Origin: an uncultured Nitrososphaerota archaeon
GTDB taxonomy: Archaea; Thermoproteota; Nitrososphaeria; Nitrososphaerales; Gagatemarchaeaceae
Assembly: GCA_963838925.1 (NCBI GenBank)
Contig: CAWISW010000002.1
Location: forward strand, 512,001-576,000
DNA: 64,000 nucleotides
Direction: 5' to 3'
Shown: in pieces, positions 1-64,000 of the stretch
Position numbering within the stretch: the stretch's first letter is position 1
Layout of the letters: each line of letters begins with the position of its first letter
Made by a program: the position numbers and the translations under genes
Notes under the pieces: generated by a model
What the model saw: the letters and a program-made list of their open reading frames with translations, nothing else
Told to the model about the DNA's origin: nothing
Databases searched by the model: none

Positions 1-504
1 CTCCTCTACCCCTTCGTCACCGCGTCGACCGCGCTCTTCGTGGTCGGGGTGCTGTTCGGCTACTTCCTCCTGGCGAAGTTCCTCTTCATCGCCCTGGAGC
101 CGTTCTACCAGACCGCTCAGGCGCAGCCCCTGATCAACGTCACGGACTTCTACTCCATCGTCTTCCTCACTGTGGGGATGAGCGGGTTCGCCTTCACGAC
201 CCCCGTCTACGTCTTCATCCTGATACGCTTCAGGATCCTGAGCCCGCAGACCTTCCGCCACAACAGGGTGATCATCTGGGTTGTAGTCTACATCGCCACA
301 GCAATCATAACGCCCGACGGCGGGCCCATCCTCGACATCATCCTCTTCGTCCCCATAATCGTGATGCTCGAGCTCGCCGTGTGGCTGGGGGCGCGCTCGA
401 TCAGGAACCTCGATACCGCTCCCCCCGAGCCCAAGTGCAAGTACTGCGGGACGAAGCTGGGCGGGGCGACCTTCTGCCCGAGCTGCGGACGTGCCGCGGC
501 TTGA
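1..504 (+). CDS. tatC: Sec-independent translocase TatC (5'-partial) with C-terminal zinc ribbon
   Basis: Multi-TM protein with AIITPDGG motif and FTTPV helix; C-terminal CKYCG..CPSCG; frame open to the window edge. Confidence 0.85.
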   Translation, partial: LLYPFVTASTALFVVGVLFGYFLLAKFLFIALEPFYQTAQAQPLINVTDFYSIVFLTVGMSGFAFTTPVYVFILIRFRILSPQTFRHNRVIIWVVVYIATAIITPDGGPILDIILFVPIIVMLELAVWLGARSIRNLDTAPPEPKCKYCGTKLGGATFCPSCGRAAA

Positions 505-555
505 CGCGCGCAGAATGGCTTATACGGGACCGCCCACCGTCGCCTGCTGGGCAAG

Positions 556-1059
556 ATGGCTGACATCCCGTCACGCGAGAACGAGGAGAAGCTGAACTCC
601 GCCGAGGGCTTCGACCAGATATTCGAGCTGGTCAAGAAGTCGGTAGACCGGGTTCTCGGGATACACCGCGCGGGGCTGACCTTGGTCCTTGGAGACATAC
701 CAAACAACGTAGGCGCCTACCACCAGATGGGGTCGAACGCGATCGTCATGAACAGGAACCTGATGAAGATCGTCTGGCGGTCTACTGAATCCAGGGAGCG
801 AAGAAACGCCTACACCTTCATGATCCTGCTGCACGAGTACCTGCACACCTTGGGATTCGAGGACGACGCCCAAGTCAGGGACCTCTCCAGGAGGATCACC
901 GACGCCTACGTAGGCAAGGGGCACATCGCCGGAGAGATGGCCGTGAGCTCGCTCGACAAGTTCTTTCCCGAGATCAGCCAGTATGCGATGTTCCGGGACA
1001 GCGGAGACTTTGAGACGATCCGGAAGTTCGACACCTCAAGCACTTCCTACATCGCCTAG
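556..1059 (+). CDS. Hypothetical zincin-like metallopeptidase
   Basis: HEYLH (HExxH) motif, 167 aa. Confidence 0.6.
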   Translation: MADIPSRENEEKLNSAEGFDQIFELVKKSVDRVLGIHRAGLTLVLGDIPNNVGAYHQMGSNAIVMNRNLMKIVWRSTESRERRNAYTFMILLHEYLHTLGFEDDAQVRDLSRRITDAYVGKGHIAGEMAVSSLDKFFPEISQYAMFRDSGDFETIRKFDTSSTSYIA

Positions 1060-1116
1060 AAACCACAGGAACCCCTATATCCCCAGCCCGAGCGCGCTCG
1101 CCTCAGGTAAACCGTC

Positions 1117-2769
1117 GTGCGCGGCCTGCGAATCCTGGCGGCCTTCGCCGTCCTGCTGGCGACGTACCTCCTAGGCTCGGCCTTCATCGGGACGTCGGCC
1201 GTGATGTACGTCCCATGGTACGCGCTTCTCTCCCTTGGGAGGATAGCGATCGTATACTTCATCGCCCTGGGAGTGGGGCTCGGCTTTGGGATCCTCGCGG
1301 CCACGAACAAGCACGCCGAGAGGGTGCTCGTGCCCTTGTTCGACATCGGGCAGAGCGTCCCGATACTCGGGTACTTCCCGGTCGTACTGACGTTCCTGAT
1401 CCTCGTCTTCCCGCACGGGGTCGGGAACGAGCTCGGGGCCGACTTCTTGCTATTCACCGCCATGGAGTGGGACATCTTCTTCGGGGTCGTCGGCGCGGTC
1501 AAGAACATCCCGAGCTCGGTGGAGGAGGCGGCCCGCGGGTACGGCTTCACGGGCACCAACAACCTGAGATATGTCGTGCTTCCCGCGGTGCTGCCTGCCC
1601 TATTGTCGGCCTCGACGCTGGCCTGGAACGACGGATGGACGTTCGACGTAGCCTCCGAGTTCGTCCGGTTCGCCAACAGCGCGGGAAGCCTCACTACATA
1701 CCAAGTGGCGGGTCTCGGCTCCTACATCGAGCTCGCGACCAACCAGGGGCACGTCGCGGTGTCATGGTACGGCGTGCTCGTGATGGGCGAGATAATCTTC
1801 ATTTCGAACCAGCTGATCTGGCACGCGCTTCAGAACAGGGTGGCTACGCACAAGCCGGTGCTGGCGAGCTTCATAAGGCCCGACCTCCAGTCTCCTTTGC
1901 GCCTCCGGAGGCGCTTCAGGCGGCTCGTGGGGCTGCGCATGAGGCAGGTTGCGCAGACGGTCCGCGTCAGTGAGCAGTTCAGCACCAGGATCCTCGCCGT
2001 CTTCTTCGCGGCCGTGCTCCTGGTGGTCGGGTTCTTGGTCTACGCCCACCTGCCGATAGGAGCGCTCCAAGGGTTTGTGGCCTCCCTGACCAGGAGCGGG
2101 GGGCAGCTGCACAACGTCCCGCTCTACTCGCTCTTCACCGTTGGCAGGCTGTTCGCAGCTTACATCACCTGCGTCGGCATCTCCCTGCTATGCGCAGTGC
2201 TGGCCGTGACCAAGAAGAACTTCACCCGCTACTTCTACCCGCTCTACGACCTCGGAAGGTCCGTCCCGTACCTGGCGGTCTTTCTCCCGCTCTTCGTCAC
2301 GCTTCACGGGTCTCTTCCCGCGGGGGTTAGCCAGGAGATCGCTTCGTTCACGCTCCTGTTGCTGGCGATGGTCTGGTACCTCCTCTTCAACGTCGTGACC
2401 GCGGCGCGTGCCCTCCCGGCAGAGCTGACCGAGGTCTCTGCGGTCTTCGGGCTCAAGGGATGGAAGAGGGTGACCAACATCATCCTTCCGGCGGTGCTGC
2501 CCGCGTTTATCACCGGGTCGCTCCTGGCGTGGGGGGGAGGGTGGAACGTGGTGATATACTCCGAATACGTCCAGCTCGGTACGCAGAGCGCGCCGTTCGT
2601 CGTCCCGGGCCTGGGATACCTCCTCGACAACGCGGCGTACGTGCTCGGTGACATCCCGCTGGTGATCTTCTTCCTCTTCATAATGTCTGGGATAGTGATC
2701 CTCCTGGAGCGGCTCGTCTGGAGGCGTCTCCTGAGGCGCGTGGAGAGGTTCGGAGTGGAGTTCAATTGA
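1117..2769 (+). CDS. ABC transporter permease, NitT/TauT-type, two fused permease domains
   Basis: Two EAA-like loops (EEAARGYGFTG; EVSAVFGLKG), duplicated DIGQSVP/DLGRSVP. Confidence 0.9.
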   Translation: MRGLRILAAFAVLLATYLLGSAFIGTSAVMYVPWYALLSLGRIAIVYFIALGVGLGFGILAATNKHAERVLVPLFDIGQSVPILGYFPVVLTFLILVFPHGVGNELGADFLLFTAMEWDIFFGVVGAVKNIPSSVEEAARGYGFTGTNNLRYVVLPAVLPALLSASTLAWNDGWTFDVASEFVRFANSAGSLTTYQVAGLGSYIELATNQGHVAVSWYGVLVMGEIIFISNQLIWHALQNRVATHKPVLASFIRPDLQSPLRLRRRFRRLVGLRMRQVAQTVRVSEQFSTRILAVFFAAVLLVVGFLVYAHLPIGALQGFVASLTRSGGQLHNVPLYSLFTVGRLFAAYITCVGISLLCAVLAVTKKNFTRYFYPLYDLGRSVPYLAVFLPLFVTLHGSLPAGVSQEIASFTLLLLAMVWYLLFNVVTAARALPAELTEVSAVFGLKGWKRVTNIILPAVLPAFITGSLLAWGGGWNVVIYSEYVQLGTQSAPFVVPGLGYLLDNAAYVLGDIPLVIFFLFIMSGIVILLERLVWRRLLRRVERFGVEFN

Positions 2770-3548
2770 GCACGACCCCGATACTCAGCGTCAAGAACAT
2801 CGTCAAGATCTTTAGGAACGGCTCGGAGGTCAAGGCCATCGACGACGTCAGCTTCGACGTCAACTACGACGAGTTCATCTGCATAATAGGGCCCTCGGGC
2901 TGCGGGAAGTCGACCCTCCTGAGGATAATCGCAGGCCTCGAGACGGCGGACTCCGGCCAGGTGCTCTTCCGCGGCGAGCCCATAACGAAGCCTTCGCCGA
3001 AGGTCACCATGGTGTTCCAAACCTTCGGCCTCCTCCCGTGGAAGACCGCCATGGAGAACGTCGAGCTGCCGATGGAGGTGGTGGGGATAGAGAAGGTCGC
3101 GGCGAGGGCGGCCGCGGAGCGATACCTCAGGATGGTCGGTCTAGGCTCGTTCGAGAACGCCTATCCGCACGACCTCTCGGGAGGCATGCGCCAGCGCGTC
3201 GGCGTCGCGAGGGCTCTGGCGCTTGGGCCGGAGGTCCTCCTCCTGGACGAGCCCTTCTCCGCCCTCGACGAGCTCACCGCCAAGTCCCTCCGCGTGCTGC
3301 TCCTCCAGATATGGAGCGACTCGTCGCTGCCCACGAACAACTTCGTCATGGTCACCCACAACGTGGAGGAGGCGGTAATGATGGCGGACAGGATAATCGT
3401 GATGTCTCCCAGGCCGGGGAGGGTCGTAGGGGAGCTGAAGGTCCCTCTGCCGCGTCCCAGGTTCGAGCACCTCCGCGACCCGCTCTTCTTCCAAACCGTG
3501 GACAAGCTAATGGGCATGCTCTCGGGAACGACCGAAGAGCAGATGTGA
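2766..3548 (+). CDS. ABC transporter ATP-binding subunit (NitT/TauT)
   Basis: GPSGCGKST, LSGGMRQR, LLLDEPF, VTHN. Confidence 0.95.
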   Translation: MSTTPILSVKNIVKIFRNGSEVKAIDDVSFDVNYDEFICIIGPSGCGKSTLLRIIAGLETADSGQVLFRGEPITKPSPKVTMVFQTFGLLPWKTAMENVELPMEVVGIEKVAARAAAERYLRMVGLGSFENAYPHDLSGGMRQRVGVARALALGPEVLLLDEPFSALDELTAKSLRVLLLQIWSDSSLPTNNFVMVTHNVEEAVMMADRIIVMSPRPGRVVGELKVPLPRPRFEHLRDPLFFQTVDKLMGMLSGTTEEQM

Positions 3549-3558
3549 TCGCGGCGGC

Positions 3559-4233
3559 TCAGTGCCGAGGCGTGCGTTCCCTTCGCTCCTTCCTCAGGGT
3601 CCGCGCGAGGAAGGTGAGGGTGCTGCCTCGCTTGTGGTACTTGAAGAGCCTGTGGACGTCGCTGGGCCTGTCGACGTCGAACCCCACGCCCCTGGAGTAG
3701 TACACGGCCACGCGCAGCCTGCGGGAGGTCGCGCTCGCGAAGTGCTTGCGGAAGCTGTCGTCGTCGTAGTGAAGGGGGAGCCCGACACCGCGTGTGAGGA
3801 GCAGCATGTTGGTCCCGTCGAACGTCTCCGAAGGCGAGATCACCACCTGCGCCCCCTCGCGGGCCAGCATGGGACCTGCCTTCAGGTCCTCGACGGAGAG
3901 CAGGGGTAAGTCTGCCGGGATGATCAGCTGCCTGTCGAACGATGCGGTCTCCTCGAGCCCGCGGTTGACGGCCGAGTTCACGCCCGCGTCCCCGGGCTCG
4001 GCGACCGAGTTCGCGCCGAACCGTTTCACGAACTCCAGCACGTCTTCGTCCGAGGATACGACGAACGCGTGGCCTATCATCCTGGCCTTGATCAGGGTCT
4101 GCAGCGTGTCCTCGAGCATCGCGACCTGCAGCTGCCTTCGCTGCTTCGAGTCGAGGAGCGAGGAGAGGCGCCCCTTGGGGTTCTCGCCCTTCACGGGGAT
4201 GACCACCGCGGTTGAGCGGTTTGGGCCCGTCAA
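3559..4233 (-). CDS. cofC: 2-phospho-L-lactate guanylyltransferase
   Basis: VIPVK..PKGRLS, IPADLPLL, DGTNML, FDVDRPSD; in operon with cofD/cofE. Confidence 0.9.
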   Translation of the reverse strand: MTGPNRSTAVVIPVKGENPKGRLSSLLDSKQRRQLQVAMLEDTLQTLIKARMIGHAFVVSSDEDVLEFVKRFGANSVAEPGDAGVNSAVNRGLEETASFDRQLIIPADLPLLSVEDLKAGPMLAREGAQVVISPSETFDGTNMLLLTRGVGLPLHYDDDSFRKHFASATSRRLRVAVYYSRGVGFDVDRPSDVHRLFKYHKRGSTLTFLARTLRKERRERTPRH

Positions 4234-4243
4234 CGGACGCTGC

Positions 4244-5191
4244 TCACGCCTCCATAGCGACCTTCGCCAACCTCACCTCGTCCTCCCGAGTCCTCATTAA
4301 CGTTGAGGTGAAACGGCAAGAGACCCCTAGCCTTTCTATAGAACTTTGCTGCGCGCGGTCGCTCTCGTCCAGCACGAGCACGTCCACGAGCCCCTTGTAG
4401 AGCCTCGCGACGCCCTCGGACGTAGGTCTGAGGTTCTTCGCCGCCATGAGGCGCGCGGCGGGTCCGGAGAACGCCCCCTCGCCCAGCATGGGGGATACCG
4501 CGACCCTCCTCGCCCCGCTATCGGCCAAGGCGTCCCTCAGCCCGGGTATCGACAAGGTCGGCATCACGCTCGTGATGGGGTTCGCGGGGGAGATGATGAC
4601 GCGGTTGGCGGATCTCAGGGAGTCGAGGACCTGCGCGGTCGCTCGCGCCTCCCCCGCGCCTACGTAGCGCACGTCCTTCGGGGTCAGCAGCCCCTTCTCC
4701 TTGACCCAGAACTCTTGGAGGTGCATCTCCCCCCTTTCCGCCGTGACGATTCGGGTCTCGACGTGGCTGTCAGTCGCCGGAAGGACCGTCCAGCGTCTCA
4801 CGCCCAGACCCCGAGCGATGGCGGAGGTCGCCTCCGTGAGGGTCTTGCCCTCCCTCAAGAGCGCCGTCCTGAGCACGTCGGTGGCCATGTCCCTGTCGCC
4901 GATGTTGAACCAGGTGTCTGGGCTACCTAGCGTCTTCAGCTGGCCCAGGGCTTGGAAGGTGTCCCCCGCGATCCCCCACCCTCTCCTCGCGTCCACTATG
5001 CCTGCGAGCGCGTAGGTGACGGTGTCGATGTCGGGACAGACGTAGAGCCCGTGGAACCAGGCGTTGTCCCCGACGTTGGCGACGACTGTGAAGGAGGCGT
5101 GGGCTTGCAGACCCCGGAGGAACTTTGCCGAGCCGGTGCCTCCCGAAAGGGCGACGACGATGTCGGTGCGCCTAGGCGTGCTCTTGCTCAC
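4244..5191 (-). CDS. cofD: 2-phospho-L-lactate transferase
   Basis: LSGGTGSAKF, NVGDN, VCPDIDTV, IGDRD, SPANPITS; GTG start overlaps the cofE stop (GTGA). Confidence 0.92.
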   Translation of the reverse strand: MSKSTPRRTDIVVALSGGTGSAKFLRGLQAHASFTVVANVGDNAWFHGLYVCPDIDTVTYALAGIVDARRGWGIAGDTFQALGQLKTLGSPDTWFNIGDRDMATDVLRTALLREGKTLTEATSAIARGLGVRRWTVLPATDSHVETRIVTAERGEMHLQEFWVKEKGLLTPKDVRYVGAGEARATAQVLDSLRSANRVIISPANPITSVMPTLSIPGLRDALADSGARRVAVSPMLGEGAFSGPAARLMAAKNLRPTSEGVARLYKGLVDVLVLDESDRAQQSSIERLGVSCRFTSTLMRTREDEVRLAKVAMEA

Positions 5192-5946
5192 CTGAAGAGG
5201 TCCGTGCTCCGCTTGCGCACTATGCTCTTGACTCCGGACTCGGCCCGACTGTACTCCACGCCCCTGACCACCGCGACGGGAACGAGGGAGAGCTTCCTCA
5301 TGACGAGCTCCGCCGCGGCCGCGACCTCGTCCACGACCGCCGGCTGCGTCACCCTGAGGACGTAGCCGAACGGGTCCTTCCTCCCCGCGAGCGACTGGGT
5401 CGGTGCGATCCCTGAGCAGCCGATCGCCAAGTCGATCTGACCCTCCCGCCACGGCCTGCCGAAGGTGTCCGTGATGACGACCGCGAGCCTCTTCTTGGTC
5501 GCCCTCTCCAGCCCCAGCCTGATCCTCTTGGCGCTCGCGTCCGGGTCGAGCGGAAGCAGGGCGACATAGCCGCTCTCCACGTTCGACATGTCGATGCCAG
5601 AGTTGGCGCAGACGAAACCGTGCTTGGTCTCTGTTATCAGCACGCCGTGCCCCTTCCTCACCACCCTCCTAGACTCGCGGAGGACGAGCTCGATGACCCG
5701 GGGGTCTTTTCCGAGCTCCCGGGCGAGCTCCGCGGCCCTCTCACCCGGCTTCACTCCTCTCAGCTTGACCAGCCTCCCCTCGCTCTTGGAGACCACCTTC
5801 TGCGTGACGACGACGATGTCGCCCGCGGCGAGTTCGAAGGAGTTGGCGCGCAGCGCCGCGACGACCAGCGAGCTCAGCTCGTCACCCTCCTGTATGCGCT
5901 TGATCCCCGTGACGGGCACGACCAAGACGTTCGAGGGACTGCGCAA
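5188..5946 (-). CDS. cofE: Coenzyme F420-0:L-glutamate ligase
   Basis: VVTQKVVSKSEGR, ANSGIDMSN, TDTFGRPWREGQ. Confidence 0.95.
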   Translation of the reverse strand: MRSPSNVLVVPVTGIKRIQEGDELSSLVVAALRANSFELAAGDIVVVTQKVVSKSEGRLVKLRGVKPGERAAELARELGKDPRVIELVLRESRRVVRKGHGVLITETKHGFVCANSGIDMSNVESGYVALLPLDPDASAKRIRLGLERATKKRLAVVITDTFGRPWREGQIDLAIGCSGIAPTQSLAGRKDPFGYVLRVTQPAVVDEVAAAAELVMRKLSLVPVAVVRGVEYSRAESGVKSIVRKRSTDLFR

Positions 5947-6051
5947 GACGCCTACGGACGCCTGCCAGAAATAGCCCTGCTTATGAAATGTCTCGCATCG
6001 AAATAACTATGGTTATAAGGGTGGGAAGGCTCGGACGGAAGAGGATTCTCT

Positions 6052-8187
6052 ATGGTCAGCAGCGAACAGGTCCTCGAAGCGTTGCGACGAGTAAAGGACC
6101 CCGAGCTCCAGAGGGACGTCGTCTCGCTCGGCATGATAGAGGAGCTCAAGGTCGACGGGGGGGCCGTGTCGTTCACTCTCAACCTCACCACGCCCGCCTG
6201 CCCTCTGCGCGCGGAGCTGGAGGCGGACGTCAAGGCCGCCCTGAGGGCGCTGCCGGGCGTCAAGGACGTGAAGATGAAGACGAGCGCGCACATCCCGGCC
6301 ACTCGCCTCCCAGACCAGGGCGAGGTGATGAAGGGCGTGAAGAACGTCATCGCGGTCGCCAGCGGCAAGGGTGGGGTGGGGAAGACCACCGTCGCGGTCA
6401 ACCTGGCAGTGAGCTTGGCGGCGGCGGGGGCCAGGGTAGGGCTTCTCGACGCCGACATCTACGGGCCCACTGTCCCAGTGATGATGGGCGTGCGGGAGCG
6501 GCCTGGTGCGGTCGGGAACATGATGGTGCCTCCCGCCGCGCACGGGGTGAAGGTGATCTCCCTGGGGTTCTTCTACAAGGACGACACCCCCCTCGTCTGG
6601 CGGGGTCCGATGGTCGCCGGGGCGGTCAAGCAGCTCCTCACTCAGGTGGAGTGGGGCGACCTCGACTACCTCATCGTCGACCTGCCACCTGGGTGCATGC
6701 CTGCCGGCACGTTCGTAATGACCGCCAATAATGCTCCCAAACCTATTGAGAAAATCAAAGTCGGCGACTTCGTCTTCAGCTATGATGGCAACAAACTCGT
6801 CCCGAGACGGGTTCTTGGTGTAGTCCCTCAAGGCAAACAGAAAGTGTTCAAGGTCAAAACACCGAACAGGACTGTGATTGCGAGCGCAAATCATCCCTTT
6901 CTGAAGTATCACCCCAGAGGCAGGCACTATTGGCGTCGGTTGGACCAGCTGAAAACCGGAGACAGAATCATGGTGACGAATTGCATAAGGGGGGGCGTGC
7001 CTCTCAGGCTGCCAGCTTTGGCACACAAGTCAGAGCGCATCTCAATTCCAAGCGTCACGACAAGCGATTTCATGCGAGTGGCGGGCCATTTTCTGGGAGA
7101 CGGATTCGTCAAGAAAGTCAAAGCTCGTAAGAGTCCCGCCGAGCTGAGGATTCGTGAGCCGAAAGGCAGCAAATTCCATGCAAAATACGACTCGCTCTAC
7201 AAGAAGATCTTCGGAGTCAAGACATTCCTCGATAACGACGGACAAAAACTTGCAATATCCTCCGGTGCTATGGCGGAACTCTTCATCGCCTTGGACTTGG
7301 CCCACAGCGCGAGGACGAAGGATGTTCCCGATTGGGTATTCTCGCTGCCACTGGACCAAAGGGTGTCTTTCATTATGGGCTACGCAGAAGCCGATGCGCA
7401 TATCAGACATCGCGAAGGTCAGAAAATGCTGGACGACTCCACCGGGATGAGTAGGTTGGTCTCGATTGTACAAGACACGGTCTCAGTTGGAAGCACCAAT
7501 GAGAATCTGGTCAGACGTCTACACGAGCTTTGTCTGATGAGCGGCCTGCGAGCGAACAACGTCAGGTCGAGAGCAAGAAAGGGAAACCTGTTGAAGTCCG
7601 GACGGTTTATCGGTCCAAGCGTAGAATTTGGGTTTGAGTTTTCTCTTAAGCCTGACACCACCGAGTTCAAGATTGCGAGAATAACCGGAATCCACCCAGC
7701 CGGAGAGGTTGATACATACGACCTGCAGGTCGACGAACACCAAAACTTTGTGGCTAACAGCATCTTAGTCCACAACACCGGGGACGCCTCGCTCACACTT
7801 GCTCAGACCGTGCCGCTAGGAGGTGTCGTGATAGTCACGACCCCGCAGGAGGCCTCCCTCAACATCGCGACAAAGTCACTGGCGATGTTTAGGAAGCTCA
7901 ACGTCCCGATACTGGGGATCGTCGAGAACATGAGCTACTTCACTTGCCCGCGCTGCGGCGAGAAGACCTACATCTTCTCCGAGGGAGGCGGCAAGAGGGC
8001 GGCGAAGGCCCTCGACGCGCAGTTCCTGGGCGAGATACCGATCTACCCGCTGATCAGGGAGCAGTCCGACGCGGGGACGCCTGTGTCCGCGTCAGCGCCC
8101 GATTCGCCTGAGAGCGCCGCGTTCAAGGACATCGCCTTCAAGGTCGCGGGAATGGTCAGCATAGTCGCCTACGAGAACTCGCAGTAG
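6052..8187 (+). CDS. mrp: Mrp/NBP35 Fe-S cluster carrier ATPase with N-terminal DUF59 domain, interrupted by an intein
   Basis: DPEL..LTTPACP (DUF59), SGKGGVGKTT, DADIYGP, WRGPM, DLPPG|TGD, ENMSYFTCPRC. Confidence 0.93.
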   Translation: MVSSEQVLEALRRVKDPELQRDVVSLGMIEELKVDGGAVSFTLNLTTPACPLRAELEADVKAALRALPGVKDVKMKTSAHIPATRLPDQGEVMKGVKNVIAVASGKGGVGKTTVAVNLAVSLAAAGARVGLLDADIYGPTVPVMMGVRERPGAVGNMMVPPAAHGVKVISLGFFYKDDTPLVWRGPMVAGAVKQLLTQVEWGDLDYLIVDLPPGCMPAGTFVMTANNAPKPIEKIKVGDFVFSYDGNKLVPRRVLGVVPQGKQKVFKVKTPNRTVIASANHPFLKYHPRGRHYWRRLDQLKTGDRIMVTNCIRGGVPLRLPALAHKSERISIPSVTTSDFMRVAGHFLGDGFVKKVKARKSPAELRIREPKGSKFHAKYDSLYKKIFGVKTFLDNDGQKLAISSGAMAELFIALDLAHSARTKDVPDWVFSLPLDQRVSFIMGYAEADAHIRHREGQKMLDDSTGMSRLVSIVQDTVSVGSTNENLVRRLHELCLMSGLRANNVRSRARKGNLLKSGRFIGPSVEFGFEFSLKPDTTEFKIARITGIHPAGEVDTYDLQVDEHQNFVANSILVHNTGDASLTLAQTVPLGGVVIVTTPQEASLNIATKSLAMFRKLNVPILGIVENMSYFTCPRCGEKTYIFSEGGGKRAAKALDAQFLGEIPIYPLIREQSDAGTPVSASAPDSPESAAFKDIAFKVAGMVSIVAYENSQ
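6694..7776 (+). mobile_element. Intein (361 aa) with LAGLIDADG homing endonuclease
   Basis: Begins C(MPAGT), block B ASANHPF, AGHFLGDG and MGYAEADA motifs, TYDLQV..VHN followed by +1 Thr; codons visibly more AT-rich than the exteins. Confidence 0.95.
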
Positions 8188-8190
8188 AGC

Positions 8191-8292
8191 TTGGCAGAAG
8201 AACTCTTGAATCGGGACGCGAAGAAGAAGAAAGGGAAGAGGAAGAAGCGCCCTCCGTACCGTAAGTCGTGGTCGCCTCCCAGCAGAAAGTGA
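8191..8292 (+). CDS. Small lysine-rich protein (33 aa, MAEELLNRDAKKKKGKRKKRPPYRKSWSPPSRK)
   Basis: TTG start 3 nt after the mrp stop; fills the intergenic gap; below the ORF-track cutoff. Confidence 0.45.
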   Translation: MAEELLNRDAKKKKGKRKKRPPYRKSWSPPSRK

Positions 8293-8299
8293 ACGTCGC

Positions 8300-8833
8300 T
8301 CATCTTCCTCTCGCGAGGTGGAGCACGTGGGGAACTTCCGGCAGGAACAGCTCCAGCGCTGTCCTAACGGCGTCGGGAGAGCCTGGGAGGCAGACGATGA
8401 GCTTGCCCTTCGCGACCCCAGCGGTCGCGCGGGAGAGGGCAGCTGCAGGCCCGATCTTCTTGTAGCTCACGGCCCTGAAGAGCTCCCCGAATCCATCTAT
8501 CTCTTTCTCGAAGAAAGGCCTCACGGCTTCGATCGTGACGTCCGTCGTCGAGACTCCTGTCCCCCCCGTGAGGACGAGCACGTCCAAGCCTCTCCTTCGT
8601 AGGGCGAGGGAGACGGTGCTCCTCAGGAGCTCGGCGTCGTCGGGAACGAGCTCCCTCCTCTGGACGACTCCCTTGGCTTGCTCGATGATGGCCTGGGCGA
8701 GGTCGCCCGATTCGTCGCCCGGAGCCATCGCCCCCTTCGCGCGAGCCTTGAATCGGCTCGTGCTGACCGTTACGACCTGGTAGCGGAGGCGGCCCTTCGG
8801 CGCCTCGTCCCTGTGCGCCTCAGGAGCGCCCGT
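8300..8833 (-). CDS. moaB: Molybdopterin adenylyltransferase MoaB/MogA (start apparently non-canonical ACG)
   Basis: HRDEAPK..VVTVSTSR, LVPDD, TGGTG, DVTIEA, LSRATAG, LPGSP; conserved N-terminus lies upstream of the first ATG (8728). Confidence 0.85.
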   Translation of the reverse strand, partial: TGAPEAHRDEAPKGRLRYQVVTVSTSRFKARAKGAMAPGDESGDLAQAIIEQAKGVVQRRELVPDDAELLRSTVSLALRRRGLDVLVLTGGTGVSTTDVTIEAVRPFFEKEIDGFGELFRAVSYKKIGPAAALSRATAGVAKGKLIVCLPGSPDAVRTALELFLPEVPHVLHLARGR

Positions 8834-9269
8834 TTCCCTTCACCTTCTCCAAGACTCTGATCCCTTCGATCCTTGCGGTCGGGTACTGGCCCCGACCGTC
8901 CTTCTCGTAGGCCTTCACCACGTCCCAGATGTTCAGGAGCGCGATGCTCACCCCGGTGAGCGCCTCCATCTCGACCCCGGTCTTCTCGTGTGCGGAGACG
9001 GTGACCGTCGCCTCTATCGAGTCGCCCTGCAATGTCTCTACGACTTCAATGTTCTCGACTTTGAGGGGATGGCAGAGGGCTAGCATCTCAGGCGTCTTCT
9101 TGACCGCCAGCATCGCCATGGTCTTTGAGATGGCCAACGGGTCGCCCTTCTCGAGTCTTCCTTGCTTGATCAGCCTCAGAGTCTTGGGGCTGAGGACGAG
9201 CCTGCCTGTGGCCGTGGCCTGCCTGAAGACCACCGGCTTGTGGGAGATGTCCGCCTGCCTGACGCTCAT
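8820..9269 (-). CDS. moaC: Cyclic pyranopterin monophosphate synthase
   Basis: DISHK, KGDPL, VKKT..ALCHPL, KTGVEMEAL, WDVVKA. Confidence 0.95.
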   Translation of the reverse strand: MSVRQADISHKPVVFRQATATGRLVLSPKTLRLIKQGRLEKGDPLAISKTMAMLAVKKTPEMLALCHPLKVENIEVVETLQGDSIEATVTVSAHEKTGVEMEALTGVSIALLNIWDVVKAYEKDGRGQYPTARIEGIRVLEKVKGNGRS

Positions 9270-9342
9270 GAGATGGAGGGCCAGGCGCTCGTTCCGGAAT
9301 TTAGGCTTTCTTTCCCTGACCGAGGGGCGCCGCCAGACCGGC

Positions 9343-9660
9343 TCAGAACTTCTTGGCGTCGAAGCCGCTCTTCTCGAACTTCGTCGGGCTACGCCCCGGC
9401 TCCGGCTTCCTCTGACGCCGCTTTTCCGAGTCTGAGGCCTTGTCCGCATCGGCGCCTGACTTCGTGGCGTGACAAGCGGGGCAGAGAGCTCGGAAGTTCG
9501 AGGTGGGCGACGCCCCCCTGTTCGGTGCCGCCGCCGTCTGCTCGAAGTGAGGCGGGGCCCTCCCCACTGGCTCGAGGTCGGTCTGGCACTTGTCGCACTT
9601 GAAGGCCTGCCGTCTGAGGATCTCTGTCTTCCGGGACGAGGTCAGAGAAGATGTCTGCAT
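9343..9660 (-). CDS. HNH-like zinc-binding protein (probably degenerate)
   Basis: ILRRQAFKCDKC ... SNFRALCPACH. Confidence 0.55.
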   Translation of the reverse strand: MQTSSLTSSRKTEILRRQAFKCDKCQTDLEPVGRAPPHFEQTAAAPNRGASPTSNFRALCPACHATKSGADADKASDSEKRRQRKPEPGRSPTKFEKSGFDAKKF

Positions 9661-9786
9661 GGGCCAGACGGGACCGCCACTCCTGATAAGCCATGTGGTC
9701 TTGCGAAGGCGGCCCGGGGGCAAGCGAACGGGAAGAATCTCTTTAAAGCTGAGAGAAGGGTTGTGTGTGGGATTCCGTTATCAAGA

Positions 9787-10206
9787 ATGCCTGATGGCAA
9801 CGAAATTAGGGGCAACACGCTTAAGGTGTACATGCACCTGTTGAAGCACGGCCCCTCCGAGCTCAGAGACGTGCAGCGGGAGATTGGCCTTTCGACCCCC
9901 TCGCTCGCCTCGTACCATCTGGGAAAGCTCGTCGAAGCTGGCTATGTGAAGCAGGACGAACTGGGCAGGTATGTCGTGACGGGGGAGGCGTTGGGAGAGG
10001 TCCTGGCCGGCTACTCGAAGATAGGCGTGGCGATCGTTCCGCAGCTCTTCTTCTTCGCCCTGCTCTTCACAATCCTCACGGCGTTCTTCTCGATTGAAGT
10101 CATCCTCTACGCGAACTTCACCCTCTTCTTGGTCGCCGTCTCCTTCGCGATGGTAGTCATCCTTTGGTTCGAGACGGTCCGACTCTGGAGGAAGCTGGTT
10201 TCCTAG
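9787..10206 (+). CDS. Membrane-anchored HTH transcriptional regulator
   Basis: LKVYMHLL..RDVQREIGLSTPSLASYHLGKL plus two C-terminal TM helices. Confidence 0.75.
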   Translation: MPDGNEIRGNTLKVYMHLLKHGPSELRDVQREIGLSTPSLASYHLGKLVEAGYVKQDELGRYVVTGEALGEVLAGYSKIGVAIVPQLFFFALLFTILTAFFSIEVILYANFTLFLVAVSFAMVVILWFETVRLWRKLVS

Positions 10207-10267
10207 TGCCTGGCTTGATATTGGATTTATTGCAATAAACGTGTGAAGTCTCCAGAAGATTTTTAAT

Positions 10268-10284
10268 TTTCAACGCTCTTGAAA
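10268..10284. promoter_or_regulatory. Inverted-repeat operator TTTCAA-N5-TTGAAA (copy 1)
   Basis: TTTCAAcgctcTTGAAA upstream of the wHTH gene; second copy at 10850. Confidence 0.6.
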
Positions 10285-10397
10285 GCCCCTTCAGCGGCGT
10301 AGCATAATCAATCCTACTTGCCGTTCTGTGCCTTGATGTTCCGCATCAGAACGGCAGCGAACACGGCGGGCAGCCCCCTGGGCGAGGTGCGCAAGAA

Positions 10398-10739
10398 ATG
10401 ATCGAACAAGAGCTGACTTCGGACTTTGGCGAGACGCCGCCTCTCCGCAGGTTGCGCCCGAGGAGGTCCGCCCTGGAGCTTAGGATGGACATATTGACAG
10501 TCGTGAGAGACGGTGCCCAAGGGCCCACCCAGATCATGTTCAAGGCGAATCTTTCTTGGAAGCTCTTGACGCAGCACCTAAGGGAGCTTGTAGACAACGG
10601 CATTCTCTCCGAGCACAGCATCAAGAACAGGTTCTTCTACAGGCTGACGGACAAGGGGATAAGCATCCTGAGATCGTATGTCCATGTCGCGGACCAGTTC
10701 AACATGGTCGACCGCTACGGGATGCACTCTGACCTGTAG
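10398..10739 (+). CDS. Winged-helix transcriptional regulator (archaeal HTH_45-like)
   Basis: RRSALELRMDIL..GPTQIMFKANLSW..YRLTDKG; paralogue at 57640. Confidence 0.85.
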   Translation: MIEQELTSDFGETPPLRRLRPRRSALELRMDILTVVRDGAQGPTQIMFKANLSWKLLTQHLRELVDNGILSEHSIKNRFFYRLTDKGISILRSYVHVADQFNMVDRYGMHSDL

Positions 10740-10839
10740 AGTCGGGAAGAAGATGACTCCGCCATCCTCCGATGTCGGCTCTGGCCTCGCCGATGCTATT
10801 TCTTACAGCTGCAGGCGCTTCGGCCTCGAAGAATCTCAG

Positions 10840-10868
10840 CTTTCAAATGCTTTCAACCGCCTTGAAAG
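10840..10868. promoter_or_regulatory. Inverted-repeat operator CTTTCAA-N5-TTGAAAG (copy 2) plus an extra half-site
   Basis: CTTTCAAatgCTTTCAAccgccTTGAAAG upstream of the surface protein gene. Confidence 0.6.
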
Positions 10869-10912
10869 TACCCTCACCGGAGTAACTTAATCAACCCCGG
10901 CGGTCGTTGTGA

Positions 10913-12547
10913 ATGCGAAGCAAGGTGGCGGCGAAGGAAACGGCGAGTTACGGCCTTGCGGCCGTAGCGATAGCGGCGCTCATCATAGCCGGGTCTGTCA
11001 TATCCATGACCCTCGCCGCGCCGACGTCCCAGTCAATTCAGACTTCTTCCCAGTTCTCATCGGCCCAACAGCCGCCCCAGACATCCTCCACCCAGGCGAC
11101 GACCCAGAACAGCTCTAAACTCGTCACGACCGTCCAGCTCGAAAGGCCGGGCTCTGGAGCGTCAAATCAGTCGAGCACGACCCAAGGCCTAGGCGAAAGC
11201 GGGATCCTCAGCGTCTATCTCACCGATGCGCCTGCGTCGGGCGCGAACCTCAAGTACCTCTTGGTCAACGTCACCAGCCTGGCGGCCGCGTATCAAGGCA
11301 ACGGCACCTTGGACGCTTCGTCCTCCACGGCGAGCGCGTCCTCGACTGGAACCCAAGCCCTTAGCGTCTACATCCTCACCGTCCCATCGACGGTCGGCAT
11401 GAATGTCAACCTGACCAGCCTTCAAGGCCAGTCCCTCCCCCTCGGCGGCGCCGAGTTGCCTGCCGGAAGCATCAGTTCGGTTGTCGTCGACGTCAGCGGC
11501 GCGAAGGCCTTCTACACTGACGGCTCGACGGATCAGATCCCGGTGGTGGCGAATGGGGAATTGCCCGTCCCCATCCAATTTGGCCTGCAGCCGAACGGCT
11601 CCACGGACCTTACGCTCGACCTCAGTCCCAGCATGGCAAGCATCAACGAGGGCGTTGTCTTGACACCTGTGATCCACGCCATCGCCGTGGAGAATGGACT
11701 TAACGGTGCGACCACGGTTACGGTCACAACCACTGAAAGCCTGCCTCCGAGCACGTCCACTGTGACCTCGACTCAGACAGTGACGGCTCCAACCGTGACG
11801 ACGACAGTCGCATCGCCGACGACGACGACTCAGACGGTGACGGGTCCTGTTGAGACTACCACCGTCACCTCGCCCACGACGGTGACGACCACGACTGGCA
11901 TCGTCGTAACTTACGTCTCACCGACGACAACGACTCAGACAGTCACCTCCACGACTACGCTTCCACCCAGTACCACGACGGTGACCTCAACTACCACTCA
12001 GACTCCCTCTACCGCCACGACTTCGACCACTACTCAGACTGCGACCACAACGACAACCTCCGGCAGCGCCACCACCTCGACCACAACTCAGTCTTCACCT
12101 ACCACGACGACCTCAACCGCCACAAAGACTTCGACCACCACAGTTACATCAACCACGACTCAAACTCCCCCCACTACCACGACCTCCACATCTACTGCGT
12201 CAACCACCTCGCCCCCAACTACCACCACGACGTCCACCGCCACGGCGACATCAACGGCGACTCATACCACCACGACGACCGTGACATCAACCGCCACCAC
12301 GACGGAGACTTCGACTGCCACTCAGACCTCCACGGTCACAGTGACAAGGACCAGCACCACGACAGTCACGACGACCAGGACTACCCGCAGCGGCGCTGCC
12401 GTCCCAGTGGGAGCTAGCACCGAACCGCCATCAGCTGGTGCCTATGCCCCGGCATGGGCGTCCCCCACCCTTGCTCTAGGAGCGCTCTTGGTAACCGGCG
12501 CCACCGTCCTGGCGCTACCAAGATTCCGCCGAAGCTCAGGCGGATAG
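10913..12547 (+). CDS. Cell-surface protein: signal/TM, DUF4382-like domain, Thr-rich stalk, C-terminal TM
   Basis: LSVYLTDAP motif, ~230-aa poly-Thr/Ser/Pro region, C-terminal hydrophobic helix followed by RFRR. Confidence 0.75.
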   Translation: MRSKVAAKETASYGLAAVAIAALIIAGSVISMTLAAPTSQSIQTSSQFSSAQQPPQTSSTQATTQNSSKLVTTVQLERPGSGASNQSSTTQGLGESGILSVYLTDAPASGANLKYLLVNVTSLAAAYQGNGTLDASSSTASASSTGTQALSVYILTVPSTVGMNVNLTSLQGQSLPLGGAELPAGSISSVVVDVSGAKAFYTDGSTDQIPVVANGELPVPIQFGLQPNGSTDLTLDLSPSMASINEGVVLTPVIHAIAVENGLNGATTVTVTTTESLPPSTSTVTSTQTVTAPTVTTTVASPTTTTQTVTGPVETTTVTSPTTVTTTTGIVVTYVSPTTTTQTVTSTTTLPPSTTTVTSTTTQTPSTATTSTTTQTATTTTTSGSATTSTTTQSSPTTTTSTATKTSTTTVTSTTTQTPPTTTTSTSTASTTSPPTTTTTSTATATSTATHTTTTTVTSTATTTETSTATQTSTVTVTRTSTTTVTTTRTTRSGAAVPVGASTEPPSAGAYAPAWASPTLALGALLVTGATVLALPRFRRSSGG

Positions 12548-12593
12548 GTGTCAGACCCGCTGCATCGATGACGCCCCTTCTGCCAACTGCGGC

Positions 12594-14006
12594 TTACTGC
12601 TTCGCCCGAATCTTTTGCGCTAGGAGCTTCGCAACCACCCCCGGCTGGGCCCTTGGCTCATCCTCGAGGACCTGGCCGACGAGGTAGCTGAACGCCTTCT
12701 TGTCGTTCCGGGCCTCGTCCAGGGCTCCTGGCCTCGCCAGTAGCACGCCCTCGATGACAGCTCCGATGGCCTTCTCGTCGACCACCGCAGAGAGGTTCTT
12801 CTGTTGGACGACCTCGCCGACGCGCTTCCCCGTGCGGAGGGCCTCGCGCAGGGCCTCCTTGGCCTGGGCACGCGTTATGGAGTTCGAGGCAACCTTGCGC
12901 ACGAGCGCCACGAAGTCTTGGGGGGAGATGGCGCGCTCCCCGGCCACTGCGCCCCCCTCGAGCTCCCCGACGATGAGGCCAGCCATCTCTTGATACGCGC
13001 TATCGAGCTTCGCGCACTCCTCGAAGAACGAGGAGAGGTCGTTACGGGCCGCCAGCTCCCTCGCCAGCTGGGGCGAGAGGCCGAAGTCCTTCACATACCT
13101 CGCGGCCTTCGCGCCCGCCACCTCGGGCATCCCTTTCCGCACGGCCGCGACGGCGCTTGCGCCAAGGACGATCGGGCCGAGGTCGGGCTCAGGGAAGTAC
13201 CGGTAGTCCTGCTCCTCCTCTTTGGAGCGGAGGGCGATAGTGATGCTCCTGCGCTCGTCCCAGTGCCTGGTCTCGCTCGTCGCGTTCCCAGAGAAGGTCC
13301 TCTGCCTGAGTATCTCGTAGTTGAGGGCCTTCTCCACCTCCTTGAACGACGAGATGTTCTTCACCTCGACCCTCGCCCCTCCCGCCAGCGAGATGTTCGC
13401 GTCGCACCTCATCGCCCCGTCCAGCTCACCGTTCGAGACCCCGAGCGACTCGATCGTGGACCGCAGCTTCTCGAGGAACATCTTCGCCTCCCTTGCGTCC
13501 TCGAAGTCTGGCTCGGTGACTATCTCCACGAGGGCGATGCCCGCCCTGTTGTAGTCCACAAGGCTGTGGCTCGACTTGTCTATGGTCCCCTCGTATGTCA
13601 GCTTCCCGGGGTCCTCCTCAAGCTGGATCCTCGTGATCCGCACCCTCTTCCCCTCGACGTCGACGGACCCGGAGGAGGCTATCGCTACGCCACCCGCCTT
13701 GTCGTACTGGCTTATCTGGAAGCCCTTCGGAAGGTCGGGGTAGAAGTAGTTCTTCCTGTAGAAGAGCGAGCGGCTCGCCACCTTGCAGTTCAGGGCGAGG
13801 GCTACCATCGTGGCATATTCCACCGCCTTCGCGTTCAGGACGGGGAGCGTCCCCGGGAGCCCGAAGCAGACCGGGCATATCTTCTCGTTGGGCTCGCTCT
13901 CGCGGTAGTCCGAGGAGCAGGAGCAGAAGAGCTTCGTCTTCAGGGCGGTGAGCTGGCAGTGGACCTCGAGCCCGATCTTCACCTTGAGCCTCGACCCGGC
14001 CTGCAC
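12594..14006 (-). CDS. gatB: Asp/Glu-tRNA amidotransferase subunit B
   Basis: IGLEVHCQL, RKNYFYPDLPKGFQISQY, RCDANIS, YRYFPEPDL. Confidence 0.97.
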   Translation of the reverse strand: MQAGSRLKVKIGLEVHCQLTALKTKLFCSCSSDYRESEPNEKICPVCFGLPGTLPVLNAKAVEYATMVALALNCKVASRSLFYRKNYFYPDLPKGFQISQYDKAGGVAIASSGSVDVEGKRVRITRIQLEEDPGKLTYEGTIDKSSHSLVDYNRAGIALVEIVTEPDFEDAREAKMFLEKLRSTIESLGVSNGELDGAMRCDANISLAGGARVEVKNISSFKEVEKALNYEILRQRTFSGNATSETRHWDERRSITIALRSKEEEQDYRYFPEPDLGPIVLGASAVAAVRKGMPEVAGAKAARYVKDFGLSPQLARELAARNDLSSFFEECAKLDSAYQEMAGLIVGELEGGAVAGERAISPQDFVALVRKVASNSITRAQAKEALREALRTGKRVGEVVQQKNLSAVVDEKAIGAVIEGVLLARPGALDEARNDKKAFSYLVGQVLEDEPRAQPGVVAKLLAQKIRAKQ

Positions 14007-14007
14007 G

Positions 14008-15492
14008 CTACGCGGCCTCCGCCAGTGGCGGGCTCCTGAAGCCCACCTCGCTCCCAAAGATGCCAGCCACCCTAAGAAGGACGTCCTCCCTGAACTTGGG
14101 GCTGATCAGCTGCATTCCCACTGGGAGGCGGTCTGCCAGACCGCATGGGATGCTGATGGCCGGCAAGCCGGTGAGATTGGCAGCGACGGTGTTGATGTCT
14201 ATGAGGTAGTCCTCCAACGGCGTGACCTTCTCGCCGACCTTGGGGGGAAGCACCGGCATCGTCGGCCCGAGGAGCACGTCGAACTTCTTGAACGCGCGGG
14301 CGAATTCGTGTGCGAGGAGCGCCCTGACCCTCTGCGCCCGCACGTAGTACGCCTCGTAGTAGCCGGCCGATAGCACGAACGTCCCCAGGAGGATCCTGCG
14401 CTTCACCTCCTCGCCGAAGCCCTCGCTCCGCGTCTTGGCGAAAGCTGCGTTCCAATCAGCGGTTCCCGTCTCAGACGAGAACCCGTACCGGACCCCGTCG
14501 TATCTCGAGAGGTTCGAGCTCGCCTCTGCCATCGCGATGATATAGTAAACGGCAAGCGAGTAGGGGAGCGAATCCACGGAGATCTCTCCGACATCCGCCC
14601 CTAGCGTCTCAAGCTGCGAGCACCCGTCCATCACCTTGGCCTTGACCTTCGGATCGATGCCCTCGGCGAAGAACTCCTTGATCCTGCCCACCTTGAGGCC
14701 CCTCAGGTCGTCGAACCTGGCTGGCTCAAACGGCTCCCGTGCGGACGTCGCGTCCTCCGGGTCGTGCCCGGCTATCGCTCCGAAGAGGAGAGAAGCGCTC
14801 TCAGCGTCGCGTCCCATGGTGCCTATTTGCTCCAAGCTGTTGGCGTAGGGGATCAATCCGTACCTGCTGACCCTACCGTAGGTCGGCTTGAGCCCCACCA
14901 CCGAGCAGAAGCTTGCCGGGCACCTCACCGAGCCCCCGGTGTCGGAGCCGAGGGCGACGGAGGCCATCCCGGCGGCCACCGCAGCCGCGCTCCCGCCAGA
15001 CGACCCTCCGGGGACCCGCGCGACGTCCCAAGGGTTGAACGTGGGCCCGTAAGCAGAGCTCTGGGTCGTGTTCCCCATCGCGAACTCATCCATGTTCGCC
15101 TTCCCCAGGATGATCCCGTCCTCGAGCTCGATCCTTTGGATTACGGTGGCATCGTATGGCGGGTTGAACCCCTTGAGGATCTTCGAGCCGCAAGTGGCTT
15201 GGAGCGACCTCACGCATATGTTGTCCTTGACGGCGACCCCCAGGCCAGCCAGCCTTCCCAGCTTCTCGCCCTTCTTCGCCCGGCGGTCCAGTTCCTTGGC
15301 CTTGGCGAGGGCTCCCTCGCGGTTGAGCTGCAGGTACGCGTGGACCTTCGGCTCGAGCCTGTCTATCCTTTGGAATATTGACTCGATGTACTCCTCTGCA
15401 CGAAGCTCCCCATTGCCCACCATGGAGGGAACGAGGTGAGAGCTGACAGCGCGGCGCGACTTCGTCTCAGAACACCCTCGGCGCCCTGACAT
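14008..15492 (-). CDS. gatA: Asp/Glu-tRNA amidotransferase subunit A (start uncertain)
   Basis: VKDNI, NMDEFAMG, PGGSSGGS, GSDTGGSVR, SRYDGVRYG. Confidence 0.97.
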   Translation of the reverse strand: MSGRRGCSETKSRRAVSSHLVPSMVGNGELRAEEYIESIFQRIDRLEPKVHAYLQLNREGALAKAKELDRRAKKGEKLGRLAGLGVAVKDNICVRSLQATCGSKILKGFNPPYDATVIQRIELEDGIILGKANMDEFAMGNTTQSSAYGPTFNPWDVARVPGGSSGGSAAAVAAGMASVALGSDTGGSVRCPASFCSVVGLKPTYGRVSRYGLIPYANSLEQIGTMGRDAESASLLFGAIAGHDPEDATSAREPFEPARFDDLRGLKVGRIKEFFAEGIDPKVKAKVMDGCSQLETLGADVGEISVDSLPYSLAVYYIIAMAEASSNLSRYDGVRYGFSSETGTADWNAAFAKTRSEGFGEEVKRRILLGTFVLSAGYYEAYYVRAQRVRALLAHEFARAFKKFDVLLGPTMPVLPPKVGEKVTPLEDYLIDINTVAANLTGLPAISIPCGLADRLPVGMQLISPKFREDVLLRVAGIFGSEVGFRSPPLAEAA

Positions 15493-15775
15493 ACCTCCCC
15501 TTCCTCTGCGGGGTGCCCTCTAGGACTGCGTCGGCGGTCGAGGGCCGCACGACGTCTTCCCTCATCCCTCCACCCTCGGACGCCTCCGAGCCGGGCGCGA
15601 CCTTTGACAGGTCGACCCTGTCTAGGGCCGCGAAGTAATCGAGGATCGACGAGAGCTCACCCCGCAGGCGCTCCGCCTCCTTCGGTCCCAGGGAAAGTCG
15701 CGACAGGTCGGCAAGGCGTTCGACCTGGCTGAGGTCCACGGATGGGTTCCTGGGCGCCTTTGGCTTGCGAGACAA
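15467..15775 (-). CDS. gatC: Asp/Glu-tRNA amidotransferase subunit C
   Basis: VERLADLSRL..LSSILDYF..MREDV..YVRAPRV; upstream of gatA. Confidence 0.9.
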   Translation of the reverse strand: MSRKPKAPRNPSVDLSQVERLADLSRLSLGPKEAERLRGELSSILDYFAALDRVDLSKVAPGSEASEGGGMREDVVRPSTADAVLEGTPQRKGRYVRAPRVF

Positions 15776-15814
15776 GTCCGAGCCTCTCTCAGCTTTAGGG
15801 AATAAAACATTGCT

Positions 15815-16417
15815 ATGGGCAACCAAGGTCCATCCGGCGAACGAGTGGCGTTAGGGCCGAACCTTGATAAGGCGAGGAGGCCTCGAACCGTCTGGCGGTT
15901 AGAGAGATTCACCTCGGAGCCAGTAGACTCTGTGAAGGAGCGAATCTTGGCGGTCTGGCCCGAAGCCAACATCCACTGGGGGTTCAACTGGGGGCGGTCG
16001 CAGAAGCTGACGGAAGGGCGGATCTTCTTCACGGACACCAGGATGGTGATGGTCGGCCTGGTGAGCATAGTCAGCCCCGGCTTCGTGGGCGTCACCCTGG
16101 CTGTCCAGGCCGCCGAGCTGGAGCGCAAGCGGCAGAACGAGGAGATGCGGACTGCGAGCCTCGACAGCCTGCTCAAATCTGACGCCAAGAACCTGCAGAT
16201 CGGCTACGACCAGGTCTCCGAGATAAGCTACGACGGGAAGCACCTCAGAATCAAGTTCGGCGGCTCGGCGGTGAGGGTGCAACCCGTCAAGGCTGGGGGG
16301 CTGCTCGCCTATGCCCATCCCGACGCCGTTGCAGACCCAAAGCTGCTGATGAGGCAGACGGTCGAGGCCATGAGCGCCGTGCCGGCTCTGGCGGGCAAGG
16401 TCGTATCGAGGCGATAG
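15815..16417 (+). CDS. Hypothetical protein (PH-like fold possible)
   Basis: IFFTDTRMV, IGYDQVSEIS; divergent from gatC. Confidence 0.5.
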   Translation: MGNQGPSGERVALGPNLDKARRPRTVWRLERFTSEPVDSVKERILAVWPEANIHWGFNWGRSQKLTEGRIFFTDTRMVMVGLVSIVSPGFVGVTLAVQAAELERKRQNEEMRTASLDSLLKSDAKNLQIGYDQVSEISYDGKHLRIKFGGSAVRVQPVKAGGLLAYAHPDAVADPKLLMRQTVEAMSAVPALAGKVVSRR

Positions 16418-16511
16418 AGCCGCTTCCATGTGTCCACTTGGCGCCATCAAGGCTCCAGGGGGCAAAGGCCTCGGCGGGTCTTCCTACAGGCGCAGCAATC
16501 GAAGGCCTCCC

Positions 16512-17306
16512 CTAGTCCCCGCGCGGGGGTTCCGTCTCCGGCCGGCTGCTGAGGACCGCCGTGAAGAACGCTCCCCCGTAGAGAATGGTTATTGTCCTGT
16601 AGAGCCAGCTTATCGGGTCGCCAGGGTGCCTGATGAACACGTACGTCACGATGCTCGTCACCACAAGGAGCATCCCGACCACGTACCAGTAGAGTATGTC
16701 GGACCGCGTCGCGAGGTAGTTCCTCCCCAGCACGGCGCACGCGAGCGCGAAGAGGGCCGCGGCGCAGATGAGCACGTCGACCGAGAGGGACGTCGGCTGA
16801 GACGACGCAAAGAACGGGGGTATCCAGCGCTCCGCCGCTCCTAGCGAAACCAACGCCGCGACCAGGGCCAGCGCCCCATACGCGGCGACCAACCATGACC
16901 TTCTCTGGCCAGGAGCGACGACCACGTCGCGCTGGGTGAGCAACGCGCCGGTCGCCTGGAAGACCGCCCCGAAGAAGATGCCGAAGAGGTTCAGGACGAT
17001 GTAATAGAACGCGATGTCTTGGTCGCTCGTCCCGACCCACGTCGATAGCGTGGCAAGGCAAAGCGCCAGGATCCCGCACCCCATGATCTGGATGCTGAGG
17101 TGGCCGTCCCTCAGGAAGGCCTTCGACGAGATGTATGCGACCACCAGCCCGGCGGGCAGCAGGAAGATCGTGTTGAGCCACGCGTAGGCGAAGGGAGGGT
17201 TGAAGTAGGAAGTTGGCGAGAGCGGAGCTTGGGGAACCGCCGCGTTGAGGAGAACGAGGAGGGCCAGGACGGCCTGGATGCCGATGAGCGGCACAAGCTT
17301 GTTCAT
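16512..17306 (-). CDS. Multi-pass membrane protein, stand-alone membrane sensor-like (MASE-like)
   Basis: About 7 TM helices, no cytoplasmic output domain; downstream of the KaiC-like gene. Confidence 0.55.
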   Translation of the reverse strand: MNKLVPLIGIQAVLALLVLLNAAVPQAPLSPTSYFNPPFAYAWLNTIFLLPAGLVVAYISSKAFLRDGHLSIQIMGCGILALCLATLSTWVGTSDQDIAFYYIVLNLFGIFFGAVFQATGALLTQRDVVVAPGQRRSWLVAAYGALALVAALVSLGAAERWIPPFFASSQPTSLSVDVLICAAALFALACAVLGRNYLATRSDILYWYVVGMLLVVTSIVTYVFIRHPGDPISWLYRTITILYGGAFFTAVLSSRPETEPPRGD

Positions 17307-17435
17307 CTTCTCGACTCTGCGTTCTCTTCCTCTCGCCTAGGCCTTGGAGCGGCGCTTAGGCGTGCGAGGGGTTGGTCGAGCCTCTCCCCGCCCGTCTGGT
17401 TCCTGCATCGGTCCTTGTCTTCGAGGCGTCCGACG

Positions 17436-18248
17436 TCATGCCTCATGCGACCTCTTCCCTTTCCCCCCGGTCAGGGCGTCCGAGAACTTGCCGGCTGCTA
17501 AGTCTACCCTGGCGGTCCTTCTCGCCGAGCCTGTCATTATCCCTTCGTACTCGGAGAACGACGCCCCGAGCTTGAGCCCGCTAGATGTTATCTGGTACTC
17601 CCTGAGCCCGTTGTCGTAATCGCTTCCCCTCATCTTCATGATGGCCAGCGCCCTCCTCATCGACGACTGGATCTCGACGGGCTTCATCATGACGATCGAG
17701 TCCACCAAGAAACTCGTGCCAGTCTCGGTTATCGCGCCGACGGCCCCCATGAGCTGGGGCGCCTCGACGAGGAGAAGGGAGCTCAACCTCTTCGTCTTGA
17801 GATACATTATCAGTCGGTATGTCTCCTTGCGAAGCTCCTTCTCGTCGTCGACGTACATTGACATGTGGCTGATCGAGTCGATGACTATCCTGCGCGGATG
17901 GACTTCAGCGATGAACGAGTCGAGCAGGTTCTCGCCTCCGTCCCCGGAGGCCAGCACGATGTCGGGCGAGGTGCAGACCATTCTGAGCTTGTCCTGCTCC
18001 TCCAGAGCCCTGACGTCCCAGCCGAAGGTCATCGCGTCCCTGTATAGCTGGTCGGGCAGCTGCTCGAAGGTTACGTAGATTCCGTTCTCGCCGTACTTGG
18101 TCGCGCCGTTCACAAGGTACTGGAGGCCGAGGGTGGTCTTTCCTGAGCCAGCGGTCCCAGCCACCATTACCGCATCCCGCTCAAGGAACCCGCCCGAGAG
18201 CATCTCGTCGAACTCCGGTATCCCGGTCTTGACCCTGGCGTTGGCCAT
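17436..18248 (-). CDS. Single-domain KaiC/RAD55-like ATPase
   Basis: KTGIPEFDEMLSGG, GTAGSGKTT, YVTFEQ, RIVIDSIS, IMKMRGS. Confidence 0.92.
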   Translation of the reverse strand: MANARVKTGIPEFDEMLSGGFLERDAVMVAGTAGSGKTTLGLQYLVNGATKYGENGIYVTFEQLPDQLYRDAMTFGWDVRALEEQDKLRMVCTSPDIVLASGDGGENLLDSFIAEVHPRRIVIDSISHMSMYVDDEKELRKETYRLIMYLKTKRLSSLLLVEAPQLMGAVGAITETGTSFLVDSIVMMKPVEIQSSMRRALAIMKMRGSDYDNGLREYQITSSGLKLGASFSEYEGIMTGSARRTARVDLAAGKFSDALTGGKGKRSHEA

Positions 18249-18254
18249 ATCTTC

Positions 18255-18551
18255 TCACGACTTTAGTCCGGAGAAGTGCCTCTCGAGGGAGGCCTGGATC
18301 TCGCGGTCCCGCGAACGGTTCAACTGGATCACCTCGGTCTTCGACCTCCCGACGTTTCTTCTCGTCAGGAGGCCCAGCTCGACGAAGTCCCTCACGTCCG
18401 GTGCGACCTCGGCGCCCGACCTCCCTATCCTGACCGCGACCCCCGTCATGGTGTCGACGAGGCCTGGATTGCGATGGAAGAGCGTGAGCAGGTCTGTCTT
18501 GACCTCGGACGAAAGCAACCGCTGGATGAGGACCTCGCTCTCGGAGCTCAT
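18255..18551 (-). CDS. Small winged-helix protein (KaiC-associated)
   Basis: LLTLFHRNPGLVDTMTGVAVRIGR..DFVELGLL. Confidence 0.65.
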   Translation of the reverse strand: MSSESEVLIQRLLSSEVKTDLLTLFHRNPGLVDTMTGVAVRIGRSGAEVAPDVRDFVELGLLTRRNVGRSKTEVIQLNRSRDREIQASLERHFSGLKS

Positions 18552-18886
18552 CTTGCGAACACCTGGTGCTGCACCTGCCTCCCCCCGAACACCTGCCTCG
18601 CCTTTCTGACGCTCTCTTCGAACGAGCTTTGCTCATTGGAGCGGGCCGGCAAGAGTCCCATCTTGTCCCACAGCCGCTTCACTATCGCCACCTCGACGAT
18701 TGGGCTACCGGCGAGAAGGACCGCGCGCAGGTTCCTGCCAAACTCGTCCGGCTTTTCGGCAGACTGGGGAAACTTGAGGTGGAAGAGGAGTGCCCTTCCG
18801 GGGTTCTCTCCCACGATGCCCTGGATGGTCTCCTGTATCGATTCCTTGAACACCTCAAGGAAGCGTCGCTCATCGTCATTGGGCAT
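18548..18886 (-). CDS. DUF3227/archaeal output-domain-like small protein
   Basis: IQGIVGE..ALLFHL..PDEF..LRAVL..SPIVEVAIVKRL; overlaps the next gene (ATGA). Confidence 0.6.
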   Translation of the reverse strand: MPNDDERRFLEVFKESIQETIQGIVGENPGRALLFHLKFPQSAEKPDEFGRNLRAVLLAGSPIVEVAIVKRLWDKMGLLPARSNEQSSFEESVRKARQVFGGRQVQHQVFAR

Positions 18887-19202
18887 TGGGTGTCACCGGA
18901 AGTTGCAGGGTCGTCAAAGCGGCATCTGGGGACGTGCGAGGGGCGGTCGCCGCGGAAAGCGGATTCCGACGTCCCTCCTGTCTCGCCGCAGTTCCCACTG
19001 AAGGCAACACAGGCATCAACATCATCGGAGAAATTCGCAATTTCGGCAACCGATATTTAGATATTATGAATCTAAGGACCACCCCACGTCCAGTTAATGC
19101 AAGATGTGTGCTAGCCCTTGGACATGAGGCTGGCACGATGACCAGAGCGCCGTCAAACGGCGAGAACGTGGCCTGAGGGCTCGCACTCACGCGCAATCCG
19201 GC

Positions 19203-19673
19203 TTAGGGCGTTATGTCCCGCGAGCCCGGTGGTGCGTTCCGCAGTGCGTCCTTGCCAGACGCGCCCTGGTTGCGCTCTGCCTTCCCGACGATTCCAAGGA
19301 TCGAGAACACCGAGGTCACGACGTAGTCGATGTCTGCCGAGCGGGTGACTCTAAGCCCAAAGACCATCCTGAGCTCTGGGACTGTGAAGATCGCCACCTG
19401 CGAAGTCTCGAACTTGACCGTCACGGACTGGAGCCTACCAAACAGGGGTTCGTACTGGGAGACAGCCCCCTTGACGACGGTGAGGATCATCGAGGCCTTT
19501 TTGACGAAATCCTCGGAAAGCTCCCTCTTCTCCGGTATCTCTCCCTTCACGGCGAGCGCAAGCTTGTTTCCCTTCTCGTCCGTAGCGACTACGCCAAGGA
19601 TCGATGGGTCGGAGATCAGGATCTTGTTGACCATGTCGATGGGGGCTTGAGGTTCGTCCCCGCCCGCTCGCAT
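19203..19673 (-). CDS. Roadblock/LC7-like domain protein
   Basis: DPSILGVVATDEKG..LFGRLQSVTVKFE pattern. Confidence 0.6.
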   Translation of the reverse strand: MRAGGDEPQAPIDMVNKILISDPSILGVVATDEKGNKLALAVKGEIPEKRELSEDFVKKASMILTVVKGAVSQYEPLFGRLQSVTVKFETSQVAIFTVPELRMVFGLRVTRSADIDYVVTSVFSILGIVGKAERNQGASGKDALRNAPPGSRDITP

Positions 19674-19737
19674 GTGCGCGTCAGCTGCGGGCAGCGTATT
19701 TAAGATGAAAGGGAGGTGCGATGAGCAGGGCCCGCGG

Positions 19738-21063
19738 CTACGGCACGAGGCGCAGCTTGTCTCTTGGAAAGAGGGCGACCTCCCTGATGTTCTCTTCGCC
19801 CACAAGGACCATCGTCAGCCTCTCCATCCCGAGGCCGAACCCGGCGTGGGGAGGCATCCCGTAGTCGAAGACCTTCAGGTGGTGCTCGAAGGCCTGCGGC
19901 TTTAGCTTCTGCTCCTTGAGCCTCTTCACCAGGAGGCTCTTGGAGCTCACCCTCGAGCCGCCGGAGGCCAGCTCGAGAGGGCCGTGCATTAGGTCGAAGG
20001 ACTCGCTGACCTTGGGCTCGGAGTCCTTGGGCTTGATGTAGAACGGCTTTGTCTGCGTCGGCCAGTCGTCGATGAAGTAGAACGAGGGGTGCTCATTACC
20101 GAGCCTCTCGGTGGTCGGGCCGGTGAGGTCCTCGCCCCAGGTCACGTCCTCCCCCTGTTTTGAAAGCCGTTCGACCACGTCGGTGTAGTGCAGGCGCTCG
20201 AACCTCTCCGGGACGGCGAGGGATTGCCTCCCGAGCTTCTCCAGCTCCTTGGAGCAGTCGTCCTTTACCGAGGCGACGACGTGCTTGACCAGGGCTTCGA
20301 GGGTGTCCATCACGTCGTTGTAGTCGACGAAGGCCTCCTCGATGTCTATCGACGTGATCTCGCTCAGGTGCCTCTGAGTCCTCGACTCCTCCGCCCGGAA
20401 GACCGGCCCTATCTCGTAGACCTTCTCGAAGGGGAGGACGAGCTCCTCCTTGTAGAGCTGGGGGCTCTGGGCGAGGAACGAGGGCCGGTTGTAGTAGAGG
20501 ACCGAGAAGAGCGACGCCCCGCCCTCCGTCGCGGTGGAGATGAGCTTGGGGGTCCTGACCTCGAGATAGCCCCTCCCCGCCAGGAACTCCCTCACGGACG
20601 AGAGCATCTCGCGCTGTATCTTGAAGGTCGCCTGCGCCTTGTCCCTCCTAAGGTCCACGGCGCGTATGTCCAGCCTCTTGTCCAGGGACGGGGTCTCCCC
20701 GCCATAGACGCTGAAGGACGGGACCTCGGTGGCGATGCTGAGGACCTTGACCTCCTCGGGGACGACCTCTGCGCCGTTTGGCGCCCTGGGCATGGCCTTG
20801 ACGAGGCCCCTGACCGCGATGCTGCTGTGGGGCTTGAGCGCATCCACCCTGGTCAGGGTTTCCTTGCTGGCCTTGCCCTTGTTCACGGTGACCTGGACGT
20901 TGCCGTCCCGGTCGGTCAGCATGATGAAGACGATCCCGCCCTGGGTCCTTATGCTGCTGACCCATCCGAAGACGGTGACCTTCTTGCCGTCGAGGGCGGG
21001 GGTGATCTGGATGGAATAGTGCGTCCTCCTCCAACCGCCCAGGCCCTCTTCGATCTTGGTCAT
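19738..21063 (-). CDS. aspS: Aspartyl-tRNA synthetase (archaeal, likely non-discriminating)
   Basis: RRTHYS, TEGGA, LAQSPQLYK, FRAEES..RHLSE, PPHAGFGLGMER. Confidence 0.97.
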   Translation of the reverse strand: MTKIEEGLGGWRRTHYSIQITPALDGKKVTVFGWVSSIRTQGGIVFIMLTDRDGNVQVTVNKGKASKETLTRVDALKPHSSIAVRGLVKAMPRAPNGAEVVPEEVKVLSIATEVPSFSVYGGETPSLDKRLDIRAVDLRRDKAQATFKIQREMLSSVREFLAGRGYLEVRTPKLISTATEGGASLFSVLYYNRPSFLAQSPQLYKEELVLPFEKVYEIGPVFRAEESRTQRHLSEITSIDIEEAFVDYNDVMDTLEALVKHVVASVKDDCSKELEKLGRQSLAVPERFERLHYTDVVERLSKQGEDVTWGEDLTGPTTERLGNEHPSFYFIDDWPTQTKPFYIKPKDSEPKVSESFDLMHGPLELASGGSRVSSKSLLVKRLKEQKLKPQAFEHHLKVFDYGMPPHAGFGLGMERLTMVLVGEENIREVALFPRDKLRLVP

Positions 21064-21168
21064 GACGACATCGCTTGGTGCACGACCGCGAACTGCAAAT
21101 CTATAAAACTCTTCGAATCTCGAAGAAACCTTAAGAGCGCCTCGGCGGCTTTTTCGGCTTGAAACCCT

Positions 21169-22209
21169 TTGGATTTTCAGTCGCAACTCCCTGAGGAGAG
21201 GAGCGCGCTGCGAGAGGGAACGCTCTCGGACTCCTTCGGGAGGATCGCAAGCAAGCTGCGCGTCTCCGTGACCGACAGGTGCAACTTCCGGTGCGACTTC
21301 TGCATGCCCGACAAGCCCGTCTGGCTGGAGCAAGGCGAGGTGCTGACCTTCGAGGAGATCACCCGGGTCACCGCGATACTCGCGACCATGGGGGTCGAGA
21401 AGGTGCGGGTGAGCGGCGGCGAGCCGCTGGTGAGAAAGGACGTCGAGCGCCTCGTCGGGATGCTGGCGAAGGTGCGGGGCATCAGGAGCGTCGCCATGAC
21501 GACCAACGGCGCCCTCCTGAAGGAGAAGGCCTCCGACCTCAAGGCCAACGGGCTGAAGGGGGTCACCGTCAGCTTGCACAGCCTCAGGCCTGAGCTATAC
21601 GACCAGATCACCGGGACAAAGGACATGTTCTGGAGGGTGATGGAGGGGATAGAAGAGGCGGAGAGGGCGGGGCTGAGCCCTGTGAAGATCAACTGCGTGG
21701 TGACGCGCGGCTGCAACGAGGGCGAGATACTGGAGTTCGCCAAGATGGCGCACGACGGCGGCCGGTCGGTGAGGTTCATCGAGTACATGCCGTTCGACGG
21801 GACCAAGTTCTGGGACACCGCGATGGTGGTGCCCGGCAGCGAGATAGTCAAGGCGATCTCTGAGAGGTACCCGCTCGAGCCCCTTAGGAGCGAGCACGGC
21901 TCGACCTCGAGCAACTACCGGTTCAAGGATGGGTCGAAGGGCGGCATCGGCACGATCACGTCGATGTCCAAGCCCTTCTGCGGGGACTGCGACAGGATCC
22001 GCCTGAAGGCGAACGGGAACCTGGTGCCCTGCCTATTCAGCGTGGCGGAGTACGACCTCAAGCACCTTCTGCGAGGAGGGGCGACCGACGAAGAGGTCGA
22101 GGGCGCGATACGCAAGTCGTTCTCGCAAAAGTTCGAGGGGGTAGCGAGCCTCATGGAGAACAAGGTCGAGGTCAGGCACGTGAGGCCGATGTACACGATC
22201 GGTGGTTGA
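21169..22209 (+). CDS. moaA: GTP 3',8-cyclase (radical SAM)
   Basis: LRVSVTDRCNFRCDFCMP, GGEP, FCGDCDRIRL..PCLF, C-terminal IGG. Confidence 0.97.
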   Translation: MDFQSQLPEERSALREGTLSDSFGRIASKLRVSVTDRCNFRCDFCMPDKPVWLEQGEVLTFEEITRVTAILATMGVEKVRVSGGEPLVRKDVERLVGMLAKVRGIRSVAMTTNGALLKEKASDLKANGLKGVTVSLHSLRPELYDQITGTKDMFWRVMEGIEEAERAGLSPVKINCVVTRGCNEGEILEFAKMAHDGGRSVRFIEYMPFDGTKFWDTAMVVPGSEIVKAISERYPLEPLRSEHGSTSSNYRFKDGSKGGIGTITSMSKPFCGDCDRIRLKANGNLVPCLFSVAEYDLKHLLRGGATDEEVEGAIRKSFSQKFEGVASLMENKVEVRHVRPMYTIGG

Positions 22210-22220
22210 GGGGGAGCCCG

Positions 22221-22472
22221 GTGCCCGTCCGCGTCAAGGTGCTCTACTTCGGCCAGGCGAGGGACGTGGCCGGAACGTCGACGGAAGACGTCTCGCTGCC
22301 GGGAGGCTCCTCCGTGGGCGACCTGCTCAAGCGCGCCACGAAGGCGCACCAGCGGCTGAAGAGGCTCCTCGGAGTCTTGCGGATCGCGGTGAACGAGGAG
22401 CTTGTGGGCGAGGCGCACCTCCTGTCGGACGGAGACGTGGTCGCCTTCCTTCCGCCGGTCGCAGGTGGTTGA
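22221..22472 (+). CDS. moaD: MoaD/ThiS ubiquitin-like sulfur carrier
   Basis: VKVLYFG..AVNEE..LPPVAGG C-terminus. Confidence 0.92.
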   Translation: MPVRVKVLYFGQARDVAGTSTEDVSLPGGSSVGDLLKRATKAHQRLKRLLGVLRIAVNEELVGEAHLLSDGDVVAFLPPVAGG

Positions 22473-22970
22473 TTGGCTCGCGGGGCGGGTCCGAGGCTGA
22501 CGAAGGACAGGATCGACGCCTCGGAGGTGCTGAAGGCGGTGGAGGACCCCGGCGCCGGCGCGGCCGTGCTCTTCCTCGGCGTGGTGAGGGACAACAGCGA
22601 GGCGGGCCGCGTCGACATGATCGAGTACGAGGCGTACGAGCCGATGGCCGAGAAGAGCCTCGCCAAGGCCGAGGAGGATGTGAGGCGCAGATGGCCGGCG
22701 ACCAAGGCCGTCAAGATCGTCCACAGGCTGGGCAGACTCTCCGTCGGCGACGTTAGCGTCGCGATCGCTGTGGCCTCGCCCCATCGCGCCGAAGCCTTCG
22801 AGGCCTGCCGGCAGGCCATTGACACGATAAAGCACGAAGCCCCGATCTGGAAGCGGGAGAAGCTCGTCGGCGGGACGGAGGTCTGGGTCGAGGGCGTCCC
22901 CATCGGGTCTAGACGGACGGGTTCGTCTCAAAGCGGGAGGCGCGGACGCACGCGAATCAACCTAAAATAA
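22473..22970 (+). CDS. moaE: Molybdopterin synthase catalytic subunit
   Basis: GAAVLFLGVVR, EYEAY, HRLG, SPHR, PIWKRE. Confidence 0.95.
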   Translation: MARGAGPRLTKDRIDASEVLKAVEDPGAGAAVLFLGVVRDNSEAGRVDMIEYEAYEPMAEKSLAKAEEDVRRRWPATKAVKIVHRLGRLSVGDVSVAIAVASPHRAEAFEACRQAIDTIKHEAPIWKREKLVGGTEVWVEGVPIGSRRTGSSQSGRRGRTRINLK

Positions 22971-22980
22971 CGCGGCGCGG

Positions 22981-23274
22981 GTGCGCAAGGCGATACCGAT
23001 GTCAGTCTGTCCATATTGCGGGAAGGAGAACAACCAGCCTGATGCGGCCTACTGCCTCTACTGCGGGTCGAGCCTGCGGGGGCAGCAGGCGCGGCAGCCT
23101 TTGGCGATGAGCCCAGGCCCGACGTCCGGCCAGGGTTACTCGACCTCGGGCGGCATCCCGGGAGCGACCCCTGAGGCTTCGGAGCGGTACGAGAGGGCGC
23201 TCGCGAGGGTCGAGCAGCTGGCGAACATCGTAGTCATCCTCGCGGTCGCGACGCTCGTCCTGGTCCTCATCTGA
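22981..23274 (+). CDS. Zinc-ribbon protein with C-terminal TM anchor
   Basis: CPYCG..YCLYCG; hydrophobic C-terminus. Confidence 0.7.
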   Translation: MRKAIPMSVCPYCGKENNQPDAAYCLYCGSSLRGQQARQPLAMSPGPTSGQGYSTSGGIPGATPEASERYERALARVEQLANIVVILAVATLVLVLI

Positions 23275-23298
23275 CCCGATGGAAGAGCGGTGGGAGAC

Positions 23299-23421
23299 AT
23301 GGACAACCAGAGCGAGCGCGCGATAAGGCGGCTTGAGCGCCTGAGGATGCTTCTCACTGGCGCAGCGGTGGTCCTCGTGATCGCGATAGTCCTCCTCCTG
23401 CTCCTGGACTTCGGGCCTTAG
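23299..23421 (+). CDS. 40-aa single-TM microprotein
   Basis: ATG ORF MDNQSERAIRRLERLRMLLTGAAVVLVIAIVLLLLLDFGP fills the gap; GGAG upstream; resembles the C-terminus of the upstream gene. Confidence 0.55.
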   Translation: MDNQSERAIRRLERLRMLLTGAAVVLVIAIVLLLLLDFGP

Positions 23422-23429
23422 CGCGCTCT

Positions 23430-24722
23430 TTGTTCAGGGAGCTCCCCAGATTGCCTTCCACTTTCGACTATACCCCTCTCGGCGACGCGCTGGCTCTGCT
23501 CGCGCGAGCGCTGCCTCCGAAGGCCCGCGGCGAGAAGGCGAACGTCAGGGAGGCCTACGGCAGGATACTGGCGGCAGACGTGGTCGCCCGGGAGGACTCG
23601 CCTCGGCGGGACGTCTCACACTTCGACGGGTTCGCGGTGGTCTCGGCCGACACGATGGGCGCAACCCGCTCTTCTCCTGTCACCCTGCGCTTGAAGGGGG
23701 GAGCCGACCGGATCGGCACGGCCCCCAAGGCGAGCGTGGGCAGGGGGCAAGCCGCCAGGGTCCTGACCGGGGGCTATCTCCCCAGTGGGGCAGATGCCGT
23801 TGCTGCCGTTGAGGACGTGTCGTTGAGGGGAAGCCGAGTCGTCGTCAGGGCGCGCGTGAAGCCCAGAGAGCACGTCTACCCGGCGGGCTCCGACGTAAGG
23901 AAGGGCGAGCGCGTCCTGGTCGCCGGAAGGACCCTCGTGGGGCAGGACCTGGTGCTCCTCGCCTCCCTCCACATCGAGAAGGTACTCGCATACAGGAAGC
24001 CCAGTGTCGCCATACTTCCCACTGGCTCGGAGCTGACGACGGACATAGGGGACCGAAGCAGCGGCAAGGTCGTCGAGTCGCACAGCCTCCTGCTGGAGCA
24101 CCTCGTGGAGGAGGCGGGGGGCACGGCCACGACGCTGCCCGTCGTGGTCGACGAGAAGCGCGCCCTCTCCGCGGCCGTGAGGGCCGCCCTGAGAGGCCAC
24201 GACATCCTGTTCACGCTCGCGGGCTCCTCGGTGGGCGAGCCCGACCTCGTCGAGTCGACCTTGCGCGGCTTCGGGAGGTCCACTACGGCGCTCGTCCACG
24301 GCATCAGGGTCAACAGGGGCAGGGTGATGGGGTTCGCGGTGGTCTCGGGCAAGCCTGTGGTCATCCTCCCCGGGCCGATACAGGGCGCGCTCAACGCGTT
24401 CATCGTCCTCGGCTACCCGCTCATCAGGTACCATCTCGGGATGGGCTGGGAGCGCCCGCCCGCGGTGCCGGCGACCGTGGGGGAAGACTGGGACCCGACC
24501 GGCAAGTTCAAGGACTTCGACCAGGTGGTCTACCTGCGCCTCACGAAAGACCCCGCCACGACCGGCGGGCTGCTGGCGACCCCGTCCGGGGCGGAGACGG
24601 AGAAGGTCAGCTTCTTGGTCTCGAAGAACGCCTACGCGCTCCTCCCTGGGGACGACCCTAGGCTGACGAAGGGCGAGCGCATAGAGGCCCGGCTCCTCCC
24701 CGGCTTCTCAAGGCTCGAGTAG
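23430..24722 (+). CDS. moeA: Molybdopterin molybdenumtransferase
   Basis: SHFDGFAV, TGGYLPSGADAV, TGSEL, ILPGP. Confidence 0.92.
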   Translation: MFRELPRLPSTFDYTPLGDALALLARALPPKARGEKANVREAYGRILAADVVAREDSPRRDVSHFDGFAVVSADTMGATRSSPVTLRLKGGADRIGTAPKASVGRGQAARVLTGGYLPSGADAVAAVEDVSLRGSRVVVRARVKPREHVYPAGSDVRKGERVLVAGRTLVGQDLVLLASLHIEKVLAYRKPSVAILPTGSELTTDIGDRSSGKVVESHSLLLEHLVEEAGGTATTLPVVVDEKRALSAAVRAALRGHDILFTLAGSSVGEPDLVESTLRGFGRSTTALVHGIRVNRGRVMGFAVVSGKPVVILPGPIQGALNAFIVLGYPLIRYHLGMGWERPPAVPATVGEDWDPTGKFKDFDQVVYLRLTKDPATTGGLLATPSGAETEKVSFLVSKNAYALLPGDDPRLTKGERIEARLLPGFSRLE

Positions 24723-25361
24723 CCGCCGGGCCTCCTCTAGGTCTTCGCGGGTGTCTACGTCCGAAAGCGCCCCCTTCTTGGTAGCCTTGACCACGGTGAG
24801 CGAGCCGGCGTGCCTGCTGATCACCGACCTGGCCCCCTCGTCTCCTCGCAAACTCTCAAGCTCGTCGAAATAGTCCCTCGAGAACAGCACCGGCGGGGCT
24901 ACGAGGCGGCCGTACCCCGCAGCCACTATCTTGCCCTTTGACGACCCCGAGTCGAAGCGCCGTATCATCCGCGTCAACAGCGACCTACTCACGAAGGGCT
25001 GGTCTGCGAGTAGAAGCATCGCGCCCTCGGCATCCGGGGCCAGCGACGATATCCCCGCTCTGATCGAGCTTGCCAGCCCGGTCCGGTAGTCCTCGTTGAG
25101 CACGAACCTGACGCCCGGCAGGCCGTGAAGGGCTTTCTCGACGGCGCCAGCGCGGTGCCCTAGGACCACCACCGTCTCCCCGACCAAGGCGCGTGGGACT
25201 GCGCCGAGGACCATCCCGACCAGCGTGCCAGGCCCCAGCCTCGCCAGCTGCTTGGTCCCGCGGAAGCGGGTCGACCTCCCGGCGGCGAGGACGACGACCG
25301 AAGGCCCCCGCCTGTGGGAGACGGCTTCCCTTGCCACCTGCGTCCCGGTCCTAGCCCTCAT
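24708..25361 (-). CDS. MocA/MobA-like nucleotidyltransferase
   Basis: VLAAGRSTRF, GLASSIRAG, LADQP, GDEGAR, DVDTRED. Confidence 0.85.
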   Translation of the reverse strand: MRARTGTQVAREAVSHRRGPSVVVLAAGRSTRFRGTKQLARLGPGTLVGMVLGAVPRALVGETVVVLGHRAGAVEKALHGLPGVRFVLNEDYRTGLASSIRAGISSLAPDAEGAMLLLADQPFVSRSLLTRMIRRFDSGSSKGKIVAAGYGRLVAPPVLFSRDYFDELESLRGDEGARSVISRHAGSLTVVKATKKGALSDVDTREDLEEARRLLEP

Positions 25362-25428
25362 CCTTTCGCCGATGAGCAAAGGGAGCAATAATATATCTGC
25401 CCGTTTGGGGCTGAGGAGAATCCAGACA

Positions 25429-25626
25429 ATGCCGCTCCAAATCCGGTCGAAGGACGAAGCAGAGACCCTGATCGAACAGGCGACCGAGGTCAGGGTGGTG
25501 AAGGGCAAGGGCGACAGCGTCAAGCTGAAGCTCAGGACGCCAAAGGCGCTCTACACCTTCGTCACGACCGCTGACGAGGCCGCCGCGATGACAAAGGGCC
25601 TGAAGACCCCGATCATCGACTTTTAA
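25429..25626 (+). CDS. rpl38e: 50S ribosomal protein L38e
   Basis: MPLQI..VKLKLRTPKALYT motif, 65 aa. Confidence 0.8.
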   Translation: MPLQIRSKDEAETLIEQATEVRVVKGKGDSVKLKLRTPKALYTFVTTADEAAAMTKGLKTPIIDF

Positions 25627-26525
25627 AGGACGTAGAACGCGACGAGCACGGCCACCCCGAGGAACATGGGGATGGGCAGGCCTGGCAGCAGCCTCGCCTT
25701 TCCCAGCAGGTAGAGGGTCATCACCACCCCGACATCAACAGCGACCAGCGCCAAGAACGCGGGCCCGAAGCCGAACTGGTAGTAGCCGAGAGCGGGCATC
25801 ATCGCGTAGAAGACCGTGTCGCCCGTCCCGATGGAAAAGTCCCCTACCTTGGACGATATCGCGGCCAGGGACTCTGCCGGAAGGGTGGTGATGAGCGTCT
25901 TGAGGGGCCCCCTGAAAACGGTGTAGATGTCGTAGAGCGAGAAGGCAACGGGGAGCAGGAGCGCGGTGAGGATCGGGATGGTGGACGCGAAGTAGCTTCC
26001 TACCTCCGCGGAGAGGAGGCCGGTGAGCACCAGGCCAAACTGCGACGGGATGCGCCGAAGGGTGACAAGCGTCAGAAGGACGAGCGCAGCCGCTGCGAAG
26101 GCCAGAGAGAGGTAGAGGGAGGTGTTTGCGTCGAGATAGTTCGAGGTCACGTCTATCGACGCAAGGAGGGTGAGGAGGAAGAGGGCCAGCCCGGTGCCGA
26201 TGTAGATTATCGCCATGAAGACCTTGGCCTGCCTCTTCCGCGCCAGCCACACCGCGGCGAGCGTCGTCGCGAAGACGAAGACGACGAGTATCGCGACGTT
26301 GGTTATCGAGCCGCCGGACGAGGTTCCCGCGGGCGCGTAGGTGTACCCGCTCGCCTGCACGACCGGGGCGTTGACCTTCGTGATCAGCAGAGCGAAGAGC
26401 TGTATGACGATGATGAAGGCGACCGTCTTTGCTGTGCCTACCGAGCTCGGCGGCTGCTCTTCAGCGTCTCCGTTCCTTGGGGGCTGGGGGATCGCGCCTG
26501 GCTGAGCCGGCACTCCTTCGGGCAA
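25623..26525 (-). CDS. Presenilin/GxGD intramembrane aspartyl protease
   Basis: SLYDIYTV..GPLK, IGTGD, LPGLP; multi-TM. Confidence 0.85.
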   Translation of the reverse strand: MPEGVPAQPGAIPQPPRNGDAEEQPPSSVGTAKTVAFIIVIQLFALLITKVNAPVVQASGYTYAPAGTSSGGSITNVAILVVFVFATTLAAVWLARKRQAKVFMAIIYIGTGLALFLLTLLASIDVTSNYLDANTSLYLSLAFAAAALVLLTLVTLRRIPSQFGLVLTGLLSAEVGSYFASTIPILTALLLPVAFSLYDIYTVFRGPLKTLITTLPAESLAAISSKVGDFSIGTGDTVFYAMMPALGYYQFGFGPAFLALVAVDVGVVMTLYLLGKARLLPGLPIPMFLGVAVLVAFYVL

Positions 26526-26538
26526 CTGTGCTCACCCG

Positions 26539-27795
26539 TCACACGTCGTGGACTTCTCCGACGCGGGGAGCGAGCGCCTCCACTCCGAGCTCGGTGTGCA
26601 GCTCCTCCGCGAGCTTGAGGCAGCTCTCCTCTTCGCCGTGGACCGTCATGAACCTCGGGGACCCCTTTATCGCCCTGAGGTCGCCGTGGAGCTCGGCCTT
26701 GCCGCTGTGAGACGAGAAGTCGAACCTCCTCACCTCTGCCCTCACCTTGACGGGCTTGCCGGCTATCAGCGTCAGGCCCTTGTCGATCAGCGTCCGACCC
26801 GGGGTGCCGGGAACCTGGAAGCTGCAGATCGCAATGCCGTTCTTCTCGCCCATGGCCAACCGCTCGTTGTAGAAGACGGAGGTCCCTCCGACGAGCATGC
26901 CTGCGGGGGCGATTATGACGCCAGGCTTCTTGATGAAGTTCCTCCTCTGGTTCCAACCCGAAATGCGCTCCACGTGCTCCAGAGTGCGCCTGAACTCGGC
27001 TGGGTCCCGGAGCGTCTCCTGGTTGCGGATGAGAACCTCGTTGACCTTGAGCGCCATGCCGTCCATGGCGATGGGGTGCTTGAAGCCGTGCTTGTGTAGA
27101 GTCATGGCGAGTTCCTGGGCCCTCCCCACCGAGAACGCCGGGGCGAGAAGCACTCCTCCCCTCTCCACTATCGAGTTGGCGTAGTCCGTGAAGTCCCTCT
27201 CCACCTGGACCCTCGCGGGGTGGTCGGCCGTGGCGTACGTGCTCTCGGTTATCACTAGGTTCGCCTCCCCGAGCTCCCTGGACGACGAATTGAGCAGGTT
27301 GGTCTCGGACCCGTTTATGTCGCCCGTGTAAATCAGGCGCCTGTTGCCTGCCTCGACCGCTATGACGCAGGAGCCGGGAATGTGTCCCGCGTCATAGAAC
27401 GTGACAGTGAAGTCCTTGATCTGGAATGACTCCTTGTATGGATGGTTGACCGTCGAGCGGTTCATGGCCATGAGGTCGATGAACTCGAACGGCAGGTAGG
27501 GCCCTGAGATCTTTATGAAGTCCTCGATGAGCATGTTAGAAAGTTCGGCGGTCGTCGGGGTGCAGTGGAGCTTGACGTTCCCACCCAAGAAGAAGACGGG
27601 CGTGGCGCCGGAGTGGTCGAGGTGCGCATGGCTCAGGATGAGGCCGTCCACCGTCTTCGGCTGGACGTGCATCGGGAATCCGGGCTCCCTCGTGGTGAGG
27701 GCGCCGTAGTCTAGAATTATGTTGGAGTCGCCGTGAGAGACCAGAAACGCCGATCGGCCCACTTGTCTCGCGGCGCCTAAGACCTTTACTTGCAT
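26539..27795 (-). CDS. Beta-CASP metallo-beta-lactamase ribonuclease (aCPSF-like)
   Basis: QVGRS, SHAHLDHSG, AGHIPGS, ESTY, FSVGRAQE, FSSH, VHGE. Confidence 0.92.
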   Translation of the reverse strand: MQVKVLGAARQVGRSAFLVSHGDSNIILDYGALTTREPGFPMHVQPKTVDGLILSHAHLDHSGATPVFFLGGNVKLHCTPTTAELSNMLIEDFIKISGPYLPFEFIDLMAMNRSTVNHPYKESFQIKDFTVTFYDAGHIPGSCVIAVEAGNRRLIYTGDINGSETNLLNSSSRELGEANLVITESTYATADHPARVQVERDFTDYANSIVERGGVLLAPAFSVGRAQELAMTLHKHGFKHPIAMDGMALKVNEVLIRNQETLRDPAEFRRTLEHVERISGWNQRRNFIKKPGVIIAPAGMLVGGTSVFYNERLAMGEKNGIAICSFQVPGTPGRTLIDKGLTLIAGKPVKVRAEVRRFDFSSHSGKAELHGDLRAIKGSPRFMTVHGEEESCLKLAEELHTELGVEALAPRVGEVHDV

Positions 27796-27945
27796 GCGTT
27801 GAATCCGTCTGAGCTTTTCGGCCCGTTGCTCCCTCTTTAAGGGTTTGGATGGCGAGAGGTGGAGTTTGGCGGTTCGCGCAAGGGCCCTGAATTCTCACGG
27901 ACGGCCGCCATAGGCTTAAGTGTCAATTTCGGGGGCGACTCGTTG

Positions 27946-28389
27946 ATGTCAGACGATCAGTTGGCTGCGGCGAAGGTCGAGGAGATAGACAGGCTGATCG
28001 CCGACCTTCAAAAGCGGAGGAGCGAGCTTCTGGGAGGCGTCGTCGTCGCGGGGCCCGTCCCGGCAGCAGCGCCGCGGACGGAGGCCGTCGCGCCAGAGGC
28101 GCCGGCGAAGGTCGAGAGGCCGCCGATGACCGTCCCCAAGAGGCGGGAGCCGGCCAAGCCGAAGAACGCGCTCGAGGGGGCGCTGGACGCGCTGCCATGG
28201 AAGAGCTTCAAGAAGAAGGAGGGCGAGTGGGCTTTCCTCAGGGACAGGGAGGGGAGGCTGATAGACGAGCTCCAGTCCGAGAAGGAGTTCGTCGACAGGG
28301 TGAGGAAGGAGGGCGAGCTGGTCGTCGGGAAGTACCGTTACCAGGTCTCCGAGGACAAGTTCCTGAACAGGTACTACGCGGCCACCTAG
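27946..28389 (+). CDS. Hypothetical protein
   Basis: Coiled N-terminus, Pro/Ala linker, LPWKSF..EWAF C-terminal domain; host-like codon usage. Confidence 0.6.
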   Translation: MSDDQLAAAKVEEIDRLIADLQKRRSELLGGVVVAGPVPAAAPRTEAVAPEAPAKVERPPMTVPKRREPAKPKNALEGALDALPWKSFKKKEGEWAFLRDREGRLIDELQSEKEFVDRVRKEGELVVGKYRYQVSEDKFLNRYYAAT

Positions 28390-28417
28390 GGGTCCAGCCG
28401 CAAGGAAGGCAGGAGAG

Positions 28418-28666
28418 CTAGCTGATCCCTATCTCGGGAAAGTGCGCCTTCGCGAGGCCCAGCTGGACCTGCAGAGTCCTTATCCTCTCGGCGTACTTCA
28501 GCATGTTCGGCGTGTCGGCCTGAGCTTTCGCGATCTTGTAGGCCCTCCAGGCCTTCTTCAGGGCAGCCCAGCTCTGTCCCACGCTGTAGGGCACCCGGCC
28601 CTCGACCGCCTCTGGTTCTTGGGTCCCCGGTCGGCCGAGCGACTGTCCTGGGGCCGTCTCGATCAC
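28418..28666 (-). CDS. Hypothetical helical protein
   Basis: 82 aa; start overlaps the stop of the upstream gene. Confidence 0.6.
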   Translation of the reverse strand: MIETAPGQSLGRPGTQEPEAVEGRVPYSVGQSWAALKKAWRAYKIAKAQADTPNMLKYAERIRTLQVQLGLAKAHFPEIGIS

Positions 28667-29856
28667 CCGACGACGTCCGCTTCGACGTCGGCGCCCGAGC
28701 CATCGGCCTCGTATTCCGGAGTGCTCCGCTCCTTCGCCAGCTGGTCGGGCCCCTCGCCACCCTCAGCGACCGGGACCGCTTTCTTGAACCATGCCATGGG
28801 ACGTCCCTGGTCGATCGTGACCGCCGTCAGCCTATATCCCGCGCCCTCGACCCGCGTAATCAGCGCCCTGCTTATCTGGTTCTTGCTGGGTTCGATGCTG
28901 AGGATGTCGTCGAGGATCACCCCGATGGTGTACAACGGCTCCACCTTCCACCTGAACGCCTTGAGCACCTTCGATATTCGCGCCGCCTCCTTCTTGTTGC
29001 CCTCTCCTCCCTGGATGTACCACGACTTGGAGACGAGGAGATGGGCGTCCTCGTCGTCGGGGCTCGCCAATGGGCTCGACTGCGCCTCCGCATGCGCGGG
29101 AGCAGGTTGCACCGCCGCCGGCGCGTCCCTCCGCTCGAGGTCGAGCTGCTGCTCCTGAGCGCTCTCCTGGGGCGAGCATCCGAGCTGGACCTCGGCGAGC
29201 TTGTCCGCGACCGTGGCTTGCGCTGAGGGAGTGGTAGAGGGCTCGACGGACGTCTCTGCAGACTCGGCCCTGCTGGGGAGGGAGGACGAAGCTCCGCTCG
29301 CGCCGGCCATCGCGGAATCTTCCAGGCGCTCAAGCCCCTGATCGCTCTCGGGTTCTGGCGCGGCGGCCCCCGCGGAGAAGCCCAGAAAGTCTCTGGCGTC
29401 CTCGTCGTACTCGATTGCGGCGGGCTCCCAGAAGTACCGCGCGCCGTCGAGGTCGTCGTCCGCATACTCGCAGCTGGCGAGCAGCTGCCTGACCCTCGTG
29501 CGGTTGTCGAAGCGCAGCGTGGTGACGAAGGCCTCTTCCATGTCGTCCTTGAGCCCGCGGACCCGGAACACGGGGTCACGCAGGGCGGGAAAGTTCGCCA
29601 TGTCGACCATCACCTTGGAGAGCTTCGTGCCCGTCTGTCCGTCCGGGGGCGTCTCCTGCCTTAGGGCGGCTTTGACCTCTTGGGGCCCCGAGGTCGTCCC
29701 CCCTTCGCCGCCTACTAGGACGTCGTGTCCACGGTGGCTTGCCCTGAAATGCTCCACGCTGAGATTCGAGTAAAACGACTCCGACACGCCACAGGAGTTG
29801 CACTTCACGGGGATCTTCTGCAGCGCGCTGTACTCGCCGCGGTCAGGCTGCATCAA
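28663..29856 (-). CDS. Hypothetical protein with N-terminal CxxC..HxxxH zinc finger and acidic linker
   Basis: CNSCG..EHFRASHRGH; Ala/Ser/Glu-rich linker; folded C-terminal domain. Confidence 0.65.
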   Translation of the reverse strand: MMQPDRGEYSALQKIPVKCNSCGVSESFYSNLSVEHFRASHRGHDVLVGGEGGTTSGPQEVKAALRQETPPDGQTGTKLSKVMVDMANFPALRDPVFRVRGLKDDMEEAFVTTLRFDNRTRVRQLLASCEYADDDLDGARYFWEPAAIEYDEDARDFLGFSAGAAAPEPESDQGLERLEDSAMAGASGASSSLPSRAESAETSVEPSTTPSAQATVADKLAEVQLGCSPQESAQEQQLDLERRDAPAAVQPAPAHAEAQSSPLASPDDEDAHLLVSKSWYIQGGEGNKKEAARISKVLKAFRWKVEPLYTIGVILDDILSIEPSKNQISRALITRVEGAGYRLTAVTIDQGRPMAWFKKAVPVAEGGEGPDQLAKERSTPEYEADGSGADVEADVVG

Positions 29857-30026
29857 CGGGCGGCGACCTCCTCTTCGGGCGGCGCGAGCGGAAGCCCTCC
29901 CGCGATCAGCTCGCTCGCCGAGTCGCTGACGCTAAGCCGGCTCCTTGTCCTCTTGCTCTTGGCGGCGACGTAGTCTATCAGCCGGTTGTACACAGAGTCC
30001 TCCAATGACACGGTGATCTTCCTCAT
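29853..30026 (-). CDS. Ribbon-helix-helix-like DNA-binding protein (57 aa)
   Basis: MRKITVSLEDSVYNRLIDY..RLSVSDSASELI; stop overlaps the next start; not in the ORF track. Confidence 0.65.
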   Translation of the reverse strand: MRKITVSLEDSVYNRLIDYVAAKSKRTRSRLSVSDSASELIAGGLPLAPPEEEVAAR

Positions 30027-30224
30027 AGCCGCCAGTGCGATAGTAGGACGAGCATATCAACGGATTTGGCGCTCTCCAGATTTCAAAGGGAGTCCCGTTG
30101 ATTCTTCAAACAATCTGCGCGACTCGGCGCCGAGCACACGGTCGGACGTCCCGGCAATGGGACCCGCGGGCGCGCGAGTCAAACTTTAAGGACTGCATCT
30201 TGAGGAGCCGAAATAATCGCTCAA

Positions 30225-30980
30225 ATGTCGTCCCCACCGCCCCCGCCTTACTCCTCTATCCGGATACTGCCTGAGGTCATCGGGCGCGGAAAGATCGAGG
30301 CCCGCGCGCTCATCGCGGGCTTCCACGGCATAGGCGCCACCGGCTACTGGACGGTGAAGTTCCTCATCCAGGAGCTGAAGGCGAGGCGCGTCTGCTACAT
30401 CGACTCCGAGTTCGCTCCCGCGGTCTCGTCGACCGTCAAGAACGAGATATCGACGCCCTACGAGCTCTACGGCGTGGGCGACTTGCTCTTCCTCAAGGCC
30501 GAGGTTCCCCCGTTGAGGGAGAACGAGACGAGGTTCTTCAGGGAGCTCAGCCAGTGGATAATGAGCTCCGGGATACAGGAGGTCACGCTGATCGGGGGCC
30601 TCGACGAGTCGCTCCGCTCCGACGACACAAAGTACAGGCTCGTGCTCACGGACGCGATGAAGGCCGGTGAGCACGGGCGGGGGCTCGAGGCGGAGCCGAT
30701 CCTCGAGGAGGGGAGGATGATCGTGGGCCCGGTCGCCGTCATGCTGAACGCGTTCCAGATGCGGGGATACCCGGCCGCCGCGATCCTCTCCTACTCGAAC
30801 ACGGAGCGCATAGACCCGAGGGCGGCAGCAGCGGCAGTCGACTTCGTCGCCAGGAGGTACGCGCTCCAGGTGAACACGGAGCCGCTCATCAAGGGCGCCG
30901 AGGAGCTCGAGAAGGAGCTGGTGGGGCTGGCGCAGAAGGACAAGGACAAGGGCGGGCCTTCCGGCGCGATATACTCCTAG
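30225..30980 (+). CDS. Proteasome assembly chaperone (PAC2 family)
   Basis: LIAGFHGIGATG, LIGGL, DPRAAA. Confidence 0.85.
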   Translation: MSSPPPPPYSSIRILPEVIGRGKIEARALIAGFHGIGATGYWTVKFLIQELKARRVCYIDSEFAPAVSSTVKNEISTPYELYGVGDLLFLKAEVPPLRENETRFFRELSQWIMSSGIQEVTLIGGLDESLRSDDTKYRLVLTDAMKAGEHGRGLEAEPILEEGRMIVGPVAVMLNAFQMRGYPAAAILSYSNTERIDPRAAAAAVDFVARRYALQVNTEPLIKGAEELEKELVGLAQKDKDKGGPSGAIYS

Positions 30981-31004
30981 GAAGAAGATACCTTCGCACA
31001 GGAG

Positions 31005-32496
31005 CTAGGCGCCGCGAGAGCGGAAGGCCTTGTCCTTCTCAGCCCCGCCGACCAAGACCTTCGCGTATCCCATCGCCTTGAGCTTCTTGACGCCCGCCTT
31101 GACCGAGGCCTCCGGGGCCGCCCTGTCGGAGATGGTCTGGGCGAACGGGAAGACGAACTCGAGCTCCGCGGGGTAGGGCCCGAGCAAGGGGTTGATCCTG
31201 AAGATGTCTGCCTCCTCGAGATGGGGGATCCTCCTCAGCTTGCCCGAGGTCTTCGTCAAGGGAGGCGCCGCCGAGCTGGGAGCCAGGACCGCCGTCCTCC
31301 GGGCCCTCCGTCCCGTCCCCCTTACCATCAGCTTGTCGAGATGTCTTCTTGCGAGCGCGAGCTCCGGCCGGAGCGTGTCCTCCTCGCTCCTCACCATCAG
31401 CCCCCTGAGCTTGAGAAGGCGCGTAGGCTTGACCAGCCAGTCGGCGTGGTCCCGGATGAGCGCCCTGAAGGCGGCGGCGGAGTTGGTGTGCGCCATCGCG
31501 CGCTCCTCCACGAGGTCCCAGAGCCTGCCCTCGTAGATGGCCTCCTTGCACCTCAGGACGTCCGCGCGGAGCACGTGGAGGTTGTGGAGGGCGACCTTCC
31601 GCACCCGGTCCTCCCTCGGCGTCGCGCGGAGGCCGTTCAGGCTGGTCCCGTTGCAGACCGGGCAGCTGCAAGGGAGGTAGGTCATGCGGTCGAGCTGCAG
31701 CGTCCCCCTCTCCGTCATGTACCGCTCCTTCTTCGCGTAGAGCATGTAGCTCGCGGAGTCGAACGTGTCGCACCCCAGCGCGATCGACATGGGGAGTGTG
31801 AGCGGGTGCCCGGCCCCGAAGAGGTGGAGCGGCATCGAGTAGGGCATGCTCTGCCTAGCGTTGACTATCATCTCGACGAGCGGCGTGAACAGGTAGCCCT
31901 CCATGAGCTCCACGGGGCTGCCCAAGGCGAGGACCTGGAACCCGGCCCTGACCAGGCCTTTGGCGGACGTCCTCACGAGGTCGCCGAAGGTGCCGCCCTG
32001 GGCCGGACCGACCCACACGGTGTCGGACTCCCCGAACTGGCGAATCGTCGCCTTCGCCGCGTCCAGGCTCTCCACCATGGTCCTGCGGGCGTAGGCCCTC
32101 GAGTTTGTGTAGCCGGTGGGCTTGTCGAGGGTCACGGCGAGGTCCGAGCCTATCCTGGACTGGAAGTCGGCGATCTCCTCGGGCGTGAACTCGGTGTCGC
32201 CGTACTCGAGCACCTGGTAGCCGCCCGAGTCCGTCATCATCACCCCGTCGTAGCCGATCAGCTCGTGGAGCCCCTTCTCGATGGCCTCGGCGCGGTTGCG
32301 CTTGTAGAGTATGTAGGAGTTGGTCATGATCATGTCGAAGCCCATCGACTTGAACTGGGAGAGCGGGATGTCGCGCCAGATGGGGTGGATGACCGGCGTG
32401 AGGCAGGGGGTCTCGACCCTCTTCCCCCCTACCGTCATCGTCCCGATCCTGCCCATCAGGTCGGACTCCTTGACCTCGAAGGAGAAGGGCTTGGTC
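31005..32496 (-). CDS. tgtA: Archaeosine tRNA-guanine(15) transglycosylase
   Basis: GRIG..ETP, MTDSGGYQ, HLFGAGHP, CDTFDSASY, CSCPVC, ALHNL. Confidence 0.95.
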
Positions 32497-32617
32497 ATCG
32501 CTGTCGCCGCGGCGAGCCAGCGCTCCACATATGAGGGTTCCTAGAGCCTGCCGGGGTTTCGGGCTTGTTCTCTGGCGTCCGGGACACGGTTAAAGCCGCG
32601 GAAGGAGGGTCCTCGAC

Positions 32618-32905
32618 ATGAAGGTGGAAGGTGGTGCCTTGGCGTCCAGGCTTCGCGGGCTAGATTTCAAGTACCAGTTCCTGGTGGCCCTCTCCATCTT
32701 CGTAGGCCTGTTCTTTGTCGAGTATCCTCCCATCTTCCTCCTGGGGTACTGGTCGTGGGGGGCGCTCGTCCACAAGACGCTCACGGGGATACTCCTCATC
32801 CTGAACCTCGTCCTGGCGCAGTATTCCGCGAAGCGGCTTGGCCTGTTTCAGAGCAAGGCGACGATAGGGCCGCAGGAAGTGGAGCAGAACCCGGCCAGGC
32901 TCTAG
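32618..32905 (+). CDS. Small two-TM membrane protein
   Basis: Two hydrophobic segments. Confidence 0.5.
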   Translation: MKVEGGALASRLRGLDFKYQFLVALSIFVGLFFVEYPPIFLLGYWSWGALVHKTLTGILLILNLVLAQYSAKRLGLFQSKATIGPQEVEQNPARL

Positions 32906-33537
32906 GCCGTGCCGAAGGCCCTGCGGGCGAAGTGCTTCCCTCCCTGCCCCTGGGCCCCCTTGAACCGCTCCTCCTCGTTGACATCGCCGCGCTCGTGGTA
33001 ACCGAAGGCCTCCCAGTAGCCGTCGGCGTAGTCGGGGATGAACTCGATCTTGCCCAGCCACTTCGCGCTCTTCCAGAAGTAGAGGTGGGGCATGAACGGC
33101 CTCGCTGGGAACCCCTGCTCGGCGGAGAGCGGCCTGCCGTTCATCTTGAGGGCGACTATCGAGTCCTCCATCAGGGCGTCCTCGACGGGGATCGGGGCGG
33201 TGTAGCCGTCGTAGCAGTGGAACATGACCCACTTCGCCTCGGGTTTGACCTGGGCGGCGTCTGCTAGTGCCTTTATCGGGACCCCCTCCCAAAGGGGCTT
33301 CTCAATCGACCATGAAGTCACGCAGTGGGCTGTCTTCGAGTAGCTCTTCATCGGGAGGCTCAGGAACTCGTCGTAGCCGAAGATGAGCGGCGTCTTGACC
33401 AGCCCGGTGACCTCCAGCCTCCACTTTGCCGGGTCGACGTGCTGCACGCCCAAAGCCGCGTAGACGACGAACTTCTTGCCCCAAACCTGGCCGGGAGGCA
33501 AGGGCTCCCTGGCGGCGGGAGGGCTGGGCTGGGACAA
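32902..33537 (-). CDS. Sulfite oxidase-like molybdopterin oxidoreductase
   Basis: WRLEVTGLV, HCVTSWS, GFPAR..YFWKSAKW, GYWEAFGY. Confidence 0.9.
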   Translation of the reverse strand: MSQPSPPAAREPLPPGQVWGKKFVVYAALGVQHVDPAKWRLEVTGLVKTPLIFGYDEFLSLPMKSYSKTAHCVTSWSIEKPLWEGVPIKALADAAQVKPEAKWVMFHCYDGYTAPIPVEDALMEDSIVALKMNGRPLSAEQGFPARPFMPHLYFWKSAKWLGKIEFIPDYADGYWEAFGYHERGDVNEEERFKGAQGQGGKHFARRAFGTA

Positions 33538-33579
33538 CTGGGATTCACAGCCCGTCCGCGAATAAAATACTTTTTCCAG

Positions 33580-34838
33580 GTCAGGCTATGGCTCCATCCG
33601 ATTTCCGGAGGCCATCGCTTGAGGGTGATTAAATACTAAATCCCTCTTTCCGAGTGTGAAGGCTGTCGAAGGAGTCAAGTTCGCATATGACCCCACTCCT
33701 AAAACTCGAGAACTCCTCTCCACTTTCAGGGAAATGGTCAACGACGCCATCCGAATCTGCCTTGCAGAGAACATCAGGGGACGATTGAGGCTCAGGGACA
33801 GGATCTACAAAGAATTCCGAGCTAGAAACAGACTCGCTTCGTGTTTTCCCTATTCGGTGGCCGAAGTCGCGTGGTCCATCGTCAAGAAGCACAAGCGCTG
33901 GCAGAGGAAGCCATACGCGAAGAGGCTGATGTTCAAGATGGATTCAGCGAACTTCTCGCTCAATTACTCCATCCTCTCTCTCCCACTCAGGAAGGGAGAG
34001 CGGGTCCACGTCCCGTTGAAGTACGGCGAATACCAAGGGTCGTTCCTGATGGACAAGACGCTCAAGCGCGGCTCGGTCATTATGACAGAGTCGTCGATCA
34101 TCATCGCCTTTTCGAAGGATGCTCCAGTGAAAGAACCGTCGAGGAAGGTCGGCTACGACCTCAACGAGAAGTCTATTGTCGGAAGCGACGAGAGTAGGCA
34201 TGACCTCTCGGAGACGGCGAGGCTACACACCCTCTATGGAATTAGGCGCTCTAGGTTCTACGAAAGACATCCGTATGACAGGCGTCTAAGGAAAAAGTTC
34301 GCAGCCTCGAGAAGGGAGAAGGAACGTGTGAATCAGGTTCTCCACAGGGTCTCAGCTCTCATTGTGGAGAGGGCGAGGGCGAACAACGAGGCGATCGTGC
34401 TGGAGAGGCTGAAGGGGATCCGCTATGCCCATAAGCGGGGTAACGGAGAAGGAAAGGGAAAGCGGCGAAGGATTGCCCTCTGGCCCTTCCGCCGGCTGCA
34501 AGCCTACATCGACTACAAGGCCAGGTGGGCGGGAGTACCGATAGAATACGTCTCTCCGTCATTCACGTCGAAGAAGTGCAACTTGTGCGGGTTCATCAAC
34601 CACAAGCTGAAGCTGAACGAAAGGAGTTGGCTATGCCCTCAGTGCGGTGCCAAGCTCGACCGCGACCTCAACGCTGCGATAAACATAGAGCGTCGCGGGA
34701 AGATAAGATGTCTGGGTGAGGCTCACCCAGGAGCGCGGGGCAGAGATGAAGCCATGAAGGGGAACGAGACGACGACTCCAATCCTCCGAGCAGAAGCCTC
34801 GAAGTCGAGTCAGGGGTAACCCCTTTAATTTGACAGAG
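33580..34838 (+). mobile_element. Solo-tnpB (IS1341-like) insertion element; ends approximate
   Basis: No tnpA; imperfect hairpin ATGGCTCC..GGAGGCCAT near the left end; hairpins CTGGGTGAG-G-CTCACCCAG (34712-34730) and GGGGTAACCCC near the right end. Confidence 0.7.
33656..34819 (+). CDS. tnpB: TnpB RNA-guided endonuclease (IS200/IS605 family)
   Basis: RuvC GYDLN, IVLERL, DRDLNAAINI; zinc finger CNLCG..CPQCG; YKARWAG. Confidence 0.93.
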   Translation: MKAVEGVKFAYDPTPKTRELLSTFREMVNDAIRICLAENIRGRLRLRDRIYKEFRARNRLASCFPYSVAEVAWSIVKKHKRWQRKPYAKRLMFKMDSANFSLNYSILSLPLRKGERVHVPLKYGEYQGSFLMDKTLKRGSVIMTESSIIIAFSKDAPVKEPSRKVGYDLNEKSIVGSDESRHDLSETARLHTLYGIRRSRFYERHPYDRRLRKKFAASRREKERVNQVLHRVSALIVERARANNEAIVLERLKGIRYAHKRGNGEGKGKRRRIALWPFRRLQAYIDYKARWAGVPIEYVSPSFTSKKCNLCGFINHKLKLNERSWLCPQCGAKLDRDLNAAINIERRGKIRCLGEAHPGARGRDEAMKGNETTTPILRAEASKSSQG

Positions 34839-34855
34839 CCTTTTATACGCCTCAG
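34700..34855 (+). ncRNA. Putative TnpB omega/reRNA overlapping the tnpB 3' end
   Basis: Hairpins at the position expected for IS605-family reRNA; boundaries inferred. Confidence 0.5.
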
Positions 34856-34863
34856 CGGGAGCC

Positions 34864-35355
34864 ATGCGGAAGGAAAGGCGCTTTGGTATGATTCGCAGTG
34901 AAACGTCGACAGCTTCACCGCCACCGCCGGCCGCGCGGAAGATGCCGGCCATTCTCCCGATCGTGGTCATCATCCTGATCGCGATCACGGTGGTAGCCAC
35001 GGGCGTCGGCTTTCTTGCCACTTCCGGCGGGCCGACGAACTACGCCTGCATGAGCGTGGCTCACCAAGGAAGCAACCTTCAGGTCACGACCACCGGGCTC
35101 TTGCACTACCTAAAGGCCCAGTACTATGTCACCTGCAACGAGGGGTCGAGCCTCCCCACGAGCGCCCTGACGACCTCGTGCCTGACGGTCACACCACAGG
35201 TAGTCCCCGCACCGATTGGCGTCGGCGCGTCGACGTACTACTACTACCTGTCAACGTCGGCCGGGCACACCATCACCTTGGTGGGCGCCCCGGCACCGAG
35301 CAACGGCACCGAGATCATCACGCCCACTACGATCTCCCTGACAGTGAGCTGCTGA
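34864..35355 (+). CDS. Membrane-anchored extracellular protein
   Basis: N-terminal TM followed by a Thr/Cys-containing beta-rich domain. Confidence 0.6.
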   Translation: MRKERRFGMIRSETSTASPPPPAARKMPAILPIVVIILIAITVVATGVGFLATSGGPTNYACMSVAHQGSNLQVTTTGLLHYLKAQYYVTCNEGSSLPTSALTTSCLTVTPQVVPAPIGVGASTYYYYLSTSAGHTITLVGAPAPSNGTEIITPTTISLTVSC

Positions 35356-35478
35356 GCATCCGTTTCCACGGGCCGCCACTCGATAGTTTGCGCCTCAGGT
35401 CGTCGGATTGCTGGATTGATTAAATACGCCATGCAAATGAGGCGTGAGCGCAAACCTGAAGCAAACTAGAGAGAAAAA

Positions 35479-36702
35479 ATGTCATCAACGTCATCATACC
35501 AATACCTGAGCAGACTGGAGAACGCGGTCAAGCAGCACGAGAGCTGGAGGAACGGCGAGTGCCTCAACATGATCGCATCGGAGAACTTCAGCAGCCCGCA
35601 GACCCGCGGGATGCTCGTCACGGACTTCGCCAACCGGTATACAGCTCCGGACAAGTTCTACAGAGGGGCGCGGTTCATGGACGAGGTCCAGGCGCTCGCG
35701 GAGGAGGTCGCAAGGAAGGTCTACAACGCCAAGTTCGCGGACGTCAGACCCACGTCAGGCCACGCCGCGGACATCGCGGTTCTGCTCACCCTCGTCAGCC
35801 GCGGGGACAAGATAGTCACGGTCGGCACCGAGAGCGGTGGCTACCCTGGGATCTCCCACCTGGGGCTGGGGAAGATCCTGGGGCTCAAGAACCTCTACTT
35901 CGCTTACGACGAGCAGAACGTGAACATCGACGCCAAGGCGACCAAGCACCTCCTCGAGCAGGAGAAGCCCAAGCTCCTGATCTTCGGCTCGAGCTTCATA
36001 CCCTTCCCGCACCCCGTGCGGGAGGTCTCGAGCATGGTCGACCGCGACACGGTCTGCGTCTACGACGGCTCGCACGTCATGGGGCTCCTAGCGGGTGGCG
36101 AGTTCCAGGACCCGCTGCGCGAGGGATGCTCGATGCTCTTCGGCTCCACGCACAAGAGCCTCCCCGGCCCCCAAGGAGGGCTGATACTGGGCAACAACGA
36201 GGAGGTCTTCGAGCGCGTGAGCTCGCAGATACACCCGGGGATAATCGACAACGTCCACTGGAACAGGGTCGCTGCGCTCGCGGTCAGCCTGATGGAGATG
36301 ATGCAGTTCGGCAAGGCCTACGCCCAGGCGGTGGTGAAGAACTCTCAGGCCCTGGGCAAGGGGCTCGCAGACCGCGGCATCCTGGTCAGGGGAGCCGCAC
36401 GGGGATACTCAAAGTCGCACCAGGTCCTGCTGGAGGTCGACAAGGCGAAGGGGGAGCTTTACGGGAAGAGGCTCGAGGAGGCCAACATAATCATCGACAA
36501 CGGGGGCAGGGTCGGCACCTCGGAGGCGACGCGCATGGGCATGGGCCCTGCGGAGATGGACCAGATAGCCGAGCTGATGGCGATTGTCATCCAAGGCCGC
36601 AAGCCCAGCGACTTTACCCAGAAGAAGGTCCGTTCGCTCATCAGGGACTTCAAGACACCTCGGTACGTGCTCAGAAGCGTCGTCGAGACCGAGAAGGAGT
36701 AG
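35479..36702 (+). CDS. glyA: Serine hydroxymethyltransferase
   Basis: NMIASEN, YDGSHVMGL, STHKSLPGPQGG, RVGTSEATR. Confidence 0.96.
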   Translation: MSSTSSYQYLSRLENAVKQHESWRNGECLNMIASENFSSPQTRGMLVTDFANRYTAPDKFYRGARFMDEVQALAEEVARKVYNAKFADVRPTSGHAADIAVLLTLVSRGDKIVTVGTESGGYPGISHLGLGKILGLKNLYFAYDEQNVNIDAKATKHLLEQEKPKLLIFGSSFIPFPHPVREVSSMVDRDTVCVYDGSHVMGLLAGGEFQDPLREGCSMLFGSTHKSLPGPQGGLILGNNEEVFERVSSQIHPGIIDNVHWNRVAALAVSLMEMMQFGKAYAQAVVKNSQALGKGLADRGILVRGAARGYSKSHQVLLEVDKAKGELYGKRLEEANIIIDNGGRVGTSEATRMGMGPAEMDQIAELMAIVIQGRKPSDFTQKKVRSLIRDFKTPRYVLRSVVETEKE

Positions 36703-36734
36703 GCCGCCAGCCGGAAGGCCGGCTGACTCCCCGA

Positions 36735-37760
36735 CTAGCGCATCGGCTCTGCGATTCCGAGGGTGCTGTTGGTCTGCCTTACAGAGTCGGCCTGGCTAGA
36801 CGTGCCCATCATCGCTCTGATCGCGTCGACGTTCTCGGGCGTGACGATCGACTCCTGCTGGACGCCTAGGAAGAGGTAGAGCTCGTTGTCGTCCACTACG
36901 GTCACGGACTCCTTCCAGATGCACGCCTCGTAGACGTCGTTCCTGGGCCTTCCCTTCCACCTCGCCCAGTCGATGACGTGCGAGGTCGACTTGAACCCCA
37001 TCTTCCCCTCGATCACCATTATCCTCTGCTCCCTCTGGAAAGCGGCGACGACCTCTTCTGCGCTCGCCTTCTTGCCTAGGGTGACGATCAGGGAGTGGAG
37101 GTGCATGTGGGTCGTGGGTATCTTGATCGCCATGGTCGTTATGTTGAGGTCTGGAATGACCGTCATGACGTCAGGGCCGTGGTGCGACGGGAGGGTGACT
37201 GGGTCAGGTACCACCGCGTCGATGGGACCCTTGCCCACCTCTTGCGGGTCGGCCGCTCTCCTCGCGAGGACCGCCCTTGCCTTCTTCACGCCGAAGTTGG
37301 TCTTGAGCGCGTGCAAGGTCCTGCAGAGGGCGGTTGTGTTGCAGCTCACCACCCGCACGTATTTCCTCCCCTTAGCTGCGTCGTAATTGCAATTGGAGTT
37401 GAACGAAAAGCCGGTCAGCTCGTGCTCCTCGCCTCCCTCGAATATGGCCCTGACGCCGGCCTTCTCGTAGATCTCCTTGTTGCCGGTCGCCAGCTCGGCG
37501 TCGGTGGCCTCGACCATGACGTCGACCTTCTTGATCAGGTCCTGGAGCGTCCCTTGGGTCGGGATCTTCGCCTTTGCGAACTTCGCCGCGACGTCGGCAT
37601 CGGGGACGTACACTTGGATGCCCCTGTCTATCGCGAGCTTCGCCCGGTAGTCTGGAGTGAACTTGGTGACTCCGACGAGCTCCATGTCCTTCTGCTTGCT
37701 CACTGCATCGGCGACCCTGCCGCCGATGGTCCCGTAGCCGTTTACTCCTACCTTAATCAT
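36735..37760 (-). CDS. gap: Glyceraldehyde-3-phosphate dehydrogenase, archaeal type II
   Basis: MIKVGVNGYGTIG, RVVSCNTT, PSHHGPDV, QESIVTPENVDAIRA. Confidence 0.96.
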   Translation of the reverse strand: MIKVGVNGYGTIGGRVADAVSKQKDMELVGVTKFTPDYRAKLAIDRGIQVYVPDADVAAKFAKAKIPTQGTLQDLIKKVDVMVEATDAELATGNKEIYEKAGVRAIFEGGEEHELTGFSFNSNCNYDAAKGRKYVRVVSCNTTALCRTLHALKTNFGVKKARAVLARRAADPQEVGKGPIDAVVPDPVTLPSHHGPDVMTVIPDLNITTMAIKIPTTHMHLHSLIVTLGKKASAEEVVAAFQREQRIMVIEGKMGFKSTSHVIDWARWKGRPRNDVYEACIWKESVTVVDDNELYLFLGVQQESIVTPENVDAIRAMMGTSSQADSVRQTNSTLGIAEPMR

Positions 37761-38134
37761 CGCAGACCCCTGTGGATTTGGGGGATTTAAAGAACCTTGA
37801 GGCCGCATGATTGACATTTGCATTCCGCAGGCATTGAACTCCCGCAGCAATCTCACTAGCCTTTCCCGAATGCTGGCAGCACTTGGCGGAACTCGTGCGT
37901 GGGAAAGATGCGACTCGAGTAGCACCACGTGCTCGGTGCTGGTGGTCTTTGTCTCTCCGCGAAGGGTTGGACTACAGGCGACAATCGCCGCCAGGAGCGC
38001 CACTCGGCGTAGGGGATAATTTGAATAAACGGCTGTAGAACATACAAATATTGTTGTCTCTACTGAATCTTACAAGTAAGATGTATGCCCTCTCGTGTGC
38101 CTTGGAATAGTTTCCCCGCAAGCGCGGACGAGGA

Positions 38135-38944
38135 CTACGCTGATCCGAGGGCCGCCACGACTCCGATTGCAAGTGCTAGAGCTCCTAGGAAGAGAGTCAC
38201 CTTGTAGACATCATTTCTCTTGGCGAACCTCAACAGGGCCGAGATTGCAACGATTCCGACAAGGGCGGCTGTGACGATGGCGACCGTGAGTCCGGCGGCG
38301 TCGAAATTAGAGAGAGCGACAGATAGCTCAGACCTCGAGAAGACTATCGTCGTCAGGAAGCCGCCAAGCGACGCAGGGATGTACGCCAAGTAAGAGAGCC
38401 TGAAGGCGTCCTTGGGGTTTACGCCCATGAAGAGCATTGTAGACACCGTCATCCCAGACCTGCTCACTCCGGGAAGAGCTGCGAAGCCTTGCGCCGCCCC
38501 TATGATGATGTAGTGCTTCATCCCCAGTTCGTTGAGCGTGCCTGTGCGTGGGGTCTTCCTCGAATATCTGATGTATATGCTGTCCCCGATCAAGAAGCAG
38601 CCCAGGAGCATCATCGGGATTCCCAGGTTGTACGCTCCGGTCAGCAGCTTCTCGGCGAGGAGGTAGAGCGGGACGCCCTCCGCCCCAGTGACTATCGTCA
38701 CGACGAGGAGGTACACGAGCAGCTTCCTGTCGTGCAGCAAAGAGAAGATCTCCCTCCTGAAGTAGAACGTCGCCGAGAAGAGGGAGCCTATCTCCATGAA
38801 GAGGCCGAACGCCAAGGCTACGTCGAGCGGAAGTCCGAACAGTATCGTCGACACGAAAAGGACCTGGGTCTTGCTGCTGATGGGGAGCCACTCGGATACG
38901 CCCTGCACGAGGCCGACGATTATGGAGTAGAGGAGGTTCGACAA
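38135..38944 (-). CDS. uppP: Undecaprenyl-diphosphate phosphatase (BacA/UppP)
   Basis: QGVSEWLPISS, PGVSRSGMT. Confidence 0.9.
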   Translation of the reverse strand: MSNLLYSIIVGLVQGVSEWLPISSKTQVLFVSTILFGLPLDVALAFGLFMEIGSLFSATFYFRREIFSLLHDRKLLVYLLVVTIVTGAEGVPLYLLAEKLLTGAYNLGIPMMLLGCFLIGDSIYIRYSRKTPRTGTLNELGMKHYIIIGAAQGFAALPGVSRSGMTVSTMLFMGVNPKDAFRLSYLAYIPASLGGFLTTIVFSRSELSVALSNFDAAGLTVAIVTAALVGIVAISALLRFAKRNDVYKVTLFLGALALAIGVVAALGSA

Positions 38945-39053
38945 CCTGCGCTGATGGACGCCGTTTGCGCCTGTCTACTTAACCTCTCCAACGGAAGGCC
39001 CACCTGCTCCCCGAACGAGTGAGGCGAGAGACTTATCTGAGACGACGGAATTC

Positions 39054-40520
39054 GTGCGAATCATGACCAGCAGGAAGGCTGTAGTGACTTGGGCGGTTTT
39101 GATCCCTATCATCCTTGGGGTGTCTACGTTGGCGTATGCATCGATGACCGCGACAGGATCTAATCCCTCAGATAACAATAACAACTTTTTTGGAAATCCG
39201 CGCTGCACGACGACCGTTACAGGTGAAAATTCAGGCAATAACGCTATACAGACTGCAATCAACTCCGCGCACAGCGGGGACGTGATATGCGTCGCCTCAG
39301 GCTCTTATCCAGAGCAGCTTTTGATAATAACATCATTGACGCTTCAAGGTCTGGGGACACAGCACAATCCGACAATCATCTCCCCCACATCAGTAGCGGC
39401 GAACGCCGTGAGTCCCGACTCGGGGGCCTCAGAGGCGGCCATAATCGCTGTCAGCGGCGCGATGCACGTTACAATCAGCAACCTTGTGGTGGACGGTTCC
39501 GCCGTGGCTCTGTCCTCAATACTGAGCTGTGGCCTCAGGTTCTTTGGCGTCCTGTACCTTAACGCAGGCGGCACCTTGGACAGTAACACGGTGCAAAACG
39601 TCACCTGCGGTGCGGGCCTGTACGGAGACCAGAACGGCGACGCAGTCCTTGTCCAGACAGGAGCGTATAACGGTGTAAGCAACGTGCAGGGAACGGACTT
39701 GTCGACTGTCACGATCAGCAACAACAATGTGCTGAACTATCAGAAGAACGGCATCACCTGCAACGACTCAGGAAGCACTTGTAACATTAGCGGCAATACG
39801 GTTTCACCTCTTGCAGCCGCACAGGCTATCATTGCTTCCAACGGCATCCAGGTAGGCTTCGGAGCAGTAGGCACGGTGTCCGACAACACCGTCAGCGGTA
39901 ACGAGTGCGGAAACAGCAACTGCGGCCCGAATATCATAAATCTGTACCAAAGTGCCGGGATCCTCACCGACGGATCGGGAAAGGGGACTGTGGTCAGCGG
40001 CAACACGATCAGCGGCAATGATGTTGGAATCCTTTCCTACGGTGACACGGCAACGTCTACGAACAACCAGGTTCAGGACAACAGGTTCGAAGGGTTGTTG
40101 CTCGCAGACGGGTCGTACACGGCCACCAACAACGACATCTCATGCGGACAGGGCCATCACGACACTGCGACTTGCCAGATAGGAATCGCTGTCGTTTCGG
40201 ACGGCTTCGTCGCAACAGCGACTACCGCCAACCTCGGTAACAACGGCTGCGCCAACTTCAACGGTAACTTCAACGGTAACTTCGGTAACAACAGCTGCGG
40301 CAACAGCTTCGGCGGCAACTTCGCGACAGCGCAGGTGCAAGTGACCGCCTACAACGGTCCGGGGTCAGGCTCAGGTAGCTGCGACGGTGCTTGTGGCGGA
40401 AGCAATGCGGCTCCCGCCACGGTGTCAATAGGCGGATTCACCGAAACGGTGACATCGGGTGTATTGACGCCTTCGGATGTAGCAACATTCGTGAACCTGA
40501 CGAATCTCCCAAGCGACTAG
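39054..40520 (+). CDS. Secreted right-handed parallel beta-helix protein
   Basis: Signal peptide, AIQTAINSA..GSYPEQL, repeated (I/V)SxNxV strands, NYQKNGI. Confidence 0.85.
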   Translation: MRIMTSRKAVVTWAVLIPIILGVSTLAYASMTATGSNPSDNNNNFFGNPRCTTTVTGENSGNNAIQTAINSAHSGDVICVASGSYPEQLLIITSLTLQGLGTQHNPTIISPTSVAANAVSPDSGASEAAIIAVSGAMHVTISNLVVDGSAVALSSILSCGLRFFGVLYLNAGGTLDSNTVQNVTCGAGLYGDQNGDAVLVQTGAYNGVSNVQGTDLSTVTISNNNVLNYQKNGITCNDSGSTCNISGNTVSPLAAAQAIIASNGIQVGFGAVGTVSDNTVSGNECGNSNCGPNIINLYQSAGILTDGSGKGTVVSGNTISGNDVGILSYGDTATSTNNQVQDNRFEGLLLADGSYTATNNDISCGQGHHDTATCQIGIAVVSDGFVATATTANLGNNGCANFNGNFNGNFGNNSCGNSFGGNFATAQVQVTAYNGPGSGSGSCDGACGGSNAAPATVSIGGFTETVTSGVLTPSDVATFVNLTNLPSD

Positions 40521-40617
40521 GGCCAGGTAGATCCTGAGGAGCACGCCCTGGCGTGCCTTCTACCTGAGACCTGACATCGTGGCTTGTGATTCTCGCCCCT
40601 GCGCCTGCTAAGCAGAG

Positions 40618-40650
40618 GATATCGACGTCGATATCAATCTCGCTATCAAT
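40618..40650. repeat. Palindromic (ATCGACGTCGAT)n motif, copy A
   Basis: GATATCGACGTCGATATC perfect 18-bp palindrome plus degenerate units. Confidence 0.8.
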
Positions 40651-40676
40651 TAAATGAGCACGAAGACCCCTGTCAT

Positions 40677-41108
40677 TCACTGGACTTTGACCAGGTCGTT
40701 CCAGCCTTTTGCCAGCTGCCACGCCTGCTTGACGAAGCCTCCCTGGGGCCCTCTCTCGGGGATTGGCTGTAGCTTGAGCTGGTACACCGCCTCCGTCTTC
40801 TTCCTCTTCTCGTCCCAGATCAGGACGTCCTTCTCGATGAAGCCCAGGTCGAGCAGCTTCCTGAGGAGCTTCACGTAGAAGTTGTGGTAGCTGTACTTCA
40901 CGCCGAGCTTGCCCTCCTCGAGATCCTTGGCGAAGAACCTGAGCTGCCTCTTTGTCATCGCGAGGTGCTGGTCCGCCCTCATCCTCTCGACGAGGATCTT
41001 GGCGACCGAGAGCGTCTCTTTCCTGTCGCCGAACAGGAGCGTCAGGATGTCCCCGGTGGCGACCGTCCTGTCGTTCCAGTACAACTTGATTGACTTGGGC
41101 GCCGACAC
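40677..41108 (-). CDS. Conserved hypothetical protein (wHTH-like)
   Basis: YSYHNFYVKLLRKLLDLGFIEK helix-wing pattern. Confidence 0.7.
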   Translation of the reverse strand: MSAPKSIKLYWNDRTVATGDILTLLFGDRKETLSVAKILVERMRADQHLAMTKRQLRFFAKDLEEGKLGVKYSYHNFYVKLLRKLLDLGFIEKDVLIWDEKRKKTEAVYQLKLQPIPERGPQGGFVKQAWQLAKGWNDLVKVQ

Positions 41109-41300
41109 CTATCTGCCCACCATCCGGTCGCGCCTCTTCACAACCCGGGGGGCGCTCTCCCACCTGAGCTGGTCGCCAGCGTTGCGAACCGCGTAAAAGT
41201 GCATCCTGGCCGTCATCTCGGCGGCTTTCTGGCCCTCAGGGCTAGGCGTGGAATTCGTTGCCTGGGCCTTTGGGCTCGGTTTCTCTATCTTTAGTTGCAT
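41109..41300 (-). CDS. Small hypothetical protein
   Basis: Abuts the downstream gene directly; ATG start (MQLKIEK). Confidence 0.45.
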   Translation of the reverse strand: MQLKIEKPSPKAQATNSTPSPEGQKAAEMTARMHFYAVRNAGDQLRWESAPRVVKRRDRMVGR

Positions 41301-41663
41301 TGCAGTTAGTTCCCCTGCAGGGTCTAGTTGTCCGGACAAGGCGAGAAATGTTTAGTGTATGCTCAAGGGTCACTAACCTACCCCTGGGGGCAAAGGATGG
41401 TGATGGCTGGCCAAGGTCATCCTAGGGCGCCGGTTGTGTCCCTGGGAGGGAACTGCGACAAAGGAGGCGGCCATGTTGATCGGCTCGACAGCCTCCGGCA
41501 CCCGCGGACGCTGGGCCGCGCTCAATCACGAGCCCACAGATGACACTTTTCGCCCCTGGACCCCCTGGTATTTCGACTCACTTTGCCCTGTCTTGGGCAA
41601 GGACCGTGCGGGAGAACGTCCCTGGCGCAGCCTCCTTTACACGCGGCGACCTCTGCAAGCGAC

Positions 41664-41750
41664 TTGGCCAAGAAAGACGTGGCGAAGACGGCGTTGTTCG
41701 TCGCACGAAGAAAGCGACGGGCAAAAGGACCCGCTGACGCCGGAGGGCTG
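41664..41750 (+). pseudogene. 5' remnant of a SAM methyltransferase paralogue
   Basis: TTG start, MAKKDVAKTALFVA vs MTRSEVAKTALFVA at 43841, then similarity is lost. Confidence 0.6.
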
Positions 41751-41955
41751 AGCCGTCGACGCCCTTGCCATAAGAATTCCAGTCCGAACACTCTCATCCG
41801 TTCAAAGTGCATCAGGTCATACGTGCAGATTCTTCCGCCGTGATGGACCACAGTCCCTGTGACCATTGTTGCGCTTGACTGAGCACGGCCTGACTACGCT
41901 CTGTAAGCCGCTAGAACGAGCAATGCGCGACCACGATCGTCCCCGGAGGGCAGAC

Positions 41956-42387
41956 CTATGATAGAAAAATCGGCGGAGTTTCGAAAGGTCTCTTCTTGAT
42001 CTCTCGGGTCAGTTCAACCTCTTCTCGTGCGAAGACAGGAACGGACCCTGTGACATGCGCGACTGCGAACGTATAGGAATCCGCAAACGCTATGGCTCTT
42101 TCGCACTTTATCCTCGATGCCTCCATGTGGACTCGATCTTCTTCCTCCAATCTTATGAAACCTGAGTCGAGCAAGTCCTTCGCGGCCGCTTCCGCCTTGT
42201 CAGGCCCGACCTTTCTGCACATCACATATGTCGCTTCTGCGAGGTTTACCCTGCTGGTGTAGGCGACGACGTCCTCGTCTTGGAGTCTGGCGTACATCAA
42301 GTTCCCGAGTTGAGAGTCGCTGAAGATCTCCACCAATACGCCCGAGTCGAGCGCCAGATTCCCGCTAACGGGCGTAGCGACGCTCAA
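41956..42387 (-). CDS. vapC: PIN-domain VapC toxin
   Basis: LALDSGVL, VNLAEATY, AFADSY. Confidence 0.85.
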   Translation of the reverse strand: MSVATPVSGNLALDSGVLVEIFSDSQLGNLMYARLQDEDVVAYTSRVNLAEATYVMCRKVGPDKAEAAAKDLLDSGFIRLEEEDRVHMEASRIKCERAIAFADSYTFAVAHVTGSVPVFAREEVELTREIKKRPFETPPIFLS

Positions 42388-42643
42388 GCTCTTCCTCGTG
42401 CTTCTTATCTTCCGCCCTGCCCTCACGAAGAGTCTTTCTGAACTCTTCCGATGGGATTCCTGAGCCTATCATGGCTCTACGAAGCAATTCTGGACTCCTC
42501 CTAGACCTAAGTATGAGATATTCGATGGCATCCTGATAATCGACTTTTTCCCCTCTCTTCGATTGGAGCTCGGCGGCCACTTTCAGCAAATCCTGCCGGG
42601 TCTTCTCTGAGACCGTTATTGTCGTCATCTTCATTGTTTCCAT
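42365..42643 (-). CDS. VapB-like antitoxin
   Basis: MTTITVSEKTRQDL..VDYQDAIEYL; overlaps vapC. Confidence 0.75.
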   Translation of the reverse strand: METMKMTTITVSEKTRQDLLKVAAELQSKRGEKVDYQDAIEYLILRSRRSPELLRRAMIGSGIPSEEFRKTLREGRAEDKKHEEELERRYAR

Positions 42644-42729
42644 TGACCTAGTAGAAGCTATGGATATTTAAGCATCTACTCCTGTCAGAGGTCAGGCACT
42701 GAAAGGGCGGGCAGGTATTCAGATGAATC

Positions 42730-42753
42730 ATCGACGTCGATATCGTGGTCGAT
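42730..42753. repeat. Palindromic motif copy B
   Basis: ATCGACGTCGATATCGTGGTCGAT. Confidence 0.8.
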
Positions 42754-42838
42754 ATTGCTAGCGGCCGCGCGCAAGGCTCTCTGAACGCCATCTCAATAGC
42801 CTAGTCGGGAACTGAGAGGTCAGCTCAGGACAGCCAAT

Positions 42839-43228
42839 CTAACACGTTCGTGCGGACGACTCTTGTGCGCAGGAGTCAATGGTCAAGGCCAGACGATGAA
42901 TTCCATCCATCCCTAGAAGGATAGTTTCAGCTCCCTTGCATGTCTCGACCAGGCCATCCAATTCAAGCTCCAGATCCGAGAATCGCAGCGTCCCATATCC
43001 TGAGCGCATGCGCACTGACGATCCGTCAGCAAGACGGCCGGACGTGCTCTCGAGGGTCAGATCGTCGAAGCCCAACCGATTGAACAACTCCTCGCTCAGC
43101 AGAACAAAGCCAGAGTACCCTGTGTCGACGATGGCGGTGACGGAAGCTGACTTTTCTTCTCGTCCGCTCGCGAGAGTATTGACCACGGTCACGGGTATCG
43201 TAGGACTGCCCTCAAGAAACGGCCACAT
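42839..43228 (-). CDS. Clan AA (retropepsin-like) aspartic protease
   Basis: AIVDTGYSG, LADGS, ILLGMD. Confidence 0.85.
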   Translation of the reverse strand: MWPFLEGSPTIPVTVVNTLASGREEKSASVTAIVDTGYSGFVLLSEELFNRLGFDDLTLESTSGRLADGSSVRMRSGYGTLRFSDLELELDGLVETCKGAETILLGMDGIHRLALTIDSCAQESSARTC

Positions 43229-43234
43229 GTTACC

Positions 43235-43570
43235 CTACTTTGTCCTTGAGCGAACAGGGAGTCCCAGGTTGACCACCTTTGGGTGCGCGGGTATGGTCTG
43301 AATTTCTACTCTTCTAGGATCGAGGCCCTGGCTCCTCAGAGCCATCGCCAGGAGTCTCAAGTCGGTTCCCTCTGCGACTCTTTTCCCATCGGAGATGGCG
43401 ATGAATGTCCTTGCCGGCCGCCCTGCCCTTCTAGAGGCTGACAACCAAGTTGTGATTGCCTCTTCGACGCTCTTCGATATCGCGCCCTTGGAGGCCCCGT
43501 GCAACTCACCCGCTCTCTGCCTGAGCGCACGCTCTATCTCATCATCAATCTTCAATGTGATGACGCCCAT
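43235..43570 (-). CDS. RHH-domain protein fused to a small C-terminal domain (antitoxin-like)
   Basis: MGVITLKIDDEIERALR..KGAISKSVEEAI; FIAISDGKRVA. Confidence 0.7.
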   Translation of the reverse strand: MGVITLKIDDEIERALRQRAGELHGASKGAISKSVEEAITTWLSASRRAGRPARTFIAISDGKRVAEGTDLRLLAMALRSQGLDPRRVEIQTIPAHPKVVNLGLPVRSRTK

Positions 43571-43627
43571 GGCATGTAAATATTAATTTATGTATTTAAG
43601 CGCCCCGGTCGTCAAGGACCTAGAGCA

Positions 43628-43651
43628 ATCGAGCTCGCTATCGACGTTGAT
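43628..43651. repeat. Palindromic motif copy C
   Basis: ATCGAGCTCGCTATCGACGTTGAT. Confidence 0.7.
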
Positions 43652-43840
43652 GACCGACCTTCCTGACCTGGGCCCAGATCGGCCGCCACCTTCAGCAGGT
43701 CTAGGCTGATTCTCTCCGATATCGTTGTTGTTGTGCAAGTCAACTACTCCATAAGAGCAATAGAAGCCATCGTCGTTTGACAACGCAGGCCTTGTGACCC
43801 CAGCCTTAACTACGCGCCCAGCTATTCCGTTGCGTATCTC

Positions 43841-44722
43841 TTGACTAGATCCGAAGTCGCAAAGACCGCGCTTTTTGTCGCGGCCGTCCGCGCCAGGGAG
43901 ACCGAGCGGGCCGACCCCCTCTTTCGCGACGAGCTCTCCTCATTGCTGGCCGGTCCGGAGGGCATGGCGTGGCTTGCGGCCAGCGAGGCGGATCCGACAA
44001 GCAACTACCGCCGGGACGGCTTCCCGTACCTCGAGGTGAGGACGCGGTGGTTCGACGACTGGGCGCGCGACGCCGTTACTACGAGCGGTGCGAGGCAGCT
44101 CGTGCTCCTCGGAGCCGGGATGGACACCAGGGCGTTCCGGTTGCGCTGGCCTGAGGGGTTCCAGGTCTGGGAGGTCGACACCCACGAGCTGTTTGCACTG
44201 AAGGAGGCGCGTTTGCATTCTGCTGGCGTGAGGGCAGGTTGCAATCGGGTTGTCGTGGAGGCCGACCTGAGATCGAGCGGTTGGGTCCGAATGTTGCAAC
44301 GTCGCGACTTTGACGAGCACAAGCCTGCCGTGTGGCTCGCTGAGGGCCTTTTCCTTTATCTCACTGCCGTTGACGTCAAACAGATACTGCGAGGTGCTGC
44401 CTCAATCTCCCCCGACGGGAGCCGCTTCGGCGCCGAGATCATCTCGAAGGAGTTTCTGCAGAAGCGCTCGCACCAGTGGGCACTCCAGAGGAGAAAAGAC
44501 CGCGGGACCCCCTGGGTGTTCGGCTCAGATGACCCTGAGGGGCTCTTCCGGTCTAGCGGCTGGAAGGTCGACAGGAAGGTACGCGCTCTGGAGGCGGCGA
44601 AGGCGCTGCGACGGCTGCCAAGGACCAGCTCGAGCTCTTCCGGCGGTACGCGGTCTGGTTCAGAGCCCGGGCCGTTCTTCGTCTCAGCCACGAAGGCGAC
44701 CGAGAGCAAGAGCGCCCGTTAA
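43841..44722 (+). CDS. SAM-dependent methyltransferase (LCM/TIGR00027-like)
   Basis: TALFVAAVRARE, RTRWFDD, QLVLLGAGMDTRAFRL, WLAEGL. Confidence 0.9.
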   Translation: MTRSEVAKTALFVAAVRARETERADPLFRDELSSLLAGPEGMAWLAASEADPTSNYRRDGFPYLEVRTRWFDDWARDAVTTSGARQLVLLGAGMDTRAFRLRWPEGFQVWEVDTHELFALKEARLHSAGVRAGCNRVVVEADLRSSGWVRMLQRRDFDEHKPAVWLAEGLFLYLTAVDVKQILRGAASISPDGSRFGAEIISKEFLQKRSHQWALQRRKDRGTPWVFGSDDPEGLFRSSGWKVDRKVRALEAAKALRRLPRTSSSSSGGTRSGSEPGPFFVSATKATESKSAR

Positions 44723-44751
44723 GCAGACTGAGAGGGCGTCCGGCGCCTTTC

Positions 44752-44781
44752 ATTGATATCGACGTCGATATCGAGGTCGAT
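44752..44781. repeat. Palindromic motif copy D
   Basis: ATTGATATCGACGTCGATATCGAGGTCGAT. Confidence 0.8.
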
Positions 44782-44853
44782 TATTGTGCACTGGCGGTGC
44801 GCACGCGCTCTTGACCGCGGCCGAAATAAGATCCGAGATCCGAAGAGGCCGGG

Positions 44854-45099
44854 TTATGGCAAGTCCGAGACGTAAACGTCCCTCTTCCCCGAATTGCCGC
44901 TGACCATGGCAAAGACGCCGCGGACCAGCCTGGAGAACGGTTTCCTCATCCAGACGACTATGAACGCGTCGAAGAGGGCATATGATACCCCGAGGAGGAA
45001 GTTGGATTGCTGGATCCCGATGGTGTAAGCAATCATGACGCTTATGACATCCACGACCGATGCAACTGCATTCTCGAATAGTTCGTGGTTGCTGATCAT
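44854..45099 (-). CDS. Small membrane protein
   Basis: Two hydrophobic helices; downstream of ftsZ. Confidence 0.45.
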   Translation of the reverse strand: MISNHELFENAVASVVDVISVMIAYTIGIQQSNFLLGVSYALFDAFIVVWMRKPFSRLVRGVFAMVSGNSGKRDVYVSDLP

Positions 45100-45267
45100 T
45101 GTCCTCGTGAGCAATCCACCTGAAGGCAGCGTCCGGCTAATAATCACTCTGAATCTGGAATCCTAGTTCGCGCTTCGCACCATCTCGCTCATGAGCAGGA
45201 AAAGACAAGGACCATGAAGTATGCAGAAGGAAGGAGAAAAAAGAGAGAAAGAAACCAGGCGGTCTGC

Positions 45268-46320
45268 CTAGTTTCTAGATCCTACCCTAATGGGACCCAT
45301 TTGGAAGCCCGATTTCTGCTGAGAGAGGAACGTGCTCTCGACGCCCGTCAGGACCACCATGACCCTCGCGGACCCGCGCATGTTCGGCTCGACGCGTGCG
45401 CCCCACACTATCCTCGTCGTCGGGGGTAGCGACTTGGTCACGAGCTCTCCGGCTCTTGTGACCTCCTCGAGGCTCACGTCGTCACCGCCTGCCACGTGTA
45501 CCAGGACGCCCTTCGACCTTGTCACGTCCTTGATGTCAAGGAGCTGCCCGTCGATGGCTTGCCTTACGGCGACCTCGACCCTGTCGGGTCCTGTCGCCTG
45601 GCCGACGCCAATCGCTGCTAGGCCTCTCCTCTCCATGATAGCCCTCAGGTCTGCATAGTCGATGTTGATGAGACTGGCTGTGGTGATTGTCTCGGTGATG
45701 CCCTTGATGAACTGGCCGACGAGTTCGTTGGCTACACCTAGTGCCTGCTGCAGAGGAAGATCACCAGCGACCTTCGACAGCTTGGTGTTGTCGATGGCCA
45801 CTACGGTGTCGCAGTACTCCCTGAGCTTTTGCAGGGCCTTCTTCGCGTTCTCATAGCGGTAGCTCTCGATCGAGAAAGGTAGAGTGACCACTCCGATCGT
45901 GAGGCCGCCGTTGCCCCTGAGCTCCCTTGAGAGAGCTTGGATGGCGCCGGTGCCTGTGCCTCCGCCGAGACCTGCGCATAGGAAGGTGATGTTCGACCCA
46001 TTGACCTCCTTCTTGAGCTCGGACATGCTCTCCATGGCGGCGCGTTCGCCCCGCTCTGGGTAGCCGCCGCACCCGGTGCCGTGGGTGAGCTTCTCACCGA
46101 TGAGGAGCCGTCTGTCTGCTTTTGTGATTCCGAGGTGTGCTGCGTCTGTGTTTGCTGCGATGAGCTTGCCGCCTGAGACGCCGCGCTGCTTGATCCAAGA
46201 GACGATGTTGCTTCCAGCGCCTCCCAGGCCGACCACCGCGACGTTTGGGCGAGCCATTCGCATGGCTGCTTCGATGCGTTCTGCTTCCAAGAAGTCAGTG
46301 CTTTCCGTAGACAGTTCCAT
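45268..46320 (-). CDS. ftsZ: Cell division GTPase FtsZ
   Basis: GLGGAGSN, ANTD, GLGGGTGTG, DNTKL, T7 loop INIDYADL, WGA. Confidence 0.93.
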   Translation of the reverse strand: MELSTESTDFLEAERIEAAMRMARPNVAVVGLGGAGSNIVSWIKQRGVSGGKLIAANTDAAHLGITKADRRLLIGEKLTHGTGCGGYPERGERAAMESMSELKKEVNGSNITFLCAGLGGGTGTGAIQALSRELRGNGGLTIGVVTLPFSIESYRYENAKKALQKLREYCDTVVAIDNTKLSKVAGDLPLQQALGVANELVGQFIKGITETITTASLINIDYADLRAIMERRGLAAIGVGQATGPDRVEVAVRQAIDGQLLDIKDVTRSKGVLVHVAGGDDVSLEEVTRAGELVTKSLPPTTRIVWGARVEPNMRGSARVMVVLTGVESTFLSQQKSGFQMGPIRVGSRN

Positions 46321-46546
46321 GACTCCAGCAAAGGAGTGTAGACAGGATAAAAGCCCCGTGAATATGCAGACTAGATGAGCGATTCATCAGGTGTAAATAG
46401 ATGGCGAATAAGAGAAAGAGATGGAGCCTCATTCTATAACGGGGAAAGATTCATGATATAAGCCGCGCTCAAGGAGGCTGTCTACCACGAATCTGGTTTC
46501 TCCGTAAGGTTTTTACGTCTATTCCTGCTCATATCGTCTCAAGAAG

Positions 46547-46705
46547 ATGACCATGTCCAGGCTCAAGGGTCCAGAAACCGTCTGCGCGTTCTGCATGCTG
46601 GTTATCCAGATCGGATACGAGGAGCTTACTCCTGACGACATCGCGAAGGTCTCGGCGCACATGAGGATCGCCCACGGGCTCGAGCGGTTCCAAATCTCTG
46701 CCTGA
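46547..46705 (+). CDS. 52-aa zinc microprotein (CAFC-x21-H-x4-HGL)
   Basis: MTMSRLKGPETVCAFCMLVIQIGYEELTPDDIAKVSAHMRIAHGLERFQISA; not in the ORF track; paralogues at 49610 and 58654. Confidence 0.7.
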   Translation: MTMSRLKGPETVCAFCMLVIQIGYEELTPDDIAKVSAHMRIAHGLERFQISA

Positions 46706-46745
46706 GGCGGACACTCTCGCGGGGCCTTGCACCCGTGCGGTGGGC

Positions 46746-46769
46746 ATCGACGACGATATCGACGTTGAT
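46746..46769. repeat. Palindromic motif copy E
   Basis: ATCGACGACGATATCGACGTTGAT. Confidence 0.8.
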
Positions 46770-46837
46770 ACCAAAATACGCTCCCTGGCTCAAACCGATT
46801 TGTATTTCAACGGGGGATTTGGAGCCCGTGTCACTCA

Positions 46838-47578
46838 ATGTCAAAGCCTCAGAAGCGAGGGAAGCTCAGAAACCCGCCAAGGGCGCGGCAGTACGCATAC
46901 GTCGCGATAGTCGTCGTCCTTCTGGTCGCAGGGGGCTCGGGCATCTACCTTTACGCGAGCAGGGCGCCCTCGCCTTCGACATCGACGACCAGCGGAACCT
47001 CCTCGGCGAGCACTTTCAATAACACCCCTTGCATCGAGTCGACCACGACGACACCAGCAAAGGGAGTCAACGGGACTTACGCGCTCATCTGCACCAACCT
47101 TGGCCTGATCGAGGTGCAGCTCTTCCCGGCGGACGCGCCGCAGACGGTGGCGAACTTCGTGAAGCTCGCCAATTCGGGCTTCTACAACGACCTCGTGTGG
47201 CACCGGATCGTACCCGGCTTCGTCATCCAGTCAGGAGACCCGACCACCAAGAACGGCGGAGGAAACAAGACCCTGTGGGGGACCGGCGGCTCGGGGACCT
47301 CTGTGCCGTTTGAGAACGACGGCAAGCTGCACAACACCGCTGGGACCATCGCCATGGCGAGCACGGGCGCGGGGGTCGGGGGAACCTCCCAGTTCTACAT
47401 CAATCTCGTGGACAACAGCGCTTCGCTCGATGGCAACTACGCCGTGTTCGGACAGGTCATCAACGGAATGAGCGTCGTCACAGCGCTCGGCAACGTCCCG
47501 ACAAACACGACCTCCCAGCAGCCCCTGGACCCGTCGCAGGCTTACATCATCAGCGTATCCATCGTGAACACGCCCTAG
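46838..47578 (+). CDS. Membrane-anchored cyclophilin-type peptidyl-prolyl isomerase
   Basis: APQTVANFV, HRIVPGFVIQSGDP, SQFYINL, YAVFGQV; N-terminal TM. Confidence 0.92.
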   Translation: MSKPQKRGKLRNPPRARQYAYVAIVVVLLVAGGSGIYLYASRAPSPSTSTTSGTSSASTFNNTPCIESTTTTPAKGVNGTYALICTNLGLIEVQLFPADAPQTVANFVKLANSGFYNDLVWHRIVPGFVIQSGDPTTKNGGGNKTLWGTGGSGTSVPFENDGKLHNTAGTIAMASTGAGVGGTSQFYINLVDNSASLDGNYAVFGQVINGMSVVTALGNVPTNTTSQQPLDPSQAYIISVSIVNTP

Positions 47579-47625
47579 TCCGCAACCACGGCACGAGGGT
47601 CACTCCGCAGCGAACGCCACTTGGG

Positions 47626-48432
47626 CTAGACGATGGCGAAGATAAAGAGGACTCCGAGCAGCAGGGGAACAAAGAACCCCGCCCAAAGAAGCTTGTTCCA
47701 GCGGAACACCTTCGCCCCATCCAAGGGCATTATCGGAAGCATGTTGAAAGTTGCAAGAAACAGATTCACAGGGAAGCCGATCTGCCCGATGTCGCTCACA
47801 AAGCCGTTTCCTACTAATCCTACAAGTAAGAATATGAATGCTATCACGACGTTCGTCGCCGGGCCTGCCAGAGAGATTATCCCGTTTTGCCTTTCTGTGA
47901 TGTTGTTTCCCTGGATGTAGGTCGCTCCTGGGGCGGCGAAGATGAAGCCGAGGGTCGAGGTGATCAGCGCCAGGACGATCCCCATGACCCACATCCTAAA
48001 CTCGGCCCAATATCCATAACGTTGAGCCGTGAACTTGTGCATCAGCTCGTGGAGAACGAACCCGCTGCCGACCGCGACAAAAGCGATGGCGAAGAGCTCC
48101 GGAAAGCCGCCGCCTACGAGGGAACTCCCGCCCGCAAGCCCTCCGCTGTAAGCTATGGTAAACGCGAGAGCAAGCGCCGCCCACGCGATCAGGATGTCCC
48201 TGACCTCCTTCTGCGAGAAGAGGTACGGGCTCGACCGGCTCCGGGAGGAGGAGCTAGAGTATCCGGCGCTGTCCCACGACCGTGTCGTCATCGGGTTCGC
48301 GACCACCCTGCGGGACAGGTCCCCGGCGCACGCGTGGGCTTCCGGCAGCCTGTGGTCGGGGCAGAACGTCCCGCCGCAGTAGTTGCACGTGAAGGGCAGG
48401 TCCACGTCGGCCCCGCAGAAGTCGCACTTCAA
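47626..48432 (-). CDS. Site-2 (M50) intramembrane protease with N-terminal AN1 zinc finger
   Basis: CDFC..PFTCNYCG..FCPDHRLPEAHAC; HELMH; AGP; FNMLPIMPLDG. Confidence 0.9.
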   Translation of the reverse strand: MKCDFCGADVDLPFTCNYCGGTFCPDHRLPEAHACAGDLSRRVVANPMTTRSWDSAGYSSSSSRSRSSPYLFSQKEVRDILIAWAALALAFTIAYSGGLAGGSSLVGGGFPELFAIAFVAVGSGFVLHELMHKFTAQRYGYWAEFRMWVMGIVLALITSTLGFIFAAPGATYIQGNNITERQNGIISLAGPATNVVIAFIFLLVGLVGNGFVSDIGQIGFPVNLFLATFNMLPIMPLDGAKVFRWNKLLWAGFFVPLLLGVLFIFAIV

Positions 48433-48513
48433 AGGAGGAGAACGACGCGTTGCGCGGGATTATTTAACGATGCTAACGGTTCGGGCCCTGCGCGTGCCCC
48501 GCTTGGGGCGCGG

Positions 48514-48732
48514 CTACCTCCGGCTCACCCGCCGGTAGGCGATGGCGCACAGCGCGATCACCGGGAGGTAGACCACGACCGTGTACGCGACGCTCGGAGG
48601 CTCGGTCCCAAAGTACATTATCGGGTCTCCCGAAAGAAGCACGAGGACGAACAGCACAAGGATGAGCATGATGGCGATGATGCTCGCCCTGACGCCCTTC
48701 CTCTGCTCCTCGGTCAGAGCTGGTTGTGCCAT
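48514..48732 (-). CDS. Small two-TM protein
   Basis: Directly follows the upstream gene. Confidence 0.6.
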   Translation of the reverse strand: MAQPALTEEQRKGVRASIIAIMLILVLFVLVLLSGDPIMYFGTEPPSVAYTVVVYLPVIALCAIAYRRVSRR

Positions 48733-49488
48733 TTAGGCAACCCCTCCGGCCTTCGCGACTGCGATCAGGATGTCCGCGATTATGGTGAGGAGTATCGCGA
48801 CGACGAGTATGGTGACCGTCAGCCTGAAGGCGAACCTGGCGGTCTTTGCGCTCGGGGTGTATCTGTCCTTCAGGAAGATGCCCTCGATCCTCCCAAGGAT
48901 TGCGACAGGCTTGCTCTGGAGGACTGTGTAGTTGAAGAGCAGGTCGTAGAAGAAGATGAGGCAGAACCACCCCACGAAGTTGTAGATCGGCACCCCGAAG
49001 ATGTACACCGAGGGGTTGATCCACTGCCAAAGGGAGTTCGCGACCGCGACGGGGTCTATGACGAGGTCGATGTTAACCGCGAAGAGCCCCGCGCACGCAG
49101 CCTGGAGGAAGGGGCTCCTTCCCGGAAGGAGCACGTCGTGGAAGAGAACAAAGAGCGAAAGGGCGACGATGACCCAGCCCAGCTCGATCCACAGGGGGAC
49201 CTGGCCTATCCAGAACAGGTATCCTGCGTAGTGCGGGCTGAAGAGGCCGGCGTACGTGTAGTAGGTGTAGGACTTGTCTATGACTCCTAGGTTCTCGATG
49301 ATCGACGTCCAGAGGACCGAACCAGCGAGGAAGTACGCCGCCCGCTCCTTCCCGTACGCCTTTACCCCTGCGTAGGCCACGACCATGGAGAGCAGGATGG
49401 TGCCCAGCTCGGCCATCACCGGGATGTAGTACGGGAGCATGGCTACCAGCCTCCGCTCAGGGTCCTTCGCCTTCGGGCGAGATTGCAA
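48733..49488 (-). CDS. CruF/DUF422-like carotenoid biosynthesis membrane protein
   Basis: VPLWIELGW, DLVIDPVA, WQW, FGVPIYNFVGW. Confidence 0.75.
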   Translation of the reverse strand: MQSRPKAKDPERRLVAMLPYYIPVMAELGTILLSMVVAYAGVKAYGKERAAYFLAGSVLWTSIIENLGVIDKSYTYYTYAGLFSPHYAGYLFWIGQVPLWIELGWVIVALSLFVLFHDVLLPGRSPFLQAACAGLFAVNIDLVIDPVAVANSLWQWINPSVYIFGVPIYNFVGWFCLIFFYDLLFNYTVLQSKPVAILGRIEGIFLKDRYTPSAKTARFAFRLTVTILVVAILLTIIADILIAVAKAGGVA

Positions 49489-49609
49489 TTAATGGCGTTG
49501 GCTGGCAATTTCGGCACCGTTTTTCGTGAATTTTCTAACTTTCTCTGAGATTAGGCTATAAACAGAGTGGAGCAGAAATCTAGTCGGCCGCCACTTGGAG
49601 GCGGGCCGC

Positions 49610-49828
49610 TCAAGGCTGGATCTCGTCCTTCAGTCCGTGCTCCTGCTCGAGGTGCGCCTTGAACGTGGACCCGTCCCTCTCCGTCATGCCCTTCAGGGTC
49701 GGATACGTGGTCAGGATGAACCAGCAGAACGAGCAGCTCGTGCTCGAGGGCGCCTTGACCTGGATGTTGACCGAGTAGGCCTTCCTTCCGCCGTTTCCGT
49801 CGTTTGCCGGGTTTTGACCGTTGCTCAT
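49610..49828 (-). CDS. Zinc microprotein (CSFC-x23-H-x4-HGL)
   Basis: Strong similarity to 58654..58863. Confidence 0.75.
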   Translation of the reverse strand: MSNGQNPANDGNGGRKAYSVNIQVKAPSSTSCSFCWFILTTYPTLKGMTERDGSTFKAHLEQEHGLKDEIQP

Positions 49829-50113
49829 GTTTCTGACACCACCCATGAGCGTGGTTGCTTTACTTCTGGATTCTAGCCGAAGACTCGACGTCGCTCGAGG
49901 GTGTTTTTGGAATTCGTGTGGAGTCCAAAGATGGATTCTGCCTCCATGATCGCCCGAGTGTTGCTTCAACGCGCAATGGCTGTGCCTTCCGACGGCACGC
50001 GGCAGACAAGCACTGGACCGGCAGCGAGCACGTACGGGCAGGAACCAAAGGTTGCGGCGGCGGGCGGTTGTTGCCGTGACTCGCCGGACTGGTCCGGCAA
50101 GTCCTCACCCTAG

Positions 50114-53100
50114 CTAATTCCCGACGTGCTGGAACGTCATGAACGCCGAGTTGACGTAGTCGGTCACGATTATCGTGTAGTACCCCGCTGTAGCCGAAGG
50201 CACCGTGAAGGTCGTGCCCGCGGGGATGTTCCCGGCGGATGTCATCGTGATCGTCTTCAGGGTGGTGACCACGCCCGCGGAGTTCATCCACCCGATGGTG
50301 GCCTTGGCGTTCGGCGTAAAGCCACAGGGGCTCGTACAAGTCACGCTGACGCTCGACCCCGTGATTCCGGCCTGCGGCGACGTGGCAGCGTTCGCGTTCG
50401 TCACATATCCCGTGGGGTAGGGGATGGTCGCCCCGAACAGCGTGCCGTCGCTGTATTGCCCCGAGAGCTCGAACGTCGCTTGGAACCCCGCGATTTCGTC
50501 GAGCAGGTCCGTGGCGGTGGCCAGCGGCGTCATCGACCCGAAGTACATCGTCACTGGGGTGTCGTAGGGAAGGACCGTGAAATCCTGCGAGGAATTGTAT
50601 GCGACGAGGCCAGTGCCGTCGACGTTCACCCCCTGGATTATGAAGAAGACCGTGTTCTCGAAGAACTCGTCCTCGTCGGTGCCCACGGTGAGCACGCTAG
50701 TCGGGAACACCGTGATAGACCGGTGCTGCGGGTCCAGGTTCGTGAACGTCTCGCTCCACTCGAGCTTCACGTTCTCCGGCACCGCGAGGGCGGGGTAACC
50801 TCCCACCTGCTGGCCGTTCTGCGGGTTGACTATGGCGCTCAGAGAGATGGCTGACTCCACCCACGTGCTCGAAGCGCTCAGGGTGAATGGGGCAGTTTGG
50901 GAACCGCTCGCGCTGGTCAAGTACTCGCTGCACCCCTGGGCAGCGTGGGTCGCGTCGCAGCCTCCTGTTCCAGTCTTCACCGACACGTACGTACCTCCCA
51001 CGGTGCCCACGGTGTAGTCCGTCGTGGCCGAAGCCGTCTCGACGTTCCCGATGACTATCGGGCCGCTCCCCGGAGGCGTGAGGGCGGGGCTGACCGCAAC
51101 TGCCGTGGAACCGGCCGGCGAGCTCCCGGTTGAGCCGACGAACCCAGAGGTCGTAAACCCGTTGAGGTCGTAGACCGAGGCTACGCCGCCGGTCACCGTC
51201 GATCCGAAGGTCGCCGTTATGGTATCTGTGCCCGTGCCTCCCGCGGTCGCATACCACATGTAGGAGTAGTAGGTGGTGGTCACGGGGGCGAAGGCCATCG
51301 CGGCCTCGACCCAGGGGGAGGACGGGCTGATGGACATGGGCACTGTTGTTGCCGAACCCACGCCGGTCTGGTATTCCCCGCATCCTGCGACCGAACTGCA
51401 GTTGGCCCCTGTCGGTAGGGAAAAGCCGCTTCCGGCCGTGTATGTGGTAGAGGTCGACTCCGCGGTCCCGATCACCACGTACCCCGCGCTATTGATCGGG
51501 ATCGATGTGACCGAGGTGGCGGACTGGCTCGCCGCATTGCCTCCGGTCTCGATGAGGATGCCGCTCGCCGTCGTCACCCCGCTGATCTCGTATATCGAGA
51601 CCGTTGCCGCGACCGTCTGCCCGAAGGACCCTGACGTTATCGTGTCTGCGTTTGAGCCGGATCCTCCCGCGGTCGCGTACCAGATGGCCGTGTAGTACGT
51701 GTTGGTCTGCAGAGGAGTGAAGGACATCGCCACCTCCACCCAAGGCGTCGAGGCGCTGAGCGTGAACGGCGCGGTGGTCGAGGAACTTAGCCCGGTCTCG
51801 AACTCGTTGCATCCTTGAGACGCTAGGGTCGGGGAGCAGCCTCCCGAGGTAGTCTGGACGGAAGCGTAACCTGACCCGGGGGTATAGTCCGTCGCGGCAG
51901 AGCCGGTCTCCACATTGCCCACCACGAAAGAGTTCGAGTTGGGCAAGAAAGAGCTCACGCTAGCCGCTGTCGAGCCTCCAGACGAGCTCCCGCAGGTCGG
52001 CGCGCAGCTGACTATCCCCGAGGTGGTGGAGTACCCCGCGATCTCGTAGACCGAAGCGGTGCCCGCCACTGCCGCAGCGAAGGTCGCGGTTATCGTGTCG
52101 GTGGTCGAGCCTCCTGCGGTCGCGTACCAGATGGCCGACTCGTATGTGGTGGACCCGGCGGTGACGTATTGCGACACTCCGAGGGTGAAGGAGTCGCTGA
52201 AGGTGTCGGTGACCGCGGGCAACCCGCCGGTGCCCTGCGACGTGCTCCCGAAGCTCGTCGTCGGCATCACGTTGCTAGGGGGGTAGGCCCGAGCGCGCTC
52301 GAAGTTGTAGTTCACAGACACCGTGAAGCCGCCGTTGGTGGAACCGTACGCGCCCAGGTAGACGTTGGTCGCCCCGCTTATCGGGTTGTTGTTCACCGTG
52401 CCGGCGTAACCACCCGTAGTCGAGTAGAGCTGCGGGGCCAGGTAGGCGGTCCACGACGACGACCCCGTGCCTGGATAGGTCATGCTTGCATACTCCCACG
52501 CTGTGGTCGCCGTCCCCGCGCCGTTCTGACCGAAAGTATACGCACTATTGACGTCGGAGGCCTGTTGGAAGAAGTCGTTCCCTTGCCCGTCGCCTGTTTC
52601 AATGCCATTGGTGACGCTCCCAGGCGTGGCGTTGTTCACCAGTCCGTCGATTCCCGTGCTCGTTCCGGTGTTCGCGTTGGCGAAGCTCGCCTCTGTGATT
52701 ATGCCGCCGTTGGGTATGGCCGCATTGAAGGCAAAGAAGACGCTCTGCGCGTTGTACCCGCTTACGTGTATCGCGTTGATGGTCGCCCCACCGGGGCCCG
52801 TCACCCCGGTCGACTGCGACACCGCGAAGCCGCTGCCCGCGGTGAAGCTGGAGGGCGCCGTGTTGCCGTTGAAGTAGGCGTTGAAGACGTTGGCCCCGTT
52901 GTCGTACTGCGCGTAGGTGGAGGACAGGTTTGGCGCCTCGCCCCCATAGACGCCGTCGAAGTTCACCGATGTGAGGTCGAAGACCATGTAGATCCTGAGC
53001 GTCCCCCCGTTCGCGGCTATCGAAGACGTCAGCTTCACCCATGCGGTGGCGGACGTGGAGGTAGACCCCGCGGTGCTGCACGCGCTGGAGCACGACTCCA

Positions 53101-56100
53101 GCCATGAATAGAGCGTGCCTGCACAGGCTGTGTCGCTGCAGAACCTGACGTTCCCGAGGTTGGTTGCCTCGTAGCTGGTATATGTCGCAGGGTCCCAAGT
53201 TATCATCTGCTGGAAGGTGTTCGGCGTGGCGGTGGTCTGGCTGTTCGTGATGGTGATCGGGACGTAAGCGAGGGTAGCGCCGCCTCCGCTCGTCGTGCCC
53301 AGGGAGACGGCGGGCATCGAGCCGTTGGGTGGATATGCCCGTTCGCGCGCCCAGTTGTAGTACATGGCAGCCTGGGCGCCCGAGTTGGTGGTGTAGCCAA
53401 AGCCGAGGTAGAGGTGCGCCGCGCCAGATATGGGGTTGACGCCTTCGCTTCCGCTGTATCCCCCAGTGGTGGAGTACAGCTGCGGCGCGACGTACCCCGA
53501 GTACAAAGTCGCCGAGGTGCCCGGGTACGTGGTGGAGCCGTAGAGCCACGCCTCCGCGGCCGTACCCAACTGGTTCAAGCAGTAGCTTTCCGTGCCGCCG
53601 CTCATGTAGTCCTGGTTGAAGTAGGCGGTCTGACAGCCGGTGTTGGTGCCTATGTAGTTAGTCACGCTCGCCGCCGCGGCGTTGTTCATGAGGCCCGACG
53701 TGCCGGAATCCACCGTGTAGTCCACGTTCTCAAAGTTGCTCTCGACCACCCCGCCCGTGGTGGTCAGAGCCACGTTGTACACGAGCGGCGAGTCGTTGGT
53801 GCCGTAGCCTGTGAGGTGAAGCGCCGAGACGGTGCCCGAGCCGTAGGCGACGCCGGTGGACTTTGCCAGGGTGAATCCGGAAGCGACCGAGAAGCTGGAG
53901 GTCGCCGTGTTGCCGTCGAAGTACGCGTTGAACACGTTTGCCCCGTTGTCGTACTGCGCGTAGGTGGAGGACAGGTTTGGCGCCTCCCCCCAGTAGTTGT
54001 CGTCAAAGTTCACCGAAGTCGCCTCGAAGACCATGTATATCGTGAGCGAGCTTCCGCTGGAGATGGACGAAGTCAGCTTCACCCAAGCGGTGGCGGACGT
54101 GGAGGTAGACCCCGCGGTGCTGCACGCGCTGGAGCACGACTCCAGCCATGAATAGAGCGTGCCTGCACAGGCTGTGTCGCTGCAGAACCTGACGTTCCCG
54201 AGGTTGGTTGCCTCCCAGCTCGAATACGTCAACGGGTCCCACGTCACCATCTGCTGGAAGGGGTTCGGAGTCCCCGAGGCGGGAGCTGCTTCGACTGCGT
54301 CCCCTATCTCGGCCCACTGGTTCGAGCCGCCGGTGCTCGTTGTGAACGGGATCGCCAAGCCGCTCTGCGTGGCAGTCACGGTCTCGTATTCTTCGTCGGA
54401 GTTCATGCACGTGTTAGCGCCGAGAGCGCTCTCAGCCAGGAATTCGCTGAAGCCAGTCCCGTAGGCCTCGGTGTGGCACACGGCCGCCGACGTGTGCTCG
54501 TTCGCAAGCATGCCGACAATCAGGTCGTTCGCGTTGGACGTCGTCACCGAAACCGAGGGAGAGGCGGTCGTTCCGGTCGCCGTCGCGGCGAGGCTGCCGT
54601 TAGGGTCGAACGGAGTAACCAAATTGGCGCCGCTGACTCCGAAGGCCGTGAAGACGTTGTCTCCTGTTGCTGACCAAGTGACCGTGATCGAGTCCGCGGA
54701 CAGCGGGGAGCTGGCTACGGTGTACCACTCCTCTTCCTCGACGCTGGGCGAGCCCGTCTTCGTCTGCCGATGGGTCCACGCGTGGCCGCCAGCGTCCTTT
54801 ATTGACGAGACGGTGGTCGAGGATGTGGAGGTGCCGGTGAAGAGCACTATCACGTCGTTCGCGTTCGTCGTCGTGAGGCTGGCCGAAACCGAGTTCGTCT
54901 CGGTGCCTGCTCCCGTCGAACCGTCGATGGCCGGAGTGCCGGAGCTGCAAACGGAACCCGCGGAACCCTGGATGGCATCGCCCCACGCCTCGTTGGCGTC
55001 GGACGCAGAGTTGCTGTAAGTGAGGCTCAAGCCGCTCTGCGTGGCCGAGACCACCTGGTACTCAGAGCCCGTGTAAGAATTCGCTACCCCGCTGGTCAGC
55101 GCCGACCAGCCGCTGCCGATCGTCGGGGCGCTCGTGGTGTTGGTGTTCTCCAGACCGAAGATGAAATCGAGGGCGTTTGAGGTGGAGACGCTCGCGTAGT
55201 TCCCGTTCCCGGGGAACGAGGGAAGGCCAGAGTGCGAGTCGAAGGGGGTGCTCGTGTTGGCCCCGCTGACGCCGAAGACCTGGATGAAGCCCTGGGCGGT
55301 CGGCGCAGAGCTCCAGGTCACCTTGATGGAGTCACTAGACAGCGTGGAGGCGGATATCGCGTAGTAGATCTGGCCGAAGAAGGAGTTTCCGCCCGAGTTG
55401 TTTATCTCCTGATACGAGCCCACTCCAGTCCACGTCAAGCCTGCGCCGTCCGACATCGTAGCAGTCCGATACGATCCCGTCGCCGTGTTCTGCCCGTAGA
55501 CGATGGCAATTATCACGTCACTCGAGTGGGTCGTCGTGAGGGACGCCGATAATGAAGAGGTGGTCCCTATGTTGTAGTTGCTGCCGTCGAGCGCCGGCGC
55601 GGACGCCACGAGCTGGCAGTTCGTGATGGTGACCGGGACGTAGTTGTACTGCGGAGTCGAGGGCCATCCTAGCCCGAAGACCAGGGTGTTGCCCGCCGTG
55701 ACCGGCGAGGTGGTGGCTATCGAGCATGTCGCCGAGCTGCAGTTTGCCTTGTACGCCTGCTGGACCACCGAGGGCGCGGTGGGGTTCACCGTGACGTAGT
55801 TTGACTCGCCGGGATGGAACGTGTCGCCGAGGGTGTCGGTCGGAACTGAGGCGGGAGTCGCCGCGTTAGCCCATCCAAGGCCGTAGACCAGCGTGTCCCC
55901 CGAGGCGACGTTTGAGGTGTACGGCAGCCCGCAGGTCTGCGCGTTGCAGCTGCCGGAGCGGCTCTGGACCATCGAAGGGGTGGCGGTGTGCACGACGGAG
56001 CTTGACGCCGCCTGCGCGAGCGTGAATGTGGATCCGAGTGTGTCCGTGGGGACGCCGGACGGCGGGCTCTGCCCGTACCATCCAAGCGCGTAGATGAGCG

Positions 56101-56773
56101 TGTCAGCCACTGTCACCGAAGAGCCGGTGGTCACAGCGCAGCCGCTCCCGCTGCAGCCGGTTGTGGTGTAGCCCGTCTGGCGGACCGAGGTGGGCTCGGC
56201 GGTGAGAGCGTGCCACCTGAACTGGTTCAGGTTGACTACCACGGACTCGCTCGAAAGCGCGTTGTTCGCGTAGTTGGTCGAAGCCTCAGGGTACGTCTGG
56301 ACGTAGGTGTTGCCGCGTGCTGTAAGCACTTTCACCGTGACGGTCCCCGTTGTGTAGACGTATTCCGTGTCGATTGTAGGCGATCCCTTGCCGGCGTTCA
56401 CGGTCACCCAAAGCGGCGGCACCGTGTTGACGCACCCCTGCCCTGATGGGAACCCGAGCCCCAGACACTTCAGGAGAGTGCCGGTCGAAGATAGGACGAG
56501 GACAGCGGTCATGTTGACCGTCAGCGCGGAGGTGTCGTTTGCGTAGAACCCTATGTCACCGTCGGCGTCGAGGAGGGTGGTGATGGTGAGGCTCTCGGTG
56601 AGGCCTCCCTGGACCTTGTTCGTCGCCGCGAGAAGGCTTGAGACGTAGCTCGCGTTCTGCGAGTTGACGAAGATGAAGTAGGACGTCCCGACGGTGAAGA
56701 GGATCGCGAACATGATCACCGTCGCCACGATGCCGGCTATCGCCCTCCTGGACCTGCGTCTTGAGAACTTCAT
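50114..56773 (-). CDS. Giant (2219 aa) type IV pilin-like adhesin with two DUF2341-like repeats and nested beta-modules
   Basis: Class III signal-like RRRSRRA|IAGIVATVIMFAIL, VLTARGN pilin strand, repeats YVPITITN..FQQM..NVRF..WVKL..QYDNGANVF. Confidence 0.85.
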   Translation of the reverse strand: MKFSRRRSRRAIAGIVATVIMFAILFTVGTSYFIFVNSQNASYVSSLLAATNKVQGGLTESLTITTLLDADGDIGFYANDTSALTVNMTAVLVLSSTGTLLKCLGLGFPSGQGCVNTVPPLWVTVNAGKGSPTIDTEYVYTTGTVTVKVLTARGNTYVQTYPEASTNYANNALSSESVVVNLNQFRWHALTAEPTSVRQTGYTTTGCSGSGCAVTTGSSVTVADTLIYALGWYGQSPPSGVPTDTLGSTFTLAQAASSSVVHTATPSMVQSRSGSCNAQTCGLPYTSNVASGDTLVYGLGWANAATPASVPTDTLGDTFHPGESNYVTVNPTAPSVVQQAYKANCSSATCSIATTSPVTAGNTLVFGLGWPSTPQYNYVPVTITNCQLVASAPALDGSNYNIGTTSSLSASLTTTHSSDVIIAIVYGQNTATGSYRTATMSDGAGLTWTGVGSYQEINNSGGNSFFGQIYYAISASTLSSDSIKVTWSSAPTAQGFIQVFGVSGANTSTPFDSHSGLPSFPGNGNYASVSTSNALDFIFGLENTNTTSAPTIGSGWSALTSGVANSYTGSEYQVVSATQSGLSLTYSNSASDANEAWGDAIQGSAGSVCSSGTPAIDGSTGAGTETNSVSASLTTTNANDVIVLFTGTSTSSTTVSSIKDAGGHAWTHRQTKTGSPSVEEEEWYTVASSPLSADSITVTWSATGDNVFTAFGVSGANLVTPFDPNGSLAATATGTTASPSVSVTTSNANDLIVGMLANEHTSAAVCHTEAYGTGFSEFLAESALGANTCMNSDEEYETVTATQSGLAIPFTTSTGGSNQWAEIGDAVEAAPASGTPNPFQQMVTWDPLTYSSWEATNLGNVRFCSDTACAGTLYSWLESCSSACSTAGSTSTSATAWVKLTSSISSGSSLTIYMVFEATSVNFDDNYWGEAPNLSSTYAQYDNGANVFNAYFDGNTATSSFSVASGFTLAKSTGVAYGSGTVSALHLTGYGTNDSPLVYNVALTTTGGVVESNFENVDYTVDSGTSGLMNNAAAASVTNYIGTNTGCQTAYFNQDYMSGGTESYCLNQLGTAAEAWLYGSTTYPGTSATLYSGYVAPQLYSTTGGYSGSEGVNPISGAAHLYLGFGYTTNSGAQAAMYYNWARERAYPPNGSMPAVSLGTTSGGGATLAYVPITITNSQTTATPNTFQQMITWDPATYTSYEATNLGNVRFCSDTACAGTLYSWLESCSSACSTAGSTSTSATAWVKLTSSIAANGGTLRIYMVFDLTSVNFDGVYGGEAPNLSSTYAQYDNGANVFNAYFNGNTAPSSFTAGSGFAVSQSTGVTGPGGATINAIHVSGYNAQSVFFAFNAAIPNGGIITEASFANANTGTSTGIDGLVNNATPGSVTNGIETGDGQGNDFFQQASDVNSAYTFGQNGAGTATTAWEYASMTYPGTGSSSWTAYLAPQLYSTTGGYAGTVNNNPISGATNVYLGAYGSTNGGFTVSVNYNFERARAYPPSNVMPTTSFGSTSQGTGGLPAVTDTFSDSFTLGVSQYVTAGSTTYESAIWYATAGGSTTDTITATFAAAVAGTASVYEIAGYSTTSGIVSCAPTCGSSSGGSTAASVSSFLPNSNSFVVGNVETGSAATDYTPGSGYASVQTTSGGCSPTLASQGCNEFETGLSSSTTAPFTLSASTPWVEVAMSFTPLQTNTYYTAIWYATAGGSGSNADTITSGSFGQTVAATVSIYEISGVTTASGILIETGGNAASQSATSVTSIPINSAGYVVIGTAESTSTTYTAGSGFSLPTGANCSSVAGCGEYQTGVGSATTVPMSISPSSPWVEAAMAFAPVTTTYYSYMWYATAGGTGTDTITATFGSTVTGGVASVYDLNGFTTSGFVGSTGSSPAGSTAVAVSPALTPPGSGPIVIGNVETASATTDYTVGTVGGTYVSVKTGTGGCDATHAAQGCSEYLTSASGSQTAPFTLSASSTWVESAISLSAIVNPQNGQQVGGYPALAVPENVKLEWSETFTNLDPQHRSITVFPTSVLTVGTDEDEFFENTVFFIIQGVNVDGTGLVAYNSSQDFTVLPYDTPVTMYFGSMTPLATATDLLDEIAGFQATFELSGQYSDGTLFGATIPYPTGYVTNANAATSPQAGITGSSVSVTCTSPCGFTPNAKATIGWMNSAGVVTTLKTITMTSAGNIPAGTTFTVPSATAGYYTIIVTDYVNSAFMTFQHVGN
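53028..54214. repeat. Near-identical 143-bp direct repeat (53028-53170 / 54072-54214) within diverged 1044-bp tandem units
   Basis: One mismatch seen by eye; a second identical ~47-bp patch at ~52893 / ~53940. Confidence 0.85.
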
Positions 56774-56781
56774 GGCTCAGG

Positions 56782-57409
56782 TCAATCCTGTTGCGAGAGT
56801 GTGTTGGTGTTGCCGTAGACTCCCGTGACCACCACCGTGTAGGTCGTTCCGGAGCTGATTGTCTGGCCGAAAGATGGGCAGTTGCCTTGCGGTCGGCGGG
56901 ATCGTGAGCGTGTACACCTGCTCGTTCGTCGTCCTTACCGTGGTGCCCGTCAGCGACGGTGACTCGTACGTGGAGGCCGCGGTCATGCACTGCCCGGAGA
57001 GTGTGCTCTTTAGGTCGTAGACGTAGTCCGCCTTGCTCGCGCCGCTCCCGCTCGAGCTGTAGAGCAAGTTTACCAGCCCGGCAGAGTCATAGAGCCTGAC
57101 AGAGGCGATCTGAAATGTGAGGCTCCCGGTGTTGTAAACCCAAAACACCGCGGAGCAGGTGTTGCCCCCGCTGCAGGCACTCCCAGACGCCTGATTCGTG
57201 CTGTAATACATTGTGAAGACGGAAAAGTGCTCGCTGAGCATGTCGTTTGTGGCGACCCCGCCGGACTGCAACGCCCCTTCGCTGCTGGCCGCCTGGCTCC
57301 TGACGAAGCCCCACGCAGCCGCGCCCGCGATTAGCGTCATCGCTATGGCGAGCATCGCCCCTACCGCTTCTGAAGCGGCAACGCGTCTGCGGTCCCGATA
57401 AAACCTCAA
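56782..57409 (-). CDS. Archaeal type IV pilin, +1 frameshift near 56891
   Basis: RRRVA|ASEAVGAMLAIAMTL signal; alternative frame gives GNCPSFGQTISSGTTYTVVVTGVYGN..QQD* typical of pilin C-termini. Confidence 0.8.
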
Positions 57410-57639
57410 AGTCTGAGCATTTTGGAGCCCCGGAGCTATATTATCGGTTATGGACTTGCAATCTGTATCAGAACTCTTACGCGGGTCAGCCGTGACAGAA
57501 AGTCACCAGGACGGCGCAAACCCTTCTGATAACCTCTGAAAACGTCGTGCCAAATCACGGGTTTTCGTTAGTGCTTGCATGAACAATTTCATAAACTATA
57601 TATGGATACTCTAATTATCTTCTAGCTACTCGAACCAGA

Positions 57640-57978
57640 ATGACATACCTGCAAAAACCGGCGGGCATGGCGGATGGAGAGCAAAATACTACGAAGCGGG
57701 TTGTGAGCAGGCGGTCACAGCTCGAGATCAGGATGGACATCCTCAGGGCGATCATGGAGGGCGCGGAAGGTCCCACTCAGATAATGTACAAGGCCAACTT
57801 GTCCTGGATACTGCTTTGCGACCACCTCAGCGCGCTCGGCGACCAGGGGTTCGTCGGCGAAAAGACGGTCGGGAACCGCAAGAAATACTCCCTTACAGGC
57901 AAGGGGATAGAGATCGTTGGAGCTTATCTCAACCTAATCAGGGAGATTATCTTCGACACCGCCGCAGCGCCAGTGTGA
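57640..57978 (+). CDS. Winged-helix transcriptional regulator (HTH_45-like)
   Basis: RRSQLEIRMDIL..GPTQIMYKANLSW..YSLTGKG; divergent from the pilin operon. Confidence 0.85.
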   Translation: MTYLQKPAGMADGEQNTTKRVVSRRSQLEIRMDILRAIMEGAEGPTQIMYKANLSWILLCDHLSALGDQGFVGEKTVGNRKKYSLTGKGIEIVGAYLNLIREIIFDTAAAPV

Positions 57979-58053
57979 TTGTGAAGGGCGGACCCAACCA
58001 AAAACACGCGAATCTCGCTCACTGGGGGTTCGGTTAAAAGGTTAATATGCCAA

Positions 58054-58320
58054 ATGGCCCGTTACAAGACCGGCTACGGCATGGGGAGCGACGAGAGAAC
58101 TGCCGGCTCTTACATTAATTGCAAGATATGCGGTAAGGAATACAGGGACCGCAGCGACCTCATCGAGCACCTGCGCACCGAGCACGAGATCCTCGAGCTG
58201 GCGTCCTACACCGCGGCGACCATGGCCTCCGAGCAGGAAAGGGACAGGACGGCAGGGGAGTTCAGGCGGAGGTTCGAGCTGCTAAAGCGCGAGCTCGCCG
58301 GGCACGAAGCCGAGAGATAG
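58054..58320 (+). CDS. C2H2 zinc-finger protein
   Basis: CKICGKEYRDRSDLIEHLRTEH. Confidence 0.75.
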   Translation: MARYKTGYGMGSDERTAGSYINCKICGKEYRDRSDLIEHLRTEHEILELASYTAATMASEQERDRTAGEFRRRFELLKRELAGHEAER

Positions 58321-58381
58321 GCTCCCCGGACTTTTCCATCTACGACTTAATAAGGGCCGAAACGACGAAGGCCCGTTCCCA

Positions 58382-58612
58382 ATGGCTGACGAGCCGATCA
58401 TCGACATGACGAAGGTTTCCGACAAGGGCCAGGTGGTCATCCCCAAGGAGATCAGGGACAAGCTGAAGTTCAGCGAGGGCTCGAAGCTCCTTGTCATCGC
58501 CACCGAGGACGCGGTGATACTCCAGAGGATAGAGAGCGTGGCGGGGAAGATGCGAGTGAAGGACATCATGGAGAGAGTCCGCTCCATCGCCAGCAAGATC
58601 AGCCTGGGCTGA
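58382..58612 (+). CDS. AbrB/MazE/SpoVT-family DNA-binding protein
   Basis: TKVSDKGQVVIPKEIRDKLKFSEGSKL. Confidence 0.88.
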   Translation: MADEPIIDMTKVSDKGQVVIPKEIRDKLKFSEGSKLLVIATEDAVILQRIESVAGKMRVKDIMERVRSIASKISLG

Positions 58613-58653
58613 GGAGGTTGCAGGACGACGGGTTAGATTGGTGTCAGTCTGAC

Positions 58654-58863
58654 CTAGGGCAGTATCTCTTCGATGAGCCCGTGCTCCATCTTGAGGTGCT
58701 CACGGAACGTCCCTTCGTCTCTAGGGGTCATACGCTCGAACTCTGGGTAGATGTTAAGGACGAAGGCGCAAAACGAGCAGGCCACACCCGAGTCGGTCTG
58801 GTCCTGAACACCGGAGGCGTACGGCTTCCGTTCCTTCTCCTCTCCCGAAACGCTGCTCTTCAT
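58654..58863 (-). CDS. Zinc microprotein (CSFC-x23-H-x4-HGL)
   Basis: CSFCAFVLNIYP..TFREHLKMEHGLIEEILP. Confidence 0.75.
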   Translation of the reverse strand: MKSSVSGEEKERKPYASGVQDQTDSGVACSFCAFVLNIYPEFERMTPRDEGTFREHLKMEHGLIEEILP

Positions 58864-59043
58864 GCCCCTACTTGACGAGAGGAAGGCGGCGTACTTTTCA
58901 TTTCTAGCCGAAAGAGTCAGCTCAGGAAGCGTGTTTTCTGGAATCTGAAAGGAGCCTCGACATGAATTCGAGTTTCATAGGCAACAACGGTGTCACCACG
59001 GAGAGCTGACCTTATTGTCTCGGGAGAGCCCTATTGGCTGGGA

Positions 59044-61740
59044 TTACTCGAACGAGGTATCAAACTCTTCGTCGGCTGTCTTCCCGCCGCCTCTCCTCCG
59101 CCTGACGAGGAAGATCGCTGCGACCGCCCCGCCCGCGCCTCCGATTGGAACAAGGACCAGCGGGAAAGTCGTTAGCTCTTGCGTAATGCTGGCCTTTGGT
59201 TTGACCGTCACGCTGGACTGCGGTGGGGCGCTCACCGAGACTGTGAAGTTGAGCGTCTTAGAGAAAAGCCCGCCAGGTGCTATCACCGCGCTTACCAAGA
59301 CATTCCCAGCCTTGGTCGGGTGGAATATGACCGTAGACGTGCCAGTCTTGTCCGTAGTGTCGTTCACAGATGGTAGTCCTGCCTGGACGGCCGCGGTCGT
59401 AGTGGACTTGGTCTTCGTGGTTGTAGTGGTTGTGGTCGAAGACGTTGTTGAGGTGGTCGAGGCGTTTGAGGAATGAACTGTAGCAACGACGAGTCCCCCG
59501 CTAGCTGCCTTCCAAGAGACCGGCGCGCCATTCAGAGGCGACCCGTCCAGGGCCAAGTCGATTGCGATTACTGAGGTCTGGTTCGTGAAGATCTTGGCAG
59601 GGCCGCCAGAGATGGTCTCCACGCTAGGGTACGACAAGAATGTGACGAGGATCGAGGTTGTCGAAAGGCCAGGCGTCGAAAGCGTCATCGTCGTCTTCCC
59701 GGGGACACTTGCCGACAGCGGAAAAGCCGCGTAGTCTTGGCCTACTCCAATGACGGCTGACAGGACCTTCGAGATTACCGTGCTGTTTGATGATGTTATC
59801 GTAATATTCATTGGAACTCTAGCCCGAGCGGGGTTGCCTCCCGAGTCTTGGAGCTGTACCGCCAAGAGAGGTTGTTGATGCGCTGAACGGGGGGTAAACA
59901 TCACGGTGTTACCATCCGGTGCGATTGCCGAGAGGGCAGAGGGTGCTGGAATGACCGTCGAGAGGTTCACGGATGATGTCGCGTAGCCTGTTGTGGACGA
60001 GAGCCCAAGGCTGGTAAGCTGGACGAGGGCTGTCACGTTGGCTGTTCCTTGGAGAATTCCCGCCGTCACGTTCACGACAGCGTAAGCCTGTCCGCTTGGA
60101 ATCACGGCGTTCGCGACGCTCACCACGCCGGCCTGTGAAGAGGAAAGGCTTACTGGGATATCAGAAGCCGCGAACGCCGGAGAGCCAAAGGCGTCTTCAA
60201 GCGCAAGTTCAAGAGCAGGGTGTGGAGATGCATCAGCAGGAAGAGGCGTGCTGATGGCGCTGAGTACGACTTGTGAAGGCACAGAGCCGTACGTTGCAAG
60301 TGACGTCTGGACAGGTAAGACGTTCTGGGCGGACGCGGTAAGTTCTGTCGTGCCCACCTGATAAGTGGAGGTGAAGGTCACAGCTGCCCAGTTTCGCCCC
60401 TCTTGGATTGGAAATGTGATTCGCGTGAAGTTCCCAACACCAGTAACAGATGACGTGAGCGTGACCTCGGTAGGTCCGGTATCATTCACGGCGGGAGCTA
60501 ACGCTCCTCCAGGAGGAGACGACAAAAGTGAAACTACCACGGAACTATATGAACGATGGTCTGCCAGAACAGGACTTGGCCCAGCAGAAATCTGGAGAGA
60601 GCAGTGCGATTGTCCGCCGGAGGTGCACAATGCAGGAGTTAAGACATTTGGCTGAGAGACCGTGATTCCGGCGAAACTCGACGCCAAGCCAGGGGCGCTT
60701 GCCGTGATCGTGACCGAGTCTGATGTGGAACCGGCGGGAAGCGAAGTTGCCGTTACCAGGAACGTCGCAATCGCAGAGATGTTGCCTGCGTGAATTACAG
60801 TAGTTTCGGATGCGTTTACAACTTCGAGGTTGGAGCTCCTGATTTGGACTTCGATGTCGCGGGTTGCCAGCGTGGGGTTGCCGTTAAGATCGGTCAGAGC
60901 CACAACGAGCCTGCCCACGCAAGCATCGGGATTCACAGCGGTCACGTTGGCGTCGCATAGGATCATGTTGCTAGGTTGGGCCTGCAACTTCAGGGCCAGT
61001 GGAGGGAACCCAAGGACCGAAATAGTCACCACACCTGAAGAGAAACCGGTTGCCGAGGCAGTGATGACGGCCGACCCCGGCACGAAGCCGCTCGTATAGT
61101 TTATCTCCTTCAGATAATCCCCCTCCCTCATCACTGCGGTAGCCGCTGTCACATTGACAACGTTGGTGTTGGACGAGTAAAGGGAAACTGGGACGTCAGA
61201 GATCGCCTTTGCTGGAAGCCCGGCGGCATCCTCAAGCTCGAGTATCAGGTTGCCCCTACTTGCCGCACTCGCCGGAACAGTATCCGGGACGGCGGACACC
61301 ACCAAGTGAGTCGGATATCCCACGGCAACCACCGTGGTTACTACGGTCTTCGCTGTAGCGAGCCCTGAAGTCGTCGCCGTTACGGTCGTCACGCCCGGAG
61401 TATGGGTCGTGGTGAAGTTCGCTATCGCGTACGTTTCACCCGCAGGTATCTGGACGCTCGGCGTTATCTTCCCGACGCTTTCCTGCGACGAAGTCAAGGA
61501 GACATTGATGTCGGCGAGCCCCACCGTCGGCTGACCGCTGGCGCTCACGATCGAAACCACCACCGCAGGGTAGGTGTTATTGTCAGAAGGTAGCTCCGAC
61601 GGTATTGTCGACAATTGAAGGGCGACAGGCACGTTCGATGCCGTTGCTGCCGCGTGAACCGCTTCGGAAGGAAGGGCACCAATCGCCGCGAGACCAATGA
61701 CAAGCAAGCATATGCCTAAGACCCTAGGGGTTCTTCGCAA
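59044..61740 (-). CDS. Cell-surface protein with tandem Ig-like (Big/invasin-like) repeats and C-terminal TM
   Basis: Signal peptide; ~6 repeats of L.D..G.P..A..DI.V.L.SS; TM followed by RRRR. Confidence 0.8.
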   Translation of the reverse strand: MRRTPRVLGICLLVIGLAAIGALPSEAVHAAATASNVPVALQLSTIPSELPSDNNTYPAVVVSIVSASGQPTVGLADINVSLTSSQESVGKITPSVQIPAGETYAIANFTTTHTPGVTTVTATTSGLATAKTVVTTVVAVGYPTHLVVSAVPDTVPASAASRGNLILELEDAAGLPAKAISDVPVSLYSSNTNVVNVTAATAVMREGDYLKEINYTSGFVPGSAVITASATGFSSGVVTISVLGFPPLALKLQAQPSNMILCDANVTAVNPDACVGRLVVALTDLNGNPTLATRDIEVQIRSSNLEVVNASETTVIHAGNISAIATFLVTATSLPAGSTSDSVTITASAPGLASSFAGITVSQPNVLTPALCTSGGQSHCSLQISAGPSPVLADHRSYSSVVVSLLSSPPGGALAPAVNDTGPTEVTLTSSVTGVGNFTRITFPIQEGRNWAAVTFTSTYQVGTTELTASAQNVLPVQTSLATYGSVPSQVVLSAISTPLPADASPHPALELALEDAFGSPAFAASDIPVSLSSSQAGVVSVANAVIPSGQAYAVVNVTAGILQGTANVTALVQLTSLGLSSTTGYATSSVNLSTVIPAPSALSAIAPDGNTVMFTPRSAHQQPLLAVQLQDSGGNPARARVPMNITITSSNSTVISKVLSAVIGVGQDYAAFPLSASVPGKTTMTLSTPGLSTTSILVTFLSYPSVETISGGPAKIFTNQTSVIAIDLALDGSPLNGAPVSWKAASGGLVVATVHSSNASTTSTTSSTTTTTTTKTKSTTTAAVQAGLPSVNDTTDKTGTSTVIFHPTKAGNVLVSAVIAPGGLFSKTLNFTVSVSAPPQSSVTVKPKASITQELTTFPLVLVPIGGAGGAVAAIFLVRRRRGGGKTADEEFDTSFE

Positions 61741-61837
61741 CTATTTCCGAAAATGACCCCACATGATGATATTTAGACATAGTAGATGTCCTAGTCCAGA
61801 TTTCGAATCCATCGCGACTGTGGTTCCGTGGCCCTGC

Positions 61838-63562
61838 CTAGAGGGAGTGGCCCAGGATGACGCCGGACAAAGCCACCATCATAGCCCCGATGAGTACCAA
61901 CGCGAGAGCATGCTTGAAGCCGTCGGCCACCGTCCCGCCACCCATCTTCCCCGCCACGAACCCGATGACCCAGCCGTCGAAGATGGACGCAGTCAAAAGG
62001 CCCTGTACCGTGGCGGGCGTTATGGTAATCCCTGGAGTGGGGGCGGTGGACCCGGCGAACTTTATCGGTGTTGAGAGGAAGTAGACCATCATGAATGTGG
62101 TGAGTACCAGCATTATGCCTGCCATGTACACCACGAAGATGTAAGACCTCAACGCAGCGCGCTTGTCGGACTCTATCTCGTTGACTTTGCGGGTGAAGTC
62201 TGCCATCTGCGAAAAGCTGTTCACCGTGCCGCCGCCGACGTCTACGACCTCCACCATGAGCGTCCCGATTGCCATGGTGATCCAGCTGTCGACGGAATCA
62301 GCGAACGTCTTGATAACCTTGAGGATAGGTAGCCCCCACGAGATCTGAGAGCCCATCGTCTTAATCGATTTTGAGAGTCGCCCGTAGTTCTTTGAAGCGA
62401 GCTGTTCGATGCTCCCCTCGGGGGAGAGACCGATCTTGCGCCCCTCCGCCACGTCCCTGATGAAGTCGGGCAGCGCCTTCTCCAATCCGGCCCGGTTGCG
62501 AGACTGCCTGAACGCTGAAATCGAGGGGATGATCATTATCGCGATGAGCGCTACCGAGACGTGTAGGCTCAGCTCCAGAGGGAGCGGGAGCAGGAAGAGC
62601 ACCGCCCCGATAGGTGTGCAGGCCAAGAACACGTAGTACGGTCGCTTGTTGAAGATAGGTTGCTTGGGCTGGGTCCCATCGATGATGAAGATGAACAGGG
62701 CGGAAAGCGCCGGGACGACCAGATAAGAGAATGTGTAGAGGGTCGTGAGTCCTGAGTTGTTGTGGGCTATGACACCCTCCAGCTGGAAGAGACTGAATAG
62801 GGTTATGCCCATGACGGCTGTCACGGTGAGGTAAGCCTCGGCAAGAGTGCCCACGGAGTCAGTGATCCGCCTGACCTTTGAGGTGCTCAGGTCGAGGGTC
62901 TCCTTCAGCTTGTTGTTGACATAGTTCTTCACGTCGCCTCCCACCTTCAACACAGTCGTGTAGCCGTAAAGGAACTCTGCGAAGGGTTTGTTGGGCATGT
63001 ACTTTGCGGCGGTTTCGAAGGCCGTGATCGGGTCAGTCCCGAAGACGTCTATGTCTACCAATATCCTCTTCGCTTCTTTGGCAGACGCCGGGAAGACCTT
63101 CGACATGCCCGAGATCCTCCTCAGAGTGGAGATTGGCGACACCCCTCCGCCCGAGAGGACGCCCAGAAAGCCGATCAGCATGGGCAACTCGTTGTCGAGG
63201 GCCTGGGAGCGAGAGCTTTGGGAGGCTTTCGGCATGTTCCAGAAGACCACAAATACGATGGGTGGAGCTATTACGACCAGAAACAAGAACAAGATATGCA
63301 AGACCAGGCCCAGGATCACGCAGATTACGACGGGGATGATGGAAAGCACGGTGGCGAAGAGCGCCAGCGACACCAGCCCTTCCGGCGTGATGCGCATGTT
63401 GGACTTTAGTATCTGGTCCCGCATCTCCGGGGACGAGGCCGCGAACCTCTTGCCCTGGGCCCCGAAGAGCTTGTAGGCGGTGGACGCCATCCGGTCGAAC
63501 AGGCTCAGCTTCGAGCTTTCCTTGGCTTGGCGGGTCTTCTCTAGCGTGCCGACCTGGGTCAA
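61838..63562 (-). CDS. Type IV pilus membrane platform protein (TadC/FlaJ-like, two T2SSF domains)
   Basis: LDNELP..SGG, LEKALPDFIRDVAEG, GFVAGKM..GFKHA. Confidence 0.9.
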   Translation of the reverse strand: MTQVGTLEKTRQAKESSKLSLFDRMASTAYKLFGAQGKRFAASSPEMRDQILKSNMRITPEGLVSLALFATVLSIIPVVICVILGLVLHILFLFLVVIAPPIVFVVFWNMPKASQSSRSQALDNELPMLIGFLGVLSGGGVSPISTLRRISGMSKVFPASAKEAKRILVDIDVFGTDPITAFETAAKYMPNKPFAEFLYGYTTVLKVGGDVKNYVNNKLKETLDLSTSKVRRITDSVGTLAEAYLTVTAVMGITLFSLFQLEGVIAHNNSGLTTLYTFSYLVVPALSALFIFIIDGTQPKQPIFNKRPYYVFLACTPIGAVLFLLPLPLELSLHVSVALIAIMIIPSISAFRQSRNRAGLEKALPDFIRDVAEGRKIGLSPEGSIEQLASKNYGRLSKSIKTMGSQISWGLPILKVIKTFADSVDSWITMAIGTLMVEVVDVGGGTVNSFSQMADFTRKVNEIESDKRAALRSYIFVVYMAGIMLVLTTFMMVYFLSTPIKFAGSTAPTPGITITPATVQGLLTASIFDGWVIGFVAGKMGGGTVADGFKHALALVLIGAMMVALSGVILGHSL

Positions 63563-64000
63563 AGCTTGAACCTTTCCCCCGTCTCTGCTTGCATGACGAG
63601 CCCGGCCTTCCCCAGGTCATCGCGCGCCCGGTCGAATATCTCCTTCGAGTGGGACCTGTACTCTTCGAAGATTAGCGAGAGCTCCCTGAAGTTCCGGATG
63701 TCTCTCTGCTGAGCCCACTTCAGGACTATGCTCCTCCTCTCTATCTCGCTCATAAGCTCTGGAACGGTGGTCCCGGTGTCTCTGGCGAGCCTCACCAGCT
63801 TGACGCTGGTCTTCAGCGGCGACGCCAGCTGCTTGTCGCTCCCCGGATCCCACTTGAACATGCGCACGTAGTTCCCTACGCCGACCACCTCGTCGACGGA
63901 CAGGACGCGCCTCATCGTCTTGAAGCCCCCGCCGGGCGTTGGGATGGCGATCCTTCGCACCGTGAATACGAGGTCGAGGAAGGGGATGAACGACGGGGGC
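63559..64000 (-). CDS. Type IV pilus assembly ATPase, C-terminal part (5'-partial)
   Basis: PPSFIPFLDLVF..RRVLSVDEV..FKWDP..ERRSIVLKW; overlaps the TadC start. Confidence 0.8.
   Translation of the reverse strand, partial: PPSFIPFLDLVFTVRRIAIPTPGGGFKTMRRVLSVDEVVGVGNYVRMFKWDPGSDKQLASPLKTSVKLVRLARDTGTTVPELMSEIERRSIVLKWAQQRDIRNFRELSLIFEEYRSHSKEIFDRARDDLGKAGLVMQAETGERFKL

Follow-up and report, generated by a model that had tools for sequence, protein, structure and literature searches.

The locus analysed here raises the question of how a single archaeal protein can open a series of repeated modules in one order and close them in the reverse order, and what role such a protein might have. The gene is an open reading frame (ORF) at positions 50114-56773 of the minus strand of the window (the whole analysed stretch of 64,000 nucleotides from an uncultured Nitrososphaerota archaeon), with an ATG start, no internal stop codon and a product of 2219 amino acids (aa).

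Repeat families of the giant protein

Self-comparison of 120-aa pieces of the protein recovered the four repeat families that had been proposed in an earlier, sequence-only reading of this DNA, at the places given there: the N-pieces of module A (three copies, aa 196-385, best E 8e-14), module B (two copies, aa 393-836, E 1e-12), the DUF2341-like domain C (two copies, aa 807-1546, E 6e-65), and the C-pieces of module A (three copies, aa 1543-1981, E 2e-29). The motifs quoted in that reading were found as well, and its nucleotide coordinates correspond to the residue ranges to within a few residues. The A N-pieces carry TLIYALGW, TLVYGLGW and TLVFGLGW, with VPTDTLG present in A1 and A2 only; YNYVPVTITN occupies aa 376-385, and the second C domain starts with LAYVPITITNSQTTATPNTFQQM. 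Nothing points to an artefact of assembly. The repeat copies have diverged at the DNA level, the best direct repeats, both between C1 and C2, measuring 209 nt (92% identity) and 199 nt (82%); the module junctions are spanned by short public contigs with 0 differences, these contigs coming from one study that may have used the source sample.

The predicted layout of the protein, from its N-terminus, is as follows (all features on the minus strand).

56294..56773 (-), aa 1-160: pilin module; basic leader MKFSRRRSRRA, hydrophobic alpha-1 helix, beta-sandwich
56189..56293 (-), aa 161-195: helix serving as a linker, with two short strands (VVVNLNQFRWHA), directly ahead of the insertion point
55988..56188 (-), aa 196-262: AN1, the A1 N-piece; C-x4-C, TLIYALGW, VPTDTLGSTF; A2 inserted after it
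55778..55987 (-), aa 263-332: AN2, the A2 N-piece; A3 inserted after it
55649..55777 (-), aa 333-375: AN3 core; ends in GLGWPSTPQ, without the TDT segment
55619..55648 (-), aa 376-385: first strand of C1, YNYVPVTITN; corresponds to LAYVPITITN, which opens the uninterrupted C2
54932..55597 (-), aa 393-614: B1; complete uninterrupted domain, homologue of A, inserted in C1
54266..54931 (-), aa 615-836: B2; second B in the same C1 loop, 44% identity to B1
53294..54265 (-), aa 837-1160: rest of C1 (TPNPFQQMVTWDP), DUF2341-like
52238..53275 (-), aa 1167-1512: C2; uninterrupted second DUF2341-like domain, E 6e-65 to C1
52136..52222 (-), aa 1518-1546: A3 middle segment (LPAVTDTFSDSFTLGVSQYV), the piece absent from AN3
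51698..52135 (-), aa 1547-1692: AC1, closes A3
51278..51697 (-), aa 1693-1832: AC2, closes A2
50831..51277 (-), aa 1833-1981: AC3, closes A1
50399..50830 (-), aa 1982 to about 2125: D2 remainder; NGQQVGGYPA, TNLDPQHRSITV, YFGS, TIPY; boundary with D3 approximate
50117..50398 (-), aa about 2126-2219: D3, C-terminal Ig-like (IPT/TIG-type) domain

Nesting of the A modules

Sequence comparison, with support from structural models, shows that the modules sit in loops of the preceding ones and close in the reverse order, which was the core inference of the sequence-only reading; the evidence consists of four independent lines, namely, bracket balance, contiguous A domains and their homology to B, the numbers of B modules in relatives, and co-folding. 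We collected 226 proteins of the family, 58 of them complete (N..Z) and 30 of these with A modules, and wrote each A N-piece as an opening and each A C-piece as a closing bracket. The resulting strings are balanced in all 30 complete A-carrying relatives, at depths of 2 (2 proteins), 3 (16) and 4 (12). In relatives with four levels, the additional N-piece comes last in its series and the additional C-piece comes first, most clearly in P0009, P0013, P0026 and P0030. The search for homologues with contiguous A halves, suggested in the earlier reading, was also successful, with such domains in six relatives (P0013, P0034, P0041 and P0049, and two each in P0032 and P0050). In an hhalign comparison, the profile of these contiguous domains and that of B align across the two halves of A (probability 97.3, E 1.9e-11, 186 columns), and B matches the A C-piece alone with a probability of 97.6. 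The C domains are inserted after the AN3 core, at the earlier of two loops; the TDT segment missing from AN3 reappears ahead of AC1, where LPAVTDTF (aa 1518-1525) precedes the first WYATAGG, as had been pointed out, and in alignments this middle segment is the counterpart of PTDTLGxTF in AN1 and AN2.

Folding the distant A halves together, as also proposed earlier, gave the same picture. Co-folding of aa 196-375 with aa 1518-1981 yielded an ipSAE of 0.79, compared to 0.00 for the best of 3 controls; the tool's stated calibration, in which 58 of 80 solved complexes reached its mark, as did 2 of 110 mismatched pairs, is only a rough guide here because the alignments were our own and shallow (16 rows). 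All 25 listed lowest-error pairs join AN1 with AC3, AN2 with AC2 or AN3 with AC1: residues 31-56 of chain 1 (AN1) contact residues 319-351 of chain 2 (AC3), residues 100-125 (AN2) contact 177-212 (AC2), and residues 169-171 (AN3) contact 31-34, inside AC1. At least 97% of the contacts recur in all three runs, and the partner's pLDDT is at least 89. The N-pieces reach a pLDDT of 90 with the C-pieces, with about 980 contacts, compared to 34 with an unrelated chain 2. Structure searches with a multi-domain model found no convincing solved relative of A or B (best Z 5.7-6.4).

The lack of a significant hhalign match between B and the N-piece alone (probability 0.2) would fit an arrangement in which the A N- and C-pieces were unrelated small independent domains in tandem arrays, with a coincidental symmetry. 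Such an arrangement is, nevertheless, extremely improbable given the balanced strings in 30 of 30 relatives with counts ranging from 2 to 4, the alignment of both contiguous A and B over the two pieces, the shift of the TDT segment out of AN3 to a place ahead of AC1, and the dependence of the N-piece models on the C-pieces.

The distal domains

The insertion of B into the first DUF2341-like domain, likewise claimed earlier, is borne out by the relatives, in which the number of B modules at the same point ranges from zero to two. In three homologues without B, VTITNSQ runs straight into SATPxxFQQ; three homologues have one B at this point, as does P0012, with a row gapped over part of B; and eleven homologues, along with the window protein, have two. 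All 20 aligned sequences, without exception, keep the T and N of VTITN. Because the separated first strand of C1 is predicted as a strand (E7-13) with a pLDDT of only 56-59 and C1 as a whole is modelled poorly (pLDDT 30-70), the models lend no structural support to this insertion. B1 itself is modelled with a pLDDT mostly of 80-92; B has no match in Pfam and no sequence match in the PDB.

C1 matches Pfam DUF2341 with E 0.011 and 16.6 bits, under the 23.4 cut-off, and C2 with E 1.3 and 10 bits; the C-terminal part of C1, in the poorly modelled region, resembles CBM22/CBM4 jelly rolls (Z 6.3-7.8). The label 'lectin-like' given to the cargo derives only from these DUF2341 matches below the threshold and from fold similarities of middling quality. 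We infer a ligand-binding role for B and C, the ligand probably being a glycan. Alternatively, the distal domains could be catalytic, for example, polysaccharide-cleaving, such that the pilus would bear an enzyme: carbohydrate-binding modules like those matched by C are found on glycoside hydrolases and lyases, and B has no known relative. We regard this as distinctly unlikely, considering that the matches are to binding rather than catalytic domains, with Z below 8 and in a low-confidence part of the model, and that no catalytic family was matched in Pfam or NCBIfam.

The pilin base

The pilin fold was modelled not on the giant protein but on a short homologue, P0076 (425 aa), that shows 48% identity to aa 11-188 of the giant protein (BLAST) and retrieves 252 representative clusters at E <= 0.001. 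The AF2 model (pLDDT 91.6, pTM 0.73) consists of a helix (residues 14-63) followed by strands, and the best structural match to its base is the subunit of the Pyrobaculum calidifontis flagellar-like type IV pilus (PDB 8fk7), which, unlike the giant protein, has 136 residues and no additional domains. VIA-align superimposes 130 of these 136 residues on model residues 20..165 (Z 11.1, rmsd 2.3, 18% identity), and Foldseek gives a TM of 0.70 normalised by the target. Thus, sequence similarity combined with this model points to a pilin fold, predicted to be complete within about the first 160 residues.

Beyond this point, the model contains a helix (170-180), two short strands (183-185 and 191-194) and a loop (195-212), and many of the VIA rows that cover the C-terminal domains start at model residue 182. 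The short strands of aa 161-195 are probably the first hairpin of a second, Ig-like domain, D2, so that the outermost host of the nest would be D2 or the linker ahead of it. Residues 202-422 of P0076 match residues 1986-2215 of P0001 (27% identity, E 3e-12, BLAST). The region of the D2 remainder has a pLDDT above 90 in the P0076 model, and model residues 340-425 match the IPT domains of NF-kB/NFAT (Z about 9, rmsd 2.5, 83-85 residues). The proposal of a split pilin needs one correction: the N- and C-regions flank the nest, and short homologues in which they are contiguous, sought in the sequence-only reading, account for 25 of the 58 complete proteins, but the N-region is not a pilin half, the pilin apparently being complete by residue ~160, and the C-terminal region appears to comprise two further Ig-like domains rather than the rest of the pilin.

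Genomic context and likely function

Upstream of the giant gene, on the same strand, lie the following features.

56777..57409 (-): small pilin paralogue, 210-aa ORF, pilin module only
59044..61740 (-): repeat protein of 898 aa, secreted, Thr-rich over one stretch and anchored in the membrane at its C-terminus (translation read by eye)
61838..63562 (-): platform protein of the T2SSF / TadC-FlaJ type, matched by Pfam T2SSF over two stretches (E 3.2e-21)
63559..64000 (-): 3' part of a secretion ATPase gene that continues past the window end

The stop codon of the 210-aa ORF is 3 nt ahead of the ATG of the giant gene. The profile of the short-form family matches this ORF with E 4e-11 (profile positions 7-144), and no Pfam match was detected; it is a candidate major or partner pilin. 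The 898-aa protein, also with no match in Pfam, is, judging by its translation, a putative S-layer-like component of the locus. The ATPase matches Pfam T2SSE (E 6.7e-38 on L004:559-2181). All 5 strong-match loci, in four related genomes, have a T2SSF gene on the same strand at a distance of 8-10 kb upstream. The sole candidate prepilin peptidase in the genome, which is 87% complete, scores 25.2 bits, below the 26.5 cut-off.

We propose, with a probability of about 0.7, that the giant protein is a minor archaeal type IV pilin of modular build, most likely present in low abundance or at the tip, with a double-stranded stalk that carries DUF2341-like and B cargo. It would be built into a pilus assembled by the products of the neighbouring ATPase and platform genes. 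The complete pilin would form the base, from which the chain would leave at the start of the Ig-like domain and run outward through the three A N-pieces to a distal cluster, namely, a DUF2341-like domain with two B modules in its first hairpin and a second DUF2341-like domain. The return chain would pass through the three A C-pieces in reverse order and, once back at the base, complete two Ig-like domains. The containment A1 > A2 > A3 > C1 > B1/B2 amounts to five domain levels inserted into the base, with successive domains joined by two polypeptide crossings and both chain ends at the base. The three A domains may form an extended two-stranded stalk that, if real, would probably hold the binding domains away from the pilus.

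The nested protein could, instead, function outside the filament, as a cell-surface receptor or adhesin, with the pilin-type N-terminus serving for export and anchoring in the membrane or envelope. A parallel is the Sulfolobus bindosome, for which sugar-binding proteins with such an N-terminus, carrying a class III signal peptide, have been described (PMC13705601); the subunit is very large, the locus includes the large S-layer-like membrane-anchored protein, and there is no Pfam Pilin_N or NCBIfam match to the giant protein, nor a Pilin_N match in any of 72 short relatives. We consider this possible but rather unlikely because both the helix and the sandwich of the base are matched by a true pilus subunit, and the small paralogue and the ATPase and platform genes are located nearby, a linkage kept in relatives. 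A filament coated along its entire length with nested stalks, the giant protein being the major subunit, is very improbable: short forms (340-450 aa) are numerous in the family and could be major subunits, but an appendage of ~1800 residues per subunit would be hard to pack, a paralogue consisting of the pilin module only is encoded directly upstream and, by analogy, bulky modular pilins of bacteria are modelled as tip subunits (PMC8179133, PMC6561018).

Comparison with known systems

The proposed minor pilin has partial parallels. In Streptococcus sanguinis, type IV pilins of modular build (see also PMC9934059), namely, PilB, which has a vWA module, and PilC, which has a lectin module, similarly combine a small pilin module with bulky adhesion modules and a proposed tip location, but are bacterial, with un-nested modules appended by a short loop (PMC8179133); the largest modular pilin quoted in that source has 860 residues, and its text discusses no archaeal example, the word 'archaea' occurring 0 times. 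In ComZ of Thermus thermophilus and in GspK pseudopilins, a large domain is connected by two short linkers to a pilin-type protein, interpreted as a tip subunit, in a single-level insertion directly into the pilin beta-sheet (PMC6561018), whereas in the giant protein the pilin fold is apparently uninterrupted and the recursive insertion comes just after it. Large DUF2341 proteins, predicted tip adhesins, are encoded in archaeal type IV pilus loci, and in thaumarchaeal loci they are accompanied by one more component, S-layer-like or an adhesin (Makarova et al. 2016, PMC4858521). The giant protein resembles these in size, domains and locus; that article is not known to describe the nesting, the A/B family or the base family, and its supplementary tables may list related arCOGs.

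Recursive nesting itself is known from Si3 of the cyanobacterial RNA polymerase beta' subunit, in which SBHM/HABAS domains, partly strand-swapped, are nested in up to six levels (PMC13114784, PMC11515920). As in the giant pilin, one domain family is repeatedly inserted into itself, producing a long appendage in which the chain runs out and back. However, Si3 is an insertion of a different fold in a cytoplasmic enzyme, whereas the host here is a secreted pilin, with unrelated cargo domains at the centre of the nest and a nest depth that varies among close relatives from 2 to at least 7.

Repeat architecture of the window protein

The region 50114-56773 on the minus strand is a single, uninterrupted open frame of 2219 codons. 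BLAST comparison of the whole product with itself yielded the identity match only; the repeats were delineated by splitting the product into overlapping 120-aa pieces and comparing these all against all:

aa 196-385: three short units, the N-terminal pieces of the A domains (AN1 to AN3)
aa 393-836: two units, the B domains
aa 807-1546: two units, the DUF2341-like C domains (C1 and C2)
aa 1543-1981: three units, the C-terminal pieces of the A domains (AC1 to AC3)

All the repeat motifs quoted in the sequence-only reading are present where it had placed them, confirming the observation; among these, YNYVPVTITN occupies aa 376-385, and LPAVTDTF, at aa 1518-1525, lies ahead of the first WYATAGG. 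The DNA copies of the repeats are diverged, with a maximum of 92% identity over 209 nt, and the module junctions are spanned, with 0 differences, by short public contigs, all from one study that may represent the source sample itself (four DNA sequencing runs of this study, and no RNA run, are listed with parts of the gene). One contig, found in both of two runs, connects 51598 and 52077 across 22 other letters, for a net in-frame loss of 456 nt, or about one AC unit. This joint, the shorter side of which comprises only 22 letters, probably comes from the repeats or from a relative; were it real, it would represent a variant with an unbalanced nest.

Split A domains and the order of their closure

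In relatives of the window protein, there are eight units in which the two A pieces are contiguous (for example, aa 415-621 of P0034), as sought by the sequence-only reading. When compared using hhalign, the profile of the uninterrupted B domain aligned with contiguous A across both halves (probability 97.3, E 1.9e-11, 186 columns) and with AC alone (probability 97.6); the match to the 70-residue AN alone was not significant. Because B aligns across both A halves, A and B comprise one domain family of about 210 residues, with the chain interrupted in A. There are two insertion loops in A. The first one, located directly after GLGW, is occupied in A3 by the C domains; the second one, after the PTDTLGxTF...V.V segment, is occupied in A1 and A2 by the next A domain. 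The use of the earlier loop by the C domains accounts for the absence of the TDT segment from AN3 and its reappearance after C2.

With short linkers, the pieces could pair either in nested fashion (AN1-AC3, AN2-AC2, AN3-AC1) or in parallel. Several observations favor nested closure. The TDT segment fixes AN3 and AC1 together, so these two pieces form a pair. Relatives with four A levels carry their extra N-piece at the end of the N-piece array and their extra C-piece at the start of the C-piece array, and C-pieces 2-4 best match C-pieces 1-3 of a three-level protein; the position of the extra piece is clear in the homologues P0009, P0013, P0026 and P0030, and ambiguous in the other four-level relatives. 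Finally, co-folding of two chains from the window protein, aa 196-375 and aa 1518-1981, with 16-row alignments gave an ipSAE of 0.79 vs 0.00 for the best of 3 controls, figures that, like all those from this procedure, express model confidence rather than measurement. Among solved complexes, 58 of 80 reach the mark set by the co-folding tool, as do 2 of 110 mismatched pairs; these counts provide only a rough calibration here because the alignments were self-supplied. The model includes about 980 contacts, with at least 97% agreement among three runs and a partner pLDDT of at least 89, and all 25 lowest-error pairs listed join AN1-AC3, AN2-AC2 or AN3-AC1; with an unrelated second chain, the pLDDT of the N-pieces falls to 34. 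Thus, A2 lies within A1, and A3 within A2, in a recursive insertion within the same family, and the proposal that the modules close in reverse order is borne out by the TDT segment, the four-level relatives and the co-fold, as well as by the module strings of the family described below.

Nest depth across the family

The homologue search yielded 38 matches, including the query, among proteins of 1220-3884 aa, and 47 matches among shorter proteins; some of these homologues carry the source names 'Nitrososphaerales archaeon' or 'Thaumarchaeota archaeon'. Hidden Markov models of six module types were mapped onto all stored proteins, and each protein was rendered as a string in which N is the N-terminal module, Z is the C-terminal module, AN is an opening bracket and AC is a closing bracket. 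With these family-wide models, 58 of the 226 stored proteins are complete, beginning with the N module and ending with the C-terminal module. A modules are present in 30 of these complete proteins, and all 30 strings are balanced, with a nest depth of 2 in 2 proteins, 3 in 16 and 4 in 12. The balance goes beyond equal counts of the two pieces, as illustrated by the strings N(((C(C))))Z, N(((()())))Z and N(())Z, the last of which is the layout of P0100 (842 aa); the window protein itself reads N(((BBCC)))Z. The nest covers aa 192-1232 in P0030 and, with four levels, aa 212-1044 in P0034. The fragments P0046 and P0049 have at least 6 and 7 open levels, respectively. Close relatives form a graded series: some have no insert, others a single B or C, and still others A nests with two, three, four or more levels. 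The alternative that there is no nesting at all, with the pieces simply following each other along the chain, is disfavored by the balanced strings in 30 of 30 complete A-carrying relatives, and we give it next to no credence; the topology of the nest is supported.

The A, B and C modules are found also in P0050, P0060, P0035 and P0039, which have a different, canonical archaeal pilin N-terminus (M..RRGVS.IIG..). The string of P0050 is (())(())B; in this protein and in P0060, both of them more distant homologues that share modules, Pilin_N scores 22.5 and 22.2 bits, respectively, below the cut-off of 25.2. The A, B and C modules look like a pool common to different pilin families.

B domains within a DUF2341-like domain

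An alignment of aa 381-1165 of the window protein with 19 relatives contains an invariant VTITN strand. In three proteins (P0019, P0020, P0029), this strand is directly followed by SATPxxFQQ, without a B domain; in three others, one B follows, as is also the case in a fourth, P0012, the alignment row of which has gaps in part of the B region; in eleven relatives and the window protein, there are two. The C2 domain of the window protein is uninterrupted. An AlphaFold2 model of aa 372-1165 is confident for the B domains (pLDDT mostly 80-92) and poor for C1 (pLDDT 30-70, with 56-59 for the separated strand), so the evidence for this level of the nest comes from sequence comparison only. The relatives with zero, one or two B domains support the placement of both B domains inside C1, after its first strand, with the uninterrupted C2 marking the site, as the sequence-only reading had it.

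The score of DUF2341 (PF10102) is 16.6 bits (E 0.011) for C1 and 10.0 bits (E 1.3) for C2, with a gathering cut-off of 23.4. Precomputed PF10102 matches exist for 13 of the 38 proteins in the list of long homologues (83.8 bits for P0033), and because these homologous C modules pass the cut-off, C is, by transitivity, a divergent relative of DUF2341. Part of C1, in a low-confidence stretch of the model, resembles CBM22/CBM4 jelly rolls (Z 6.3-7.8). The B domain is unrelated to C (hhalign probability 0.5); the best Z score for its fold was 6.4, and 5.7 on a second look with VIA-align, and the search of PDB sequences with its profile gave nothing below E 0.66. The A/B family has no Pfam model, no sequence relative in PDB and no convincing fold match. 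Describing the head domains as lectin-like is therefore reasonable, as a guess, in the case of C, given its relationship with DUF2341 and resemblance to CBM22/CBM4, and does not extend to B, which has no known relative. That the head is enzymatic instead appears quite improbable. For the 794-aa model as a whole, the VIA-align search of 48,161 chains produced only middling matches, the best one to CBM22-type modules (Z 7.8), and Foldseek found no match in PDB at E <= 0.001, results that demonstrate neither a lectin nor a new fold.

The pilin base and the insertion point

The window protein starts with a basic leader, MKFSRRRSRRA / IAGIVATVIMFAILFTVGTSYFIFV, followed by a long hydrophobic helix; the cleavage site was read by eye. 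Scanning the whole protein and its N-terminal 200 aa against Pfam and NCBIfam identified no families, and no pilin or archaellin match in particular; Pilin_N (PF07790) was found in 0 of 72 short relatives. The short homologues with adjoining N- and C-regions for which the sequence-only reading called do exist. In P0076 (425 aa), the two regions are adjacent: aa 15-193 show 48% identity to aa 11-188 of the window protein, and aa 202-422 show 27% identity to aa 1986-2215 (E 3e-12). Searching 1.84 billion representatives with P0076 retrieved 252 clusters at E <= 0.001, mostly of 320-480 aa and matched in one stretch, and there are intermediates with one B, one C or a two-level A nest at the same insertion point.

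The AlphaFold2 model of P0076, built from an alignment of 71 short relatives (pLDDT 91.6, pTM 0.73), contains a helix at 14-63. Residues 20-165 superpose on 8fk7_A, the type IV pilus subunit of Pyrobaculum calidifontis (Z 11.1, rmsd 2.3, 130 of 136 residues), and Foldseek places this chain at rank 16, with a TM-score of 0.70 by target. Residues 340-425 match IPT-type Ig domains with Z about 9. The pilin fold, a helix packed on a beta-sandwich, is thus present, as assessed on the model of P0076 as a homologue of the window protein. The insertion point is the loop after two short strands (183-194 in the P0076 model), which, judging from the model, most likely open the second domain; the outermost host of the nest is either a split domain or a linker. 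Because the pilin fold in this model is already complete ahead of the insertion point, the 'pilin N-half' of the sequence-only reading had to be corrected. Combining a pilin module with modules that are not specific to pilus biology (DUF2341-like, A and B), the protein falls under the definition of modular pilins (Raynaud et al. 2021), a definition derived from a bacterial motif, IPR012902.

Proposed role as a minor or tip pilin with a nested stalk

The window protein is best interpreted as a minor or tip pilin. The base would anchor in the pilus filament; the three nested A domains would form a two-stranded connector, presumably of extended shape, to a distal head; and the head, consisting of two B and two C domains, would bind a ligand. 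Incorporation into the pilus, extended shape and ligand binding are what we infer. That the protein is a major pilus subunit we consider very improbable.

Normally, a long surface stalk consists of Ig-like repeats arranged in tandem along one chain. The family described here grows instead when a domain is inserted into a loop of another domain of the same kind, and therefore, every joint is double-stranded and the chain returns to its start. We tentatively propose, with a probability of roughly 0.45, that A is a self-nesting extension module, which accepts copies of itself in one hairpin and cargo either there or in an earlier loop, and so builds stalks by recursion rather than by tandem repetition. 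If so, stalk length would be tunable, with 2 to at least 7 units in the relatives; two chain crossings would join every domain pair; and, both chain ends being at the pilus base, the C-terminal base domains could still function there. This would be a second natural way to hold a binding head at a distance, evolving quickly within a single archaeal genus.

The Si3 region of cyanobacterial RNA polymerase is described as one domain family (SBHM/HABAS) recursively inserted into itself, up to six levels (PMC13114784, PMC11515920), a likeness to the A domains in architecture; bacterial modular pilins include PilB and PilC (PMC8179133), inserted domains are present in the bacterial pilins ComZ and GspK (PMC6561018), and large DUF2341 proteins of archaeal pilus loci are predicted to be tip adhesins (PMC4858521). 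In agreement with the sequence-only reading, no account of an archaeal pilin with recursive nesting turned up in the literature searched (main texts outside subscription journals); PMC13705601 contains none of the terms modular, DUF2341, giant or 'large pilin'. The present case, archaeal and the deepest found, adds to the modular-pilin idea that so far has been based on bacteria. It also defines two uncharted pieces, both without a Pfam model, namely, the A/B domain family and the base family (roughly 340-450 aa, 252 representative clusters), and the graded natural series is unusually good material for the study of folding and evolution of nested domains and for the design of insertion scaffolds.

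Genomic locus and distribution

The giant gene lies next to pilus genes:

56777-57409, minus strand: 210-aa ORF, pilin-module paralogue (family profile E 4e-11), upstream, with its stop 3 nt before the giant gene
57640-57978, plus strand: winged-helix gene (HTH_45), separating the pilin genes from the remainder of the pilus locus
59044-61740, minus strand: secreted repeat protein, 898 aa, with a signal-like N-terminal segment and repeated beta-rich segments
upstream of the giant gene, same strand: platform gene (T2SSF, E 3.2e-21)
upstream of the giant gene, same strand: ATPase gene (T2SSE, E 6.7e-38)
L004 2404-7377 (locus of the same genome, immediately adjoining the end of the window), beyond the ATPase: FkbM-type methyltransferase and two GT2 glycosyltransferase fragments
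L004 2404-7377, beyond the ATPase: PMT_2-like membrane glycosyltransferase
L004 2404-7377, beyond the ATPase: a further ORF with a Pfam Pilin_N match (E 1.6e-8)

A T2SSF gene is located 8-10 kb upstream, on the same strand, at all five strong-match loci, from four related genomes. For the class III peptidase, there is one Peptidase_A24 candidate (G000:C1:182144-182437), in a 218-aa frame, scoring 25.2 bits vs a cut-off of 26.5 (E 2.8e-5), in a genome that is 87% complete. In view of the linkage with ATPase and platform genes, we regard as unlikely the alternative that the giant protein is a cell-surface protein that is not built into a filament.

The 210-aa paralogue ends in approximately 35 residues (..QLPIFRPDNQLRNDLHGGGHGSLRQHQH..) that do not resemble the rest of it, so that its actual frame or 3' end might be a different one. 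The winged-helix gene may be a local regulator. The product of 59044-61740 contains a poly-Thr stretch, carries RRRR after its C-terminal membrane anchor, and has no Pfam match; it fits the extra 'S-layer protein or adhesin' component of thaumarchaeal pilus loci noted in PMC4858521. The genes beyond the ATPase may represent glycosylation machinery and another pilin.

Among the genomes searched, the AC array was detected in 11 of the 22 others of the genus, in neither of the 2 that represent other genera within the family and in none of the 16 that represent other families within the order. In some genomes of the genus, one platform gene is accompanied by several open frames with A-type modules, lying side by side and ranging from 343 to 2170 aa:

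G018:C1:490574-497518, adjacent A-type-module frames
G018:C4:3231-9001, adjacent A-type-module frames
G020:C58:38800-46580, adjacent A-type-module frames

This arrangement suggests tandem paralogues or broken copies.
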